From Pseudomonadota bacterium (GTDB taxonomy: Bacteria > Desulfobacterota > Desulfobacteria > Desulfobacterales > JBDRRP01): a stretch of 64,000 bases of DNA. The notes beneath the pieces are model-generated. The model had not been told where the DNA came from. It saw only the letters and a program-made list of their open reading frames with translations, and ran no database searches. Position 1 is the stretch's first letter. The number at the start of each line of letters is the position of its first letter. Of the stretch, positions 1 to 64,000 are shown one piece after another. The DNA is taken from positions 1 through 64,000 of the forward strand of contig JBDRRP010000025.1 in NCBI GenBank assembly GCA_043825735.1. The letters run 5' to 3'. The translations under genes and the position numbers were made by a program.

Positions 1-7
1 TAAATAG

Positions 8-140
8 GACAAACTCGTAAAAAGTCTGAAATCACCACAGAGTACGCAGAGAGCGCAGAGATAACTTATTAATTATTCATAATATTCTCTGCGGCCCTCT
101 GCGGTCTCTGTGGTTCAAAATCACTTTTTACGAATGCATC
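8..140. mobile_element. MITE-like element, family A (GAY-N5-CGTAAAAAG termini, CACAGAG/CGCAGAG palindromic cargo)
   Basis: Terminal inverted repeats and an AAATAG direct repeat at 2-7 and 141-146; near-identical reverse-complement copy at 42375-42507. Confidence 0.75.
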
Positions 141-144
141 AAAT

Positions 145-289
145 AGGGTTCATCCAGAAATGGTAGATTTTGGTTCAGAGCAAGGCTTGAGCATTTTGGA
201 AACCGGAGGAATAGCCTGCTATTTCGAGGATTTCCAAAAGTGCGAAAACGCCGCTCTGGGCCAAAAGATGCCGTTTATGGATGGACACT
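145..289. mobile_element. MITE-like element, family B (AGTGTCCATCCAKAAA termini)
   Basis: Imperfect terminal inverted repeats; near-identical reverse-complement copy at about 35619-35763; right end overlaps the argC stop codon. Confidence 0.7.
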
Positions 290-1325
290 AAATAGGGTAC
301 GGCGCAGCCCCGAGCCCCGCGGTTTCATCCAGGCCCAACATGAGATTCATGTTTTGAACGGCCTGTCCGGCAGCGCCTTTTACCAGGTTATCGATGACAC
401 TCATCACAATCAATCGCCGCCCGGCAGGATCGTAGCGGACGCCGATGTCGCAGTAGTTGCTCCCCCGCACATGAAGCGAATTGGGAAGGTGAGGCTCGGG
501 GCAGATGCGCACAAAAGGCTTTTCCGCGTAAAAGGATGTAAGGCACTCCAAAACTGAATCGGGTAAGGTGCCCTCGGTCAAACCGGCGTAGATGGTGGTC
601 TGCATCCCGCGCGACATGGGAACCAGGTGCGGAACAAAAGTGACATGAACGGGCACGGCCGCCTCCCGCGACAGGATCATTCCCATCTCCGGTGCATGCC
701 GGTGTGTGGCCACTTTGTAGGGTTTGAACGACTCGGCCACCTCACAGTATAACGAAGTGACGCTCGGCGAACGCCCGGCCCCGCTGACCCCGGATTTACT
801 GTCGGCAACCAGCCCGGTGGATTCCACAAGACCGTTTCGGATTAGCGGCACCAATGGCAGAAGCACGCTGGTGGGATAGCATCCCGGGTTGCCCACGAGA
901 CGGCTGCCCCGAATCTGCTCGGCGTAGATTTCGCTCAACCCGTAAACGGTCATGCTCAGCAGTTCGGGGCAACGATGGGTCTGGTACACCGATTCGTAAA
1001 GCGCCGGATCATCGAACCGGAAATCCGCGCTGAGATCGATGACACGCACGCCGCGCGCCAGCAAACCGGGCACCAGTGACATGGGCAGCTCGTGAGGGAG
1101 CGCAAGAAAAACAAGATCGACACCGGCGGCAATATGGTCCTGATCAAAAGGCTGACACACCAGATCGACAATACCCCTCATCGCCGGGTATGCATCCGAA
1201 AACCGTGCACCGGCGAATTGTCGCGATGTGATGAGCGTCAGATCCACCGACGGATGACCTGCGAGCAAACGGACCAACTCGGCCCCGGCATATCCAGTGG
1301 CGCCGATGATTCCCACACGTGTCAT
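288..1325 (-). CDS. argC: N-acetyl-gamma-glutamyl-phosphate reductase
   Basis: GATGYAG Rossmann motif, NPGCYPT catalytic Cys, SGVSGAGR, DNLVKGAAGQA. Confidence 0.97.
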   Translation of the reverse strand: MTRVGIIGATGYAGAELVRLLAGHPSVDLTLITSRQFAGARFSDAYPAMRGIVDLVCQPFDQDHIAAGVDLVFLALPHELPMSLVPGLLARGVRVIDLSADFRFDDPALYESVYQTHRCPELLSMTVYGLSEIYAEQIRGSRLVGNPGCYPTSVLLPLVPLIRNGLVESTGLVADSKSGVSGAGRSPSVTSLYCEVAESFKPYKVATHRHAPEMGMILSREAAVPVHVTFVPHLVPMSRGMQTTIYAGLTEGTLPDSVLECLTSFYAEKPFVRICPEPHLPNSLHVRGSNYCDIGVRYDPAGRRLIVMSVIDNLVKGAAGQAVQNMNLMLGLDETAGLGAAPYPI

Positions 1326-1480
1326 GGTGAATTCCTTAGAGAGTTGTTTTCCTTATTTTGTCTATAACGGCAAAAACCGGTTATCGCGCCAAGACGCCAA
1401 GATCGCAAAGAACTATGAAAAAGAGAACGTCAACATCGAAAATTGTTTTTTTGCGAGTTTATCAATTTTCCGCCGATTGC

Positions 1481-2194
1481 CTACCCGCCCAAATACGCTT
1501 TCTGGACTTCCGGATTCTTGAGCAGGTCTGCCGAATTCCCCTGGAGCACTAGGTTGCCGTTTTCGAGCACGTACCCCCGCTGCGAGAACTGCAGCGCCAG
1601 GCGGGCGTTCTGCTCGACCAGCAGAACGGCGGTGCCCTCCTCCTTGTTGATGTCCTTGAGGGCATCGAAGACATTCATCATCAGCAAGGGGGCCAGCCCC
1701 ATGGACGGTTCGTCCAGAAGCATGACCTTCCGGCCGCTCATGAAGGCCCGGCCAATGGCGAGCATCTGCTGTTCTCCACCACTGAGGGTCCCCGCTTTCT
1801 GGGTTTCACGCTCCATGAGCCGGGGGAAGATGCCAAAAACCCTGTCGAGATCAGCACCGATCCGTTGACGGTCTTTTCGGGCAAAGCAGGCGAGTTTGAG
1901 GTTCTCCATGACGGTGAGGTTGCCGAACAGACGCCGGCCTTCAGGGACATGGGTGATCCCCAGTTCGCTGACGATGCGGTCGGGCGTATATTGCAGCAGA
2001 TCCGCACCGTTGTAAGTCATGCGGCACCCCGGGTCCGGATCCACCATTCTGGAAATGGCCCTCAGGGTGGTGCTTTTGCCGGCGCCGTTGGCCCCGATGA
2101 TACAAACGATCTCTCCGTCATCCATGGAGAAATCGATACCATGCAGTGCCCGGATTTTGCCGTAGGCGACATGAAGGTTTTCCACTTTCAGCAT
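1481..2194 (-). CDS. livF: Branched-chain amino acid ABC transporter ATP-binding protein
   Basis: GANGAGKST, LSGGEQQ, LLDEPSMGLAP; start trimmed to the ATG overlapping the livG stop (TAATG). Confidence 0.93.
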   Translation of the reverse strand: MLKVENLHVAYGKIRALHGIDFSMDDGEIVCIIGANGAGKSTTLRAISRMVDPDPGCRMTYNGADLLQYTPDRIVSELGITHVPEGRRLFGNLTVMENLKLACFARKDRQRIGADLDRVFGIFPRLMERETQKAGTLSGGEQQMLAIGRAFMSGRKVMLLDEPSMGLAPLLMMNVFDALKDINKEEGTAVLLVEQNARLALQFSQRGYVLENGNLVLQGNSADLLKNPEVQKAYLGG

Positions 2195-2964
2195 TAATGC
2201 ACCTGCTCCTTTCCCAGGTAGGCTTCGATGACCTTGGGATTGTTCTGAATTTCCTCGGGGGTGCCTTCTGCGATCACCTCTCCGAACACCAGGGTCTGAA
2301 TCCGCTCGCACAGCTCCATGACCATCTTGAGCCGATGTTCGATGAGGTAGATGGCGATGCCCAGATCGCCGTTGATCTGACGGATGATCGCCATCATCTG
2401 AACCAGTTCCTCCGGTGTCATGCCGACGGTGGGTTCGTCCAGAAAAAGGATTTTGGGCTCAGTGGCCAGGGCCCGGGCCATCTCGACACGGCGCTGGGCA
2501 CCGTAAGGCAGGTTGATCACTGTCTGATCCCAGAGATGATCGATGCTGAGCAGTTTCAGCAGCGCCATGGCCTTTTCATGGCTTTCGGTTTCTTCCCGGC
2601 GGCGCTTCGCGGTTCCGAAAAACGCGCCCGTCAGACCATAGGTCAACCGGGAATACCGTGCCAACATGACATGTTCCAATACCGTCATGTGCCGCCACAG
2701 GCACACATTCTGGAAGGTTCGCCCCAGACCCCGAGACGCCACCTCGTTGGGCTTGAGCCCGATGAGTGATGTGCCTTCAAGACGGATATCGCCTTCTGTG
2801 GGCGTATAAATGCCGGTGATCAGGTTGAAGATGGTGGTCTTTCCCGCGCCGTTGGGCCCGATGAGGGCACAAATCTGGCCGGGTGCGATGTCCAGACTGA
2901 AATTGTGGACAGCCCGCAACCCACCGAAAAAATGGGTCATGTTTTCGACCTTGAGCAACGACAT
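2194..2964 (-). CDS. livG: Branched-chain amino acid ABC transporter ATP-binding protein
   Basis: GPNGAGKTT, LPYGAQRRVEMARAL, C-terminal VIEAYLG. Confidence 0.93.
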   Translation of the reverse strand: MSLLKVENMTHFFGGLRAVHNFSLDIAPGQICALIGPNGAGKTTIFNLITGIYTPTEGDIRLEGTSLIGLKPNEVASRGLGRTFQNVCLWRHMTVLEHVMLARYSRLTYGLTGAFFGTAKRRREETESHEKAMALLKLLSIDHLWDQTVINLPYGAQRRVEMARALATEPKILFLDEPTVGMTPEELVQMMAIIRQINGDLGIAIYLIEHRLKMVMELCERIQTLVFGEVIAEGTPEEIQNNPKVIEAYLGKEQVH

Positions 2965-2966
2965 CG

Positions 2967-4277
2967 CTAAACCTCTTTTTCCGGTTTGGATTTTGGCGTC
3001 ACCAGTTTACGCACATCGAACTCCTTGAAGGCGATGAGTCCGGTGGGACGAAAGATCATCACGAGAATCAGCATCAGGGGAATGATGATCCATTTGAAGA
3101 GTTCCAGAGGCCTCAGTGCCTCGCTGAGCAGGCTGATGCTCACCGCCCCGACGATACTGCCGTAGACCGAATTGAGCCCGCCGAAATAGACCATGGCCAG
3201 AACTTCAGCGAGCTTCTGCAAACCGAATGTTCCCGGATTCACATACCGGAGGATATGGGCGAAGAGCCCACCGGCCACGCCGGCCCAGAACGCTGCGAAC
3301 AAAAAGGCCACCATTTTGGTGCGCCGGGTATCGACCGTCATCGCTTCGGCGGCGATCTCATCATCGCGCACGGCATTGAGTGCTTTTCCGAGAGTAGACC
3401 TCACAAAATTGTTGATGATCCAGATACAAGCCACCATCCAGGCGTAGACCACCGGGAGGTTCGCCAAGTCGGGCTGGCTGCTCATGCCGCGCGGCCCCCC
3501 GACCCATTCCAGGTTTTCGATGACGCTCTTGACGATGAACAAAAACGCAAGGCTGATGATGGCCAGATAATCGCCGCGTGTCTTGAACGACGGGATGGCA
3601 ACGACCAGTGCGCTGATGGCGGCCGCGAGACCGCCCCCGATGAGGGCCAGTGGAAAAATGTACGGTCCCAGCGCTGCCGGCAGCAGCGCGTCGCCGAACA
3701 ACCGGTCATCGGCAAAAAGCACCAGTGTCACCGTAGACGCCGCATAGGCGCCCACTGCCATGAACCCGGGATGGGAACAGGAGAACTCCCCCATGTATCC
3801 GTTGATGATATTCAAACTCAAGGTGAGCATCACCGCCACCATTGTGAGCTTCAAGGTCAGTATGCGATAGTCGCTGATTTCCGACCAGATGTGAAGGACA
3901 AGGTAAAACAGCAGCAGATGACAGATCACCGAAGTGGAAATGCCGATCTTGAGTAGCTTGGCAGACAACCGATTGGCCAACTGGCTGATCCATTTTGCCA
4001 CTAAAGATATGGGCACGACATAAATCAGAAAAACATAGATCACCGCGCTGGGGATGAAAAGAGGCTTTTTGAGCATGATGACGGCGCCAAAGAGCACCGG
4101 AATCTTGCGCAGCCCCAGAATTTGTGCCAACAGGGTACCGATGACCTGCTCAAGAATCACCGCCACCAGCGCGCCCAGCAGCCACGCCAGAAGCGGCACG
4201 TCCTGGAATCTGTGCCGGAGCCGCTCTCTAAGCGTGCGTTTCTTCACTGATCGCTTCCCGTTCGGTTCTACCACCAT
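2967..4277 (-). CDS. livM: Branched-chain amino acid ABC transporter permease with extended N-terminal membrane region
   Basis: RGDYLAIISLAF, GKALNAVRDDEIAAEAM, many hydrophobic segments. Confidence 0.9.
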   Translation of the reverse strand: MVVEPNGKRSVKKRTLRERLRHRFQDVPLLAWLLGALVAVILEQVIGTLLAQILGLRKIPVLFGAVIMLKKPLFIPSAVIYVFLIYVVPISLVAKWISQLANRLSAKLLKIGISTSVICHLLLFYLVLHIWSEISDYRILTLKLTMVAVMLTLSLNIINGYMGEFSCSHPGFMAVGAYAASTVTLVLFADDRLFGDALLPAALGPYIFPLALIGGGLAAAISALVVAIPSFKTRGDYLAIISLAFLFIVKSVIENLEWVGGPRGMSSQPDLANLPVVYAWMVACIWIINNFVRSTLGKALNAVRDDEIAAEAMTVDTRRTKMVAFLFAAFWAGVAGGLFAHILRYVNPGTFGLQKLAEVLAMVYFGGLNSVYGSIVGAVSISLLSEALRPLELFKWIIIPLMLILVMIFRPTGLIAFKEFDVRKLVTPKSKPEKEV

Positions 4278-4396
4278 GCGCCGACCTCATTCGTGTCCAT
4301 CAGCGAGGGGCCTCTTCTCGCCCCTTGCTGATGGGTACGGTTCAAAAATATCGCAAAAAAGGTTGCCCTTATCGTTCGCCCATCTGTTCTGCGGGG

Positions 4397-5320
4397 TCAC
4401 AGCCGCAATTTTGAACTGTAGACTTCGCCGAAGAATCCGTGGGGCCTGAACACCAGAATCAGCAAGATAATGGAGTAGGCGATGAGATCCCTCAGCGTGG
4501 AAGGAAATACCATCGCTACGAAAATTTCAATAAACCCGAGCATGAATCCGGCCAGGGTCGCTCCCAGCACCGATCCACGCCCGCCAAGAATCGCCGCCAC
4601 AAAGGCCTTCCAACCGAACACAATCCCCATGTAAGGATCCAGTACGGGATAGGCGACGCCGAAAAGGATCCCTGCCGCAGCGGCCAATGCCGAGCCGATG
4701 GCGAATGTCAGGCTGGCAATGGTGTTCAGCGGTACGCCCATGAGGGGAATGACCGCAAAATCATAGGCCATGGCCCGCATGGCCATGCCCCATTTGGTGC
4801 GTTTGATGAACTGGTGCAGTGCGATCATCAGCGCCAGAGAGACCACCACGATCATGAGTTTCTTGTTGGTAACGAAGACGCCGCCGAGGTTGTACGTCTC
4901 CGTCTCGATCAATGCCGGAAAACTGATACGTTTGGCGCCCAGAATCGCCAGATTGCCGGTTTCGAGGATGATCCCGATCATCAGCCCGGTGATCGCAGCC
5001 GACGCCCTCGGCGCGTCGCGTAGCGGCCGGTACCCGATGCGTTCGACCAGCATGCCCACAAACGAGGTCAAAAACATTGAGATGATGATGGTCAGCGTTA
5101 GAATGACCCAGCCCGGCAGCGCGATGGCGCCGGCGGCCGACAGGGCCGTGAGAGCCATGGCCACCCCAAACCCGATGTAGGCACCGACCATGAAAATGTC
5201 GCCATGGGCGAAGTTGAACAGCATGAGGATGCCGTAAACCATGGAATAGCCCAATGCGATAAGGGCGTAAAAACTCCCCCACTGAAGGGCGTTGACCAGG
5301 TTTTGGAAGAAATATGCCAT
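4397..5320 (-). CDS. livH: Branched-chain amino acid ABC transporter permease
   Basis: YALIALGYSMVYGILMLFNFAHGD, KAFVAAILGG, RPHGFFG. Confidence 0.93.
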   Translation of the reverse strand: MAYFFQNLVNALQWGSFYALIALGYSMVYGILMLFNFAHGDIFMVGAYIGFGVAMALTALSAAGAIALPGWVILTLTIIISMFLTSFVGMLVERIGYRPLRDAPRASAAITGLMIGIILETGNLAILGAKRISFPALIETETYNLGGVFVTNKKLMIVVVSLALMIALHQFIKRTKWGMAMRAMAYDFAVIPLMGVPLNTIASLTFAIGSALAAAAGILFGVAYPVLDPYMGIVFGWKAFVAAILGGRGSVLGATLAGFMLGFIEIFVAMVFPSTLRDLIAYSIILLILVFRPHGFFGEVYSSKLRL

Positions 5321-5467
5321 CGGGATGTGCTCCTCGCTGGTGACCGTTCACAAAAGGCATTTTCTGGTTCCCGGCGTCACCCCGCCGCTCAGTTGCGATC
5401 CCGCCAGTGACGGACGCGAGCCTTGCCGGAAACCATAATCTACCTGCTGTGGGCAGGCACTTGTTCT

Positions 5468-5508
5468 AAAGAAGCGGGCTCAGGGGGAATGCCCCCCGGG
5501 CCCGCTTC
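5468..5508 (-). terminator. GC-rich intercistronic hairpin after the substrate-binding gene (terminator or mRNA stabiliser)
   Basis: GAAGCGGG...CCCGCTTC stem followed by a short T run on the minus strand. Confidence 0.5.
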
Positions 5509-5590
5509 CGGTCGTCGATGGTGCGTCCGGCAGTGCCGGGCGTTTCCGCGATTGGCGGCGGGGTGACCAGACCTCGCCGCCGGTGGGGTA

Positions 5591-6781
5591 TTACGGGGCT
5601 ACCGACTTGTAGAATTCATACTCGCCTTTGTCACTGATGCGGACGATGACGGCGGCTTTGATGGGATCACCGTCTTCGGTGAAGGTCATCTGTCCGGTGA
5701 TCCCGTCGTATGCCTTGATCTTGGCCAGGGCGTCGCGGACACACTGCCGGTCTTTGGCAATATCACCGGTGATGGTGCCGCAATCCTGAATGGCGCGCTT
5801 GACCAGACCCAGGGAGTCCCAGGTCAGGGCTCCGACATCGTCCGGGATATACCCGTGCTTTTTGTTATAACGGTCGATGAATTCCTTGGTGGCGCCGGTG
5901 GCGCCGGCCGCGGCATAATGGGTGCTGAAGAACAGACCGTAGCAGTCTGCGCCGCAGAGCGTGACCGTTTCGGCCGACCCCCAGCTGTCGCTGCCGACAA
6001 TGGGACCCTTCCAGCCCAGCTCGTGAGCCTGCTGAACGATGAGGGCCACTTCATTGTAGTATTGCGGGGTGAAGAGCACTTCGGCGCCGCTGCGGATGAT
6101 CTGGGTCAACTGGGAGCTGAAGTCGGTGTCCTTGGTCGTAAAGCTTTCATAGGCCACTACGGAGCCGGGGCCGTTGTTTTTCTCCCAGGCCTGTTTGAAG
6201 AACTCCGCCAGTCCTTTGGGGTAATCGCTGGCCACGTCGTAGAGCACTGCGGCCTTGGTGAAACCGAACTCTTCCTTGATGAAATTGGCGAGCACCGGGC
6301 CCTGGAACGGGTCGAGAAAGCAGCCGCGGAACACGTAGGGCCGGTCCTTGGTGGTGTTGGGGTTGGTGGACCAGGGGCTGATCATGGGGGTCTTGTAGTT
6401 GTTGGCCACCTCGCCGGCCGGAACGGCCTGCTTGGAGGATTGCGGCCCCACCACGGCCAGGACTTCGTCTTCAGTGATGAGCTTTGTCATGGCCTTGACG
6501 GCGGACTCGGCCTTGGACTCGTTGTCTTCGATGGCCAGCTCAACCTTGTACTTCTTGCCACCCACATCGAGACCGCCGGCGGCAATGATGTCATCCAGCC
6601 ACATCTGAGCGGCAAATTTGGAGCCTTCGCCCACCTTGGGAATATCGCCGGTGATGGGGGCGTTGATCCCGATTTTGATGGACGGATCCTTTTGCCAGGG
6701 CCATTTGAAGCCCCATGCGGTGGGCGCAACCAGCAGCCCGATAATGAGGATCGAAACTATGAACACTGTCCCTTTTCGCAT
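5591..6781 (-). CDS. ABC transporter substrate-binding protein, LivJ/LivK family
   Basis: Signal peptide, IKIGINAPITG, RPYVFRGCFLDPFQG; GGAGG RBS before ATG 6781. Confidence 0.9.
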   Translation of the reverse strand: MRKGTVFIVSILIIGLLVAPTAWGFKWPWQKDPSIKIGINAPITGDIPKVGEGSKFAAQMWLDDIIAAGGLDVGGKKYKVELAIEDNESKAESAVKAMTKLITEDEVLAVVGPQSSKQAVPAGEVANNYKTPMISPWSTNPNTTKDRPYVFRGCFLDPFQGPVLANFIKEEFGFTKAAVLYDVASDYPKGLAEFFKQAWEKNNGPGSVVAYESFTTKDTDFSSQLTQIIRSGAEVLFTPQYYNEVALIVQQAHELGWKGPIVGSDSWGSAETVTLCGADCYGLFFSTHYAAAGATGATKEFIDRYNKKHGYIPDDVGALTWDSLGLVKRAIQDCGTITGDIAKDRQCVRDALAKIKAYDGITGQMTFTEDGDPIKAAVIVRISDKGEYEFYKSVAP

Positions 6782-6991
6782 TCCAACCTCCTTTTGATTT
6801 GCCTCCGTGGAAGCGGTTAATCGAGCGCGCAGGCGCATCTGCGGTCAAGCCTGCTTTCATAGCACAGTTGGTGGGGGTTTACAATAAACCACAGGGGCTG
6901 CCTGCCGGCTGAAAACGGCATTTCTCCGGTGGCAACGCGTCCGGAAACATTGCCGTCAAACCTATGTTCGCGGGGCATGGATGGACACTAT

Positions 6992-7201
6992 TTAGCGCCG
7001 CGGAAAATCGCCGATGACGTCCTTGATGATGGCGGCAATGTTCTGCCCGCGGTGTTTGGCAATGCGCACGGCCTCATCCACAACCGTGGCGGCCTGCTGT
7101 TTGAGCTGCGCCGGCGGCGGCACCGGCAGGCCGTCTTTTTGGTATTTCCAGTTCAACAGTCGCATGGCGATCTGTATCTGCTGATTGCGGATAAATCCCA
7201 T
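6992..7201 (-). CDS. Small hypothetical protein (69 aa)
   Basis: AAGGAG RBS before ATG 7201; the longer ORF-track N-terminus lies in a palindromic repeat. Confidence 0.65.
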   Translation of the reverse strand: MGFIRNQQIQIAMRLLNWKYQKDGLPVPPPAQLKQQAATVVDEAVRIAKHRGQNIAAIIKDVIGDFPRR

Positions 7202-7220
7202 GGGGCGCTCCTTTTGATTT

Positions 7221-7310
7221 TGATCACCACGAAGTTCACGAAGGACACGAAGATGTTTAAATGGAATCATTTTCAGGGTTTTCTTCGTGCACTTCGTGTT
7301 CTTCGTGGTT
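7221..7310. repeat. Palindromic element with (CACGAAGNN)3 arms
   Basis: ACCACGAAG-TTCACGAAG-GACACGAAG, AT-rich spacer, CTTCGTG x3; related copies at 8895-8989, 28080-28183 and 44599-44735. Confidence 0.8.
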
Positions 7311-7347
7311 CTCATTCAGCAATGACGCTGATGAAAACGAACCTTAA

Positions 7348-8811
7348 TCAGCGGGGCGGTGCGGCAATGGCAAATATGACCTTTTCAAGCGGCGCGGAAT
7401 CCAGCCCCCCGCCCTGGCTTTTGAGATCCCCGTCTGCAGCAGCCAGGGCGCCCATGGCCGATACCAGATCGGCCATGGTAAAAGCGCTGGCGTGTTTTAC
7501 CAATTGGTAGACGGGAAACGGGCTTTTTGGATTCCTGGCTGGCTGCAACTCGGCAGGAAATCCGGATTTCCCGCGACGCTTGGGCGGGGCTTTCTTTTCC
7601 GTCGCTGCCGCTGGCGTCTCTACAGCGGCAAGGGCATCATCGAGATGGTCCTGAAACGCCAGCAAGGCCGGCATGATCTGCTGGGTGAACACGGGATACG
7701 GCAGGTCCGTTCGCCACCCGCGTCCGTAGGAACTGTCGATGAACTCTCTGGCCACAATCAGCCGGCGGACTTGGTTGGAAATGGCGGCCAAGGCCTGCAA
7801 CGGATGAATCATTTCATCGGCCATCATGCGGCGCAGCAGCAATACCGCCTCCGGGGCGTTTCGTTCAGCCAATGCGGTCGTGAGAGCGTAGATGGGTTCC
7901 TGACGCGTGCGGGAAACCAGATGGCGGACATCCGCCGCCGTTATCGTCGCGCGCTCACCGCTGTAGGTGATCAGTTTTTCGAGGTTGCCGGCGTAGAGCC
8001 TGAGGTCGCACCCGATTCTGTCATTGAGAATCTTTCTGGCATCGGGAGCCAGTGTCTTTCCGCTGGCTTTAAGCAGACGCTCGGCTGTGTCCGACAGCGC
8101 CTGCTCCTGCACCTTTCGATCGGCCATCCGGTCGCCGGCAGGAAGCCGACAGTCGATGATGGTGCCGTTGTCGGCTATCGCCTTGTACAGGCTTTTTCGC
8201 TTATCCACGCGTTCTGCGGTGATGATGAGCACGTTTCCGGAGGGAAACCCTTTTTCTACGGCGCACTCCAGCCGCGCTAAGGGCGAGTCTTCCCCACTGG
8301 GGGGGGATATGGCGTTCTCCCGGCAATAGGCAAGCAGGTCGTCCACCCAGGCCGCGTCGCCCGTCGCCCCCGAGATGGCTTTCGTCAGGGCCTGCCGGGT
8401 GTCCGAATCGTCGTCGTCCGGACTCATGTCCGTAAGGGCCATGTATTTCATCAGATGAAGCCCGGCCTTGCGCTTCTGATCGTTTTTGTAAGCCTTCTGA
8501 GCACTTAAAAGCAGTGGGCCGGCGTCCTGTTTGCCGAGAAAAAAGCGGGCATCCGGCAACATGACGATTTTACGTCCGGCCAGCAGCGCAAATGTATTGA
8601 GGTGCTCAAGGGCCTGATTCAAAACGTCGTCAGCCCCCTCCAGGCGCTCCACCATGTAGTCCCGCGACCCGTCGCCCACCAGACGCTTTAGTAATCGCCC
8701 GCAAATGTCCTCGGTCCGGTAGCCGTCACCATGAACCAGATAGACGGGTGATTCCGGCAACGCAGCACCATCGGTTCGGGAAAGAAATGCCTCGTAGCTC
8801 AGTTCGGCCAT
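7348..8811 (-). CDS. holA: DNA polymerase III delta subunit-like protein with insertions
   Basis: PVYLVHGD N-terminus, VDKRKSLYK, LEKLITYSG...ITAADV, IYALTTAL, ADGDLKS C-terminus. Confidence 0.75.
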   Translation of the reverse strand: MAELSYEAFLSRTDGAALPESPVYLVHGDGYRTEDICGRLLKRLVGDGSRDYMVERLEGADDVLNQALEHLNTFALLAGRKIVMLPDARFFLGKQDAGPLLLSAQKAYKNDQKRKAGLHLMKYMALTDMSPDDDDSDTRQALTKAISGATGDAAWVDDLLAYCRENAISPPSGEDSPLARLECAVEKGFPSGNVLIITAERVDKRKSLYKAIADNGTIIDCRLPAGDRMADRKVQEQALSDTAERLLKASGKTLAPDARKILNDRIGCDLRLYAGNLEKLITYSGERATITAADVRHLVSRTRQEPIYALTTALAERNAPEAVLLLRRMMADEMIHPLQALAAISNQVRRLIVAREFIDSSYGRGWRTDLPYPVFTQQIMPALLAFQDHLDDALAAVETPAAATEKKAPPKRRGKSGFPAELQPARNPKSPFPVYQLVKHASAFTMADLVSAMGALAAADGDLKSQGGGLDSAPLEKVIFAIAAPPR

Positions 8812-8894
8812 GGCCGGGCCTTTACGGTTTGAAATTTTCGCTTCTCTATGACGCGCCAGTGGTGTCCCAGCGGTCACCGGATCTTAACCGTTTT

Positions 8895-8989
8895 TGATCA
8901 CCACGAAGTTCACGAAGCACACGAAGGTTTTAGAAATCCATTGCTGTAAAGGCTTTTCTTCGTGTCCTTCGTGTTCTTCGTGGTGATCA
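8895..8989. repeat. Palindromic element with (CACGAAGNN)3 arms
   Basis: TGATCACCACGAAG...CTTCGTGGTGATCA inverted repeat just after the lspA stop. Confidence 0.85.
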
Positions 8990-8992
8990 CGC

Positions 8993-9523
8993 TTATTTGC
9001 CGCCGGTATGCGCCTCGGGCAGTTTGCGAAACACCAGGTGCCCGGCAAAGATGGTCATCCCGACGGTGATGGCGCTGTCGGCCACGTTGAAGGCCGGCCA
9101 GTGTGCCTTCCCTACGAAGAAATCGAGAAAATCCACGACTACCCCGAATCGCACGCGGTCGATGAGATTGCCGATGGCACCGCTGAAAATCAGCGCAAAG
9201 CCCACCGCCAGAAAGCGGTGTGTCGGCGGTGTGGTCATGTAGAAATACAGCACCAGGAGCGCGGCCATTGCGGATGCGGCCAGAAATACGACAGCGCGCA
9301 GCGCGGGCGATTGGCCGGCGAGAAAACCGAAGGCCCCGCCCGGGTTCTGGACATGGGTCAAATTGAAGAAACCGGGAAGAACCGGCACCGAATGGTAAAG
9401 CGGCAGTTGCGAAAGGACCATGGCCTTGGTGACCTGATCCAGTACGATGACCGCCGATGCGATCCACACCAGCCGGATGATGGCTGTCTTCGTCGTTTCT
9501 GCGGTGAAAACCGGCAGTGGCAT
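8993..9523 (-). CDS. lspA: Lipoprotein signal peptidase II
   Basis: LDQVTK, NPGGAFG, GAIGNLIDR, VVDFLD, WPAFNVADSAI; follows ileS. Confidence 0.96.
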   Translation of the reverse strand: MPLPVFTAETTKTAIIRLVWIASAVIVLDQVTKAMVLSQLPLYHSVPVLPGFFNLTHVQNPGGAFGFLAGQSPALRAVVFLAASAMAALLVLYFYMTTPPTHRFLAVGFALIFSGAIGNLIDRVRFGVVVDFLDFFVGKAHWPAFNVADSAITVGMTIFAGHLVFRKLPEAHTGGK

Positions 9524-9527
9524 AACC

Positions 9528-12326
9528 TCACCCTTCCAGTTGCTGGAGTTGGGCGCTGCACTTGGGACATACGCCCGGGTGTGCCGTGTCTTCTCCGATG
9601 CCGGTGCTGTGGACCCAGCAGCGCTGACACTTTTCCCCGGACGCCGGAGCCACGATAACCGACAATCCATCGGTGACATCACTGGCAAAGGCTTCCACCG
9701 GCGGGGCCCCGGCCATGAGGGTTGCTCCGGACACGATGAACAGCGCGGCCAGTGGTTCACTGATGTCCGCCAGGTCGGCGCGCAAGGCATCGGGCAGGTA
9801 AAGCGTAATGTCGGCGTCCAGGCTGTGACCGATGGATTTGGCTGCCCGGGCCGTTTCAAGGGCTTTGGTGACTTCCGCCCGCACCGCCAGCAGGGATTTC
9901 CATCGGGCCGCCAGGGCTTCGTCTTCAAATGCCTCATCAGGCTCAGGCAGTGCGACCAGGTGAACGCTCTGTGCCTTTCGAGCGCAAGCCGGCAGGTACT
10001 GCCAGATTTCTTCGGCCGTAAATGGCAGAATCGGAGCAATGAGCCGCGTGACAGCATCCAAAATCATGGACATGGCCGTCTGGGCACTCCGGCGCTCCAC
10101 TGCTGCGGCCGGCGCCGTGTAGAGCCGGTCCTTGAGAATGTCCAGATAGAAAGCGGACAAATCCAGCGTGCAGTAGTTGTAAATGGCGTGATAGACCGAG
10201 TGGAACTCGTAGGCGTCGTAGGCCCGCCGGCTGCGACGTACCAGCGTCTGGAGGGTGTGCAGTGCGAAGCGGTCCAGCTCGCGCATGTCCGACACCGGCA
10301 GGGCATCGGTATCCGGATCGAAATCGGCGATGTTGCCGAGGATGAACCGGCTGGTATTTCGAATCCGGCGATAGGCGTCGCTGAGCTGCTTGAGAATGTT
10401 TTCCGAGATCCGGATGTCTTCCCGATAATCCGAGGCTGATACCCATAGACGAAGAATTTCGGCGCCGAACCGGTCGATGACCTGTTTTGGAGCGATGACA
10501 TTTCCGACAGACTTGGACATTTTTTTACCGTCGGCATCCACGACAAAGCCATGGGTCAGCACCGCCTTGTAAGGGGCGGCGTTTCGCAATCCCACCGCTG
10601 TGAGCAACGAGCTGTGAAACCATCCCCGGTGCTGGTCGCTGCCCTCGAGGTAAAGATCAGCCGGCCATTGCAGGTAGGGCCTGGCCGCCAGTACCGCCGC
10701 ATGGCTCACGCCCGAATCGAACCAGACATCCAGGATGTCGGTTTCCTTCTGGAGTCCGGTGCCGCCGCACCCGGGACAGGTGGTGCCTGCGGGCATCAGT
10801 GCAGCGGTGTCGGCTTCAAACCAGATATCGGCACCGTGCTCTTTGAACAGGTTGAAAACATGCTCGAGAATGGCCTCGTCCATGACCACACGGTCGCAAT
10901 CGCCACAGCGGAAAACGGCAATGGGCACGCCCCAGGACCGCTGCCGGGATACGCACCAGTCCGGACGGTTCTCGATCATGCCGTAAATACGCTCACGCCC
11001 CCACTTGGGGATCCACTGGACGCGGTCTATCTCTTCCAGCGCCTTGCGGCGCAGTCCGGTCTTTTCCATGGAAATGAACCACTGGGGCGTCGCTCTGAAG
11101 ATAACGGGCTTTTTGCACCGCCAGCAGTGGGGGTAGCTGTGTTTGAGGGTTGCCGTGGCCAGCAAGGCGCCGTTTTCCTTCAAACGCTCTACGATGGCCG
11201 CATTGGCTTTGAAAACGAACTGGCCTTTGACGAAATCCACCTCATCGGTAAAGGCGCCGCCGTCATCGACCGGCGAATAGGCATCCAGACCGTAGCGCAG
11301 GCCGACTTCATAGTCTTCCCGGCCGTGACCGGGGGCCGTGTGCACGCAGCCGGTGCCGGCTTCCAGCGTTACGTGGTCACCCAGGATGATCAGTGAGTCC
11401 CTGTCAATGAACGGATGCCGGCAGCGCTTTCGCTCAAGATCGGCCGCCGAAAACTCTGCGACAATCCGGTAGTCGGCACGATTGAACACGGGCATGCAGG
11501 TGTTGACGAGATCCTTTGCCAGTATGAGGATCTCGTCGCCGGTATCGACCGCGGCATAGGTGAATTCCGGGTGCAGGGCGATGGCCAGGTTGGCCGGCAG
11601 CGTCCAGGGGGTCGTGGTCCAGATGACCACCGATACCAGTTTTCCCGACGGCAGATCCGCGATTGCGTCCAGGGGTGTTTCCAAAAGAAATTTTACATAG
11701 ATGCTCGGAGAGGCGTCGTCACTGTATTCGATCTCGGCTTCGGCCAGAGCGGTCCGACAGGAGCAACACCAGTGAATAGGCTTTTTGCTTCTAAACAAGG
11801 CGCCGTTGAGGGCGAATTTTCCGCACTCTTTGGCGATAATGGCTTCGTATTCATAGCTCATTGTCAAATAGGGGTCGTCCCACATTCCGGCCACACCGAG
11901 CCGCTTGAACTCTTCACGCTGGATATCGATATACTTTTCGGCGTAACTGCGGCACAGACGGCGGACCTCGGTCAGGCTCATCCCGGCTTTTTGATCACCC
12001 AGTTCCTTGTCCACATTGTGCTCGATGGGCAGACCGTGGCAGTCCCATCCGGGCACGTAGACGGCATCGAAGCCCATCATCTGCCGGGAGCGCACAATAA
12101 TGTCCTTTAATATCTTGTTGAGCGCGGTGCCGAGATGAATATTGCCGTTTGCGTATGGAGGCCCGTCGTGAAGAATAAACCGCTGGCGCCCTGCAGATGC
12201 CGCGCGCACGCTTTCATAAAGACCGGCGGCTTCCCACGCGGCAAGCTGTTCCGGCTCTCGTTTTGCCAGGCTGGCCTTCATGGGAAACTGTGTTTTCGGC
12301 AAATTCAGGGTCTGTTTGTAATCCAT
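9528..12326 (-). CDS. ileS: Isoleucyl-tRNA synthetase (type 1)
   Basis: [13 protein letters not shown] (HIGH-like), WTTTPWT, KMSKS, C-terminal CxxC...CxxC zinc finger; GGAGG RBS. Confidence 0.98.
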
Positions 12327-12448
12327 ATCGCCTCCAGATTGCAGACGCTCCGCAGTGAGCCGGGAATCTGCGCAGTAAGGAATTTTACTTAGTGTCCACC
12401 CAACCCCGCGGCCGCAAGGCTGACGACAGCGTGGGTGATAAACCGGAA

Positions 12449-12477
12449 AAATTACAGGCAAGCCCGATATCTGTCAA
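12449..12477 (-). promoter_or_regulatory. Putative sigma70 promoter of ileS-lspA
   Basis: TTGACA-17 bp-TAATTT on the minus strand. Confidence 0.55.
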
Positions 12478-12692
12478 GGATTTACGACTCGGCAGCCAGT
12501 TTCCGTTCGATGGTGCCTCTTAACCCATGATGTTTCTGATCACCACGCAGTGCTGACGGTTAAGTCGACTTGATAATTGTGCATAAGCAGGTTGCGAAAA
12601 CCGCATCGGCCCATTACCATACGTCGAGCGGTTCATTGTCCCATCGCCTTCGGTTGCGCAGTCGCTGGCATGCGCGCATCCTGAGAAAAATT

Positions 12693-13352
12693 ATGTTGGA
12701 GCGGTACTACCATATTTTGGGTGTATCTCCTGACGCCGGGCTTCCGGAAGTCAGGTCGGCCTATCGAAAACTGGTTCGGGCGTGGCATCCAGACCGGCAC
12801 GGTCATGACCCCCGCCTGCTGAAGTTGGCCGAAGAAACCCTCAAAGATGTCAATCATGCCTACCGGGAAATCCTGGGGAACTTGGCGTCAATTGAATCCC
12901 GCAACGGTTCACGCCATCACCCGGCCGCCCCGACGCAGTCACCACCTGTGCTTCGGCCTGCTCCGGTCGCCGTTGTGGAACTCATCGTCCGGGAGGGGAA
13001 ACGGCTGCTGGACCGGATTCTGGCCTCGGTACATGAGGTCCTCGATCGCCAGGAAACGCCCAAAGGCGCAGGGCATAAAGCAGCAGCGCCGCCAGCTTCT
13101 CAGCGTTCAGACCCGTCATCCGCCAAACGCCGTTTCGCTGCCACCTTCGAGAAGGTACTGAACGAAGCGGCCGACAGGCACGGTCTTAGGCTTACGCGCG
13201 GGGACCGGTCCACGGAAAATATGAAACGCCGCAATCGTGCCCGCCACTTCAACACCCCGGAAACTGGCACCCACCATCGCTGCGGCGATACCGGTCCCAT
13301 AGAACCGGTGGACCGGGTCGGGCCCATTGCCCCGGTTCACCGCAAGCGGTAA
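12693..13352 (+). CDS. J-domain (DnaJ-like) protein with unrecognised C-terminus
   Basis: YYHILGV...AYRKLVRAWHPDR...VNHAYREI. Confidence 0.85.
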   Translation: MLERYYHILGVSPDAGLPEVRSAYRKLVRAWHPDRHGHDPRLLKLAEETLKDVNHAYREILGNLASIESRNGSRHHPAAPTQSPPVLRPAPVAVVELIVREGKRLLDRILASVHEVLDRQETPKGAGHKAAAPPASQRSDPSSAKRRFAATFEKVLNEAADRHGLRLTRGDRSTENMKRRNRARHFNTPETGTHHRCGDTGPIEPVDRVGPIAPVHRKR

Positions 13353-13390
13353 TTGGGCGCTGCCGTCCAACAGGAGGGCAACATCCTTAC

Positions 13391-13419
13391 TTGACAGCCA
13401 GAGCAGACTTCATTAAAAT
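13391..13419 (+). promoter_or_regulatory. Putative sigma70 promoter of the PP2C phosphatase gene
   Basis: TTGACA-17 bp-TAAAAT. Confidence 0.65.
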
Positions 13420-13520
13420 CATTGAAAAATCTTATGGTTGCATCGCAGTCTGGACAAATTTGATACCGATTGCGGCAACAGATCCCGGCAAAAACTCCCA
13501 GCGTCGACGAAAAGCCACTT

Positions 13521-14630
13521 ATGACGTCCTCTCCCTTGGTTGTCACGTCCACCGGCATCACCGATGTCGGTCAGAAGCGAGACCACAACGAGGATTCCTT
13601 TTTCTCCAACGACACACTGCACCTTTACGTGGTTTCCGACGGCATGGGAGGGCACAAGGCCGGTGAAGTGGCCAGTCGTATCGTGGTGGAAACCATTCAG
13701 GACCGCATGCAGCAGTCGTCCGATACCGTGGAGGGAGCCCATCTGATTGAAACGGAAAAACCCCTCTCTGCTGAGACCACCCGACTGCTGGCCGCCATTC
13801 ATCTGGCCAACCAGGCCGTGTATCATATCGGCAGCAGCAAAGAGGATTACAAAGGCATGGGTGCCACGGTTTCCGCGGTGCTTCTGGCCGATACCCGCAT
13901 TATTGTCGCCAACGTTGGAGACAGCCCCGTTTACCTCATCCGCAACGCCGACATCGAACTGCTATCGGAACTGCACACATACATGGCCGAACATGCAGCG
14001 CTGGCACCCCCAGGGGCTAAACCGCTCAGCGAAAAATACCGCCACATGATCACCCGGGCCATGGGTGTCAAGCCGTCAGTCGTCCCATCATTTTGTGAAA
14101 TCCAGGGACTCCAGGACGATATCATCATCCTCTGCTCTGACGGACTGAGCGACAAACTCAGTCCTAAGGAGATCCTGGCCGTAGTGAATAAATACGGGGT
14201 AGACAAGGCGTGCAAGGCGCTGGTCATGATTGCCAATAAGCGCGGCGGCGATGACAACATCACGGTCATTGTTTTGCACATCACACAGCACCCCAATTCT
14301 ATCCCGGAGCGTTCATCGGCCGCTTCCGGTGCCCCACCGACCGGTGCGCCTTCGGCAGAACCATCTGAGGGCGGCGGAATCCCGGTGGATATAGACACCG
14401 ATGACGCCTCCCGCAGCGCCACACTGTTCTCACTGAGCAGTGACGGCGGGTTTATCCCCACCACGGAGGCCTATTCCGTCGGAGAAGCAATAACAATCAC
14501 GTTTACCGACAGCGCTGCCGATACCCTGATCATCGATGCCACAGTTACCGACCGGGATCCGAAGGGCATCCGTGTGCGCTTCTTGGACATCCCGGCCGAT
14601 CGTTTGCAGCGCCTGAAGGCGCTCATGTGA
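13521..14630 (+). CDS. PP2C-family Ser/Thr phosphatase with C-terminal PilZ-like domain
   Basis: RDHNED, VSDGMGG, ANVGDS, ILCSDGL, GGDDNIT; C-terminal beta-rich region with PilZ-like pattern (SLSSDGGFI...VGEAITITF...GIRVRF). Confidence 0.88.
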   Translation: MTSSPLVVTSTGITDVGQKRDHNEDSFFSNDTLHLYVVSDGMGGHKAGEVASRIVVETIQDRMQQSSDTVEGAHLIETEKPLSAETTRLLAAIHLANQAVYHIGSSKEDYKGMGATVSAVLLADTRIIVANVGDSPVYLIRNADIELLSELHTYMAEHAALAPPGAKPLSEKYRHMITRAMGVKPSVVPSFCEIQGLQDDIIILCSDGLSDKLSPKEILAVVNKYGVDKACKALVMIANKRGGDDNITVIVLHITQHPNSIPERSSAASGAPPTGAPSAEPSEGGGIPVDIDTDDASRSATLFSLSSDGGFIPTTEAYSVGEAITITFTDSAADTLIIDATVTDRDPKGIRVRFLDIPADRLQRLKALM

Positions 14631-14773
14631 CCCATCGGCAGGCGATTTTTGATTGACTTGCCGGTCAATTATGAAATGATGCCCCGAAAAGATCGTCGTT
14701 TCTCCTGCGGAAGATGGAGGAACTTCGAACTGGGCAGACCATCGCAATGCTCACGTTGACAAGGAGGCGCCAC

Positions 14774-15046
14774 ATGGAGTTTTTGTTCAACACCGAAAAC
14801 AACATCACCGTGTTCGAAGTCGGTCTGCTGTTGCTCCTGAACGCCACGGCCAGTTTTTTCGGAAAGACTAAAATAGCCATGCTGGTCAATTTGTTTTTTA
14901 CCCTGTACTGGGGATTTTTTCTAAACTACGACATGCTTTTCGGTAACAACACCGCCTCGGAGTACTCATCTGTTTTCTTTGTCTTTGCCATCATCATCAT
15001 CATTTTCACCGTCATCGGACTCACCCGTGACGACTCCTGCGACTGA
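14774..15046 (+). CDS. Small membrane protein (about 3 hydrophobic segments)
   Basis: AAGGAGG RBS; hydrophobic 90-aa ORF. Confidence 0.7.
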   Translation: MEFLFNTENNITVFEVGLLLLLNATASFFGKTKIAMLVNLFFTLYWGFFLNYDMLFGNNTASEYSSVFFVFAIIIIIFTVIGLTRDDSCD

Positions 15047-15074
15047 CCGATACACCGATGTGAAAAAACCATAT

Positions 15075-15345
15075 CTCTCGCAGAGACCGCCGAGAACAGC
15101 GTTTGTGCAAGATTCCGTTGCACCGGCGGCGCGTTTGAAAAGTAGTGAAAAGTGAATCGTAAAAAGCTAAATAAAAATGCAAAACCATGCCGTATTATTT
15201 CCTTTCACTTTTCACTTTTATCTTTTCGCTTTTCCTCTGCGCTCTCCGCGAGCTCGCGAGAAACCTGCCGTTGCCCTTCCGACCTTGCAGTTGCTTTTTC
15301 TGTCCTCTGCCATCTGCCATCTGACCTCCGGCGGTTTCCGGCCGC
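15075..15345. repeat. Composite intergenic repeat (nested palindromes and heptamer repeats)
   Basis: CTCGCAGAG...CTCGCGAG outer arms, GAAAAGT/ACTTTTC inner arms, TCTGCCA repeats; modules shared with 57476-57695. Confidence 0.6.
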
Positions 15346-15361
15346 AGACCGATGCCGCTGC

Positions 15362-16273
15362 TCACACCGCGGCGGCCAGCGCATCCGAGACCAAGGTGAC
15401 CAGCCCCCAAATGGCATCTGACTTGAGGTGCCGGTCGATACTGCGGTCAAAAAGCACCGACATGGCGGCCGGAAACTCATCGTCGGCCGCCCACAGGAGA
15501 AAGTACAGCGGCACCTTTGGAAGGGCCATAAACCGAATGGCGGCGTCTGCCCCGCGGTTTACAGGCTCTCCGCCCAGATATTCGCCGGCGGCGAGAAAGG
15601 CGCCGGGATCACGACCGTAATGCCTCAGCAGGTGATCGATGCGCAACGCGTGGGGCCCCTGGAAAAAATGGGCACAGGTGAGATCATTGACGCCCACCAT
15701 CTCTCCGGTGAGCCCGTCGGCACTGACAGTCAGCAGATAGGCCAGAAGTACCAGCGCCAACAGGGGGTCCGGCGTCTCCTCCCAGCCGTTTTCTGTGCGG
15801 CGCTGGATACACCGGTGTGCCGCGTCCACCCGGATGTCCTTGTTGAGGAAGGCGACGATCAGGCCATTGGGGGGCTCGTAGACGGCCCCGGCCGCGGCAG
15901 CCACCGCGGCCAGCGGTTTTTCTGCCAGATCCGCCCAATATTCAGGCGGCACCGTCACGGCGGCGTCCGGGGACATCCGCACGATGGGTTTTTCCACCCG
16001 CCGTCGCCGCTGCATTTGGAGATACCCGCTGCTGAAGGGATACGGACCGCTGGAGAAATTCTCGCAGGGAAAGGTCTCGCAGTCCCTGAGGCAGTAATCC
16101 ACGCCGCTCAACCGCGCGCAAGCCAAAATGGGACACGGCGCCCCCAGCAGGCGTTCCTGGACGGCCAGTTTGCACTGTGCTTCAGCGCTGGTGCCGGCGC
16201 CGCAGGTCGAACACACCCCCTGCCGGTTCAGCCGGCAGACATCACAGTCGATACCGCAGGCGCCAGTGGACAT
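15362..16273 (-). CDS. Cys-rich N-terminal domain fused to a DUF3786-like domain
   Basis: CGIDCDVC...CSTC...CPILAC...YCLRDCETFPC; LLWAADDEFPA...LFD C-terminal motif. Confidence 0.7.
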   Translation of the reverse strand: MSTGACGIDCDVCRLNRQGVCSTCGAGTSAEAQCKLAVQERLLGAPCPILACARLSGVDYCLRDCETFPCENFSSGPYPFSSGYLQMQRRRRVEKPIVRMSPDAAVTVPPEYWADLAEKPLAAVAAAAGAVYEPPNGLIVAFLNKDIRVDAAHRCIQRRTENGWEETPDPLLALVLLAYLLTVSADGLTGEMVGVNDLTCAHFFQGPHALRIDHLLRHYGRDPGAFLAAGEYLGGEPVNRGADAAIRFMALPKVPLYFLLWAADDEFPAAMSVLFDRSIDRHLKSDAIWGLVTLVSDALAAAV

Positions 16274-16314
16274 GGGCCGTCTCCTTTCGGTTCTTTAATT
16301 TGGACCATTAATTT

Positions 16315-17748
16315 TTATCTATTAATCCGGGTCAGCCGCACCACCGATTCGATGTGGAAGGTGTGGGGGAACAGGTCCACCGGCTGCACGCTGTCGATGC
16401 GATAGTTCTCGGCCATGAGTGCCAGATCCCGGGCCAGGGTGGACGGGTTGCAAGAAACGTAGACCATGTTCGGGGGCCCCATTTCCAGAATGGCCGTCAC
16501 CACGTCCTTGTGCATCCCAACGCGGGGGGGATCGATGATCACCACCTGAGGGGTCGTCGTCAGAGAAGGCAGCACCTGCCGGATATCGCCTTCAATAAAG
16601 GAGCAGTTGTCGATTCCGTTCAACCGGCAGTTCTGACGGGCGTCTTCCACGGCCGAAGGGATGACTTCGATCCCGGTAACCCGTGCGGCCGCATCGGAAA
16701 GGGTGATGGCGATGGTGCCGGTGCCGCAGTACAGATCGAGAAGGTCCTCAGTGCCCGTGAGTCCGGCGCAGCCCCGAACGGTCTCGTAGAGTTTTCCGGC
16801 GCCCACGGTATTGGTCTGAAAAAAACTGTTGGCCGACACCCGGAAAGCAAACGGGCCGATCCGCTCGATCAGGCAGGGCGTGCCGGCCAGCGGGATTTCC
16901 ACATCGCCCACGGCGACAGCGGATTTGCGGTCGGTGACATTGTTGACGACCCCGGTAACGATATTGGGAAACCGGTCCATGATCTTTTCAGCCAGCGGTT
17001 TCAGCACGTCCGGATCTGTCTCGGAGGTGATCAGATTGACCAGCCAGGCGTCGTCGGCAACCGAATGGCGCAGCATGGCAAAGCGCCAGAACCCGGAATG
17101 ATCCCGCTGACCGTAAGCTTCTTTTCCGGAGGATTTCATTTCCTCCCGGACCATCGACAGAATCTGGTTACCCGTGTCCGGTTGCAGCAGACAGGCATCG
17201 ATATCGATCACTTTATCGAACGTACCGGGAACATGAAGCCCCAGGGCAAAAGCCTTGGGGATGTCGTCTCTACCCAATTCATGGGGCAGCAGCCACCGCC
17301 AGCGGGCGCAGGAGAACTCCATTTTGTTCCGATAGCCGAAAATGTTCTCAGAGGCGATGGTGGGGTATACGGGAACATCTCGAATGCCGCCGATATGGGC
17401 CAGTGCTTCCACAACGTGCCGGCGTTTGAATTCCAGTTGCTGGGCGTAGTCGACGAACTGCCATTTGCATCCCCCGCAGAACCCGCTATACGGACAGGGC
17501 GCGGTTATCCGAAACGGTGACGGCGAGAGAATTTCCAAGGCCCGGGCCTCGGCATAGGTTTTCTTTCGCCGCACCACCCGCACGCGGGCCCTGTCTCCGG
17601 TCACGGCCTGGTCAATGAACACAGCCATGCCGTCTACTTTGGCGATGCCGCGTCCGCCAAAGGCCACATCCGTGACCTCCAGTTCGAGCTCCTGTCCTTT
17701 TTTCAACACCACTTTTTTCACCCCAACCATTGATATTAACTGCGGCAC
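16315..17748 (-). CDS. rlmD: 23S rRNA (uracil-5)-methyltransferase, TRAM domain plus Fe-S
   Basis: TRAM N-terminus, CPYSGFCGGC, SFFQTN, LDLYCGTG, DPPR, YVSCNP, DLFPHT; exact start uncertain. Confidence 0.93.
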   Translation of the reverse strand: MPQLISMVGVKKVVLKKGQELELEVTDVAFGGRGIAKVDGMAVFIDQAVTGDRARVRVVRRKKTYAEARALEILSPSPFRITAPCPYSGFCGGCKWQFVDYAQQLEFKRRHVVEALAHIGGIRDVPVYPTIASENIFGYRNKMEFSCARWRWLLPHELGRDDIPKAFALGLHVPGTFDKVIDIDACLLQPDTGNQILSMVREEMKSSGKEAYGQRDHSGFWRFAMLRHSVADDAWLVNLITSETDPDVLKPLAEKIMDRFPNIVTGVVNNVTDRKSAVAVGDVEIPLAGTPCLIERIGPFAFRVSANSFFQTNTVGAGKLYETVRGCAGLTGTEDLLDLYCGTGTIAITLSDAAARVTGIEVIPSAVEDARQNCRLNGIDNCSFIEGDIRQVLPSLTTTPQVVIIDPPRVGMHKDVVTAILEMGPPNMVYVSCNPSTLARDLALMAENYRIDSVQPVDLFPHTFHIESVVRLTRINR

Positions 17749-17811
17749 CGTGTTTCATCTAAACGGTGCCAGCCGCTTATACCGGCACTTGCCCGGCGCT
17801 TCAAGGACCTC

Positions 17812-18501
17812 ATGGACCGAACCATCACATTTATCTCCCAGGACCGCAAGCTGGCAGGCACACTCCATCTGCCCGCCGGCAGGCGTCCGCCCGTGGTCAT
17901 TGGCTCACACGGACTTCTGGGCACCCGGGCATCCGCCAAACAGGTGGCTCTGGCCGAGGCCTGCAGCGCTGCCGGGATGGCCTTTTTACGCTTCGACCAC
18001 CGCGGGTGCGGAGAAAGCGATCCCGCCGGCACGGACAGCGATCTTCTGGCCGGTCGGGTAACGGATCTTCTGGCCGCCGTATCCTGGGTCACCCAGCAAC
18101 CCGACCTGGGTGAGCGGATCGGTCTTTTCGGCAGCAGCCTGGGCGGCGCCGTCTGCCTGGCGGCTTTCCCGGCCTGCCGACCTGCGGCCCTGGTCACCTG
18201 GGCCGCTCCGGTAGCCAGCAGCGGTGTCAACCTCAATCGTCCGGAAGCCTCGCTGCCGCCGGGCCTGCACTATCGCAGCTTCAATCTCAGCGGGCAGTTG
18301 TCTGCCATCAGTCACATCTGTGTCTGCCACGGGGACCGGGATCAAGTCGTTCCGGTCGAAAATGCCCATGTCATCGCCGCGGGAGTCGGCGCCCCCCGAA
18401 ACTTGATAATTTTCCGAGGCGCTGGCCACCGGATGTCAGCGCCGGCACATCACCAACGATTTGTCGCTGAAGCCGTCCGGTGGTTTTCCCGGTATCTGTA
18501 A
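17812..18501 (+). CDS. Alpha/beta hydrolase
   Basis: HG oxyanion motif, FDHRGCGES, GSSLG nucleophile elbow, HGDRD, GAGH. Confidence 0.9.
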   Translation: MDRTITFISQDRKLAGTLHLPAGRRPPVVIGSHGLLGTRASAKQVALAEACSAAGMAFLRFDHRGCGESDPAGTDSDLLAGRVTDLLAAVSWVTQQPDLGERIGLFGSSLGGAVCLAAFPACRPAALVTWAAPVASSGVNLNRPEASLPPGLHYRSFNLSGQLSAISHICVCHGDRDQVVPVENAHVIAAGVGAPRNLIIFRGAGHRMSAPAHHQRFVAEAVRWFSRYL

Positions 18502-18638
18502 ACAAAGATCGCCATTTAAAAAGTACCTGGTTATTATGCACTATCCTCCCGTGAATGGGCGGGCGCTATTTGGACAACCGAAATTCATCGCTGCACCGCA
18601 AGTGCCCATCGCAGCATGGCATATCGGCACGAATCCAT

Positions 18639-18666
18639 TTGCAAAACAAAATTATCCGGTTATATT
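18639..18666 (+). promoter_or_regulatory. Possible promoter of the SPFH/AAA-protease operon
   Basis: TTGCAA-16 bp-TATATT about 150 bp upstream of ATG 18813. Confidence 0.35.
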
Positions 18667-18812
18667 TGAACGCGGATATCGATATTGCGAAAGCCTGCAA
18701 TGTTCAACCGGCCAGCCTGATCGAGAGATTCCGGTTTCCGATTTCACTTGAGCACCCGACACCGCACACCCCCGGATGCGGGTGTCATGACCGCCATTAA
18801 AAAGGAGAGTTC

Positions 18813-19754
18813 ATGGCTGACAAACCGACCGCGCCATTGCTTCGCAGAGCCTTTGTGAAAACGGTTCTGCGGCGAACCTTCGCCTTCGTCACCCTGATCG
18901 GCTTGGTCTATGGTGTTATTGCCGGGGTGTACGCGACAAAAACGATCTTCAAAGTGAAAAAAAACTACGCCGTGGTGCTCGAGAAATTCGGCGGCAAGCG
19001 TGAAGCCGTCACCCGCGTGGGATGGCATGCACGGCTTCCCTACTTCACCAAGATCGAGCAGGAAGTCACCCTCATGAACCAACTGATGCTTCTGGGCGGC
19101 CAGCAGGAACCCATGCGCATCATTTCAAAGGAAAATGTGGCTCTGTGGACATCGGCCGCCATGACCTACCGTATCGACAACCTCGACGTGTGGGCCATCG
19201 AAAACAAAGACCCCATGGAACTTTTACAGGGTGACTTTGACGGCATCGTCAAGGACAACCTCCAGGCCCAGCCGGTCAATGAACTCATCAGTGATCGGGA
19301 AATGATCAAGGAAGACATCTTCAAGGCGCTCAAGGCGCGGCCCATCAATGAGGGCGGCCCCACTCTTGAAAAAAAATACGGCATTGAGGTGGTCAGTTTC
19401 GTATTGAAGGAGACGCGCTTTGGCGACAAGCTCGTGGAAGCCACTGAAGAAAAAAAGCGCCGGGAACTGATCGCAGAGGCCGAAAACTACGCCGCCGATC
19501 AGGAGGCAAGCCGCATCCGTAAACTCTACGCCGCCTATATGGAAAGCATCCAGGATCTGCAAAAACGCATCGGCCGGCCGGACGGCAGCACCGACACGGC
19601 CCTGCTCCAGTTCCTGACCCAGCAGAAATGGGCCTCCGCTTATGAAAAGAACCAGTCCGGCCAGAACACGGTGATCATCCAGGGCGGCGGTGACCCCCCG
19701 GCCTTGACCCTGCCGGCCCCTACCGGCGGAAAGGCCGCTTCAGGAGGCAACTGA
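18813..19754 (+). CDS. SPFH (band 7) domain membrane protein
   Basis: One N-terminal TM segment, VVLEKFG...GWHARLPY, ISKENV...YRI, YGIEVVSF, Ala/Glu-rich coiled coil; AAGGAG RBS. Confidence 0.88.
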   Translation: MADKPTAPLLRRAFVKTVLRRTFAFVTLIGLVYGVIAGVYATKTIFKVKKNYAVVLEKFGGKREAVTRVGWHARLPYFTKIEQEVTLMNQLMLLGGQQEPMRIISKENVALWTSAAMTYRIDNLDVWAIENKDPMELLQGDFDGIVKDNLQAQPVNELISDREMIKEDIFKALKARPINEGGPTLEKKYGIEVVSFVLKETRFGDKLVEATEEKKRRELIAEAENYAADQEASRIRKLYAAYMESIQDLQKRIGRPDGSTDTALLQFLTQQKWASAYEKNQSGQNTVIIQGGGDPPALTLPAPTGGKAASGGN

Positions 19755-22700
19755 TGCCGCGACGAACTACCCGGGAAATTCAGTATGTCCGGCTGCCGGA
19801 AAACCGGATTCGTGAAATCGAGGAACTGGTATCCTCCTGGCCCTATGAGACAAAATCCTTCATGCGGGCCCGGCTCAACCAGTACCGACCCAAGTCTGAC
19901 AAAATCAACATGGTCCTGGAGACCCTCCTTTCCCTCTTCATGGCATCTCCTGAAAAGCGCTTCGACACGCTGAAGGACCCTGACATCCTCACTGACTGGC
20001 AGCGGCGGTTTGAAATCTCCGGACAGACCAATCCCCAGGACGCCTGGAATAAAATTCTGGAAAAAGAGCTCTCGGGCCGGGACTACATTTATCTCTTATC
20101 TCTGCTTAACAAAGATCTCTCAGACATCCATGTGCCGGTGGAAATCCATGAGCTCTTCGACAAAATCTACCGAGCCCACATCCGAAAGGAGTACATCAGC
20201 GACCCGGAGGTACCCAAGGCGCCCCTGCTTCTGGTGACCGGTCCCAGCGGCAGCGGCAAGACCGCCACCACCACCGAAGCCGTTGAAAAGGTGATCTTCG
20301 ACAACGACGTTCTGCCGGAGATCGATCTCATCCAGAAAAAAGAGGCCCTGATGGCCGGGGAACCCTTCTGGAAGACCCTGGAAGAGGTCGCCCCGGATCT
20401 GGCCATGGAGATCGAGCGGCGCAAGCGGCTGAAGTTTTATAAGCAGCTGTCTCGGATTCCCCTGATCAAGTCGATCTTCAAGAAGGCCATCGGCCACAAC
20501 CTCTCCTTTCTGGAAGAACAGGGGCTATCGGTAGATTACGCCATGGTAACCCCCAACGACTATCAGACGGCCCTGGCCGGTGAGCCAGGAAACTATTTCA
20601 AAAAAGCCCTGGGGGACCCCCGGAAAACGAGTATCCGCCACATCGAAGAGGCCCACAGCGCCTTCGGCAGGGCTTCGGGCACCCAGTCCGGCGTGGAGCG
20701 CCAGCAGCGGACTCTCATCGATACGTCCAACATCATCATCGATGAGATCACCAGCGGTCGCCGTGACTGCCTGCTCATCGCCACGACCGATCAGCCCGAG
20801 CGCTTCGACGCCACCATTTACCGCCGGTTCGTGGAAAAGGGCAAGATCATCGATATCAGCGAGTACTGGCGAAATCCCGCCAACCTGCGGGAAGTGGTGC
20901 GCCTTGAGCTCATGCGAAGCGACATCCGCATGGCATCGGAGGCCTCCACGGTCTGCCACGGTACGGTCCGGTGCATCGATGACCATGCCATCAACGACTC
21001 GGTCCAGAAACTCTTTACCATTTTTGACGAGCGCAGCCTGAAACTGATTCCCTCCTATGTCAGAAAACTGATCCACTCCATCATCCAGATCCAGGGCGAT
21101 TACAGACCAGAGTACCTCGACGACGCCCTGTTGGTGCGCAACGCCTTCGAACTGGTGGCCAAGAACTCCTACGGCGATCTCTTCAAGAAAGTGGTCAACC
21201 GAATGGACCGTCATGTGCGCTGGGAGGAGTATGTCGGACAGATCAAGGACATGTTCTCGGAGATGGCCAACAACTGTCTATACTACGGCGTCAGTGAAGA
21301 AAAAGGCGTGGTCCTCAACGGACCTCCCGGCGGGGGAAAGACTTTTCTGGTGCGCTCCTGGCTCAGTGAAAACAGCGATATCCACGATATCTCCACCAGT
21401 CCCAGCGCGCTTCAGGACCCGGTCAACCCCATTGAGGGCGCCGTGGAAAACCTGGAAAAAGTCTACGACATCGCCAAAATGATCGCGCCCACAGTGGTTT
21501 TCTTCGATGAAGGCGACAGCCTGGCGCCGCGCCGGAGCCAAAGCGGCGGCAGCCCGTCCGATAAGCTCACCAACAAGTTTCTTAACCTGATCGACGGTGA
21601 AATCCCGCTGAACCGTGTGTTCACGGTCCTGACCACCAACCGGCTCGATATCCTCGACCCGGCGCTGATCCGCTCCAAGCGCCTCAAGGTCATGGAGATC
21701 TCGGGTCATATGGGCCGCGGCGATATTATAACGATCGTGAAAAATGCCCTGACAGACGTTCCCTTGGCCAAGGGCCTCGACGAGCCCAGCATCGTAGAGA
21801 CAGCCAAGGCGCTTTGCAATACACCGGCTGACTACGCCGCCTTCGTGGAAAAGGCGCGCGGTCTGCGCAGCACGGAGTTCGAAGTGTTGACCCGGTTTCG
21901 AACCCTGTCAGAAGGATCTGCGGACATCCAGGAGAAATTCATCAAGTTCAACTTCAAAACCCTGATGGGCATTCTCGACGCGCTCGACGCCCCCCAGGCC
22001 CTGCGGGCCGATGTCAAGTCGGCGCCCATTAGCCTGCTCACACGCCGGGAGGAGGTTTTGGCGCTGCTGACCCACATCAGGGAAATGGACGACTATCCGT
22101 TGCGCATGTCCCACCTGGAATCTGCTACTCAGGAAATTTCCGGCAGCCCGGTCAAAAAGGGCAAGGTGCAGCTCGATAAGTACCTGGAGGCCGAGCTCAG
22201 CCAGGAACCCCAGGTGGGATTTATCATCGGTGTCGGGGCCAACGACGTTTCCGGCGTGCTGCTGCCCATTGCCACCAGCCTCACCTACAGTCTTGGCACC
22301 GAAAAAGTGCTGGTCACCGGCGCGGTGTCTTCATCGGCGCCGGCGGCGGCGGAGCTGGAAATGGCCGTCAAGATGACCCAGCAGTCGGCTCAGGAAGCCT
22401 TCACCATGGTGAAGAACTACCTGCAGGAACTCTATCCCAAAGTCAGTATCCCAAAGCTTTTGGGCGAGTTTCTGAGCCAGTACACGATCCATCACCAACT
22501 GCTCTCCGCATCTTACAACGTGGGCGGTCCATCAGCCGGATACGCCCTGGCCATCAACACCCTGTCCGCCATGCTGCATCTGCCCGTCTACAACGATTTT
22601 GGCATTACCGGCGCCCCGTGGACCAAAGGCGTGAAAACCGGTGAAGTGGGCGGATCGGTGATCATCGGGGGTCATAAGAAAAAAACGGAAAAAGTCCTCA

Positions 22701-23173
22701 TGCACCTGCGCCGCATGTATATGCCGCTGCAGAACTATAAGGACCTTGAGATGGAATTTCTCGTGAATTACTGGGAGCAGGACAAAGATATCCTCGGGGT
22801 CACGCATTTCGGTGACCTGGTCCCCGAAGTTTACTGGCTGGGTGCCGCCGCCGATACCGATCTGCTGGACCTGATCCACATGCGCCTGGAATACAAGGTG
22901 AATAAATACCGCGGTCGTGCAGCGGATCCCAAGATCAAGGATGCCATTTTAGAAAAAAAGACCCGACTCAAGAGCCTTGCTGAAAAAGAAATCCGAAGTC
23001 GCCTGACCGACATCCATCTCTATCTGCGTAACCCGATCAGGGACCCGCACATTTCCCTCGAAGAGATTTTCAGAATGGGCGGGAAAAAACGCGCCCATAT
23101 CATTGTGCCCGTCATGAGCCGGATCAAAAACGGACTGCGCAGTCTGCGCCTGCCACGTCGCTCCGACGAATAA
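19754..23173 (+). CDS. Tandem AAA+ ATPase fused to a Lon-type (S16-like) protease domain
   Basis: GPSGSGKT (aa163), GPPGGGKT (aa523), FFDEGD (D585), TTNRLDILDPALIRSKR, GGPSAG (S927), GITG, IIGGHKKK (K977); TGATG overlap with the SPFH gene. Confidence 0.85.
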   Translation: MPRRTTREIQYVRLPENRIREIEELVSSWPYETKSFMRARLNQYRPKSDKINMVLETLLSLFMASPEKRFDTLKDPDILTDWQRRFEISGQTNPQDAWNKILEKELSGRDYIYLLSLLNKDLSDIHVPVEIHELFDKIYRAHIRKEYISDPEVPKAPLLLVTGPSGSGKTATTTEAVEKVIFDNDVLPEIDLIQKKEALMAGEPFWKTLEEVAPDLAMEIERRKRLKFYKQLSRIPLIKSIFKKAIGHNLSFLEEQGLSVDYAMVTPNDYQTALAGEPGNYFKKALGDPRKTSIRHIEEAHSAFGRASGTQSGVERQQRTLIDTSNIIIDEITSGRRDCLLIATTDQPERFDATIYRRFVEKGKIIDISEYWRNPANLREVVRLELMRSDIRMASEASTVCHGTVRCIDDHAINDSVQKLFTIFDERSLKLIPSYVRKLIHSIIQIQGDYRPEYLDDALLVRNAFELVAKNSYGDLFKKVVNRMDRHVRWEEYVGQIKDMFSEMANNCLYYGVSEEKGVVLNGPPGGGKTFLVRSWLSENSDIHDISTSPSALQDPVNPIEGAVENLEKVYDIAKMIAPTVVFFDEGDSLAPRRSQSGGSPSDKLTNKFLNLIDGEIPLNRVFTVLTTNRLDILDPALIRSKRLKVMEISGHMGRGDIITIVKNALTDVPLAKGLDEPSIVETAKALCNTPADYAAFVEKARGLRSTEFEVLTRFRTLSEGSADIQEKFIKFNFKTLMGILDALDAPQALRADVKSAPISLLTRREEVLALLTHIREMDDYPLRMSHLESATQEISGSPVKKGKVQLDKYLEAELSQEPQVGFIIGVGANDVSGVLLPIATSLTYSLGTEKVLVTGAVSSSAPAAAELEMAVKMTQQSAQEAFTMVKNYLQELYPKVSIPKLLGEFLSQYTIHHQLLSASYNVGGPSAGYALAINTLSAMLHLPVYNDFGITGAPWTKGVKTGEVGGSVIIGGHKKKTEKVLMHLRRMYMPLQNYKDLEMEFLVNYWEQDKDILGVTHFGDLVPEVYWLGAAADTDLLDLIHMRLEYKVNKYRGRAADPKIKDAILEKKTRLKSLAEKEIRSRLTDIHLYLRNPIRDPHISLEEIFRMGGKKRAHIIVPVMSRIKNGLRSLRLPRRSDE

Positions 23174-23198
23174 CTGCAACAGCAACCGCAAAGGCGAC

Positions 23199-23436
23199 TT
23201 CACCGCAGAGACGCAGAGACAAGCGGGTTTGGGCGCTGGCGCGCAAACGGCAGGGGCGGATTCACCGCAGAGGCGCAGAGAACGCAGAGAAAAGCGGGTT
23301 GCGGGCGCTTCGCGCGGAAAAACGAACAACGGATTTTCTACCAGCAAGATTGCGTGAATATGCGTAAGTCTGAGTGGGTTGGGCCACGTATTGATGAAAC
23401 GCCGTTCTCTGCGGTCTCTGCGAACTCTGCGGTGAA
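23199..23436. repeat. Palindromic element with (CGCAGAGNN)n arms between convergent genes
   Basis: TTCACCGCAGAG...CTCTGCGGTGAA with duplicated left arm; related half-modules at 31141-31200 and 57570-57635. Confidence 0.75.
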
Positions 23437-23444
23437 TACGGTTT

Positions 23445-24629
23445 TTAAAGGACCGGCTTGCCATCGATGAGCAGCAGCTTGATGTGCTTCAGGCTGCCGG
23501 GCAGGGCCTCCGGAGGTCCCGGGACCACCACCAGACAGGCGCGTTTTCCCGGCGCCAGCACCCCCAACCCCGTCAATCCCATGAGTTCGGCCGCCGCGCC
23601 CGTGGCTGCCCGAATCACTGCCGACAATGGTACCCCGGCCTGAAGAAAAAGGGCTATTTCTTCCAAGATCGCCGCGCCGTGAGAAACCCCGACGCCGCCG
23701 GCGTCCGTTCCCACCACCAGTCGCGCGCCGGCGCGATGGGCCGTTGCGATCTGCGCCAACTGATGATCCACGCTGCGTGCGGCGATATCTTTTTCGGCGC
23801 CCAGCGCACGACTGGCGTGGACGGCCATTGGAACCACCGTGGGCACCCAGTGGATCTGGGCATCGGCCAGTAGGCCAATGATGTCTGTTCCCATGAAATA
23901 ACCGTGCTCAATGCTGTGGGCTCCGGAGGCGACGGCATCGCCCACGGCCTGCCGACCATTGGCGTGCACCATGGCGCGGACGCCGCGCCGCCCCGCTGCG
24001 GCAACTGCGGCAGCCAGATCCGCCCTGGAGAACTGGGGGGGCGTCTGGCGGCCGAATACCGCCAGGCTGTTAATCCCCGAGTTGATGATCTTGAGATGGT
24101 CTCCGAGAGTGGTTTCCCGAGTCACCGCGTCTGCCAGCGAAAGACCGTCAGCCGGCGGCCGCCCAACGAAACGGCCATAGCGGCCCCTGGCATGCCACCC
24201 CGCACCGGCGGCGTGCAGACAAAACGCGTTGTTTTCATCCGGCAGGCACTCGCGTCGAAACCGGAGGCCGCAACCGGCTGCATCCCCGGCATCCCGCGCG
24301 GCAACGATCCCGTGGGCCGTCATCCGCCGAATGCGTCGGCGCATGCCCTCTTCGGCCGTATCATAGGGTTCGCTCAGCTGGCGCTGGCGTGCTTCGGGAT
24401 CGTTTGTCGGCGACATGCACAGATGCAGGTGAGCGTCAATGAGTCCCGGCATCAGCGTATCGGATGGATATTGCCAGTTTCCGCCGGCCGGGCGGTTTTC
24501 GGAAGCGATCGTGTCGATACGGGCGATCCATCGCCCGCGGAGCGTCAATCGAACGGATCGCCTGACCGGCGCACCCGTGCCGTCGACCATCCAACCGGCG
24601 TCCAGGATCTGGTCCTGTCCATCGTTCAT
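23445..24629 (-). CDS. Amidohydrolase family metalloenzyme
   Basis: PGLIDAHLH, VHAN, SIEHG, GTDAG. Confidence 0.9.
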   Translation of the reverse strand: MNDGQDQILDAGWMVDGTGAPVRRSVRLTLRGRWIARIDTIASENRPAGGNWQYPSDTLMPGLIDAHLHLCMSPTNDPEARQRQLSEPYDTAEEGMRRRIRRMTAHGIVAARDAGDAAGCGLRFRRECLPDENNAFCLHAAGAGWHARGRYGRFVGRPPADGLSLADAVTRETTLGDHLKIINSGINSLAVFGRQTPPQFSRADLAAAVAAAGRRGVRAMVHANGRQAVGDAVASGAHSIEHGYFMGTDIIGLLADAQIHWVPTVVPMAVHASRALGAEKDIAARSVDHQLAQIATAHRAGARLVVGTDAGGVGVSHGAAILEEIALFLQAGVPLSAVIRAATGAAAELMGLTGLGVLAPGKRACLVVVPGPPEALPGSLKHIKLLLIDGKPVL

Positions 24630-25504
24630 AAGGCGCTCTTTTTCATCGGCAAGGGTGCATCGATGAGCCGGTCATCCAAAAACTGCCGGATGGCGGGCGC
24701 GTATCCGGGCGTGACACTTGAATCACTGTGCCCGGCCCCTGGTGCGATATAAAACGCCACTTGCTCTGTGGAAAATGCGGCGACCAGCTCGCGGGCAAAG
24801 GCCACTGGAAACCGGCTATCGGCTTCGCCGTGAATCACCATCACCGGCATGCGCACGGCCGGCGCCAGCCGCGCCGGACTGTAGGCGGCCATGGCGCCCC
24901 GATACACTGCGTTCATCAACCACAGAATCATCGGTCCGAACAATCGGCCAAAGGCCGGGTTGATCCACGTGTACAGGCTCAGAAGCGCCGCCCGGGTGTG
25001 GGCATAAACGCCCTCCAGAAAAAGCAGTCGGATCCGGTCGGGATGACGGCTGGCGGCGATGATGGCGCCGCCGGATCCCGCTGAGTGGCCGTAAAGGATC
25101 ACCGGCTCACCGATCCAGTCCAGAACCGATTCGATATCTTCAGCAAACCGCAGGGCGTTCATGAACCACCGGCGGTCCGATCCGCCGTGGTCCCTAGCAC
25201 TGAAAAGCACCGTAGTAAAACCCCACCGTCCGAACAGCCGGGCCCGATTCACCATCCTGCCCCGGTTGCGTCCCCATCCATGGACCAGGACCACGACGCC
25301 CCGGCTGGGGCCGTCAGGAAATACGCGCCAGAGCTCCAGCCGCTTGCCGTCCACGGCTCGAATACCGGTATCCTCCACGCGACCCCAATCCGGCCTGTCA
25401 TCCACGGGTCGTCGCGGCACCTGCTGCACCACAACCACCAGGGCGGCGCAAATGGCCAGATAGAGAGCGAGCAGTCCGATAGCGATGGCCAAGATAAACA
25501 TCAT
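24626..25504 (-). CDS. Membrane-anchored alpha/beta hydrolase
   Basis: N-terminal TM segment, VHGWG, GHSAG, HGEAD, GAGH. Confidence 0.88.
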   Translation of the reverse strand: MMFILAIAIGLLALYLAICAALVVVVQQVPRRPVDDRPDWGRVEDTGIRAVDGKRLELWRVFPDGPSRGVVVLVHGWGRNRGRMVNRARLFGRWGFTTVLFSARDHGGSDRRWFMNALRFAEDIESVLDWIGEPVILYGHSAGSGGAIIAASRHPDRIRLLFLEGVYAHTRAALLSLYTWINPAFGRLFGPMILWLMNAVYRGAMAAYSPARLAPAVRMPVMVIHGEADSRFPVAFARELVAAFSTEQVAFYIAPGAGHSDSSVTPGYAPAIRQFLDDRLIDAPLPMKKSAL

Positions 25505-25506
25505 CG

Positions 25507-26736
25507 TCACAACACCCACCAAGGCACTGCAACCAGGTCTTTTGAAAGCTTCAAGGGTTTGTCCACCGCGCAGACAATCAAACCCGATCCGATTGTTTCC
25601 CCTGGAAAACATTCTCTAAAAGCACCGATCCCTCTGCCATCGTTTCGTGTTGGGTTGCTTTTTGCTTTGATTTCTACCGGATATAGGATGCCATCGCGCT
25701 CTAGTATCAGGTCGACTTCGGCCCCGCCGTAACTTCTGAAGTGATACACCGTGGGCGGTGTTGGCCAGGCCTGAATGCTTTTGATGATCTCCATTACAAC
25801 CCAGGTTTCAAACAAGGAACCAAGCAAAGGATGACTACCAATGGCTCCGGAGGAACTGATTTTTTGCAACTGACAGATAAAACCGGTATCCGCGAAATAC
25901 CCTTTGGCACGCCCGGCGATCCGTTTAACCGGGTTTCTTGTAAAAGCCGGCACAGAACACCAGAGGAAGGTCGACTGCACGGTTTCAAGCCAATACTGGG
26001 CTGTTTTTCGATCGACGCCGAGTTCGCGACCAAGGTGGGCGTGGTTGATTTCCTGTGCACTCAACGCAGCGAGTAGTCCAATAAACCGGCCAAAGGTCTG
26101 CAGTGAACCGATATTGGCGACGCTGCGAACATCTCTTTCTATATAGGTCTGGAGATAGCTCTGCCAAAAACCACTGATCAGATGTTCGGGGAGATCCATG
26201 GCGCCGGGGTAACCGCCGCGCCAGATCACTGGATAAAGCAACGCAGGGGTATCTTCTGCTGGGCTGTCAGCTACGGTTTCCCCGGCAATCCACTTCTCCA
26301 GAAAGTCTCCCGGCGCTTGGCAGGCCATCTCCCTGCGCGACATGGGTTGCAGTTGTAAAACAGCAACCCTGCCGGCCAGGGATTCGGCAATATCGCGCAT
26401 CACTGCCAGATGCTGAGAACCACTGAGGATGTAAAGTCCTTTTCGCTTTAACTGGTCCACGCGCCGCTTAATTGGTCCAAGAAGTTCCGGCGCGTATTGG
26501 ATCTCATCCAAGAAAACGGGTGGCGGGTGATTTTGCAGAAAAAACGTTGGATCCCGCCGCGCATTCTCGACATCCACCACTGGATCAAAAACAACGGTCT
26601 CTACCTTATGACCGAAAAGATTTTCGACCAGTGTGGATTTGCCTACCTGCCGTGCCCCGATAATCGCGACAACAGGGTAGTATTGAAACAGTTCTGTTAC
26701 CTTTTGTTCAATCAATCTTGGTCGATACGTGTTCAC
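25507..26736 (-). CDS. AAA_14-type ATPase with C-terminal DUF4143-like region
   Basis: GARQVGKST, FLDEIQ, LSGS, ESLAGR, RGGYP, YFADTG, EVDLIL...PVEIK; GTG start assumed. Confidence 0.88.
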   Translation of the reverse strand: MNTYRPRLIEQKVTELFQYYPVVAIIGARQVGKSTLVENLFGHKVETVVFDPVVDVENARRDPTFFLQNHPPPVFLDEIQYAPELLGPIKRRVDQLKRKGLYILSGSQHLAVMRDIAESLAGRVAVLQLQPMSRREMACQAPGDFLEKWIAGETVADSPAEDTPALLYPVIWRGGYPGAMDLPEHLISGFWQSYLQTYIERDVRSVANIGSLQTFGRFIGLLAALSAQEINHAHLGRELGVDRKTAQYWLETVQSTFLWCSVPAFTRNPVKRIAGRAKGYFADTGFICQLQKISSSGAIGSHPLLGSLFETWVVMEIIKSIQAWPTPPTVYHFRSYGGAEVDLILERDGILYPVEIKAKSNPTRNDGRGIGAFRECFPGETIGSGLIVCAVDKPLKLSKDLVAVPWWVL

Positions 26737-26776
26737 ATCTAAGTAGCCTCGTGCTGGCAATCGTATTCCTCACATA

Positions 26777-26821
26777 GTTTTCTATATTTATGGGAGTTTT
26801 ATTCCCCATAATACAGAAAAC
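26777..26821. promoter_or_regulatory. AT-rich imperfect inverted repeat upstream of the AAA_14 gene (possible operator)
   Basis: GTTTTCTATATTTATGGG ... CCCATAATACAGAAAAC. Confidence 0.4.
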
Positions 26822-26931
26822 ATATGATTTCGCAAGGAACTTATTAATATCCGAAAGTCCGAAACCGAAAGATAAGTGAGCTGCCGTTGAATTGAAACGC
26901 CAAAAATGGCATCGGCCGTCTGTTAGCGCTG

Positions 26932-27894
26932 TTACCCGCGAAATTGACTTCCCAGTACTGCCATCACCCTGGCATGATAAGCTTCAGACGCCGCCACGAT
27001 ACCACGGTTCTTAAGAAGCTGGCGCCCGCAGGTAAAATCCAGGGCCCTGCCGCCAGCATCGCTCACGACCCCGCCGGCGGTCTCCACCATGAGCGCTCCC
27101 GCGGCGTGATCCCAGATCTTTTCCCGGTAGTCCGGGCTTGCCGGAGCCGGCAGTCGCAGGTAGATGTCGCCGCGTCCCAGGCCGAGCATGGCGTATTTCA
27201 CCTGGCTGTCCACGCGAAGGATCTTTCCTTGATCACCAAAATGACTAAACACCCGTTCCTGGAGAGCGTGATTGGAGTGCCCCGATTCGACACTTTCAAG
27301 AAACCGCACCGGTGTATCATTGCCGGCATCCGCTATCTTCAGAGGGCCTAACGGGGCTCCGTCAAATCCGGCCGCAATCCCCCCTGCCCCGCGCTCGGCG
27401 GTGAGCACCACCCCGGGGGCGCCGCCTTTGGTGCCGTCAAGGTTGGGGCAGCCAAGCCAGCCCATGACCACCCGGCCGTTTTCGATGAGGGCCAGGGCCT
27501 GGGCGTACTGACCGCCTCTTAAAAACCCCTTGGTGCCGTCAATGGGGTCGAGCGTAAAAAACCGCGTCCCCGGGGACCGGCTCCCGCGATCGATGGCCGC
27601 CAGGATTTCCGTCTCGGACCAGTCGGGTAAAAACCGCCTCAGGCGGCGGCGCATATATTCCTGAGACGGCAACCGCAGATTTTCGGTCCCCTCTTCGGCG
27701 ACCACCGGAATGTCCGGGCAGACACTGGAAAGGGTGCGGCAGATGACGGCCTGGGCCGCATAATCGGCCACCGTCACCGGGCTGCGGTCCTTTTTTTCGA
27801 CGGTGTCGGCACTCACCATTTCCGACTGAACCCGCCGGCAGACGTTTCCCGCCGCGATGACGGAATCGGTAATCGCTGAAATATCGATATCCAT
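26932..27894 (-). CDS. 3'(2'),5'-bisphosphate nucleotidase (HAL2/SAL1-like, inositol monophosphatase superfamily)
   Basis: SPVTVADY, AEE, LDPIDGTKGFLRG.QYA, LGCPN, DSQVKY, EKIWDHAAG. Confidence 0.88.
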   Translation of the reverse strand: MDIDISAITDSVIAAGNVCRRVQSEMVSADTVEKKDRSPVTVADYAAQAVICRTLSSVCPDIPVVAEEGTENLRLPSQEYMRRRLRRFLPDWSETEILAAIDRGSRSPGTRFFTLDPIDGTKGFLRGGQYAQALALIENGRVVMGWLGCPNLDGTKGGAPGVVLTAERGAGGIAAGFDGAPLGPLKIADAGNDTPVRFLESVESGHSNHALQERVFSHFGDQGKILRVDSQVKYAMLGLGRGDIYLRLPAPASPDYREKIWDHAAGALMVETAGGVVSDAGGRALDFTCGRQLLKNRGIVAASEAYHARVMAVLGSQFRG

Positions 27895-27910
27895 TCAAGG
27901 CTTCATAGTT

Positions 27911-28041
27911 GACAAACTCTTAAAAAAGCAATTTTCTCGCAAAGACGCCAAGCACGCAAAGAAATAAATAATTAATATCAGTGCGTTAACTTTGCGATCT
28001 TTGCGGCTTTGCGAGAGATTCAGACTTTTTACAAGTTTATC
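27911..28041. mobile_element. MITE-like element, family A (CGCAAAG palindromic cargo)
   Basis: Terminal inverted repeats; ATAGTT duplicated at 27905-27910 and 28042-28047; homologous to 42514-42644. Confidence 0.75.
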
Positions 28042-28224
28042 ATAGTTGATGGCATATAGATGATAGGAGCACCAAGATTAACCACGAAGACCCCGAAGGG
28101 GATCTTGTTGTTTTCTAGTTCTCAGCGTCTTTGCGCCTCTGCGCGAGAACTGGGTTTCAGGTTCTCTACGTGATCTTCGTGTAAAATGGAACGACCGTTT
28201 CGGAGCCACCGCACAATGCGGCCG

Positions 28225-29481
28225 TCATCCACAAGGCAGCCCCAGAAGCACCCGGCGTAGGGCGTCGAGCGCCGTCATGGCAAACAGCGCCTTGTTTTTC
28301 TCCCGATCCGGGACCGGAAAATGACGCCGGAAGCTGGTGATTTGTCCACCAATGGACACCGCGATCCAAACCGTCCCTACGGGTTTGTCCGCAGTGCCTC
28401 CGTCAGGGCCGGCGATGCCGCTGGTGGCCACCGCGACATCGACGTGAGCCACCCGCGCGGCGCCGGCGGCCATGGCACGAACGGTTTCTTCGGACACGGC
28501 ACCATGGGCGGCAATGGTCTTTTCAGGCACCCCGAGCACACGAATCTTGGCCTCGTTGGCATAGGTGACGGCGCCGCAGACAAAATAGCGCGAGCTGCCG
28601 GGCACGTCGGTGAGCCAGTGGGACACCAGACCGCCGGTGCAGCTTTCGGCAACAGCCACCGTGGCCGAGCGCTCCAGAAGCAGCGCACCCACCACTGCCG
28701 CCATAGACGCCCCGGCATCGGTGAAAACGTTCTCGCCCAGCTTCCCTCTGACCCACGCGACGCCTTCCAAAAGCCGGCGATCCACCGCATTTTTATCCGA
28801 ATCGTGGCCGTATAGTTTGACTTCGATCACCGGGAACCGGGCCCTGAAACCGAGTTTGATGTCGGCAAATGCCCCTGCGAACCCATCGAGGCATCGATTG
28901 ACCGAGGCCTCGGTCAATCCGAAAACCCCGACCGTGCGCATGGCGTTCACCCCGTCGCAACGGCCGGTGATCGCCCCTATCCGGGGCATGACCTGATCGG
29001 CCATCATCCGCCGCATCTCCCCGGGCACACCGGGTAAAAAGAAAAACCGGCACCGGTCGATGGTGAGGGCGAACCCGGGTGCCGTGCCTACCGGATTGGG
29101 CAGGCATACGGCCCCGTCGGGCAGATCCGCCTGTTTGCGGTTGCTCTGTCCCATCACCCGCCCGCGGGCGCTAAAAAAGGCCTCCATGGACGCCAGCGCC
29201 GCCAGGTCTGTCTTTAAGGCAACGCCGGCCGCAGCGGCAGCCGCAGCCGCGCTCAGATCGTCTGAGGTGGGCCCGAGGCCACCGGTCACCACTGCCAGAT
29301 CGCACCGCCGGCCGATGTCCCGAAGGACTTCCACCAAGGCGCCCATATCATCGCCCACACACAGATGGCGCGCCACCGTCACGTTGGCGGCGGTCAGGGC
29401 CTCAGCGATATAGGCGGTATTGGTGTCCACCAGGGCGCCGGTGCGGATTTCGTCTCCGGTGGCCAGAATGTCGGCGTTCAT
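28225..29481 (-). CDS. cinA: CinA-family protein (MoCF-biosynthesis-like domain plus PncC NMN deamidase)
   Basis: GDEIRTG, TGGLGPTSDD, GTAPG, LPGVP, AESCTGG, HGAVS, SGIAGPDGG. Confidence 0.93.
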   Translation of the reverse strand: MNADILATGDEIRTGALVDTNTAYIAEALTAANVTVARHLCVGDDMGALVEVLRDIGRRCDLAVVTGGLGPTSDDLSAAAAAAAAGVALKTDLAALASMEAFFSARGRVMGQSNRKQADLPDGAVCLPNPVGTAPGFALTIDRCRFFFLPGVPGEMRRMMADQVMPRIGAITGRCDGVNAMRTVGVFGLTEASVNRCLDGFAGAFADIKLGFRARFPVIEVKLYGHDSDKNAVDRRLLEGVAWVRGKLGENVFTDAGASMAAVVGALLLERSATVAVAESCTGGLVSHWLTDVPGSSRYFVCGAVTYANEAKIRVLGVPEKTIAAHGAVSEETVRAMAAGAARVAHVDVAVATSGIAGPDGGTADKPVGTVWIAVSIGGQITSFRRHFPVPDREKNKALFAMTALDALRRVLLGLPCG

Positions 29482-29546
29482 ATAATCTCCTAAAAATTTG
29501 CGGCTCTTTTACCTTCTAATTTGTAGAAAATGGTTGCCCCTATCCA

Positions 29547-30737
29547 TCACAGCGCACCGCCGGCCGGCCAGACGCCAGGGATGCGCGTTGCGCAGAAAGC
29601 GCAGGCTCCGTCTTTTAGATGGACCTCGGCGATCAGATAGCCCCGTCTGAGAATGATGCACCGGCCGCAATTGTGACAATAGGTGTGGTTGCCCGCATGC
29701 CCGGGCACGTTGCCGACATAGACATAGCGGATCCCCTCGGCCATGGCGATATCCCGGAACTGCTCCAGCACGGCGATGGGCGTGGCAGCCAGCCGATCCA
29801 GCCGATAGCGCGGATAAAACCGTGTAAAATGAAGCGGATGATCCGGACCGAGGACGGCCATGATCCACCGGCACATCTGCCGAACCATGCCCGGGTCGTC
29901 CACGTATCCAGGTACCACCAGGTTGGTCATCTCGAAGTGGACCCCCTCGGCCTTCAGGGTGACGAAGGTATCGAGCACCGGCTGCAACCGCCCGCCGTTG
30001 AGTTTTCGGTAAATGGCGTCGCTGAAACTTTTGAGATTCACATTGGCCCCGTCCAGGACACGGCACAGTCGCTGGAGGGGTTCGGTCCGAATATAGCCCG
30101 CCGAAATCAGTAAATTATAGATTCCCGTTGCACGGGCCGCTTCGGCAGTGTCCAGGGTGTACTCGTAGAATGTCACCGGCTCGGAATAGGTGTAGGCAAT
30201 GGCGGTGGCACCTGCCTTTTTGGCGGCCGCCACCACATCCTTCGGAAAGAGTTCGACGTGCTGCACTTCATGGGGTTTGGCCTGCGAGATTTCCCAGTTC
30301 TGGCAGTTGAGGCATCTGAAATTGCAGCCGGCAGCGGCGATGGAAAAGGCGGTGGTCCCGGGCATGAAGTGATAAAGCGGTTTTTTTTCAACCGGGTCCA
30401 CGTGCACCGCACAGGGGTTGCCGTAGGCCAGGCTGTAGAGCGTGCCGTCAATGTTGACCCGGGAGCGGCAGACGCTGCGGTCCCCCGGCGCCAGAACGCA
30501 CTGGTGGGGGCATACCCCGCACATGACCTGCCCGTCGGCCAGTTTCCGGTAAATGGCCGCCTCTTTCGACCATTTCCACGGCGCTGCAGGCGCATCTCCT
30601 TTGAAAATATGGCCTCGGATGTCATCATCGCCCCCCAGGCTCGGCGCCCCCCCCAGAGGCCCCACCAGCCCCATGCCGGCGGCGGCCAGACAGGCGCCAC
30701 CGCATCGGAGGAACTGGCGGCGATTGAACGCGGTCAT
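29547..30737 (-). CDS. amrS: AmmeMemoRadiSam system radical SAM enzyme with Tat-like signal
   Basis: CGVCPHQC, DPVEKKPLYHF, GCNFRCLNCQNWEISQ, YTYSEP, YVYVGN; N-terminal NRRQFL plus hydrophobic stretch. Confidence 0.92.
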   Translation of the reverse strand: MTAFNRRQFLRCGGACLAAAGMGLVGPLGGAPSLGGDDDIRGHIFKGDAPAAPWKWSKEAAIYRKLADGQVMCGVCPHQCVLAPGDRSVCRSRVNIDGTLYSLAYGNPCAVHVDPVEKKPLYHFMPGTTAFSIAAAGCNFRCLNCQNWEISQAKPHEVQHVELFPKDVVAAAKKAGATAIAYTYSEPVTFYEYTLDTAEAARATGIYNLLISAGYIRTEPLQRLCRVLDGANVNLKSFSDAIYRKLNGGRLQPVLDTFVTLKAEGVHFEMTNLVVPGYVDDPGMVRQMCRWIMAVLGPDHPLHFTRFYPRYRLDRLAATPIAVLEQFRDIAMAEGIRYVYVGNVPGHAGNHTYCHNCGRCIILRRGYLIAEVHLKDGACAFCATRIPGVWPAGGAL

Positions 30738-30740
30738 GAT

Positions 30741-30903
30741 TGCCTCGTTATGAGCGTTAGGATCGTTTAGATCGTTTGGATCGTTTGGATCGTTTGGATC
30801 GTTATGAGCGTTTAGATCGTTGGGATCGTTGGGATCGTTTGGATCGTTTGGATCGTTTGGATCGTTTGGATCGTTTGGATCGTTTGGATCGTTTGGATCG
30901 TTG
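30741..30903 (-). repeat. 9-bp tandem array (AACGATCCN)n, about 18 units, abutting the amrS start
   Basis: GGATCGTT(T/G/A) repeats on the plus strand. Confidence 0.95.
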
Positions 30904-31199
30904 CGCCTGCGGCGCGTTCGGCCACGCCGGGGCGCGGCGTTCCGGGTTCCGGGTTCAAGGTTCAAAACCTTTAACAGCAAAGACATTGAAACGCGAAGTT
31001 CGCGAAGGACACGAAGTTTGTCCGAATCGGGTCGCCGGGAAACAACGCCCCGGCTCACGATTCGAACAAAGGATGACGGCCCTGCGGGCATGTTTCATCA
31101 TGGTTACGACTTGGAAACGCAGCGGTCGGTCAAAATATCGCCGTTCGGCGCGAAGCGCCCAAACCGGCTTTTCTCTGTGTTCTCTGTGTCCTCTGTGGT

Positions 31200-33344
31200 T
31201 CACACGCTGTTGACTTTCGCCGCCAGCAGGCGCAGCAGGCTGAACACTTTGACGGCCACCAGTGCGGCCGCCACACCGTAAAGACCTGTCATGGGCAGCA
31301 GCACCACGCTGGTGGCCAGGGTGCCGGTCCCGGCACCGGCCAGGTCGGCGGCAAAAGCGCGGCCGGCAGCGCGGGCATCGTCCCCCATGCTTTTAAGAAT
31401 CAGGGGAAACTGAAAACCGCACACAACGGCGGCAGTAAATCCGAAGACCAGATATCCGGCCGGGGGAATCCAGCCACCGGCCAAATGAAGCGCCGCGGCG
31501 AAACTGCCGACAAGGCCGATGAGCGCCCCGTCGGACAGGATCAACGCCTTGCGCAGCCGGTGCTGCCGGCGGTTGCCCAGCCAGGCGCCCGGCACCAGAC
31601 CCGCCAGAAATGCGGTGATAATGGCCCCGAGTTGGAAATAGACATATCCATAAAACACCTGGAAAGCAAAAATCACGAGCATCTCCAACCCCATGGACAC
31701 AAATCCGGTGGAAAAAAGCACTGTCTCCAGGGGGCGCGCCCGCCACAGAATGAGCGCGCATACCAGAGCGATGGCGCCGTAAAGCCATACCGGGTGCGAG
31801 CCGGTGCGAAGAAACCACTGCTGGAAGGCCAGGCGCATAAGGTAAGGCGTTGTGTCCGCATTTTCAGGGGCCGGCGCTCGGGCGGCCGTTTCAAGCTGGG
31901 ATAGCCGGTCTTCGGTGACCTCCCATGCGTAGGCACCGCTGAGATAGCGGGTCTCTATACCCAGCGCTGCGAGTCTCCGGGGAACATCTGTCGTGAGCGC
32001 GGCGTCGCTGGCCAAGAGGGTTATCCGCTCGCCGGGAATCAGGACGACATTGGAAAATGCGATGGCAACGGTGCGTCTAAGCGAAGCCACCATCAGCTTC
32101 AAGGGCGCCGGTATGTAGTTCGCATATCCGGAGATGCTGATACTCAGAACGCCATCGGCGCTCAGATGACGGTGAGCCAGCGTCATAAACTCTCGGGTAA
32201 AGAAGCGGTTGATCTGGAAGGTGTCCGGATCCGGGAGATTAACGATAATGGCGTCGTAGGAACGCGCCGCCTGGCGAAGATACCGGCGGGCATCCGAGTT
32301 CACTGAGTTTAGCCCGATGATAGGGGCGATGAGACCACTGTCAAACTGAAGCTGCGTGACGGCCGGGTCCAGTTCGAGGTAGTCCACCGCCTCGGGCCGG
32401 TATTTGGCGATTTCACGCATCATGCCGCCCACTGCACCGATAACGAGCAGGCGCCTCACCTGCTCCCGCTGACAGAGAGCCAAATGAACGGCCGCCTCGG
32501 CGCCGGCGGGATCCTGGCTCACGGCCACGGGTCTGCCGTCTTGGAAAATGGTGGTCTGGCCCCTGTCGACCACGACCTGCAGACGACCGTAGCGGCTCTC
32601 CACGGTGCGCACCGACGGTGTGAACGGCAGTGCCAGCGAACGGGTCTCCAGGGTCAGTCCCAGCATCATGCCGGCAGCGGTCAGCGTCAGGCCGGCAACC
32701 GGCAGTGGTCGCCACCACCGCCGCGCCGGCAGGATGGCCCACGCGGCAGCAGCCATTGGAAGCGCTGAAACAACGCTCGCCTGAACCGGAGACAACCAAA
32801 ACACCAGGCAAAAGGCGAACAGCGCGCCGCCCAGGGCGCCCCCCAGCGCATCGCGCAGATAAATTCCGGCTCCGGGCATGTCCGGTCGATGGCGGCGGAT
32901 GACAAACAAACTGTAAGGCAAAATGAACCCGATGCCAGCGGCATATGGCAGCAGCGTCGCAGCGACAAACGCGGCAGTGGGATAAAACCCTACCGAAACC
33001 CCCAGGGTAAACCACTGAAGACGCAGCAGCCGGATTCCCACCAGCATGACGGCAGGCATACCTGCCATCATTAGAGACACTGCCGCCAAAACGACGGGTG
33101 AATCTGAAAGACCCCGTTTTATTGCCGCTGTGGAGACAAGACTGCCGGCAGCACCGATGATCAACCAGAGGCACAGAATCAGGGCGATGATGAACTCATT
33201 TCCCTGAAATTGGGTGATGTACTCCCGGATCAGGAGCAATTGCGCCACTACACTGGCCACGCCGGTGGCCGTGACCAGCCGTAGCACCGCCGCCGGAGCG
33301 GCGGCATCGATATTCGTGGGGGGTGGTTCGACTGGAGCTGTCAT
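31200..33344 (-). CDS. Multi-TM protein with central spermidine-synthase-like (SAM-binding) domain
   Basis: QLLLIRE N-terminal TM block, ESRYG, YLELDP, DARRYL, YDAIIVNLPDP, NRFFTREF, C-terminal TM block. Confidence 0.82.
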   Translation of the reverse strand: MTAPVEPPPTNIDAAAPAAVLRLVTATGVASVVAQLLLIREYITQFQGNEFIIALILCLWLIIGAAGSLVSTAAIKRGLSDSPVVLAAVSLMMAGMPAVMLVGIRLLRLQWFTLGVSVGFYPTAAFVAATLLPYAAGIGFILPYSLFVIRRHRPDMPGAGIYLRDALGGALGGALFAFCLVFWLSPVQASVVSALPMAAAAWAILPARRWWRPLPVAGLTLTAAGMMLGLTLETRSLALPFTPSVRTVESRYGRLQVVVDRGQTTIFQDGRPVAVSQDPAGAEAAVHLALCQREQVRRLLVIGAVGGMMREIAKYRPEAVDYLELDPAVTQLQFDSGLIAPIIGLNSVNSDARRYLRQAARSYDAIIVNLPDPDTFQINRFFTREFMTLAHRHLSADGVLSISISGYANYIPAPLKLMVASLRRTVAIAFSNVVLIPGERITLLASDAALTTDVPRRLAALGIETRYLSGAYAWEVTEDRLSQLETAARAPAPENADTTPYLMRLAFQQWFLRTGSHPVWLYGAIALVCALILWRARPLETVLFSTGFVSMGLEMLVIFAFQVFYGYVYFQLGAIITAFLAGLVPGAWLGNRRQHRLRKALILSDGALIGLVGSFAAALHLAGGWIPPAGYLVFGFTAAVVCGFQFPLILKSMGDDARAAGRAFAADLAGAGTGTLATSVVLLPMTGLYGVAAALVAVKVFSLLRLLAAKVNSV

Positions 33345-33347
33345 GCA

Positions 33348-34850
33348 TCATTCGCTGTGGGGCGCTTCAAAATAGGTCACCTGATAGGTAGACACCTCCA
33401 ACTCACCATCTTTCCACGCTGATTCCGGCAAACCGGCTTTAAGGCACAGGTGGCCGAGAAAAGCCTTATGGGTCGGCAGCTGATCCCAGACCTGGGGCAG
33501 GAAGGTCGCCCGTCGCATGCCCTTCTGGATGATCACGCCGTCCACGCCAGGGCGCAATTTTTTTACCAGATCTTCAGCCGAATCGTAGAAAAGCGGCTGG
33601 GGATCGCTGAGAACGCTGACCTCGATGTCCACCTGGTTGAATTCCGCCGCGGTGAGCGGTTTAAACCGCGGATCGCGAAAGGCGGCATTGATGGCATTTT
33701 GGGCCACATCGTCCTTGAGCGGTTGCCGGGCGCTCAGCGTCCCGATGCACCCCCTCAGCTGCCCCTTTTTTTTCAATGTGACAAAAGTGCCCCCGGGCTG
33801 GTGGAAAATTGGATTGCGCAGGCGCGCTTCCAATTGTGTGCTGCTTTCCGGATCAGTGGTCAGCCCCAGTTTTTCCTTGATGGTCTGCCGCGCCAGCGCT
33901 ACCAAGGCCTGGCCGTCATCCGGTCCCATTGCCGACGACTGCGACACTGTGAGATTTCCCATGGACGAACCTCCATAAAAGACGACGGCAGCATACCCCA
34001 CCACGCGTTCTCTGGTGCCGGCGCTGTCGCCACTGTTGCTGTAGTGAATAATGCTCGGCTGCCACCCCCGCTCCCGGGCGATCTCGAGCAGCACGGCTAA
34101 GGGGATGCTGCCGCAGGCCCGGTCGCGCTCATGCATCAAGGCCGCTGCATTGCCGCTTCGGATCAATGCCAGGGTTTCCTTATCCCTCGCCACAGCCTGC
34201 TCATAGGGCAGAAAGTGGGACAGATCCGAGCTGACCACCAGCAGGGTTCTGTCATCCAAGAGCCGGTTGATACGGCGCGCCAGAGGCTGCGGGTCCATCT
34301 GCCCCACGACCACCGGCACCAGCGAAAACCTGCCAAGGCGCTGCTGCAGGTAGGGCAGCACCACCTCCAGGCTGTGCTCCATCCGGTCCGAAGCGGGGCT
34401 GTATTGGAACAGATCCGTATCGGTGAGCAGCGCTCTGGCATCGGGATGCAGCGGGACGCGTCCCAGCGGGGTCTCGTAGCCGTCCACGTCACTGACCGCT
34501 GCGCGGGAGAGCCCCACACGGTGGTCCGGCCCCATCAGGATGACCTTGTCGATGCCTCCCGCGGGAAGGGTCGCAAGGCCATGGGCCGCGGTGATACCGC
34601 TATACACGTAGCCGGCATGGGGCAGCACGATGGCCCTGGGCACGGCATCGGGAAACGGGCTCCGGTAGCGGCCGCCCCCTTCAGTCGCCTGCCGCAACAG
34701 ATCCTCAATGACAGCGCTCAGGGCTTCCGGGGTTGCCGGATAAAACTGGCCGGCCCAGACCGCGCTTCGAACCGAAGCGGCGTGGCAGCCGGCAGCGGCC
34801 GCGAAACACAGGAGCACACAGATAAGCGCACAGCGGATGGGGCGAGTCAT
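33348..34850 (-). CDS. AmmeMemoRadiSam B (MEMO1) - A (AMMECR1) fusion
   Basis: AGQFYP, PHAGYVYSG, EHSLEV, SSDLSH, VVGY; then GTFVTL, LRGCIG, DPRF, ATFLPQVW, LCLKAG. Confidence 0.92.
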   Translation of the reverse strand: MTRPIRCALICVLLCFAAAAGCHAASVRSAVWAGQFYPATPEALSAVIEDLLRQATEGGGRYRSPFPDAVPRAIVLPHAGYVYSGITAAHGLATLPAGGIDKVILMGPDHRVGLSRAAVSDVDGYETPLGRVPLHPDARALLTDTDLFQYSPASDRMEHSLEVVLPYLQQRLGRFSLVPVVVGQMDPQPLARRINRLLDDRTLLVVSSDLSHFLPYEQAVARDKETLALIRSGNAAALMHERDRACGSIPLAVLLEIARERGWQPSIIHYSNSGDSAGTRERVVGYAAVVFYGGSSMGNLTVSQSSAMGPDDGQALVALARQTIKEKLGLTTDPESSTQLEARLRNPIFHQPGGTFVTLKKKGQLRGCIGTLSARQPLKDDVAQNAINAAFRDPRFKPLTAAEFNQVDIEVSVLSDPQPLFYDSAEDLVKKLRPGVDGVIIQKGMRRATFLPQVWDQLPTHKAFLGHLCLKAGLPESAWKDGELEVSTYQVTYFEAPHSE

Positions 34851-34908
34851 TGGGGTTACCTCGATGGTGAACCTATATCCCATGGCGGGGAGGGAGTCAA
34901 AAAAAGAT

Positions 34909-34953
34909 GGATTCAGGAATTCAGGAATTCAGGGATTCAGGGATTCAGGGATT
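34909..34953. repeat. 8-bp tandem array (GG(G/A)ATTCA)n
   Basis: About 5 units; same family as 48639-48870 and 50874-51087. Confidence 0.85.
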
Positions 34954-34988
34954 GCGCCTATACGGCTTAAAAGCCACAGGGATTGCGA

Positions 34989-35410
34989 ATTGGCGGCCTT
35001 CCTCCTTCGCCAAGGCTACGGCGGACAGGTCGGCCGAAAGGCAACTGCGAAGAGAATGAACCGCAGATAACGCGGATGACGCAGATGGGCGGCCTTCGGC
35101 CGGAAAAGCGAAAATCAACTACAATTTATCCACAGATTGCACAGATTTTCACAGATTAAAAATAATGTTAGGCGGCCTTCGGCCGAACTGCAACTGAAAA
35201 AGCTTATTGGCACGGATTACGCGGATAGGAATTGGCGGCCTTCCACCTTCGCTCTACGAGCTACGGCGGACAAGTCGGCCGAAAAGCAACTGCAAAGAGA
35301 ATGAACCGCGGATGACGCAGATGACACAGATGGCGGCCTGCGGCCGGGAACTGCCTGAAGGGCGCTCCCTGTAACGTGTGCCGTGCACCGTGTACCTGCC
35401 CGAAGGGCAT
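34989..35410 (+). repeat. Composite repeat: GGCGGCCTTCGGCCG hairpins, GCAACTGC-AAGAGAATGAACCGCAGAT modules, CCTTCGCCAAGGCTACGGCGGACA REP-like units
   Basis: Several related modules in tandem; reverse-complement homologue of 60780-61065. Confidence 0.8.
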
Positions 35411-35415
35411 CGTCC

Positions 35416-35547
35416 GATCCAAACGATCCCAACGCTCCTAACGCCCTCAACGATCCTAACGATCCCAACGCTCCTAACGCTCCTAACGCTCCTAACGCTC
35501 TCAACGCTCTCAACGCTCCTAACGCTCCTAACGCTCCTAACGCCCAT
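35416..35547 (+). repeat. 9-bp tandem array (AACG(A/C)TC(C/T)N)n, about 14 units
   Basis: AACGATCCC / AACGCTCCT repeats on the plus strand, upstream of a plus-strand gene. Confidence 0.93.
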
Positions 35548-35618
35548 ACAGCGCCAGCCGTCTACCCTCCGACACTGACCTGTGATATGGTGATCGCATT
35601 GCGTCCTCGGGCCTTCTT

Positions 35619-35763
35619 AGTGTCCATCCATAAATGGCATCTTTTGGCCCAGAGCGGCGTTTTCACACTTTTCGAAATCCTCGAAATAGCCCTGCTATTC
35701 CTCCGGTTTCGAAAATGCTCAAGCCTTGCTCTGAACCAAAATCTACCATTTCTGAACGGACAC
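35619..35763. mobile_element. MITE-like element, family B
   Basis: AGTGTCCATCCATAAA...TTTCTGAACGGACAC; near-identical reverse complement of 145-289. Confidence 0.72.
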
Positions 35764-35796
35764 CACTTACGACCTTTCACCCGAAAGGAGTCTGTC

Positions 35797-36840
35797 ATGC
35801 CCCATCCACTCTCCTGGATTCGCCGCTTATCGGTGACCTTCACCGGCCTGCTCACCCTGGCAGTGGCCCTGGTTGCGGCCGCCCCGTCCATCGGTCAGAA
35901 CGAAGCCGCCAACTTTGCCGCCTACGTTCAGCGATACGGCGGTGGTGAGATCGACTGGGAGGCCGGCATCATCTATGGCCGCGCCATCGCCTATCTGGAA
36001 GACCAGAAAGGAAATCGCGCCATGGCCCAGCGCGCTGCCCAGGTCATGGCCGCGGCCAACATCGTTCGTCTGGCCGCCGGAATCCGCCTCGACGACCGTC
36101 GCCTTCTCGGTGACCTCGGGAGCGGACAGGTGGTGATCCGGCTGCGGGCGTTTTTGAATGTCGTCAACCACAGCTCCCGTTTCGTCGAAGACGGCGGCAA
36201 GCCCTACTACGAGGTGGTCCGAAAAACGCCCATCACCGGTATTAAAGGCCTCACACGCCAGCTGCTGACCCAGTTCGGCGACAGCGTCTCGGAAGGACTT
36301 CGGTGGCCGGACACCCCTGCACCGCCATCCGGTGAAACGCTTTCCGACGACCAGGCCCCCTGGCTGGTCCTCGACGCCCGCCATCTGGCCGCAGCAGGGC
36401 AGGTGCAACCGGCCCTGTTTCCCGCTATCAGGGCCGCTGACGGCAGAATTTTGTATGACTGGCGCACTGTGGCGCCGGACGCCCTGGAATCGCGCGGAAT
36501 GGCGCGATACGTGGTCTCGGATGTGGATGCCAGCCGCTGGCAAAGTGGCACCGGGACGCCCAGCGACCTGCTGGCGTTGCTGTCGCCGGCCCAAGCCCTG
36601 GCAGAAGAAGAGACGCTACCCCGAGCTACCGGCCGCAGGCGCTATATTGTCAAAAAGGTCGAAGGCGCAGAAGGCCTTGCCCGCACCAATCTGGTTGTCA
36701 GCAACGCCGACGCCGAGGCACTTGCCAGCGAGGATGTGGCCAGTCGCATCCTGAAAAAATGCCGTGTCATCGTCATCGTCAACAGCCCCATCGGCGGTGT
36801 GGAAGGTGCGCTGGACAGCAAGCTTCGACGGTCCTCATGA
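35797..36840 (+). CDS. Exported hypothetical protein (LPP20-like N-terminal region)
   Basis: AAGGAG RBS, signal peptide, EIDWEAG...AQRAA...GIRLD, LVLDAR...PALFP; ATGA overlap with the next gene. Confidence 0.65.
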   Translation: MPHPLSWIRRLSVTFTGLLTLAVALVAAAPSIGQNEAANFAAYVQRYGGGEIDWEAGIIYGRAIAYLEDQKGNRAMAQRAAQVMAAANIVRLAAGIRLDDRRLLGDLGSGQVVIRLRAFLNVVNHSSRFVEDGGKPYYEVVRKTPITGIKGLTRQLLTQFGDSVSEGLRWPDTPAPPSGETLSDDQAPWLVLDARHLAAAGQVQPALFPAIRAADGRILYDWRTVAPDALESRGMARYVVSDVDASRWQSGTGTPSDLLALLSPAQALAEEETLPRATGRRRYIVKKVEGAEGLARTNLVVSNADAEALASEDVASRILKKCRVIVIVNSPIGGVEGALDSKLRRSS

Positions 36841-38921
36841 AACACCTGGCCTGGGTTCACTTCACCGGAACCATCCTCGCGACGACCATGGTCATCGCCG
36901 CGATGCTGATTGCCCATCACAGCGGCCTTCTCAAAGGGATGGATCGTTTCATCTACGATCTCCAGATCAGACTGACCGCAACCGGCGCTGTTTCAGACGA
37001 TGTGTTGCTGGTGCTCATGGATACTCAAAGCGCTGTTCGGCTTGACCGCCGCCGGGGCGGGTGGTCGCGGACGCACCTGTCCGCAGCATTGGATCATCTG
37101 TGCCGGTCCAACGCCGCCACCATCGGAATAGACCTGGTGCTGGCTGCGCCGGATCCCGACCCTGCTGCGGACGCCCGCCTCGCAGCGGCCATTGAACGTT
37201 GCGGCAATGTCGTTCTGGCCCGGGTGTCCGTTTCCGGAGGGCAGCCGGTACAGCCCCTGGCGCCATTTCTCAACGTCTCGGCCGGGGACGGATTCATCGA
37301 TCTTCCTCCTGACAGCGATGATGTATTGCGGCGGGTTCCCTTTTTCAACGCGGTGCCTGCCGGAGAAAGCGGGATCGAGCTGGTGCCGTCCTTTTCACTG
37401 GAGCTGGCCCGCGTATTTCGAGGTCTCAGCTATACGCCGGATTTTTCGGAGCCCGATTACCTGTACCTGGGTGACGATCCGAGCAAGCGGTTGCGGCTGC
37501 CCTATCCCGATCTGCTCATTCGCTTTACAGGTGACTATCGCAGTTTCGACCACGAGCCGTTTTCATCAGTAGTGGAAGGTCTCACCGATGCGTCTCGCAT
37601 TCAGGGAAAACTGGTTGTCATCGGCAGTCAATTGGCCATCGAAAAGGACTATTTCAGTACGCCCTTCTCCCGGTTTAATCGCATCGCCGCCACTGTGGCG
37701 GATAAATTCGGCACTGTCCTCAGCGGCGTACTCAGCGATAAGGACATTGGTGTGGCCTGTCAGGCAGCCGCCGCTCAAACCATTTTGAGCGGCAGTGCCA
37801 TCCGCCGCGCCGCCCCCCGTGCAACGGCCCTGTGGACCGCGGCGGCCGGGATCGCCGCAATGGTATTCTACCTGCCGGCCGTCGGTTCCCTGGCCGCGAC
37901 GCTCATCCTGGTGGCGGCACTTGCCGCCACCACCGCGGGCGGTGTTCTGGCCATGAATGCCGGGGGGATCTGGCTCGACACGGCGCCCGCCGCAGTTGCC
38001 GTAATTCTTCAATTTGTTTGCGGCACCGCTTTGCAAAAAACCCTGCAGCGGCGCCGAACCCGATGGCTGACCGATCTCTTCGGTAAATACGTATCACCGG
38101 AAGTTGCCGGTGAACTCATGAACAGCGATATGAGCGAAACCCTGGCTGGCGCCAGTCGAGACGTCACCCTGCTGTTTGCCGACTTGAGGGATTTCACCGC
38201 GCACAGCGAACGTCTCGGACCGGTAAAAACCCGGGCCCTGCTCAACCGGTATTTTCAGGCCATGATACCGCTGGTATTTGCCAACCGGGGAACCCTGGAC
38301 AAGCTCATGGGCGATGCGGTCATGGCATTTTTCGGCGCACCGCTTCAGCAACCGGATCACCCGGATCATGCCGCCGACTGTGCGCTGCAAATGGTGCGCG
38401 CTGTGAAGGCCCTGCAGTCCGATCCGGCGGAAGACGCACGGGAACTGCGCATGGGTGTGGGCATCAATTCGGGAAGCGCCATCGTCGGCAATTTGGGAAC
38501 CGACGCGTTCATGGACTACACGGCCATCGGCGATACGGTGAATCTGGCCTCGCGCCTGGAGGGGCTTAACAAACACTACGATACCCGGATCATCATCGGG
38601 CCGGAAACCTCCAGACGGCTCAGCCATCGCTTTGTCACCCGGCGTATAGACCGGGCACGCGTGGCCGGTCGGGATGCCCCGGCGGATATCTATGAATTGG
38701 TGGGCTACCGGTCCGAGTGCCCGGCGGATCTGCTGGAGGGTCTTAAAAATTACGAAAAGGCCCTTGCCGCCTATCAGGGAGGTGATCTTCAACTGGCGCT
38801 TCGACTCGCCGCCGATCTGCCCGATGACGGACCGGCCCGTTGGCTGACCCGGCGACTGACATCCGCCCAGCAATCGCCGGCCTGCGAGCCCTGCCTGTTC
38901 ACCGATTTTCAAACCAAATAA
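36837..38921 (+). CDS. CHASE2-domain class III adenylate/guanylate cyclase
   Basis: VLLVLMD, IGIDL, DSDDVLRR, TM segments, FGKYVSP, LFADLRDFT, DKLMGDA, DYTAIGDTVNLASRLE. Confidence 0.92.
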   Translation: MKHLAWVHFTGTILATTMVIAAMLIAHHSGLLKGMDRFIYDLQIRLTATGAVSDDVLLVLMDTQSAVRLDRRRGGWSRTHLSAALDHLCRSNAATIGIDLVLAAPDPDPAADARLAAAIERCGNVVLARVSVSGGQPVQPLAPFLNVSAGDGFIDLPPDSDDVLRRVPFFNAVPAGESGIELVPSFSLELARVFRGLSYTPDFSEPDYLYLGDDPSKRLRLPYPDLLIRFTGDYRSFDHEPFSSVVEGLTDASRIQGKLVVIGSQLAIEKDYFSTPFSRFNRIAATVADKFGTVLSGVLSDKDIGVACQAAAAQTILSGSAIRRAAPRATALWTAAAGIAAMVFYLPAVGSLAATLILVAALAATTAGGVLAMNAGGIWLDTAPAAVAVILQFVCGTALQKTLQRRRTRWLTDLFGKYVSPEVAGELMNSDMSETLAGASRDVTLLFADLRDFTAHSERLGPVKTRALLNRYFQAMIPLVFANRGTLDKLMGDAVMAFFGAPLQQPDHPDHAADCALQMVRAVKALQSDPAEDARELRMGVGINSGSAIVGNLGTDAFMDYTAIGDTVNLASRLEGLNKHYDTRIIIGPETSRRLSHRFVTRRIDRARVAGRDAPADIYELVGYRSECPADLLEGLKNYEKALAAYQGGDLQLALRLAADLPDDGPARWLTRRLTSAQQSPACEPCLFTDFQTK

Positions 38922-38970
38922 AACGAAAAAAGGGGTGCACGCTATCGTGCACCCCTTTTTTCGTTTTTTT
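38920..38970. terminator. Bidirectional intrinsic terminator
   Basis: AAAACGAAAAAAGGGGTGCAC...GTGCACCCCTTTTTTCGTTTT between the convergent cyclase and tRNA-Cys. Confidence 0.9.
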
Positions 38971-39044
38971 GGAGGCGGCACCCGGATTCGAACCGGGGAA
39001 TAAAGGCTTTGCAGGCCTCTGCCTTACCACTTGGCTATGCCGCC
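38970..39044 (-). tRNA. tRNA-Cys (GCA)
   Basis: GGCGGCATAGCCAAGTGGTAAGGC...CTGCAAA...GGTTCGAATCC...GCCGCCTCCA. Confidence 0.97.
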
Positions 39045-39052
39045 AATAAAAA

Positions 39053-39127
39053 TGGAGCGGGAAACGGGATTTGAACCCGCGACTTCGACCTTGGCAAGGT
39101 CGCACTCTACCACTGAGTTATTCCCGC
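39053..39127 (-). tRNA. tRNA-Gly (GCC)
   Basis: GCGGGAATAACTCAGTGGTAGAGT...TTGCCAA...GGTTCAAATCC...TCCCGCTCCA. Confidence 0.97.
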
Positions 39128-39179
39128 TCGTAAGCTGACCTTTTTAAAGTTGTTCTCATCCATTGTCAATAGAAAAAGG

Positions 39180-39743
39180 TCAGAATTTCAGCAGCTCACG
39201 GTACCGATAAAAGTAATCCGCCCCGGACCAGACGGTCATTACCAGTGCCCCCCACAGAAACGGCCCCCCGACGGCATTGAAATCGATTCCCAGATAGGTG
39301 TAATGTGCCAGCAAGGGAATGATGGCGGCAATCTGAAAACCGGTCTTGTACTTACCCAGACTCGACGAGGAGACGTCCTGACCGTCCACCACGACAAAAT
39401 TGCGCAGGCCGGTCACGGCCAGCTCCCGGCCGATAATGACGCATACCATCCACGCCGGCACCCATCCCAAGGAGGCCAGCATGATGAATGCTGACGACAC
39501 CAGCACCTTGTCCGCCAGCGGATCCATAATCTTTCCAAAATTGGACACCATACCACGGCTGCGCGCCAGAAACCCGTCGAAAAAATCGGTGATGGCGGCC
39601 GCGGCAAAAAGAATCGCGGCCAGAAATGTGCACAAGGGGTTGGGAAACAGCATCAACACGACGATCAACGGACAGGCCGCCAACCGTCCCAGGGTCAGGG
39701 TGTTGGGGTGACGCAGCCAGTTTTTTAACCTGTCGTTCGACAT
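39180..39743 (-). CDS. pgsA: CDP-diacylglycerol--glycerol-3-phosphate 3-phosphatidyltransferase
   Basis: PNTLT, TDFFDGFLAR...FGKIMDPLADK; followed by tRNA-Gly and tRNA-Cys. Confidence 0.96.
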   Translation of the reverse strand: MSNDRLKNWLRHPNTLTLGRLAACPLIVVLMLFPNPLCTFLAAILFAAAAITDFFDGFLARSRGMVSNFGKIMDPLADKVLVSSAFIMLASLGWVPAWMVCVIIGRELAVTGLRNFVVVDGQDVSSSSLGKYKTGFQIAAIIPLLAHYTYLGIDFNAVGGPFLWGALVMTVWSGADYFYRYRELLKF

Positions 39744-39759
39744 GATGTTGAATCCAACT

Positions 39760-40010
39760 CGTTAGGATCGTTGGGATCGTTTGGATCGTTTGGATCGGGC
39801 AGCTGTTGAGCTGTTAGGCTGTTGGCTTAACAGCTTATTAGCCATCAGCTTATCAGCTGATTTTTTCGGCCGAAGGCCGCCAATCCCTATCTGCGTTTAT
39901 CTGCGTCCCATTCTGCAGTTGCAGTTGCCCTTGCGGCGCAGCCGCCCATCTGTGTAATCTGCGCAATCTGCGGTTAATTCTCTTTGCAGTTGCTGTTCCG
40001 GCCGGCCACC
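39760..40010 (-). repeat. Composite repeat: 4 x 9-bp AACGATCCN next to the pgsA start, heptamer repeats, CGGCCGAAGGCCG and ATCTGCG modules
   Basis: Direct reading; same module order as the other composite spacers. Confidence 0.8.
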
Positions 40011-40025
40011 ATCCCAACGTCCAGT

Positions 40026-40670
40026 TTATTTTTTCGATTTCGCATGATCCGCCAGAAATGCCGCCAGTCCCTTGTCGGTCAGGGGGTGGGCAGCAAGTTT
40101 GGCCAGCACGCTGAACGGAATGGTAGCGATATCGGCCCCGAGCAGGGCAGAATCGAGCACGTGGAGCGGATTGCGCACGCTGGCCACGATGATTTCGGTC
40201 TGATAGCCGTAGTTGCTGAAAATTTCTGAAATCTGCTCAATCACCTGCATCCCGTCGTGAGCCAGATCGTCCAGACGTCCCACAAAGGGGCTCACGAAGG
40301 TAGCGCCGGCTTTGGCGGCCATCAGCGCCTGGAGTGGTGAAAAGACAAGGGTGACGTTGGTCTTGATGTTCTCCCCGGTCAGGGTGCGGGTCGCCTTGAT
40401 GCCGGCCACCGTCATCGGCAGCTTCACCACGACGTTTTCATGGATGGCCGCCAACTTGCGCGCTTCCGCCACCATCCCCTCATAGTCTGTGCTGATCACT
40501 TCAGCACTCACCGGGCCATCCACGATTTCACAAATCTCTTTGATAACGGTTTCCAGATCCCGCCCTTCCTTGGCGATCAATGAAGGGTTGGTGGTGACAC
40601 CATCCACCATACCCATGGCAGTGGCTTCTTTGATCTCGGCGATATTGGCGGTATCCAGAAAAAATTTCAT
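40026..40670 (-). CDS. fsa: Transaldolase / fructose-6-phosphate aldolase family
   Basis: [45 protein letters not shown]. Confidence 0.92.
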
Positions 40671-40695
40671 TGGTGATCCTCCATCATGTGTTGCA

Positions 40696-40950
40696 TTATT
40701 GTTTATTGCTTAAATATTTGTTTTTACATTCATTGCTACAAAAAATAATCTCTTCACCACCGCGCTGTACAGTCACACCTTCACGCTTGGGGAAATAGAC
40801 ACCGCACACGGGATCCTGAACCATGACGTCGATACCGGCGTCCCCTGGGCGCTGAACGGTACGGCGCCCACCACCGCCAACTGCCGGTGAAACGGATTTC
40901 ACCAGCCGCCAGGCCACATAGAGCACGCCGATGAGGATGAGCCATCTCAT
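40696..40950 (-). CDS. Small membrane-anchored YHS/TRASH-like protein
   Basis: N-terminal TM segment; DPVCGVY...FCSNEC. Confidence 0.78.
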
Positions 40951-41504
40951 AACAGAGGGATAATTCCCTGTTCAGGATCGTCTATATTATCGAGAAGATA
41001 GCGAACCGTCTGGTTGAAAACCGGATGGATGAATGCCGGGTCTATATCACAGATCGGCTGCAACACAAAGCGCCTTTTATGCATGCGGGGGTGCGGCACT
41101 TCCAGGCGTTCGGTGACCAGCGTCCTGCGCTCGTAGAAAATGATATCCAGGTCGATGGAACGCGGGCCGAACCGGACCCCGCCGGCCTGCCGGCCAAGTG
41201 CCACCTCAATGGCTTTGAGACAGTCCAGCAGGTCATGGGGCGAAAAGCGCGTCTCGATAAGAATGGCGCTGTTCACGAACCAGTCCTGGTCAGTGTAGTC
41301 CACAGGGGCGGTCCGGTAAAACCGTGAAGCAGCCACTGCCCTGACATCCGGCTGCCCTGTAAGCCTCCGGACAGCCTCGCGGCAATTGGCCAGCTTGTCG
41401 CCAAGGTTTGACCCGACGGCAACGAAAACCGGATGCCATCGATGGCCGTTCTCGCTTTCCGGTGATCGAGAACGACGCGGCGCGGCCCCCATCAATAGCC
41501 CCAC
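40947..41504 (-). CDS. folK: 2-amino-4-hydroxy-6-hydroxymethyldihydropteridine diphosphokinase
   Basis: VGSNLG, GPRSIDLDII, VPHPRMHKRRFVL; start uncertain. Confidence 0.95.
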   Translation of the reverse strand: MGLLMGAAPRRSRSPESENGHRWHPVFVAVGSNLGDKLANCREAVRRLTGQPDVRAVAASRFYRTAPVDYTDQDWFVNSAILIETRFSPHDLLDCLKAIEVALGRQAGGVRFGPRSIDLDIIFYERRTLVTERLEVPHPRMHKRRFVLQPICDIDPAFIHPVFNQTVRYLLDNIDDPEQGIIPLL

Positions 41505-42334
41505 GCTTCTGGTGAAAGCTTTCCGGTGTAAATGATACGGGCATCCCCTTCCATGAACACGGGGCCGAATCCCTCATCGGTATCGTTGAAATAAATAACC
41601 AGCAAGGCTCCGCTGCGCGTCTTCATGCGAATGGGCGAGCGCATGCCGAACCGCCGTGAGGCAGCCAGCGCACCGGCCACCGCGCCGGTACCACAGGCCA
41701 GGGTTTCGTCTTCCACCCCCCGCTCGTAGGTGCGGATCGCCACGGCCCCCTCGCCGATGGGCTGGATAAAGTTGGCATTGGTGCCGGCCGGGGAAAACCG
41801 ATCGTGTCGACGGATCCGGCGCCCCAGGTCCACCACATTAACGGCGGCGATGTCGGTGACCGGCACCACGGCGTGGGGCACCCCGGTGTTGATAAAACTG
41901 TAGGCCACCGTATCTCCGCCGGCCAGAGAAAGCCTCGCATCGCTCTCCAAAGGTGAGGGGTCGGTCATCCGGACCCTGACCACGCTGTCGGTCACATGGG
42001 CTTCTATGGGGCCGGCAGCGGTGATAAACACCATGCGCTCGCCGGCGATACCGTTGAGAACCGCGAACCGGGCGGCGCACCGGGCGCCGTTGCCGCACAT
42101 CTCCGCCATGCCCCCGTCGGAATTGTAAAAACGCCAACGGAAATCGGCATCCGGGTCCGCTTCAATGAGGATGAGCCCGTCTGACCCGACGGAAAGTTTC
42201 CGGCAGCAAAGCTTTCTGGTGATCATGGCCATGTCATGGCCGTCCATGACGCCGCCGCGGTTGTCGATGATAATGAAATCGTTGCCGGCGCCGCTCATTT
42301 TCCAAAATGGGATGGTGTCGGTATCATTTGGCAT
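41492..42334 (-). CDS. dapF: Diaminopimelate epimerase
   Basis: KMSGAGNDF, EMCGNG, TGVPH, ERGVEDETLACGTG. Confidence 0.96.
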   Translation of the reverse strand: MPNDTDTIPFWKMSGAGNDFIIIDNRGGVMDGHDMAMITRKLCCRKLSVGSDGLILIEADPDADFRWRFYNSDGGMAEMCGNGARCAARFAVLNGIAGERMVFITAAGPIEAHVTDSVVRVRMTDPSPLESDARLSLAGGDTVAYSFINTGVPHAVVPVTDIAAVNVVDLGRRIRRHDRFSPAGTNANFIQPIGEGAVAIRTYERGVEDETLACGTGAVAGALAASRRFGMRSPIRMKTRSGALLVIYFNDTDEGFGPVFMEGDARIIYTGKLSPEAWGY

Positions 42335-42374
42335 GACCGGACTCCTCAATTGGAATCACCGAATGCTCAATTCT

Positions 42375-42507
42375 GATAAATCCGTAAAAAGTGATTTTGA
42401 ACCACAGAGACCGCAGCGGGCCGCAGAGAATATTATGAATAATTAATAAGTTATCTCTGCGCTCTCTGCGTACTCTGTGGTGATTTCAGACTTTTTATGA
42501 GTTTGTC
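42375..42507. mobile_element. MITE-like element, family A (CACAGAG cargo)
   Basis: Near-identical reverse complement of 8-140. Confidence 0.75.
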
Positions 42508-42513
42508 AATATT

Positions 42514-42644
42514 GATAAAGCCGTAAAAAAGCAATTTTCTCGCAAAGACGCTAAGCACGCCAAGAAAAACCCAATTAATATTAATGGGTTGTCTTTGCGA
42601 TCTTTGCGGCTTTGCGAGAGATCCCGACTTTTTACGGATTCATC
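42514..42644. mobile_element. MITE-like element, family A (CGCAAAG cargo), in tandem with the previous copy
   Basis: AATATT duplicated at 42508-42513 and 42645-42650. Confidence 0.75.
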
Positions 42645-42815
42645 AATATTGCTTGTTGAACAGGTTTTTTGAGATAACGCCCACAGCCTGTCCCACCATC
42701 GCTGCGCGCTCCGGGGGACGGGGCGGTCCTTTTCGACCACATCCGGAAAAGACAACAACGGCCAGCCCACAGATGAGGATGGCGAGTACCAGGCGCCGAA
42801 TTCGGAAAAGATGAA

Positions 42816-44225
42816 TCATAGCCGGAACACCGGTATGCGCTCCTGATCTGCGGAAAGACGCGCTTCAGCCATAATAATGGCATCACGGACATTTTCTGCA
42901 GATGTTCCGCCATAGGAGGATCGACGACTCACCATGCTCTCGGGGGTCAACAGGGCGTAGACATCCTTTTTAATGAATTTGGAAAATGTCTTGAGATCCT
43001 TCAGCGGCATTTCATGGAGCTCGACACCCTGGGACACGGCGTGCGCCACGGCACCGCCGGCCACGCTGTGAGCCTTTCGAAACGGCATTCCCTGGGTAAC
43101 GAGGTAGTCGGCAAGGTCGGTGGCGTTCTGATAGCCCCGAGAAGCCGCCGCCAGCATGATGTCACGGTTGAACGTGATGGTGGGCAGCATTCGAATATGA
43201 ATGTCGATCACGGCCTTTACAGTGTCCACGGTATCGAACAGCGGTTCCTTGTCTTCCTGCATGTCCCGGTTGTAGGCCAGCGGCAGGGATTTCATGAGCA
43301 TGAGCAACGATACCAGGTTGCCGGTCACCCGCCCGCTCTTGCCGCGGCTCAATTCAGAAATGTCGGGGTTTTTCTTTTGGGGCATGATGCTGCTGCCAGT
43401 TGAATAGGCATCGGCCAGTTCGATGAAACGGAACTCCGCCGATGCCCAAAGGATCAACTCCTCCGACAGACGGCTGAAATGAATCATACAGATGGCTGCC
43501 GCCGAAAGAAATTCCATCACGAAATCCCGATCGGCCACCGAGTCCATGCTGTTATCCGAAACCGCAGGAAAATCAAGTAGTTCAGCCACATAGTGGCGAT
43601 CGATGGGATAGGTGGTGCCGGCCAGGGCAGCGGCACCCAGCGGCATCACGTTGATCCGTGTCAGCGCATCGAACATCCGCGCCGCATCCCGGCTGAACAT
43701 TTCAAAATAGGCCATGAGGTGGTGGGCCAAAAGCACCGGCTGAGCGCGTTGGAGGTGAGTGTATCCGGGCAAAATGACATCCATGTGGTCCTTGGCAACG
43801 CCAATGATGGCTTCCCTAAGCGCCACCAGCCCCCGGATGATGTCGACGGTTTCTTTTCGCAGGTACATGCGCACATCCAGCGCCACCTGGTCGTTTCGGC
43901 TACGGGCGGTGTGCAGCTCCTGAGCCGCCTTTCCCACCAATTGCAGCAACCGGGTTTCCACATGCATGTGGATGTCTTCCAGACTGTCGTCGAAAAGAAA
44001 GTCCCCCCGCTCGATCTCCCGCTGAACGGTGCTTAGCCCCTCCACCAGGGTCATGGCCGTCTCCTGGCTGATGATACCCACCTTGGCCAGCATCCGGCAG
44101 TGGGCCACACTGCCGGCGATGTCGTAGGCGTAAAGCCGACTGTCAAATGCAATGGACGATGTGAACGCCTCCACGCTGTGGTGGGTTTTTTCCGCAAACC
44201 GACCTTGCCATAACTTTTCGCTCAT
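42816..44225 (-). CDS. argH: Argininosuccinate lyase
   Basis: LWQGRF, EDIH, HTARSRNDQ, PGYTHLQ, GSSIMPQKKNPD, YNRDMQEDK. Confidence 0.98.
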   Translation of the reverse strand: MSEKLWQGRFAEKTHHSVEAFTSSIAFDSRLYAYDIAGSVAHCRMLAKVGIISQETAMTLVEGLSTVQREIERGDFLFDDSLEDIHMHVETRLLQLVGKAAQELHTARSRNDQVALDVRMYLRKETVDIIRGLVALREAIIGVAKDHMDVILPGYTHLQRAQPVLLAHHLMAYFEMFSRDAARMFDALTRINVMPLGAAALAGTTYPIDRHYVAELLDFPAVSDNSMDSVADRDFVMEFLSAAAICMIHFSRLSEELILWASAEFRFIELADAYSTGSSIMPQKKNPDISELSRGKSGRVTGNLVSLLMLMKSLPLAYNRDMQEDKEPLFDTVDTVKAVIDIHIRMLPTITFNRDIMLAAASRGYQNATDLADYLVTQGMPFRKAHSVAGGAVAHAVSQGVELHEMPLKDLKTFSKFIKKDVYALLTPESMVSRRSSYGGTSAENVRDAIIMAEARLSADQERIPVFRL

Positions 44226-44339
44226 AGCGCACCCCTTAAGTATCTTTCACCAAATAGGCTTTGCGGTACTCAAAAATTCAAAATCAGAATAGATTTTTCT
44301 GGTTATGAGCGACTTTCAAGCTGGGGTTTTGGCTGTTTT

Positions 44340-44566
44340 GTAGGGGAGGGGTTTACATCCCCTCCCGCAATCGGCCAAGATTGATGAAACCGTAAAAAGT
44401 GATTTTGAACCGCAGTGAGCGCAGAGAATATGTTCAATAAATGGGTTACCTCTGTGATCTCTGCGTCCTCTGTGGTGATTTGAGCCTTTTTACCTGGCCA
44501 TCAAGATTACACCCCAATCGTTCGTGTTCTCACCGATCACGGGCGGGGATAAACCCCGCGCCCTAC
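44340..44566. repeat. Inverted pair of GTAG-type REP sequences (REPIN-like)
   Basis: GTAGGGGAGGGGTTTACATCCCCTCCCG and inverted CGGGCGGGGATAAACCCCGCGCCCTAC. Confidence 0.7.
44383..44502. mobile_element. MITE-like element, family A, nested in the REP pair
   Basis: AAGATT duplicated at 44377-44382 and 44503-44508. Confidence 0.72.
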
Positions 44567-44779
44567 TCAATCCGACGTTAAACGCACCACTGGATGACTC
44601 ACCACGAAAATCATAAAAAAAGATATCACCACGGGATGAGATTCCACTGAAGCTTTTTGAATAAGCGTTAAAATGTAATTATAACAACTTAATACTAAAG
44701 AATCTTCGTGCCCTTCGTGAACTTCGTGGTGATCAAAAATGGCACTGCAGGCTCATGGAGACCCGGAATAGGTAATGCG

Positions 44780-45982
44780 CTACCCGTTCAGCAGTTTGTT
44801 GATCCTGAGCCGCAGGGCGTTTAGCCGGATGAATCCCTCGGCATCGCGCTGGCGGTAGACGTCATCGGTCTCGAAGGTGGCATGATCCACGCTGTAGAGC
44901 GATTTCTCGCTGCGACGCCCCACCACCATACAAGCGCCCTTGTACAGGCGCAACCGCACCTCGCCGCTGACGTTTCGCTGGGTCTGATCGATGAGGGTCT
45001 GCAGGGTTTCCCGCTCGGGTGAGAACCAGAACCCGTTATAGATGGCGGCGGCATACCGCGGCACCAGGGAGTCTCTAAGATGCATGACTTCCCGGTCCAG
45101 GGTAATGGACTCCATGTTGAGATGGGCGTGACGCAGGATGGTACCGCCGGGGGTTTCATAAACGCCGCGCGACTTCATGCCAACATATCGGTTTTCCACC
45201 AGATCAACCCGACCGATGCCATGCTTGCCTCCCAGCCGGTTGAGTTCGGTGAGCAGTGCGGCTGGTGACAACACCTTATCGTTGACCGCCACGGCGTCAC
45301 CTTTTTCGAAACGGATGATGACCTCTTCAAATTTATCCGGTGCGTCCTGCGGCGACACGCTGAGCGTAAACAGATCATCGGGGGGAGCTGCCCAGGGGTC
45401 TTCAAGGATGCCCCCTTCGTAGCTGATGTGCAGCAGGTTGCGGTCGGTGCTGTACGGCTTGGCGTGGGTGGTGGGCACCGCGATGCCGTGCTTTTCGGCA
45501 AAGGCCATGAGGGCCGTGCGCGAAGTCAGATCCCATTCGCGCCACGGGGCGATGATTTTGATATGCGGGTTGATCGCCAGGTAGGCCAACTCAAAGCGGA
45601 CCTGGTCGTTTCCCTTGCCCGTAGCACCGTGGCTCACCGCATCCGCCCCTTCGGCCATTGCGATCTCCATCTGGCGCTTGGCGATGAGGGGACGCGCCAG
45701 AGACGTGCCCAGCAGGTACTGTCCTTCGTAAAGAACGTTGGCCCTAAAGGCCGGGAATACGTAATCGGTGACAAACTCCTCGGTGAGGTCTTCGATGTAA
45801 ATCTTGGACGCTCCGGTTTTCTCGGCGTTGCGGCGCACCGTATCCACTTCGTCGCCCTGACCGATGTCCGCCGAAAAGGTGATGACCTCGCAGTGGTAGG
45901 TTTCGATGAGCCATTTCAAAATCACCGACGTATCCAGCCCGCCGGAATATGCCAGCACCACTTTGTTAATGGATGTACTCAA
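44780..45982 (-). CDS. argG: Argininosuccinate synthase
   Basis: [36 protein letters not shown] start chosen after AGGAG. Confidence 0.98.
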
Positions 45983-45999
45983 TTCGTGTCTCCTCAAGT

Positions 46000-46230
46000 T
46001 GGTTCGTTGGGATCGTTTGGATCGTTTGGATCGTTTGGATCGTTAGGATCGTTGGGATCGTTGGGATCGTTGGGATCGTTGGGATCGTTGGGATCGTTGG
46101 GATCGTTTGGATCGTTTGGATCGTTTGGATCGTTGGGATCGTTGGGATCGTTGGGATCGTTATGATCGTTATGAGCGTTATGAGCGTTTGGATCGTTGAG
46201 ATCGTTTAGCCCGTTTGGTTCGTTTGGTCC
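46000..46230 (-). repeat. 9-bp tandem array (AACGATCCN)n, about 25 units, abutting the argG RBS
   Basis: GGATCGTT(T/G/A) repeats on the plus strand. Confidence 0.95.
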
Positions 46231-46244
46231 GATTGGACTGATCA

Positions 46245-46525
46245 GTTCGCAGGCCGCCAATCTGCGTTATCCGCGGTGAATTCGCAGTGGTAGCTGGTTT
46301 TAGTTTTTGGTGTTTTAGTCATCTGCTTGCCGGCCGTAGCTATTTATAGCGAAGGCTGGTCATCTGCCATCTGTCATCTGCCCTCTGGCCGTTCGGCCGC
46401 AGGCCGTCCATCTGCGTCATCCGCGTCATCTGCGGTTAATTCTCTTTGCAGTTGCTGTTCGGCCGAAGGCCGCTTTTCACCGTCCGCGCCTGTCTGCGTT
46501 CGTCTTCGTTCGTCTGCGGTTAACT
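46245..46525 (-). repeat. Composite repeat modules between argD and argG
   Basis: ATCTGCG...GCGGTTAATTCTCTTTGCAGTTGCTGTTCGGCCGAAGGCCGC; TCATCTG heptamers. Confidence 0.8.
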
Positions 46526-47722
46526 CGCAGTTACGCCGGCATCGGACAGCACCGCATCCAGACACGCGATCAGCGCGTCGATTTCTGCCTTATCAACAAT
46601 CAGCGGCGGTGCCAACCGTAATACCCGATCCTGCACGCAGTTGACGAGGATACCCCGGTCCAAACATGCCTTGACCACCGGCGCGCCGGTGCAGGCGAGC
46701 GCCACTCCGCAAAGCAGCCCCACGCCGCGAACATCGCGGATCACCGCATGGCGCGCTTTCAGTTCATTGAGCGCAGCCATGAGATAGGCGCCCATTTCCA
46801 CGCAATGCGCGAGAACGCCGTCTTCTTCGATAATTCGGGCCGTTTCCAGCGCGGCGGCGGTGATGACCGGTGTGCCGCCGAAGGTCGTGGCGTGGGCCCC
46901 GGGAACAAATGCCGCCGCCGCTTTTTCCGTGGCCAGCATGGCGCCGATGGGAAGCCCGTTGGCCAGTGCCTTTGCGAGCGTCATCACATCGGGCGCTATC
47001 TCTGCGTGCTCATGGGCAAAGAGCCGTCCGGTGCGCCCCATGCCGGTCTGGACCTCATCGAGCACCATGAGACACCCGGCGGCATCACAGATCTCGCGAA
47101 CAGCCTTGAGGTAGCCGGCAGACGGCACCACCACGCCGCCTTCTCCCTGGATCGGCTCCAGCAGGACAGCGCATACCGTGTCGTCAACAGCAGCCTTCAG
47201 TGCCGGGATGTCGTTAAAGGGCACGAAGGAAAATCCGCCCAGCAGCGGGTAAATCCCTTTTTTGATTTTATCCTGACCGGTGGCCGAGAGCGCGCCCATG
47301 GTCCGTCCGTGAAAAGACTGGGTCATGGCGATGATGCGGTGCCGCTCAGGTTGTCCCTGGTCGTGGAAAAATTTGCGCACCAGTTTGATGGCCGCCTCGT
47401 TGGCCTCGGCGCCGCTGTTGCAGAAAAAGACCCGGTCGGCAAAACAGCGGTGGGTCAGCCACTCGGCCAGTCGCACCTGGGGCTCGGTGTAAAAAAGATT
47501 GGACACATGGCACAGGGTCTCGGCCTGCCGGGCCAACGCCCTTGCAATTCGCGGGTTGGCGTGCCCCAGACTGCATACGGCAATGCCGGCGAAAAAATCG
47601 ATGTACTCCCTGCCCTCGCTGTCCCAGAGCCGGCAACCGCTGCCCCGGGTGAGTACGATGGGGTGCCGGGCGTAGGTGGTGGCCAGGGTGGTGTCCGCCG
47701 CGTCGATGATGGCGTTGCTCAT
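46520..47722 (-). CDS. argD: Acetylornithine aminotransferase
   Basis: [41 protein letters not shown]. Confidence 0.96.
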
Positions 47723-48594
47723 GTGGTGATTTCCGTTCCGACCCCTTTGTTGGTGAACAGTTCCAAGAGCAGGGCGTGGCGCTTGGTCCCGTTGATGATC
47801 TGCACTTTCTCAACACCGTTGGCAATGGCGTCCAGTCCGTATTCGATCTTGGGAATCATTCCCCCGGTGATGGTGCCATCACCGATCATGCGCTTTATGG
47901 CTGCCGAATCCACCGATGAAATGAGCTTTCCCCCGGCCCCCAGCACGCCGTCGACATCTGTCATGAGCAACAGGCGCCCTGCAGAAAGCGCTGCCGCAAG
48001 TTTACTGGCCACCAGGTCAGCGTTGATGTTGAAGGTTTCCCCCTTGTCGCTGGTACCGATGGGCGCGATGATGGGTATGAATTTATCCCGGGTGAGGCTG
48101 TCGATAATGGCCGGGTTGATGTGGGTCACCTCTCCCACCAGGCCGGGGTCCAGGATCTCTGGCGGTTTATCGGCTTCGGTCTGATGCATGATGGTCATCT
48201 TCCGGGCCTGGATGAGACCGCCGTCCTTTCCCGAAAGTCCAACCGCCTTGCCGCCCTGGGCGTTGATCTGGGCCACGATGCTCTTATTGACTTTGCCGCC
48301 CAGGACCATTTCCACCACGTCCATGGTTTCCTGATCGGTAAGGCGCATGCCCCGCACGAAACGCGGTTCGATGCCCATGCGATCAAGCACGCGGTTGATC
48401 TGGGGACCGCCGCCGTGAACCACTACCGGATTCACGCCGATAAACTTGAGCAGCACGATGTCCCGGGCAAAATCCGCCTTGAGCTGTTCATCCACCATGG
48501 CATGCCCGCCATATTTGACGACGATGGTCATGCCGTAAAACTGCCGGATATACGGCAGCGCCTCAATGAGAATGTCGGCTACACTGGGGGCCAT
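47719..48594 (-). CDS. argB: Acetylglutamate kinase
   Basis: VVKYGG, VHGGGP, NINAD, TDVDG, GGMIPK. Confidence 0.97.
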
Positions 48595-48638
48595 GGTTTT
48601 CTTTCCTGTGCTGTCTTCGTCTACTTAATTATTAATAA

Positions 48639-48870
48639 AATTCGGGAATTGAGGAATTTAGGGATTCCGGATTAACATCAACGGCAAGACCCAAACCGTG
48701 TGTTATGCGGCCCCATGTTACAATGGATCACAACGCGCAACAACTATCCCTAATTCCGCCACAAATCACAGGCGGACGAATCCCTCAATCCCTAAATCCC
48801 TCAATTCCTAAATTCCTGAATCCCTGAATCCCTGAATCCCTAAATCCCTGAATTCCTAAATCCCTGAATC
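48639..48870. repeat. Inverted pair of 8-bp tandem arrays (GGRATTNA)n ... (AATYCCTN)n
   Basis: Left arm 48639-48673, right arm 48779-48870; homologous to 50874-51087. Confidence 0.88.
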
Positions 48871-50251
48871 ACAAAATAAACCGGCTCAAATCGTCGTCCT
48901 TGACGATCTTGGCCAGTTTCTCACGCACAAACGCCACATCCACGACGACGGTGTGTTCGGCCACATCCGGCGCATCGAACAGAACGTCTTCAAGCAGCCG
49001 CTCCATCAGCGTGTGAAGTCGCCGGGCACCGATGTTTTCCGTGCGCTGGTTCACGTTTTCGGCAATCTGAGCCACCTCCATGACAGCCTCGTCGGTAAAT
49101 GACAGCGCTACCCCTTCGGTTTTCAAAAGGGCGATGTACTGGAGCAAGAGGGCGTTTTTAGGCTCGGTGAGAATCCGGTAAAACTCCGACCGGTTCAGTG
49201 CGCTGAGTTCCACCCGAATGGGAAAACGGCCCTGGAGCTCTGGGATCAGGTCCGAGGGCTTGGACGAGTGAAACGCGCCGGCGGCAATGAACAAAATATG
49301 GTCGGTTTTAACCGGCCCGTATTTGGTGGTGACCGAGCTGCCCTCAACCAGCGGCAACAGATCCCGCTGGACGCCTTCCCTCGAGACATCAGGGCCGCCG
49401 GTGGTGTTGCGGCCGGCGATCTTGTCGATCTCGTCCAGAAAAATGATCCCGGACTGCTGCACTTTCTCGAGGGCGCCAGCCACCACGGCATCCATATCCA
49501 CCAGGTGCTGGGCCTCTTGCACCGTCAGGATATCGAGGGCTTCGGGCACCTTGACCTTTCGCTTCTTGGTGGATTTGGGCATCAACCCGCTGAGCATGTC
49601 CTTGAAATTGATTCCCATCTCCTCCATGCCCGAATTGGAAAAAATCTCCACCATGGGCGTACTGGGAGCACTCACCGACAGCTCCACGATCCGATCATCG
49701 AGGCGCCCTTTTTTGAGCATCTGCCGGAGCTTTTCCCGGGTGCCGCCGGTGGCGTTCTCGATGGTATCGGAACCGGTGGCAAAGGGGGTGTCGATGGCAC
49801 TGGTCGCTACGGGCAAAGAGACGCCCGGATTTCCAGTTGGCGGCAGGAGCAAATCCAGCAACTGCTCTTCGGCCATCCGGCGTGCCTTTCCCTGGACCGA
49901 GTCCTGAGCACGAACCTTCATGTCGTTGACGGTGAGTTCCACCAGGTCGCGCACCATGGACTCCACATCCCGCCCGACATACCCCACTTCGGTGAATTTG
50001 CTTGCCTCGACCTTGATGAGGGGAGAATCGGTCAATCGGGACAGGCGCCGGGCGATCTCGGTCTTTCCCACCCCGGTAGGACCGATGAGAATGATGTTTT
50101 TAGGAGCGATTTCGTCCTGAAGCTCAGGGCCCACCTGCTGCCTGCGCCAGCGGTTGCGAAGGGCAATGGCCACGGATCGCTTGGCGTCCTTTTGGCCGAT
50201 AATGTACTTGTCGAGTTCGATCACGATTTGAGAAGGCTTTAGGTGTTCCAT
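48869..50251 (-). CDS. hslU: ATP-dependent protease ATPase subunit HslU
   Basis: [46 protein letters not shown]. Confidence 0.98.
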
Positions 50252-50254
50252 GTG

Positions 50255-50818
50255 TCAGTCCGCATCCGTTTCCGAGATTTCTTCAAAGGTCAGTTGATCG
50301 TTGGTGTAGACACACAGGGCACCGGCAATGCCCATGGCGGTTTCAACGATGGCGCGGGCGTCAAGATCCGAACGTGCCACCAGCGCCATGGCGGCGGCCT
50401 GGGCGGCAACGCCCCCCGAGCCGATGCCGATGATCCCCTGGTCGGGCTCCATGACATCGCCGTTGCCGCTCATGAGAAACATTCGGCCCCCATCGGCAGC
50501 GATCATGAGCGCTTCCAGGCGTCTCAGGTACCGGTCGGTTCGCCAGTCCCGGGCCAGCTCAACGGCGGCGCGGGTCAAATTGCCGTTGTACTGTTCGAGC
50601 TTTTGCTCCAGTTTTTCCGAAAGTGTCAGCGCATCGGCGGTGGCGCCGGCGAACCCGACAATGATGCGCTCGTTGTAGATACGGCGCACTTTCCGGGCCG
50701 TGTGCTTGATCACCGTGTTATTCAGGGTCACCTGTCCGTCGCCGGCCACCACCAGCCGCCCGTTGCGCCGAACCGCCAGGATGGTGGTGCCGTGGAACTT
50801 TTGGTCATTAGGGGACAT
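50255..50818 (-). CDS. hslV: ATP-dependent protease peptidase subunit HslV
   Basis: [33 protein letters not shown]. Confidence 0.98.
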
Positions 50819-50873
50819 TGTTTCTATCCTTAGGTATAGTTTGTTCTTCAACAGCGTTTGTTTGAAGGAGGCT

Positions 50874-51087
50874 AATTTAGGAATTCAGGAATTCAGGAAT
50901 TGCGAATTAACAGCTAAAACCAATTCTGGAATTTAGGAATTCAGGAATTGCGAATTAACATCAACAGCAAAACCCAAACCCCTCAATCCGCCACAACCCG
51001 CCGGCGGAAAAGTCCCTCAATCCCTAAATCCCTGAATTCCTAAATTCCTCAATCCCTAAATTCCTCAATCCCTAAATCCCTGAATCC
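50874..51087. repeat. Inverted pair of 8-bp tandem arrays
   Basis: (GGAATTCA)n left arms and (AATCCCTN)n right arm; shares TTAACATCAAC...ACCCAAACC core with 48639-48870. Confidence 0.88.
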
Positions 51088-51094
51088 GCCCTAC

Positions 51095-52027
51095 TCACTT
51101 TCTCGGGTGCGCCTTGTCGTAGGCGGCCATGAGCTTGTCGATGCTGACATGGGTGTATTTTTGAGTGGTCGACAGGCTCTTGTGGCCCAAAAGCTCCTGC
51201 ACCACGCGCAGGTCCGCCCCCGCGTCCAGCAGGTGCGTGGCAAAACTGTGCCGCATGCCGTGCGGCGACACGGGGATTTCAACGCCGATCAGCTGCGCCA
51301 GCTGCTCCAGAATGCGGGCGATGGAGCGCGTGGTCAACCGCCCTCCCCGATGATTGAGAAACATCGCCCCCCCGCTATTGACCGGAACGCCGCTTTCAGC
51401 CTGCAACCGCTGCCGGTAAAGGGCCACGGACCGAAGCGCTTTTTCCCCCACAGGAACGATGCGCTCCTTGTTTCCTTTACCCGTCACCCGGATCATGGCC
51501 GCCATGGCGTCCACGTCGCCGGTGTTGAGTCCTGCCAATTCGGACACACGGATGCCGGTTGAATACAGCATCTCGAACATGGCGCGGTTTCGAAGCCCTA
51601 GCAGATCGTCGACCGGGATGGCATCGAGCAGTCGAAACATGTCGTCCACTGGCAGGTAATGCGGGATAGGCCGATCCTGCTTGGGTGTTAAGACCGCGCC
51701 CATGGGATTTTCTGTCACCAACCGCTCTCGCACGAGAAATGCGAAAAAGGCTCGTAGCGACGAAAGTTTGCGGGCGATGGTCGATTTTCGATTTTTTCGG
51801 TGGAGTTGCCCGAGGTACATTCTCACGTTTAAAGAATCCACCTGGTCGATGCGCAAGGGGGCACACTTTGCGCTGTCATCGCCGTCCGGTGTCTTTTCGG
51901 CCAGTATGCGCACGAATTCTGCCAAATCCGTTGCGTACGCCCTGACCGTAGCAGCAGCATACGCTTTTTCGGTTTGGAGATGGTCGATAAAATGATGGAT
52001 CAAGTCCGTAAACAGGGCAGGATTCAT
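51095..52027 (-). CDS. xerC: Tyrosine recombinase XerC
   Basis: GIRVSEL, GKGNKER, HGMRHSFATH, LLGH, TTQKY; xerC-hslV-hslU synteny. Confidence 0.92.
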   Translation of the reverse strand: MNPALFTDLIHHFIDHLQTEKAYAAATVRAYATDLAEFVRILAEKTPDGDDSAKCAPLRIDQVDSLNVRMYLGQLHRKNRKSTIARKLSSLRAFFAFLVRERLVTENPMGAVLTPKQDRPIPHYLPVDDMFRLLDAIPVDDLLGLRNRAMFEMLYSTGIRVSELAGLNTGDVDAMAAMIRVTGKGNKERIVPVGEKALRSVALYRQRLQAESGVPVNSGGAMFLNHRGGRLTTRSIARILEQLAQLIGVEIPVSPHGMRHSFATHLLDAGADLRVVQELLGHKSLSTTQKYTHVSIDKLMAAYDKAHPRK

Positions 52028-52328
52028 AGGATTGCCCGATCATTTGTCCAACCGGGATACGGTCGGCGGCCGCCATGCAGCCGCTCCGCCCCCCGGGTCG
52101 TCATTGAATCCGATGGGGATGGGCTCCGTAAGGGGGCCTCATCCCGACGACAAACCGCGGGGGAACGCGGCTTGCCGGTTGCGCCGGTGATTGTTTTTGC
52201 CGACCCGCCACTGCGCGTCGGGTCGAAACGGTAACATGCGTTGCGAGCAGCAACCATTGTCCGCGGCCCATGGCCGCGATTCCAAAACCGCCTGCGCTGC
52301 AGGCGGTCATTCACTCGGCGGCTTCCGA

Positions 52329-52652
52329 TCAGGCAGCGCGGCGGGTCTGCTTTTTCAGGCGGGAGATACGACGGCGGTAAATGGCAGCCATTTTCTTGTC
52401 GTCGGCGGAAAGGGCTTTTTCCCGTTCGGCTTTGAGCGTCCGGATTTTCTTTTTGACGCCACGCATGTCCGCTTTCACGGCTTTGGCCGTTTCTGCGATA
52501 CCGCGAACCTTCTTGATTTCGGAAACAAGCTCGTCTTTATTCATACCGTGAACCCCGACGATCCCATCAATATCCTTTGCGACTTCTCGGAGCTCCTTGG
52601 CAGTCATTTTCTCGAGAGGCTTTTCTTTTTCTACCTTCTTTTTCCCAGCCAT
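52329..52652 (-). CDS. Small basic protein with Rho-termination-factor N-terminal-like helical domain
   Basis: LEKMTAKELREVAK...VHGMNKDELV; AAGGAG RBS. Confidence 0.75.
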   Translation of the reverse strand: MAGKKKVEKEKPLEKMTAKELREVAKDIDGIVGVHGMNKDELVSEIKKVRGIAETAKAVKADMRGVKKKIRTLKAEREKALSADDKKMAAIYRRRISRLKKQTRRAA

Positions 52653-52818
52653 GTTCTGATTTCTCCTTTCATACGACCTCGTGCGGCGGGGTTTGCCGCC
52701 GCAACGTTCAAATCATTGAACCCACCTGATGGTCAATTGACAAAAGCTGGTTTATTAGACCGAAATCACGGCTTTTGTCAACAGGTTTGCGCGCCGCCCT
52801 ACCCTTTCTGGATGGACA

Positions 52819-53574
52819 CTATTTATCCTTTTTTCCGGCCATTTCCAAAAAGGGTCTGAACAGATCCATTGGGAACGGGAAAATCGTGGTCGTGTTCTGC
52901 TCGGCTGCCATCTCCCGCATGGTCTGAAGGTATCTCAGTTGCAGGGCCATGGGATGATCCTGGATGATTGCGGAAGCCTCCGCCAATTTGGCGGCCGCCT
53001 GGAACTCGCCGTCGGCATTGATGATCTTGGCCCGTCGTTCGCGCTCGGCTTCGGCCTGCTTGGCCATGGACCGCTGCATTTCCTGCGGCAGATCGATATG
53101 CTTGAGCTCAACGGTGGCCACTTTGATGCCCCAGGGATCGGTGTGCGTATCGAGGATTTCCTGCAACTGCGAATTGATCTTTTCCCGGGCAGACAGCAGC
53201 TCATCCAGATCCGCCTGCCCGCAGACGCTCCGAAGCGTGGTCTGGGCCAGTTGGCTCATGGCATACTGGTAGTTCTCCACCTCGACAATGGCCTTGATAG
53301 GGTCGATGACGCGGAAATAAATAACCGCATTGACCTTGACCGACACGTTGTCACGGGTGATCACGTCCTGGGGGTCCACATCTGTGGCCACCAGCCGCAG
53401 GCTCACGGGCACCATCTTATCGATGACGGGGATGAGGATGATGAGTCCCGGCCCCTTGGCCTTGATCACCCGTCCCAATCGGAAAATCACGCCGCGCTCG
53501 TACTCGTTGAGAACTCTGATCGCGGCAAACAAAAACATGACCGTCAATACGATGATGACTATGGCAGCATACAT
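52819..53574 (-). CDS. Slipin / stomatin-like SPFH protein
   Basis: [47 protein letters not shown]. Confidence 0.95.
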
Positions 53575-53589
53575 GGTTGGTTCTCCTTG

Positions 53590-54028
53590 GAAGCGTTGGG
53601 ATCGTTGTGAGCGTTAAGATCGTTTGGATCGTTGGGATCGTTGGGATCGTTTGGTTCGTTAAGATCGTTTGGATCGTTGTGAGCGTTAAGATCGTTGAAA
53701 GAGCAGTGAATCGTAAAAAGTTTTGAGAAAATAGGGTGTTATCGGTTATCTGCCCTCTGGCGCCTGACTACGGACCTCCGACATCGGTCCTCTGAAATCT
53801 GTCATCTGACGTCTGCCCTCTTGCACTTCCGGCCGAAGGCCGCCTTTATCCTGTCTATCCTGTCAAATATGCAGTTGCGGTTGCTTTTCCGGCCGAAGGC
53901 CGCCCATCCGCGTAATCCGCGTAATCTGCGGTTAATTCTCTTTACAGTTGCCTTCCGGCCGCAGGCCGTCTTTCACCGTCTGCGCCTGTCTGCGGTTCAT
54001 TCTCTTTGCAGTTGCTGTTCGGCAGCAG
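53590..54028 (-). repeat. Composite repeat: about 11 x 9-bp array abutting the slipin RBS, then heptamer and CGGCCGAAGGCCG/ATCTGCG modules
   Basis: Direct reading; array at 53590-53697. Confidence 0.88.
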
Positions 54029-54031
54029 GAC

Positions 54032-55312
54032 CTACACCGGCTCAACCGTCAGCTTGAGCCGGTCCACTGCCGTTACCCGCACTTTGACCCCTTCGGCCAG
54101 GGGCGCATCCGAGGTGGCCCACCAGAGCTCGCCGTGGACCAGCACCTTGCCTTCCGGAGCAAGGGCCTGCTTGACCACGCCGATCTCGCCGACGATCCCT
54201 TCGGCACCGCTGGCCGGCTGCCGAAGGTGCGCGCGAAACACCAGGGCCGCCACCGCTGAAAAAAACAAGGATATCACCGTCACGGTGGGAACGAGCACCT
54301 GCATCGACAACCTGACCCCGGTATCTTCCCCCTCGTAGAGCATCATGGAGCCCAAGAGCAGTGCGACGATGCCGGCCACACTGAGGAGCCCATAGGAAGT
54401 GATCTTCATCTCCATGATAAAAAAGATCAGCGACAGCACAATGAGAAGGATGCCGGCAGTACTGACCGGCAGCGTCTGGAATGCAAAAAAGGCGAGGATC
54501 AGTGAAATGCCGCCGACCACCCCGGGGAAAATGGCACCTGGATGGGAGAGCTCGAAATACAGCCCGGCCAGACCGATCATCATGAGGATATAGGCGATAT
54601 TCGGATCACTGATGGTGCGAAGGATCTTGCTGCGAAGCCCCTCTTGAATCTGCCGGATGGCGGCATCTTTCGTTCGAAGGACGCCTTTTCCGGATATTTC
54701 CATCCCGTCGATCTGCTTGATGAGATCGGCGAGATCGTCTGCCACCACATTGATGACATTGGCGCTCAAGGCCTCGGTCTCGGTGATGCTGGCGCTTTCA
54801 CGGATGGATCGTTCAACCCAATCGGCGTTGCGACCGCGTTTTTCGGCCACACTGCGCGCATGAGCCACCATGTCGTTGGTGATCTTTTCACCCATGGTAT
54901 CATCGATGTCCGTACCGCCCGCCCCCACCGGGTGAGCCGCACCGATATTGGTCCCCGGCGCCATGGCGGCGATATCGGCAGCCATGGTGATCATCACGCC
55001 CGCCGAGGCGGCCCGCGCTCCGCCGGGGAAAACATATACCACTACCGGCACTCGGCTGGCCATGATCCGCATGACAATATCGCGCATGGCGTCAACAAGC
55101 CCCCCGGGCGTATCCAGCAAAACGATCAGGCAGGCGGCCTTCTCAGCTTCGGCCTCGTCAATAGACGAGATCACAAAATCGGCCGTCCCCGGGCTGATGG
55201 CGCCGGAAACCGTCACCGTGACAATGTCGCCGGAAGCGGCAAAGACCGAAGCTCCTGCCGCCAGGGACAGGAAGAGAACGGCAATCGCTGCAGAAAAAAG
55301 GGATCGCGTCAT
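54032..55312 (-). CDS. nfeD: NfeD (long form) membrane-bound ClpP-like serine protease
   Basis: LDTPGG, AASAG, GAAHPV, TM block, C-terminal OB fold (GKVLVHGELW). Confidence 0.93.
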   Translation of the reverse strand: MTRSLFSAAIAVLFLSLAAGASVFAASGDIVTVTVSGAISPGTADFVISSIDEAEAEKAACLIVLLDTPGGLVDAMRDIVMRIMASRVPVVVYVFPGGARAASAGVMITMAADIAAMAPGTNIGAAHPVGAGGTDIDDTMGEKITNDMVAHARSVAEKRGRNADWVERSIRESASITETEALSANVINVVADDLADLIKQIDGMEISGKGVLRTKDAAIRQIQEGLRSKILRTISDPNIAYILMMIGLAGLYFELSHPGAIFPGVVGGISLILAFFAFQTLPVSTAGILLIVLSLIFFIMEMKITSYGLLSVAGIVALLLGSMMLYEGEDTGVRLSMQVLVPTVTVISLFFSAVAALVFRAHLRQPASGAEGIVGEIGVVKQALAPEGKVLVHGELWWATSDAPLAEGVKVRVTAVDRLKLTVEPV

Positions 55313-55396
55313 AATATTAAAATGTTGGGCAATAGGTTTATGGTGCCTATGAAAATAGGTCGTCCGCAGACAATATGCAATGCAAGACACGCCATC

Positions 55397-55422
55397 TGGA
55401 TCCCGGTTTTCGCCGGGATGAC
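55397..55422. repeat. REP-like hairpin GTCATCCCGGCGAAAACCGGGATCCA (minus strand)
   Basis: GATCCCGG...CCGGGATG palindrome. Confidence 0.55.
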
Positions 55423-55518
55423 AACTTTAGAACATGAAGTTTCAGACAAGAGATCGCTTCGAAGCGCGCTGGATTGTTTTGGAAACTCGACACTTCCCAT
55501 CGGGTCCCAGACAAATGG

Positions 55519-55935
55519 CTACCGGAGATGCCAGTTGAGAACGTCGAGGCCATTAAAATGCTCGAAATCCGATGTATTTCGAGTGACCAGAATCATCCCG
55601 TTTACAAAAGCAATCGCAGCAATTTGACCATCGACAAATGATGGCATATATCCACTGGCAGAAAGCAGCGCACGTTGCGCCGCATGCCATTCGGCCGCCC
55701 GTTCATCGTAGGGAAGAATATCCAGGTTCCCAAGAACAACTGCCTCCAGGTAGGTCTCTAACAGTTCTCGCTTTCGCGAAGCCGGCAGCCTCATACACCC
55801 ATAACGAAGCTCATGCCAAACAGGTGCCGCAGTGGCCAACTGATCCTGATGTTGTTCGATCATGGCCATTACGTTCTCGTCAGGGACGGCTTTCACCGCT
55901 TCGGAGAGCACATTGGTGTCCAGCAGGTATCTCAT
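55519..55935 (-). CDS. vapC: PIN-domain toxin
   Basis: YLLDTNVLSE, EL..G, DGQIAAIA, LVTRN..DF. Confidence 0.93.
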   Translation of the reverse strand: MRYLLDTNVLSEAVKAVPDENVMAMIEQHQDQLATAAPVWHELRYGCMRLPASRKRELLETYLEAVVLGNLDILPYDERAAEWHAAQRALLSASGYMPSFVDGQIAAIAFVNGMILVTRNTSDFEHFNGLDVLNWHLR

Positions 55936-55936
55936 G

Positions 55937-56218
55937 TTAAAAGTCGACAGCTCTTCCAGGCGTCTCTTCTCGCAGGTTTGATAGGTCGCCGTCAGAGATG
56001 AATGCGTCCTCTCTCTCCATGACTTGCCTGAGCATTGCTAAGGTGTGCCAATATCCATCGCCTTTTTTGCGGTTCAGTCTATCGTATTCCCTAAGTGACA
56101 ACAGTACCGCAACTGGCCGACCATGACGTGTCAGCTTTACAGCAGGCCCTTTTTCGACAGAATGAACCAGCGCCGGTAGTCTGTTTTTCGCCTCTGCGAT
56201 CGTGAATTGATCAGTCAT
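55937..56218 (-). CDS. Phd/YefM-family antitoxin
   Basis: IAEAKNRL..LV...LTRHGRPVAVL; directly upstream of vapC. Confidence 0.92.
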   Translation of the reverse strand: MTDQFTIAEAKNRLPALVHSVEKGPAVKLTRHGRPVAVLLSLREYDRLNRKKGDGYWHTLAMLRQVMEREDAFISDGDLSNLREETPGRAVDF

Positions 56219-56409
56219 GAGCATTTCCCTGTTTGTGGCGGAAAAAATCATGCTAAAAAATAGCCAGAATTATGGCCAAAGTCAAACACAATCATTCCGA
56301 AGATCAGCAGCCCGGCCGCAGCGGTCAGCGGCGGGATGCTCCTGCCGCCACTGACAGGAAGCAATGAACGGTTCGGGTTCAGGCCGCCAGCGGCGCGTTG
56401 GGGGTGTTG

Positions 56410-56580
56410 GGAAAAACAGTGAACTGTGAATAGCAAAAAGTTAAGAGAAAAGAGGCCGTTATTCTTCTGACTTCGGACCTCCGACATCGGACCTCTAAAC
56501 TCTGTCATCTGTCATCTTGCAGTTCGGCCGAAGGCCGCTCACCCGCGCAATCCGCGTCATCCGTGCCAATTGTCTTTTGA
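56410..56580 (-). repeat. Composite repeat modules
   Basis: CTGACTTCGGACCT units, AAAAGTTAAGAGAAAAG, TTGCAGTTCGGCCGAAGGCCGC; shared with 53700-53845 and 60600-60790. Confidence 0.75.
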
Positions 56581-56588
56581 AGTTGATT

Positions 56589-57320
56589 TTAAAGGGAGAT
56601 CCCCAACCGCTGCATTACCTGCTTCATGTCCTCCCACACTTCGCGCTTGTGCGCCGGGGTCCTCAGGAGAAAGGCCGGGTGGAATGTGGGCATCACGGGG
56701 ACGCCCTCCCATTCGTGAATCTGCCCGCGGAGGCGGGAAATGGCAGTGGTGGTATCCAGAAGGCTGTGAGCGGCAATTCCGCCCAGAGTAACAATTACAT
56801 CCGGCCGAATGGCCCTTAACTGTCGCTTTAGGAAGGGAATGCAGGTTCCAATCTCATCGGGCTCGGGGTTGCGGTTTTCCGGAGGACGACACTTTACGAT
56901 ATTGCAGATATAAACCGTCTCCCGGGTGAGCTTCATGGCAACGATCATTTTGGTGAGCAGGTCTCCGGCCGCACCCACAAACGGCAGCCCCTGCCGATCT
57001 TCCTCGGCGCCGGGGCCTTCCCCGACAAAAACCAGGCGCGCTGCCGGATCACCGGCCCCGAACACGACATGTGTGCGCGAGCGGCTCAGCTTGCACCGGA
57101 CGCACTCCCCCAGATCGGTCCGAATCTCCGCCAACGATTCCCGATCCGGTGTTGCAGGAACAAAGATCGGCTGCTCCCAGGACTTGAGAATTTCGACGGA
57201 GCCGGGCGCCAGATCGAAGCCGGCAGCACCGGCGCGCTTCATCAGCGCCAGAGACCGTTTGGCTTCCTCGATCAACGCCGCAGCGTCTTGAGCAAACCGG
57301 TGTGATGGGACCTGTGCCAC
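56589..57320 (-). CDS. Uracil-DNA glycosylase, family 4 (Fe-S)
   Basis: CVRC, GEGPG, PFVG, NIVKCRPPENR, TFHPA; GTG start with AGGAG. Confidence 0.94.
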   Translation of the reverse strand: MAQVPSHRFAQDAAALIEEAKRSLALMKRAGAAGFDLAPGSVEILKSWEQPIFVPATPDRESLAEIRTDLGECVRCKLSRSRTHVVFGAGDPAARLVFVGEGPGAEEDRQGLPFVGAAGDLLTKMIVAMKLTRETVYICNIVKCRPPENRNPEPDEIGTCIPFLKRQLRAIRPDVIVTLGGIAAHSLLDTTTAISRLRGQIHEWEGVPVMPTFHPAFLLRTPAHKREVWEDMKQVMQRLGISL

Positions 57321-57330
57321 AAAAACTCCT

Positions 57331-57695
57331 GGGTTCGTTATGAGCGTTCAGTTCGTTAGGATCGTTGGGATCGTTTGGATCGTTTGGATCGTTTGGATCG
57401 TTGGGATCGTTGGGATCGTTGGGATCGTTGGGATCGTTGGGATCGTTGGGATCGTTGGGATCGTCAAAAAGCAGGGAAAAGTAAATAGTTAAGCGTTAAA
57501 AGGTAAATGCAAAACCATGATAGAATTTTTTTAACTTTTTACTGGGGTTTTATGGCCCTTTTTGCTGTTCCGCGCGCAGCGCCCAAAACCTGCTTTTCTC
57601 CGTGTTCTCCGTGTTCTCCGTGTCTCTGTGGTGAAATAGCCCTTTGCAGTTGTTTTGGGTCTTTCTGTCATCTGCCCTCTGGCAGTTTCCGGCGC
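57331..57695 (-). repeat. Composite repeat: about 14 x 9-bp array (57331-57464) abutting the udg RBS plus further modules
   Basis: Direct reading. Confidence 0.88.
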
Positions 57696-57698
57696 GCA

Positions 57699-58907
57699 TC
57701 AGGCGCCAAGCATCTCCACGACCCGATCCAGTATCACATCCGCCAGATCTATCTTCTCCATACCGGGCAATTCTTCACTCCGACCGCCCCGGTAAAACAG
57801 ACTGACGGTATTTTGGTCGCCACCGAATCCGACGCCCGCCTGATCCACCCGGTTTCCCACGATCAGGTGGAGTTTTTTCTCATTGAGTTTCCGAGTGGCA
57901 TATTCTGCCAGGTCCCTGGTCTCAGCGGCGAAGCCGACTCGGATCTTTCCGGCGTTTCGCTCGCCCAGGTTCTTGAGGATGTCCGGATTTGGGATCAGCG
58001 AGATCGTGAGAGCGGCCGTCGCTTTCTTTATTTTGTGCGCCTCGGGGGCTTTGGGGCGAAAATCTGACACGGCCGCCGTCTTAATGATAATGTCAGTGTC
58101 ATCTGCTCTGCCCATCACGGCTTCGGCCATTTCGACAGCTGTCTTCACACGGATGACCGTCGCCCCAGCCGGATCCGGCTGGTGGCTTGGCCCTGTGACC
58201 AGAATCACCTCACCGCCCCGCCTGACAGCTGCCAAGGCAATGGCAAACCCCATCTTGCCGCTGGAGGGGTTGGCAATGTAGCGCACCGGGTCGATGGGCT
58301 CGTGGGTGGGACCGGCGGTTACCAGAACGCGCTGGCCGGCGAGATCTTTGGGCGTGAGCAGACGGATCATTTGCTCCAGAATGGATTCCGGCGGCGGCAA
58401 GCGGCCCGGTCCGACGGTGCCGCAGGCCAGTTCGCCGGCATCGGGCTCGAGGATGCGGTATCCATCGGTCTCGAGTACATCGAGATTTCGCTGGACGGCC
58501 CGGTTTTCGTACATGTGGGTGTTCATTGCCGGGCACAGCAACACCGGGCAGGTCACTGCCATCATGAACGTACTGAGGGCGTCGTCGGCGATACCACCGG
58601 CCAGTTTTCCGATGATGTTGGCCGTAGCCGGAGCAATAACCACGGCATCGGCCTCCCGGGCCCAGTCGATATGCCGGATCGAAGCGTCACCGCCCAGCGT
58701 TTCGTCAAAAAGAGACCGGCACACCGGACGCCCGGAAAGCACGGCAAATGTGGTGGCCCCCACAAAGGCCTCGGCATTTCGGGTCATAATCACCCGCACC
58801 GCGGCGCCGGCGGTTTTCAACAACCGCAGAAGCTCCACGCTCTTATAAGCGGCAATTCCGCCGCTCACACACAAAACGATTTCTTTATCTTTGAGTATCG
58901 AAGACAT
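57699..58907 (-). CDS. coaBC: Bifunctional phosphopantothenoylcysteine decarboxylase / ligase
   Basis: GGIAAYK, APATAN, PAMN, LACG..G.GRL, TAGPT.E.IDPVR, SSGKMG, GFAAET. Confidence 0.97.
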   Translation of the reverse strand: MSSILKDKEIVLCVSGGIAAYKSVELLRLLKTAGAAVRVIMTRNAEAFVGATTFAVLSGRPVCRSLFDETLGGDASIRHIDWAREADAVVIAPATANIIGKLAGGIADDALSTFMMAVTCPVLLCPAMNTHMYENRAVQRNLDVLETDGYRILEPDAGELACGTVGPGRLPPPESILEQMIRLLTPKDLAGQRVLVTAGPTHEPIDPVRYIANPSSGKMGFAIALAAVRRGGEVILVTGPSHQPDPAGATVIRVKTAVEMAEAVMGRADDTDIIIKTAAVSDFRPKAPEAHKIKKATAALTISLIPNPDILKNLGERNAGKIRVGFAAETRDLAEYATRKLNEKKLHLIVGNRVDQAGVGFGGDQNTVSLFYRGGRSEELPGMEKIDLADVILDRVVEMLGA

Positions 58908-59401
58908 CACTTCATCAGGCCACCGGAGCTGCCGCCGATTTCGCCACCCATGGTCGGCGCTACCCAGATTTCCACAGCCGTGCTGAAATTTTTGTCCGTG
59001 ATGTTGATGACGCACCAACGGTTGTCTTTTCTGAACATCATGATAGTGCGCTGCGATTTGAACGAGGTGACCGGCTGCCAGTTGTCCTTGGCCATGTTGG
59101 TGTCAAAGAAGGTAATCAAAGACGAGGCTTCCACATTGCCTTTGAGGACCAGCACGCCCGCGGCGAGACCGGGGGTACGGAACACAAAGGATTCATTCTT
59201 GTCCAATGTCAGTTCCGCCGGCACCAGGATATCGCCGAAATCGTAGTACTGCGGCACCGGTCCCGTATCTTTAGAAACACCGCCGGAAGAATCGGACGCG
59301 GAATTACCGTTGAGTGTGCTGCAACCGGACAGCACCAGCAGGATGGCAGCCATTGCCGCTATACCCCACACCGCTTTCACCTGTCTCATCACACGCATCA
59401 T
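58907..59401 (-). CDS. Hypothetical lipoprotein
   Basis: LSGC lipobox; TGATG overlap with coaBC. Confidence 0.8.
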   Translation of the reverse strand: MMRVMRQVKAVWGIAAMAAILLVLSGCSTLNGNSASDSSGGVSKDTGPVPQYYDFGDILVPAELTLDKNESFVFRTPGLAAGVLVLKGNVEASSLITFFDTNMAKDNWQPVTSFKSQRTIMMFRKDNRWCVINITDKNFSTAVEIWVAPTMGGEIGGSSGGLMK

Positions 59402-59432
59402 CTTACCTCCTGTCCCGTAGTGTTAACCCTAT

Positions 59433-59550
59433 AGTGTCCACCCATGGCAAGCCGCTTGCGCCCTCTCCCTTGATGGGAGATCATCTCAAACCGGCCCGCC
59501 CCCGCCCCTGGCCCCACCCACAAGGGGAGGGGTATTTAATGATGGACAAT
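59433..59550. mobile_element. Family B-like element with CCCTCTCCC/GGGGAGGGG cargo
   Basis: AGTGTCCACCCAT...ATGATGGACAAT; related to 63584-63727. Confidence 0.55.
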
Positions 59551-59678
59551 AGTGAGTGACCCGTCGGCATGCCCTGTTCTCCCACCCGGCAATGGTCGCC
59601 TCTTTTTACGATGGATCGGTGCGCCTGTCAAATGTAACTCAGGGAATACATGGAGATTATTTATGTGTAAGTATCCTG

Positions 59679-60419
59679 CTAACGAGGCTCCGGCACCTGC
59701 GGCACCACGCCGTCTAAAATACTCTGAGGAATTCTTGTTACCAGATCCATTGCCGACGTTCGATCACCGAATATCTCAGCTGCTGCGGCAACCGCTGCCG
59801 TCAGCACCGGGCGGCGGTAGTCGGCATCATGGGCGTCGCTGGCGATGACATGAACCAGGCGTCTATTGAGCAGGTGCGCCGCGCAATCGCCGGCGCGATG
59901 GCCAAAGACGCCGGTGACGCTCATGGCCGTCACCTGAACCAGTGCACCGGTCTCCACCAACTGCTTCAGCATATCCGGATCCTGCTGAATCGCGGTATTG
60001 CGTTCGGGGTGGGCAAGAATGGGGGTGATGCCATCCATTTTAAGACTGAATATCAACTCGGACACACCCGAGGGGACCGAATGCACCGGCAGTTCCAGCA
60101 ACATGAAACGCCCGCTGCCACCGATGGTGGGTCCCTTTGCGCGATGGTAGAGATCGCGCAGGCCCGGATGCAGATGCATCTCCGCACCGGCAATGATTTT
60201 CAAGGGGATACGTTCCTGATCGAGGGCACGCTGCAAGACTAAAACTGTGGCGTCGATATCTTCCGGAACGGGAGCGTACACGCCGTTTCCCACATGCGGG
60301 GTGGCCACCAGGGTGTGGATGCCGTCGGCCACGGCCACCCGGGCCATGTCGAGGCTCTCGTCGATATCCTCGGCGCCGTCGTCGGTGCCGGGCAGAATGT
60401 GGCAATGCAGGTCAATCAT
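59679..60419 (-). CDS. CpsB/CapC-family (PHP) protein tyrosine phosphatase
   Basis: IDLHCHILPG.DDG, ATPH, ILAHPERN, ASDAH. Confidence 0.94.
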   Translation of the reverse strand: MIDLHCHILPGTDDGAEDIDESLDMARVAVADGIHTLVATPHVGNGVYAPVPEDIDATVLVLQRALDQERIPLKIIAGAEMHLHPGLRDLYHRAKGPTIGGSGRFMLLELPVHSVPSGVSELIFSLKMDGITPILAHPERNTAIQQDPDMLKQLVETGALVQVTAMSVTGVFGHRAGDCAAHLLNRRLVHVIASDAHDADYRRPVLTAAVAAAAEIFGDRTSAMDLVTRIPQSILDGVVPQVPEPR

Positions 60420-60426
60420 GGCTGTT

Positions 60427-61125
60427 TAAATCGTTTGGATCGTTGGGATCGTTGGGATCGTTGGGATCGTTGGGATCGTTTGGATCGTTAGGATCGTTGG
60501 GATCGTTGGGATCGTTGGGATCGTTGGGATCGTTGGGATCGTTGGGATCGTTGGGATCGTTAGGAGCGTTAAGATCGTTTGGATCGTTGAAAGATCGGTT
60601 AACAGTAAATAGTAAAAAGTAAAAAGTTAAGAGAAAAGATACCGTTATCAGTTGTCTGTTATCGGTTTTTTACCATCTACCGTCTGACTTCGGACCTCTG
60701 ACTTCGGACCTCTGACTTCGGACCTCCGACTTCGGACCTCCGACATCGGATCTCTTAAATCTGTCATCTGACGTCTGCCCTCTGGCAGTTCCCGGCCGGC
60801 TTGTCCGCTGACTTGTCCGCCGTAGCCTTGGCGAAGGTGGAAGCCTTGGCGAAGGTGGAAGGCCGCTAACCTTTATCAGCGTTTATCTGCGTTCATCCGC
60901 GTCCCATTGAGCCCTTCGGGCTGGTACACGGCACACGGTGCACGGTGCACGGTGCACGGGAAAACCATCGAGACCAATTCCTTTTTGTTGTTGCTGTTCG
61001 GCCGAAGGCCGCCCATCTGCGTTATCTGGGTCATCTGCGGTTAAATCTATTTGCAGTTGCAGTTGATTTTTGTTCTTGGTTTTTCTGTCATCTGTCGTCT
61101 GTCGTCTGTCATCTGGCAGTTCGAC
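60427..61125 (-). repeat. Largest composite repeat: about 18 x 9-bp array (60427-60589) at the cpsB start, 14-bp CTGACTTCGGACCT repeats, REP-like unit, CACGGTG and TCTGTC(A/G) heptamers
   Basis: Direct reading. Confidence 0.9.
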
Positions 61126-61219
61126 TGAAAGCCGATCATCCATTCAGCCGCACCGAATAAGAAAATGGCCCCGTTGTCGCCAACGGGGCCGATAGGCAGG
61201 CGATGAATTGCAGCCGCAA

Positions 61220-63484
61220 TTACGCCGCTTCGCCGTATGGCTGCCGCGAACGCTTCTTCTTTCGGTTTTTTCGCTTCCGTTCGCCTTCTTCGCCGTAATA
61301 ATAGTAGTAATACTGGTAGTAGTAATAGCCGTTCTTGCCGGTATCCACGCCGTTGAGAACGGCCCCCAGAATCGGCGCATTTACGGCCTTGAGCCGGTCG
61401 ATGCAGTCCTTGATCATCTCCCGCGACTTGTCGTTGGAGCGGACCACCAGCACCGCACCGTCGATGGCCTGGGTGAGCACGGCGGCATCGGTGACCGCCG
61501 AGATGGGGGGCGAGTCGATGATGATGCGCTTGAAATCTTTTCGAAGGGCCGCCAGCAAATCCTTCATCCGGTTGGAGCCCAGCATCTCCGACGGGTTGGG
61601 CGGTACCGGTCCCGACGGGATGATCCACAAGTTCGGCACGGCGGTCTGCACGATGGTGTCCTTGACGGTCATGTTGCCCACCAGAAGGTTGCTCATCCCC
61701 TTGTCGCGCTGCAGGCTGAACATCTTGTGGAGCTTGGGCCGGCGAAGATCGCAATCAATGATCACCACCCGCGAGCCGGATTGGGCCATGGTCACGGCCA
61801 GATTCACGGATGTGAGGGTCTTTCCTTCCTGAGGGCCGGCGCTGGTGACCAGCAACACCTGGGGCTCGTGATCCGCCGATGAGAACAGAATGTTGGTGCG
61901 CACGCCGCGATAGGCTTCGCTGGCTGTGGATTTTGGGGCGTGCACGGTTTCCACTTCGAACGGGATGCCGTTTTCAGGCACGGCTTCGCCGTCCATTTCA
62001 ATGGCCGGCACCGGTCCCAGATAGGGGATATCGAGATAGCGTTTGATCTCTTCAGGCGTTTTTATGGTGTTGTCCAGATACTCGAAGAAAAAGGCAAGCC
62101 CGGTGCCGAGGGTGAGCCCCACGATCATGGCCAGCAGGATATTGAGCTTCTTTCGAGGTTTGACAGGAGCCTGCGGGATCTCGGCCTTGTCCACGATCCG
62201 GATATTGCCGGTTTTCATATCCTCGGTGAGCGAGGTTTCCTTGAAGCGCTTGATGAGCAGATCGTACATCTCCCGGGCGCTCTCGGCCTCCCGGCGAAGC
62301 ACCGTGTACTCGATGGCCTTTTTGTTGAGATCGAGTGATTCCCGCTTTTGCCGGGCCAGGGCGTCTTTGAGGGAGTTTTCCTTGGCCTTGGCCACCTCGT
62401 ACTCGTTGCTCAGGCTGTTGATGACCCGGTTGATTTCCTGGTTTTTCCGTGACTGGAGCGTTTTGAGCTCATTCTGAATGGCCAGCATCTGCGGGTGGTT
62501 GGACCCGTATTTTTCCGACAACTCGCTCATGCGTTTGAAGAGCGTGACCTCCATGCCCTTGATTTCCATGATGAGCTTGTTGTTGAGCACCTCGGGAATG
62601 CTGTCCAGCATGTCCGGCGTGCCCTTGAGGGCTACGGCCTGGCGATACCGGGTTTCCGCCTCTACCCGGAACGACTCGGCGTCCACGACCTGGGTGTTGA
62701 GCTGCGCCAGTTTCTGGGCGGTGATTTTTTCGTTTTCACCGGTAAAATCAGTGACGATGTTCTGGGCGCTCTTATAAGCCAGCAGTTTTTCTTCGGCGGC
62801 CCCGACCTTGATACGCTCGCTGTCGATGCGCTGGTGCAGCCATTTTACCGCATCCTGGATCGCCGCCAGCTTGATCTCAAGATTCTGGTCGATGTAGGCC
62901 TGGGCCAGGGTCGCCACGATCCGCGATGCCATCACCGGATCCTTGGCCTGGAACTTGAGATTCACCAGGCGGCTGTTTCTCACCGGCTCAACGGTGATGC
63001 GCGTTATAAAATCGTTGACCAGTCTATAGTCGCTTTCGATGTCGCCGCTCTGGACCTTGGGACCGCTGTTGAGCAAATCCAGAAGCGCCGTCTTCCACCC
63101 GGTCACCGTTTCCTTGATGGAATGGATAAATGTGGACAGAAAATCATCGGCCGGTTTCGGAAAAAACTCTTCGCTTTCAGCCAGATTGAGCCGGCGGATG
63201 ACTTCCCGGGCCACACTGCGGCTTTCGATGATCTGGTACTGAGTCTGGTAGTAGTCCGTGCCCGAGGCGTCAACGGCCATGACTTCCTGGATGGACACCA
63301 CGTTGGGGTTTTCCTTCTCGATGATGAGCTTGGTGGCCGCCTCATAGATGGGCGTGGCGGTGAAGGCGTGAATGGTCACCGACACTACGATGAGAAAAAA
63401 CACCGTAATGATGGTCCACCGGCGCTTTCTCAGCACCCGCAGGTAGTCTCTCAGGTCAATCTGTTCGCTGTGTTGCTCTTCCAT
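61220..63484 (-). CDS. wzc: Wzc-type polysaccharide chain-length regulator / BY-kinase
   Basis: IDLRDYL, two TM segments, coiled coils, EAYRGVRTN, EGKT, IIIDSPP, C-terminal YYYYQYYYYYY cluster. Confidence 0.95.
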   Translation of the reverse strand: MEEQHSEQIDLRDYLRVLRKRRWTIITVFFLIVVSVTIHAFTATPIYEAATKLIIEKENPNVVSIQEVMAVDASGTDYYQTQYQIIESRSVAREVIRRLNLAESEEFFPKPADDFLSTFIHSIKETVTGWKTALLDLLNSGPKVQSGDIESDYRLVNDFITRITVEPVRNSRLVNLKFQAKDPVMASRIVATLAQAYIDQNLEIKLAAIQDAVKWLHQRIDSERIKVGAAEEKLLAYKSAQNIVTDFTGENEKITAQKLAQLNTQVVDAESFRVEAETRYRQAVALKGTPDMLDSIPEVLNNKLIMEIKGMEVTLFKRMSELSEKYGSNHPQMLAIQNELKTLQSRKNQEINRVINSLSNEYEVAKAKENSLKDALARQKRESLDLNKKAIEYTVLRREAESAREMYDLLIKRFKETSLTEDMKTGNIRIVDKAEIPQAPVKPRKKLNILLAMIVGLTLGTGLAFFFEYLDNTIKTPEEIKRYLDIPYLGPVPAIEMDGEAVPENGIPFEVETVHAPKSTASEAYRGVRTNILFSSADHEPQVLLVTSAGPQEGKTLTSVNLAVTMAQSGSRVVIIDCDLRRPKLHKMFSLQRDKGMSNLLVGNMTVKDTIVQTAVPNLWIIPSGPVPPNPSEMLGSNRMKDLLAALRKDFKRIIIDSPPISAVTDAAVLTQAIDGAVLVVRSNDKSREMIKDCIDRLKAVNAPILGAVLNGVDTGKNGYYYYQYYYYYYGEEGERKRKNRKKKRSRQPYGEAA

Positions 63485-63523
63485 GTAAAAAACCCTATTC
63501 GGATATCAATGAAACTCAACCTT

Positions 63524-63799
63524 GATGGCCATGTAAAATGCCTGAAATCACCACAAAGAGCACCGAGATTACCTATTAATTAATGTTCATCCATGGGCAG
63601 CCACTTGCTCCCTCTCCCTTGATGGGAGTGGGCTGGGGTGAGGGTGACAACCAACCGATAACAAGTGATCATCTGATACCGACCCGCCCCCTCCCGCAAG
63701 GGGAGGGGTATTTATGGAGGGACACTATTTAGCTATTTTTCTGTTTTCCTCTGCGTTCTCTGTGATCTCCGTGGTTCAATATCGGTTTTCGAATAAACC
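63524..63799. mobile_element. Degenerate family A element interrupted by a family B-like element (about 63584-63727)
   Basis: Left end resembles the reverse complement of the 44383-44502 end; the right palindrome arm resumes after GGACACTA. Confidence 0.55.
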
Positions 63800-63848
63800 A
63801 ATTGACGTATTCTGCATAACCGGAAAAACCAGAGTTGATCGGAGCCGG

Positions 63849-64000
63849 TTAGAAAAAGGACTCGGGCACGACGATCACATCGTTGGGCCGGATGATGACA
63901 TCCCGGCGTTTCTTCCCCACATCGGTGATCAGATCCACCTTTACTTCCAGTATTTTCTCGACACCGTCCTCTACCCGTATAATGCGAGTCTTGTTTCTTG
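63849..64000 (-). CDS. Polysaccharide export protein (Wza/SLBB), 3' end only
   Basis: Manual translation RNKTRIIRVEDG...IRPNDVIVVPESFF*; not in the ORF track; upstream of wzc. Confidence 0.85.
   Translation of the reverse strand, partial: RNKTRIIRVEDGVEKILEVKVDLITDVGKKRRDVIIRPNDVIVVPESFF

Follow-up and report, generated by a model that had tools for sequence, protein, structure and literature searches.

Two adjacent genes in the window, the whole 64-kb stretch of DNA that was analysed, constitute one translationally coupled operon that probably encodes a membrane-associated, ATP-dependent protease system. The first gene encodes an SPFH protein (P0001). The second encodes P0002, a soluble chimeric polypeptide that fuses a tandem classical-AAA unfoldase resembling Cdc48/p97/VAT to a Ser-Lys peptidase resembling that of LonB. 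No curated family bears the architecture of N-domain, AAA, AAA and Lon, and our literature search found no description of it. P0002 apparently represents a new, undescribed kind of ATP-driven protease, and the view of an earlier note on this DNA that the combination of AAA-AAA-Lon with SPFH is undescribed still stands.

Operon layout and the SPFH protein

The SPFH gene (18813..19754, + strand) encodes 313 aa, and the AAA-AAA-Lon gene (19754..23173, + strand) encodes 1139 aa. The stop codon of gene 1 (TGA, 19752-19754) and the start codon of gene 2 (ATG, 19754-19756) have 1 nt in common, forming a TGATG stop/start overlap at 19752-19756. An AGGAGG ribosome-binding site at 19742-19747 lies 6 nt from the gene 2 ATG, so that the whole junction occupies 19742..19756 (+). 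Motifs and coordinates were exactly as the earlier note had given them for its two-gene unit. A Shine-Dalgarno-like AAGGAGAG was also read 5' of the SPFH gene (18802..18809, +). Homologues of both ORFs are arranged in this way at 62 distinct loci, and both are genuine genes rather than chance ORFs.

P0001 matched Pfam Band_7 (PF01145) at residues 47-232 (18951..19508, +), with an E-value of 9.5e-17 and a score of 62 bits against a cut-off of 23.6, and the match was reproduced in a whole-genome family search. Hydropathy analysis gave one hydrophobic TM segment at residues ~22-41 (18876..18935, +; Kyte-Doolittle 19-residue maximum 2.1), which bears out the earlier description of gene 1 as a single-TM SPFH protein. 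This segment is preceded by a conserved basic tail, LxRAFVKTxLRR, whose R12 was invariant in the alignment. The SPFH domain is followed by a short and highly conserved helical region (EEKKRRELIAEAENYAADQEASRIRKLYAAY), and the C-terminal part contains a conserved FLxQQKWAxAYEKNQ block and a Pro-rich C-tail. Based on hydropathy and the conserved helical block, P0001 has the layout of the SPFH superfamily, namely an N-terminal anchor, an SPFH domain and a coiled-coil region. No NCBIfam family matched P0001 at E<=1. Orthologues were present in all 62 loci; at one of these (L092), an in-frame TAA truncates the SPFH reading frame by ~21 codons at its 3' end.

Domain architecture of the AAA-AAA-Lon protein

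The architecture of P0002 was established using Pfam, NCBIfam, an AF2 model (pLDDT 82.5), and structure alignment. In the model, the protein begins with an N-terminal domain (residues 1-145; 19754..20188, +) consisting of a beta-hairpin followed by helices; Pfam matched no family within residues 1-150 at E<=10. Pfam AAA matched P0002 in two stretches (E 2.7e-27), and the two motifs quoted in the earlier note, which had proposed two classical AAA modules, were both present.

The first module, D1 (residues ~150-480; 20201..21193, +), was delimited by alignment, the AF2 model, and Foldseek. It carries Walker A GPSGSGKT (residues 163-170), Walker B IRHIEE (294-299), and the second region of homology (SRH) ATTDQPERFDATIYRRF (343-359), with TALAGE (272-277) as the equivalent of pore loop 1. 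IIIDE (327-331) had been considered as the D1 Walker B and was replaced by IRHIEE on the basis of the alignment and the model. At the sensor-1 position, which is variable within the family, P0002 has Asp in place of Asn. A family-specific helical insertion of roughly 75 residues (~183-258; 20300..20527, +) lies between Walker A/helix alpha1 and strand beta2, and comprises one strand and five helices according to model secondary structure and alignment.

The second module, D2 (residues ~497-720; 21242..21913, +), was supported by Pfam, NCBIfam, PDB sequence matches, and structure alignment. Its Walker A is GPPGGGKT (523-530) and its Walker B FFDE (583-586); the SRH is TTNRLDILDPALIRSKRL (627-644), sensor 1 is N629, the Arg fingers are R640 and R643, and a PAD motif is located at 691-693. 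Judged by its sequence, D2 reads as a fully canonical classical AAA module in its catalytic residues. K169, E299, K529, E586, N629, R640, and R643 were invariant in all 31 aligned sequences (33-100% identity), and D585 was replaced by N or Q in 4 distant members of this alignment, most of them from archaea. The NCBIfam models nearest to D2 were CDC48, PAN, and FtsH, not Lon, and the best PDB sequence matches of P0002 were VAT/Cdc48/p97 (E about 3e-40). Foldseek aligned the P0002 model with the tandem D1-D2 of Cdc48/p97 over about 720-770 columns (E 2e-20).

Pore-loop positions were set by our own alignment to the canonical motif. Neither ring of P0002 has the aromatic-hydrophobic-Gly pore loop 1 of classical AAA proteins. 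The D2 equivalent, NPIEG (558-562), has no aromatic residue, and this loop was NP[IVL][ED]G-like and non-aromatic in 31/31 sequences. The D1 loop is TAWAGE in L055 and L091-L093, four bacterial loci at 52% identity, and W-Y-G-E or Y-Y-G-E in six of eight distant relatives. As the aromatic pore-loop-1 residue is absent from both P0002 rings, processive threading is assumed here rather than evident.

A helical linker (residues 723-814; 21920..22195, +; AF2 model, no Pfam match) leads from D2 to a Lon (S16) peptidase domain (residues ~815-1030; 22196..22843, +), which was detected by Pfam, phmmer, and structure alignment. Pfam Lon_C matched residues 808-999 (E 3.2e-7, 30.6 bits, cut-off 21.1). 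Using VIA-align, residues 814..1085 of the model were superposed on a solved Lon proteolytic domain (6x27_C) with a Z-score of 19.3 and an rmsd of 2.6 A over 193/194 residues. D2 and the peptidase together were superposed on Yersinia LonA (6on2_D; Z 19.5, 402 residues) and on T. onnurineus LonB (Z 19.3). When a fragment model was searched with Foldseek, Lon domains took all of the top 13 rows, but with E-values of at least 9.4e-3 and from a low-confidence model. The catalytic Ser927 lies within GGPSAG and Lys977 within IGGxxxK; in phmmer alignments, GGPSAG was paired with the Lon active-site GPSAG, and IGGHKKK with GGVTQK of the A. fulgidus LonB domain. Both S927 and K977, the two residues named in the earlier note, were invariant among the aligned family members (31/31, 33-100% identity). 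These results confirm that the peptidase domain has a Lon fold with a Ser-Lys dyad, as the earlier note had anticipated.

At its C-terminus, the protein carries a family-specific extension made up of three long helices (residues 1031-1139; 22844..23170, +; AF2 model, no Pfam match). Hydropathy analysis of P0002 revealed no TM-grade segment, the maximum being 1.66 at residue 821 in strands of the Lon domain, in agreement with the earlier reading of gene 2 as lacking a clear TM. P0002 has no signal sequence.

Gene linkage and proposed mechanism

Among distinct loci whose 5' end is intact and whose upstream DNA exists, an SPFH gene was found directly upstream of the P0002 homologue in 62/62. The SPFH adjacency expected by the earlier note is therefore conserved. 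Across these loci, identity to the window pair was 52-89% for gene 2 and 59-91% for gene 1, and the junctions ranged from -68 to +104 nt, with 57/62 falling between -29 and +24. The flanking genes were not conserved, the best-conserved neighbours recurring in 13-15 of 51 loci. In the phylum sample, both genes occurred in the same 10 of 401 genomes and neither in the other 391, and the P0001 subfamily is found only together with gene 2. Among the relatives' genomes, 10/41 carried the pair. The identities of the two proteins to the window pair co-varied (Pearson 0.84, 57 loci), a value that is descriptive only, as the loci are kin. The pair was present at about 70% identity over at least 14 coded GTDB families, and distant full-length relatives of P0002 (32-40% identity) include DPANN archaea.

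This patchy distribution is as compatible with an accessory or transferable role as with quality control. The genome that contains the window has a single copy of the pair, together with three LonA genes and one FtsH gene above curated cut-offs and 10 Band_7 loci. The presence of FtsH and three LonA suggests that the AAA-Lon/SPFH system is accessory and specialised rather than a replacement.

We propose that P0002 would form a hexamer with stacked tiers of N/D1, D2, and peptidase. D2 would be the main motor, because every D2 catalytic residue is canonical and invariant, while D1 would bind ATP and perhaps hydrolyse it. Unfolded substrate would travel along the axial channel to reach the Lon chamber and be cleaved there by Ser927/Lys977. 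The SPFH oligomer may anchor or gate the protease at the cytoplasmic membrane, through either a cytoplasm-facing SPFH domain or the conserved basic N-terminal tail, and proteins in or close to the membrane would be the targets of the pair. The earlier note had likewise put forward a double ring held at the membrane by an SPFH cage. Points against this reading are the absence of a TM segment from P0002, the ambiguous topology of P0001, the non-aromatic pore loops of both rings, and the variable sensor 1 of D1. Membrane tethering, direct binding between P0001 and P0002, and the substrates are what we infer.

There is a small chance that the SPFH protein is instead a client, with the AAA-Lon protein assembling, disassembling, or turning over the SPFH oligomer in the manner of a Cdc48-like segregase. 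On this view, the two genes would be so tightly linked because they specify an enzyme and its dedicated substrate. The one-to-one co-occurrence of the SPFH subfamily and AAA-Lon, combined with translational coupling, is consistent with this, and the D2 fold matches the membrane-protein extractase Msp1 (Z about 20). SPFH cages, as in the HflK/C and flotillin structures, are very stable oligomers, which would also suit such a role. However, it would be unusual for a protease and its own substrate to be made in equimolar amounts by translational coupling. The SPFH protein is also more conserved than the enzyme (mean identity 72.9% vs 67.3% over 57 loci), which suits a structural partner, and P0001 has no degron-like variable region except its Pro-rich C-tail.

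It is improbable that the membrane separates the two proteins or that they form no stable complex, with a periplasmic SPFH microdomain and a cytoplasmic AAA-Lon sharing only a pathway or regulon. AAA-Lon would in that case degrade proteins that the SPFH microdomain releases or exposes. The topology of P0001 is ambiguous from its charges, with 6 K+R within 21 residues on either side of the TM segment. Given these equal counts, the SPFH domain could be periplasmic, as are the SPFH domains of HflK/C, and the only cytoplasmic part reaching the protease would then be a tail of roughly 21 residues. The lack of a TM segment or signal sequence in P0002 points in the same direction. However, perfect co-occurrence and overlapping frames were retained down to 52% identity, which is more typical of interacting subunits, and the basic motif of the P0001 N-tail, with its invariant Arg, might serve as a docking peptide.

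It is very improbable that the pair is a system for phage defence or another conflict, in which the protease is an effector or sensor restrained by the SPFH protein. Its patchiness in the phylum (10/401 genomes), the occurrence of the family in both bacteria and DPANN archaea, and weak D2 matches in PADLOC to IetA (E 2.4e-10) and TRIP13 and in NCBIfam to IteA (30.8 bits) would agree with such a role. However, the defence-model matches are confined to the generic AAA core and are far under cut-offs, and the conservation over GTDB families is very high whereas defence genes evolve fast. The surrounding genes have ordinary metabolic or housekeeping functions and partly conserved synteny, and neither integrase nor defence genes were seen close by. 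GC content is flat over the locus, and the family-specific C-terminal 355 aa were unmatched in 72,556 plasmid and 50,697 phage records. A defence role of the pair is unlikely, and the phage response suggested by the earlier note has against it the pair's very high conservation, its ordinary chromosomal setting, and the lack of matches in the phage and plasmid collections.

Comparison with known systems

The preferred reading, a membrane-associated ATP-dependent protease system, shares elements with several known machines. Cdc48/p97/VAT proteins have tandem classical AAA modules (type II), as does P0002. The L-A-G-E of the P0002 D1 pore loop is presumably akin to the p97 D1 loop, and we take the W-Y-G-E of the distant relatives to be akin to archaeal VAT-type loops. 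P0002 differs from Cdc48 in its ~75-residue D1 insertion and in a D2 pore loop without an aromatic residue. Membership of the Cdc48 family was rejected, as TIGR01243 scored 78.8 bits against a cut-off of 802.65 and matched the D2 region only. No CDC48_N-type N-domain was detected in residues 1-150 (Pfam, E<=10), and the N-domain of the model is mostly helical. In archaea, VAT-type unfoldases feed the 20S proteasome; the peptidase of P0002 is fused in cis, whereas the partner of Cdc48/VAT is a separate 20S particle.

The S16 fold and Ser-Lys dyad are common to P0002 and the Lon proteases (LonA, archaeal membrane LonB, and LonC), and the GGxxxK spacing at the catalytic Lys matches the A. fulgidus LonB domain. 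Lon, however, has a single AAA+ module of another clade, whereas in P0002 the module beside the peptidase scores as classical AAA and is preceded by a second AAA module. P0002 scored far below the cut-offs of TIGR00763 (43.4 vs 608.05), TIGR00764 (34.1 vs 516.6), and TIGR02902 (38.5 vs 723.3), and was rejected as a LonA, LonB, or LonC. Both the LonB-type TM insertion (by hydropathy) and the LonA N-domain (by Pfam) are absent. Assignment to the anti-phage protein IetA/IteA was likewise rejected, as NCBIfam IteA reached 30.8 bits where the cut-off is 510; the PADLOC IetA match was confined to residues 505-640, the AAA core.

Stomatin-NfeD/STOPP operons consist of two genes, for an SPFH protein and a serine protease partner, and in this respect resemble the window pair. 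Unlike P0002, the proteases of these operons work independently of ATP, are membrane proteins with a different fold, and involve no AAA motor, and Pfam gave no NfeD-type match for P0001 or P0002.

FtsH-HflK/C, a bacterial membrane protease enclosed in an SPFH cage, like P0001/P0002 combines a classical-clade AAA module fused to its own peptidase with an SPFH partner, and D2 matched the FtsH models of NCBIfam with E-values of about 1e-13 to 1e-14. However, FtsH carries a single AAA module with two TM helices and cleaves by means of an M41 zinc peptidase, whereas P0002 lacks a TM and joins its two AAA modules to a Lon peptidase of the Ser-Lys type. HflK and HflC are a paralogous pair partnering FtsH, whereas the window operon has a single SPFH gene with a non-FtsH partner. 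P0001 was ruled out as HflK/HflC by these two features and by the lack of a family-model match. If the pair acts on membrane or membrane-proximal proteins, it would do a job comparable to that of FtsH-HflK/C with other components.

Organisation and conservation of the gene pair

P0002 (1139 aa) was shown to be a soluble, chimeric protein in which a Lon peptidase is joined to a Cdc48-like double AAA unit, and its catalytic residues are all conserved. Its inheritance is obligatorily tied to that of P0001 (313 aa), a dedicated single-TM SPFH protein with which it is also translationally coupled. The two ORFs lie on the plus strand at 18813..19754 (P0001) and 19754..23173 (P0002), exactly where the earlier note had placed them. 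The TGA stop codon of the P0001 gene (19752-19754) has one base in common with the ATG start codon of the P0002 gene (19754-19756). AGGAGG is located at 19742-19747 before the P0002 start, and AAGGAGAG (18802-18809) precedes the P0001 gene. A promoter and terminator scan was uninformative (3 promoter-like sites versus 2.2 expected; 7 terminator-like sites versus 7.6 expected). A minus-strand ORF overlapping the 3' end of the P0002 gene (22949..23464) was rejected as spurious; it matched no Pfam family, and none of 51 related loci contained a homologue.

These 51 loci were obtained from species-representative genomes, all of them MAGs labelled as Desulfobacterales-, Desulfobulbales- or delta-proteobacterial-type, and contain P0002 homologues with 59-89% identity. 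A P0001 homologue was directly upstream in 50 of them; the exception, L011, begins within the AAA-Lon gene, at residue 171. The pair was also present in three metagenome loci (L052, L053, and L055; 52-72% identity) and in all nine loci found by a phylum-wide genome search (52-68% identity). Three further metagenome loci were internal fragments (L054 and L056) or encoded a different AAA protein (L057). Taking all sources together, the pair was present in 62 of 62 loci with an intact 5' end. None of the compared loci shared ≥97% identity over 1.5 kb with another. The spacing between the SPFH stop codon and the AAA-Lon start codon varied from -68 to +104 nt, with 57 of the 62 values between -29 and +24. 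In one relative (genome G226), the SPFH gene (L092:4787-5731, minus strand) has an in-frame TAA that drops its last ~21 codons. This stop just precedes the conserved PxLTLP tail, which resumes in frame beyond it, and reflects either genuine truncation of the gene or an error in sequencing.

The flanking genes were far less conserved than the pair: among the 51 loci, an upstream alpha/beta hydrolase was found in 14, a TrmA-like methyltransferase in 13, a downstream amidohydrolase in 15, and CinA in 14. The alpha/beta-hydrolase gene of the window (S33/S9-like; 17812-18501, plus strand) lies 311 nt upstream of the P0001 gene on the same strand, and its homologues at the same position in the related loci show 42-62% identity. 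The unit may occasionally include this gene as a third member.

Architecture and catalytic residues of P0002

P0002 had been read as two AAA modules and a Lon-like domain lacking a clear TM segment, and each part of this description was recovered. Pfam AAA matched two stretches (E 2.7e-27), Lon_C matched residues 808-999 above its cut-off (30.6 versus 21.1 bits), and hydropathy revealed no TM-grade segment. Both second-region-of-homology (SRH) motifs reported previously were located (residues 343-359 and 627-644). With AlphaFold2, the full-length protein was modelled from 31 aligned family sequences with identities of 33-100% (mean pLDDT 82.5, pTM 0.62). The model comprises an N-domain of a beta-hairpin and helices (residues 1-145), the first and second AAA modules, D1 (~150-480) and D2 (~497-720), a helical linker (723-814), a mixed alpha/beta peptidase domain (~815-1030), and three long C-terminal helices (1031-1131).

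Using Foldseek against the PDB, 720-770 columns of this model were aligned on the tandem D1-D2 of Cdc48/p97 (E 2e-20), and the closest solved relatives by sequence were VAT, Cdc48, and p97 (E about 3e-40 to 1e-37). In VIA-align, D2 matched proteasomal Rpt subunits (Z about 22) and Msp1 (Z about 20). Residues 814..1085 matched the Lon proteolytic domain 6x27_C (Z 19.3, rmsd 2.6 A, 193 of 194 residues aligned), and D2 and the peptidase domain, as one unit, matched Yersinia LonA 6on2_D (Z 19.5, 402 residues), yeast PIM1, and T. onnurineus LonB. A C-terminal domain without a Lon fold had been named beforehand as an outcome that would speak against the proposal; because of these structural matches, the domain can be assigned to the Lon fold. 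When residues 785-1139 were refolded alone from a bacterial-only alignment, the resulting model was poor (pLDDT 65.3), and its top Foldseek entries were only Lon domains, none at E ≤ 0.001. The Lon-fold conclusion thus rests on the full-length model.

D1 alone (residues 140-480) had no PDB match at E ≤ 0.01 in phmmer, and the N-domain, D1 insertion, linker, and C-terminal helices, each searched separately, matched no Pfam family at E ≤ 10. The best score of the N-domain in an Atlas feature search was 0.85, below the usable range. Residues 9-43 (window 19778-19882) adopt a strand-helix-helix arrangement in the model that is reminiscent of ribbon-helix-helix proteins. Pfam RHH_1 did not match here and was found at four other places in the genome.

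Judging from its motifs, D2 is a complete classical AAA module. Its Walker A (GPPGGGKT) contains K529, which is invariant in the 31-sequence alignment, and its Walker B (FFDE) contains the invariant E586; D585 is replaced by N or Q in four distant sequences, most of them archaeal. The SRH arginines R640 and R643 are invariant, as is sensor-1 N629, and the classical-clade "PAD" motif occupies the place where a sensor-2 arginine would be. In D1, Walker A is kept (K169 invariant) and Walker B is IRHIEE (residues 294-299), with E299 invariant. IIIDE (residues 327-331) was rejected as the D1 Walker B, since it lines up with the segment that reads "MDG" in canonical AAA proteins; G335 is invariant. 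The D1 sensor-1 position is Asp in P0002 and variable across the family, and R358 is nearly invariant. The model places an insertion of ~75 residues (~183-258), predicted as one strand and five helices, between helix alpha1 and strand beta2 of D1.

The D1 pore loop is TALAGE in P0002 and most bacterial homologues, TAWAGE in four loci with ~52% identity (L055 and L091-L093), and W-Y-G-E or Y-Y-G-E in six of eight distant relatives. The D1 of p97 has an L-A loop, which the loop of P0002 may resemble. At the D2 equivalent (NPIEG in P0002), an aromatic residue was found in none of the 31 sequences. In the peptidase domain, S927 (GGPSAG) and K977 (IGGxxxK) are invariant and fall on active-site segments of solved Lon domains in phmmer alignments. 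The spacing of the catalytic Lys equals that of the A. fulgidus LonB domain (GGVTQK).

The SPFH partner and a proposed mode of action

P0001 had been described as a single-TM SPFH protein, which agrees with its Band_7 match (residues 47-232, 62 bits versus a cut-off of 23.6) and its one hydrophobic segment (residues ~22-41). No NCBIfam family matched at E ≤ 1, and no significant sequence relative was found in the PDB (best, stomatin, E 0.93), so P0001 represents a divergent SPFH subfamily. An Atlas feature search returned SPFH clusters only. In a 26-sequence alignment, P0001 was highly conserved along its whole length: a basic N-terminal tail (LxRAFVKTxLRR, R12 invariant) is followed by the TM segment, the SPFH domain, a short helical block, a C-terminal FLxQQKWAxAYEKNQ block, and a variable Pro-rich end. 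The positive-inside rule leaves the orientation of P0001 undecided, because K+R residues are equally frequent on either side of the TM segment (6 in 21 residues).

Cdc48 and Lon both assemble as hexamers, and P0002 may, by analogy, do the same. D2 would act as the main motor, and substrates would enter at the N/D1 face and travel axially into the Lon chamber. At the membrane, an SPFH oligomer would recruit or gate P0002, through either a cytoplasm-facing SPFH domain or the conserved N-tail. We regard this overall reading as rather probable. Physical contact with the SPFH protein, the topology of that protein, and threading in the absence of aromatic pore loops are its weakest links. A complex prediction for P0002 residues 1-480 with full-length P0001 scored 0.09 versus a mark of 0.32, which counts neither way.

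It is unlikely, in our view, that P0002 is a remodeller or protease dedicated to the SPFH protein as its client. That the two proteins are linked in function and form no stable complex seems slightly less likely still.

A defence or conflict system is the least plausible reading and, in our judgement, improbable; PADLOC matches were confined to the AAA core of P0002, and the family-specific C-terminal 355 aa had no match in plasmid or phage collections. The neighbours of the pair are ordinary chromosomal genes, encoding a DnaJ-domain protein, a DUF3786 protein, a TrmA-like methyltransferase, alpha/beta hydrolases, an amidohydrolase, an inositol monophosphatase, CinA, and a radical SAM protein, and GC content across the locus is flat (0.55-0.62). 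Also nearby is a 386-aa PP2C-PilZ fusion (13470-14630, plus strand; PP2C E 3.8e-17, C-terminal PilZ E 9.3e-7), whose domain composition suggests a c-di-GMP-responsive protein phosphatase. An AAA_14 and DUF4143 ATPase gene (25507-26760, minus strand) has a homologue in none of the 51 loci and may have been inserted recently into flanks whose synteny is otherwise partly kept.

Distribution and relation to known proteases

The pair occurs in one copy in its own genome (6.8 Mb, 100% complete). This genome also encodes three full-length LonA paralogues (974-1000 bits; contigs C22, C108, and C61) and one FtsH, all over curated cut-offs, as well as ten Band_7 loci, indicating that the pair is an addition to the standard protease set. 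Two of the Band_7 loci are tandem pairs of HflK/HflC-like appearance (contigs C96 and C71). A second SPFH/Band_7 gene in the window (53005-53514, minus strand) is the top Band_7 match of the genome (139.5 bits).

P0002 orthologues (E ≤ 1e-80) were detected in 10 of 401 genomes sampled evenly from the phylum (9 of 340 high-quality genomes), and P0001 orthologues (E ≤ 1e-40) in the identical set of 10. Among 41 closer relatives, 10 carried P0002. Carriers from both samples belong to at least 14 coded families; as these genomes are kin, the counts are descriptive and do not represent independent trials. In an exhaustive representative search, only about nine full-length clusters (50% identity) had the whole architecture. 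Seven showed 32-40% identity to P0002, several of which were assigned by source names to Ca. Woesearchaeota and Nanoarchaeota. Bacterial carriers include Desulfosarcina ovata (71% identity), Malonomonas rubra (52%), Geoalkalibacter sp., Desulfuromonadales, and Deferrisomatales. A metagenome scan with a distant alignment, saturated by a generic Walker A pattern, gave five family loci, all of bacterial type, and two scans of viral contigs turned up no member of the family. Because orthologues occur in cultured species, including D. ovata and M. rubra, the system is testable; Geoalkalibacter sp. is a further named relative.

Among the curated models of Pfam and NCBIfam, none spans the whole architecture, and public annotation of P0002-type proteins reads only "AAA family ATPase", "SpoVK/Ycf46/Vps4 family" or "transitional endoplasmic reticulum ATPase". 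No description of a pairing between an SPFH gene and an AAA-AAA-Lon protein was found in searches of open-access papers and bioRxiv at the level of listings and the opening of abstracts, nor in passages located by term in PMC2636767, PMC11188069, PMC7159879, and PMC5070193.

Few ATP-dependent proteases are known from prokaryotes; to our knowledge, they are Clp, HslUV, Lon, FtsH, and the proteasome with PAN, Mpa, or Cdc48. Fusion in cis of a Lon peptidase to a tandem classical-AAA motor would give this set a further, distinct architecture and would be a natural experiment in substrate handover from a Cdc48-type double ring to a protease. The evidence leaves it evenly balanced whether the pair is an unrecognised class of energy-dependent protease, common to Desulfobacterota and DPANN archaea, in which a self-compartmentalising hexamer with two Cdc48-type rings leading to a Lon chamber needs a dedicated SPFH membrane scaffold. 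If so, SPFH/AAA-protease coupling arose independently of FtsH-HflK/C and prohibitin/m-AAA, and SPFH scaffolding would be a general solution for the control of proteolysis at membranes.

By membership tests, the pair falls outside FtsH, HflK/C, Cdc48, LonA, LonB, and IetA/IteA. The role of SPFH cages is still debated for HflK/C-FtsH, and the pair could help explain what such cages do for proteases. Its strict pairing with its own SPFH subfamily would be a second, independent case of SPFH/AAA-protease coupling. FtsH-HflK/C is likewise an AAA protease with an SPFH partner, and the pair would work in a similar way; the pair described here is the simpler of the two, with a single SPFH gene and a soluble protease.
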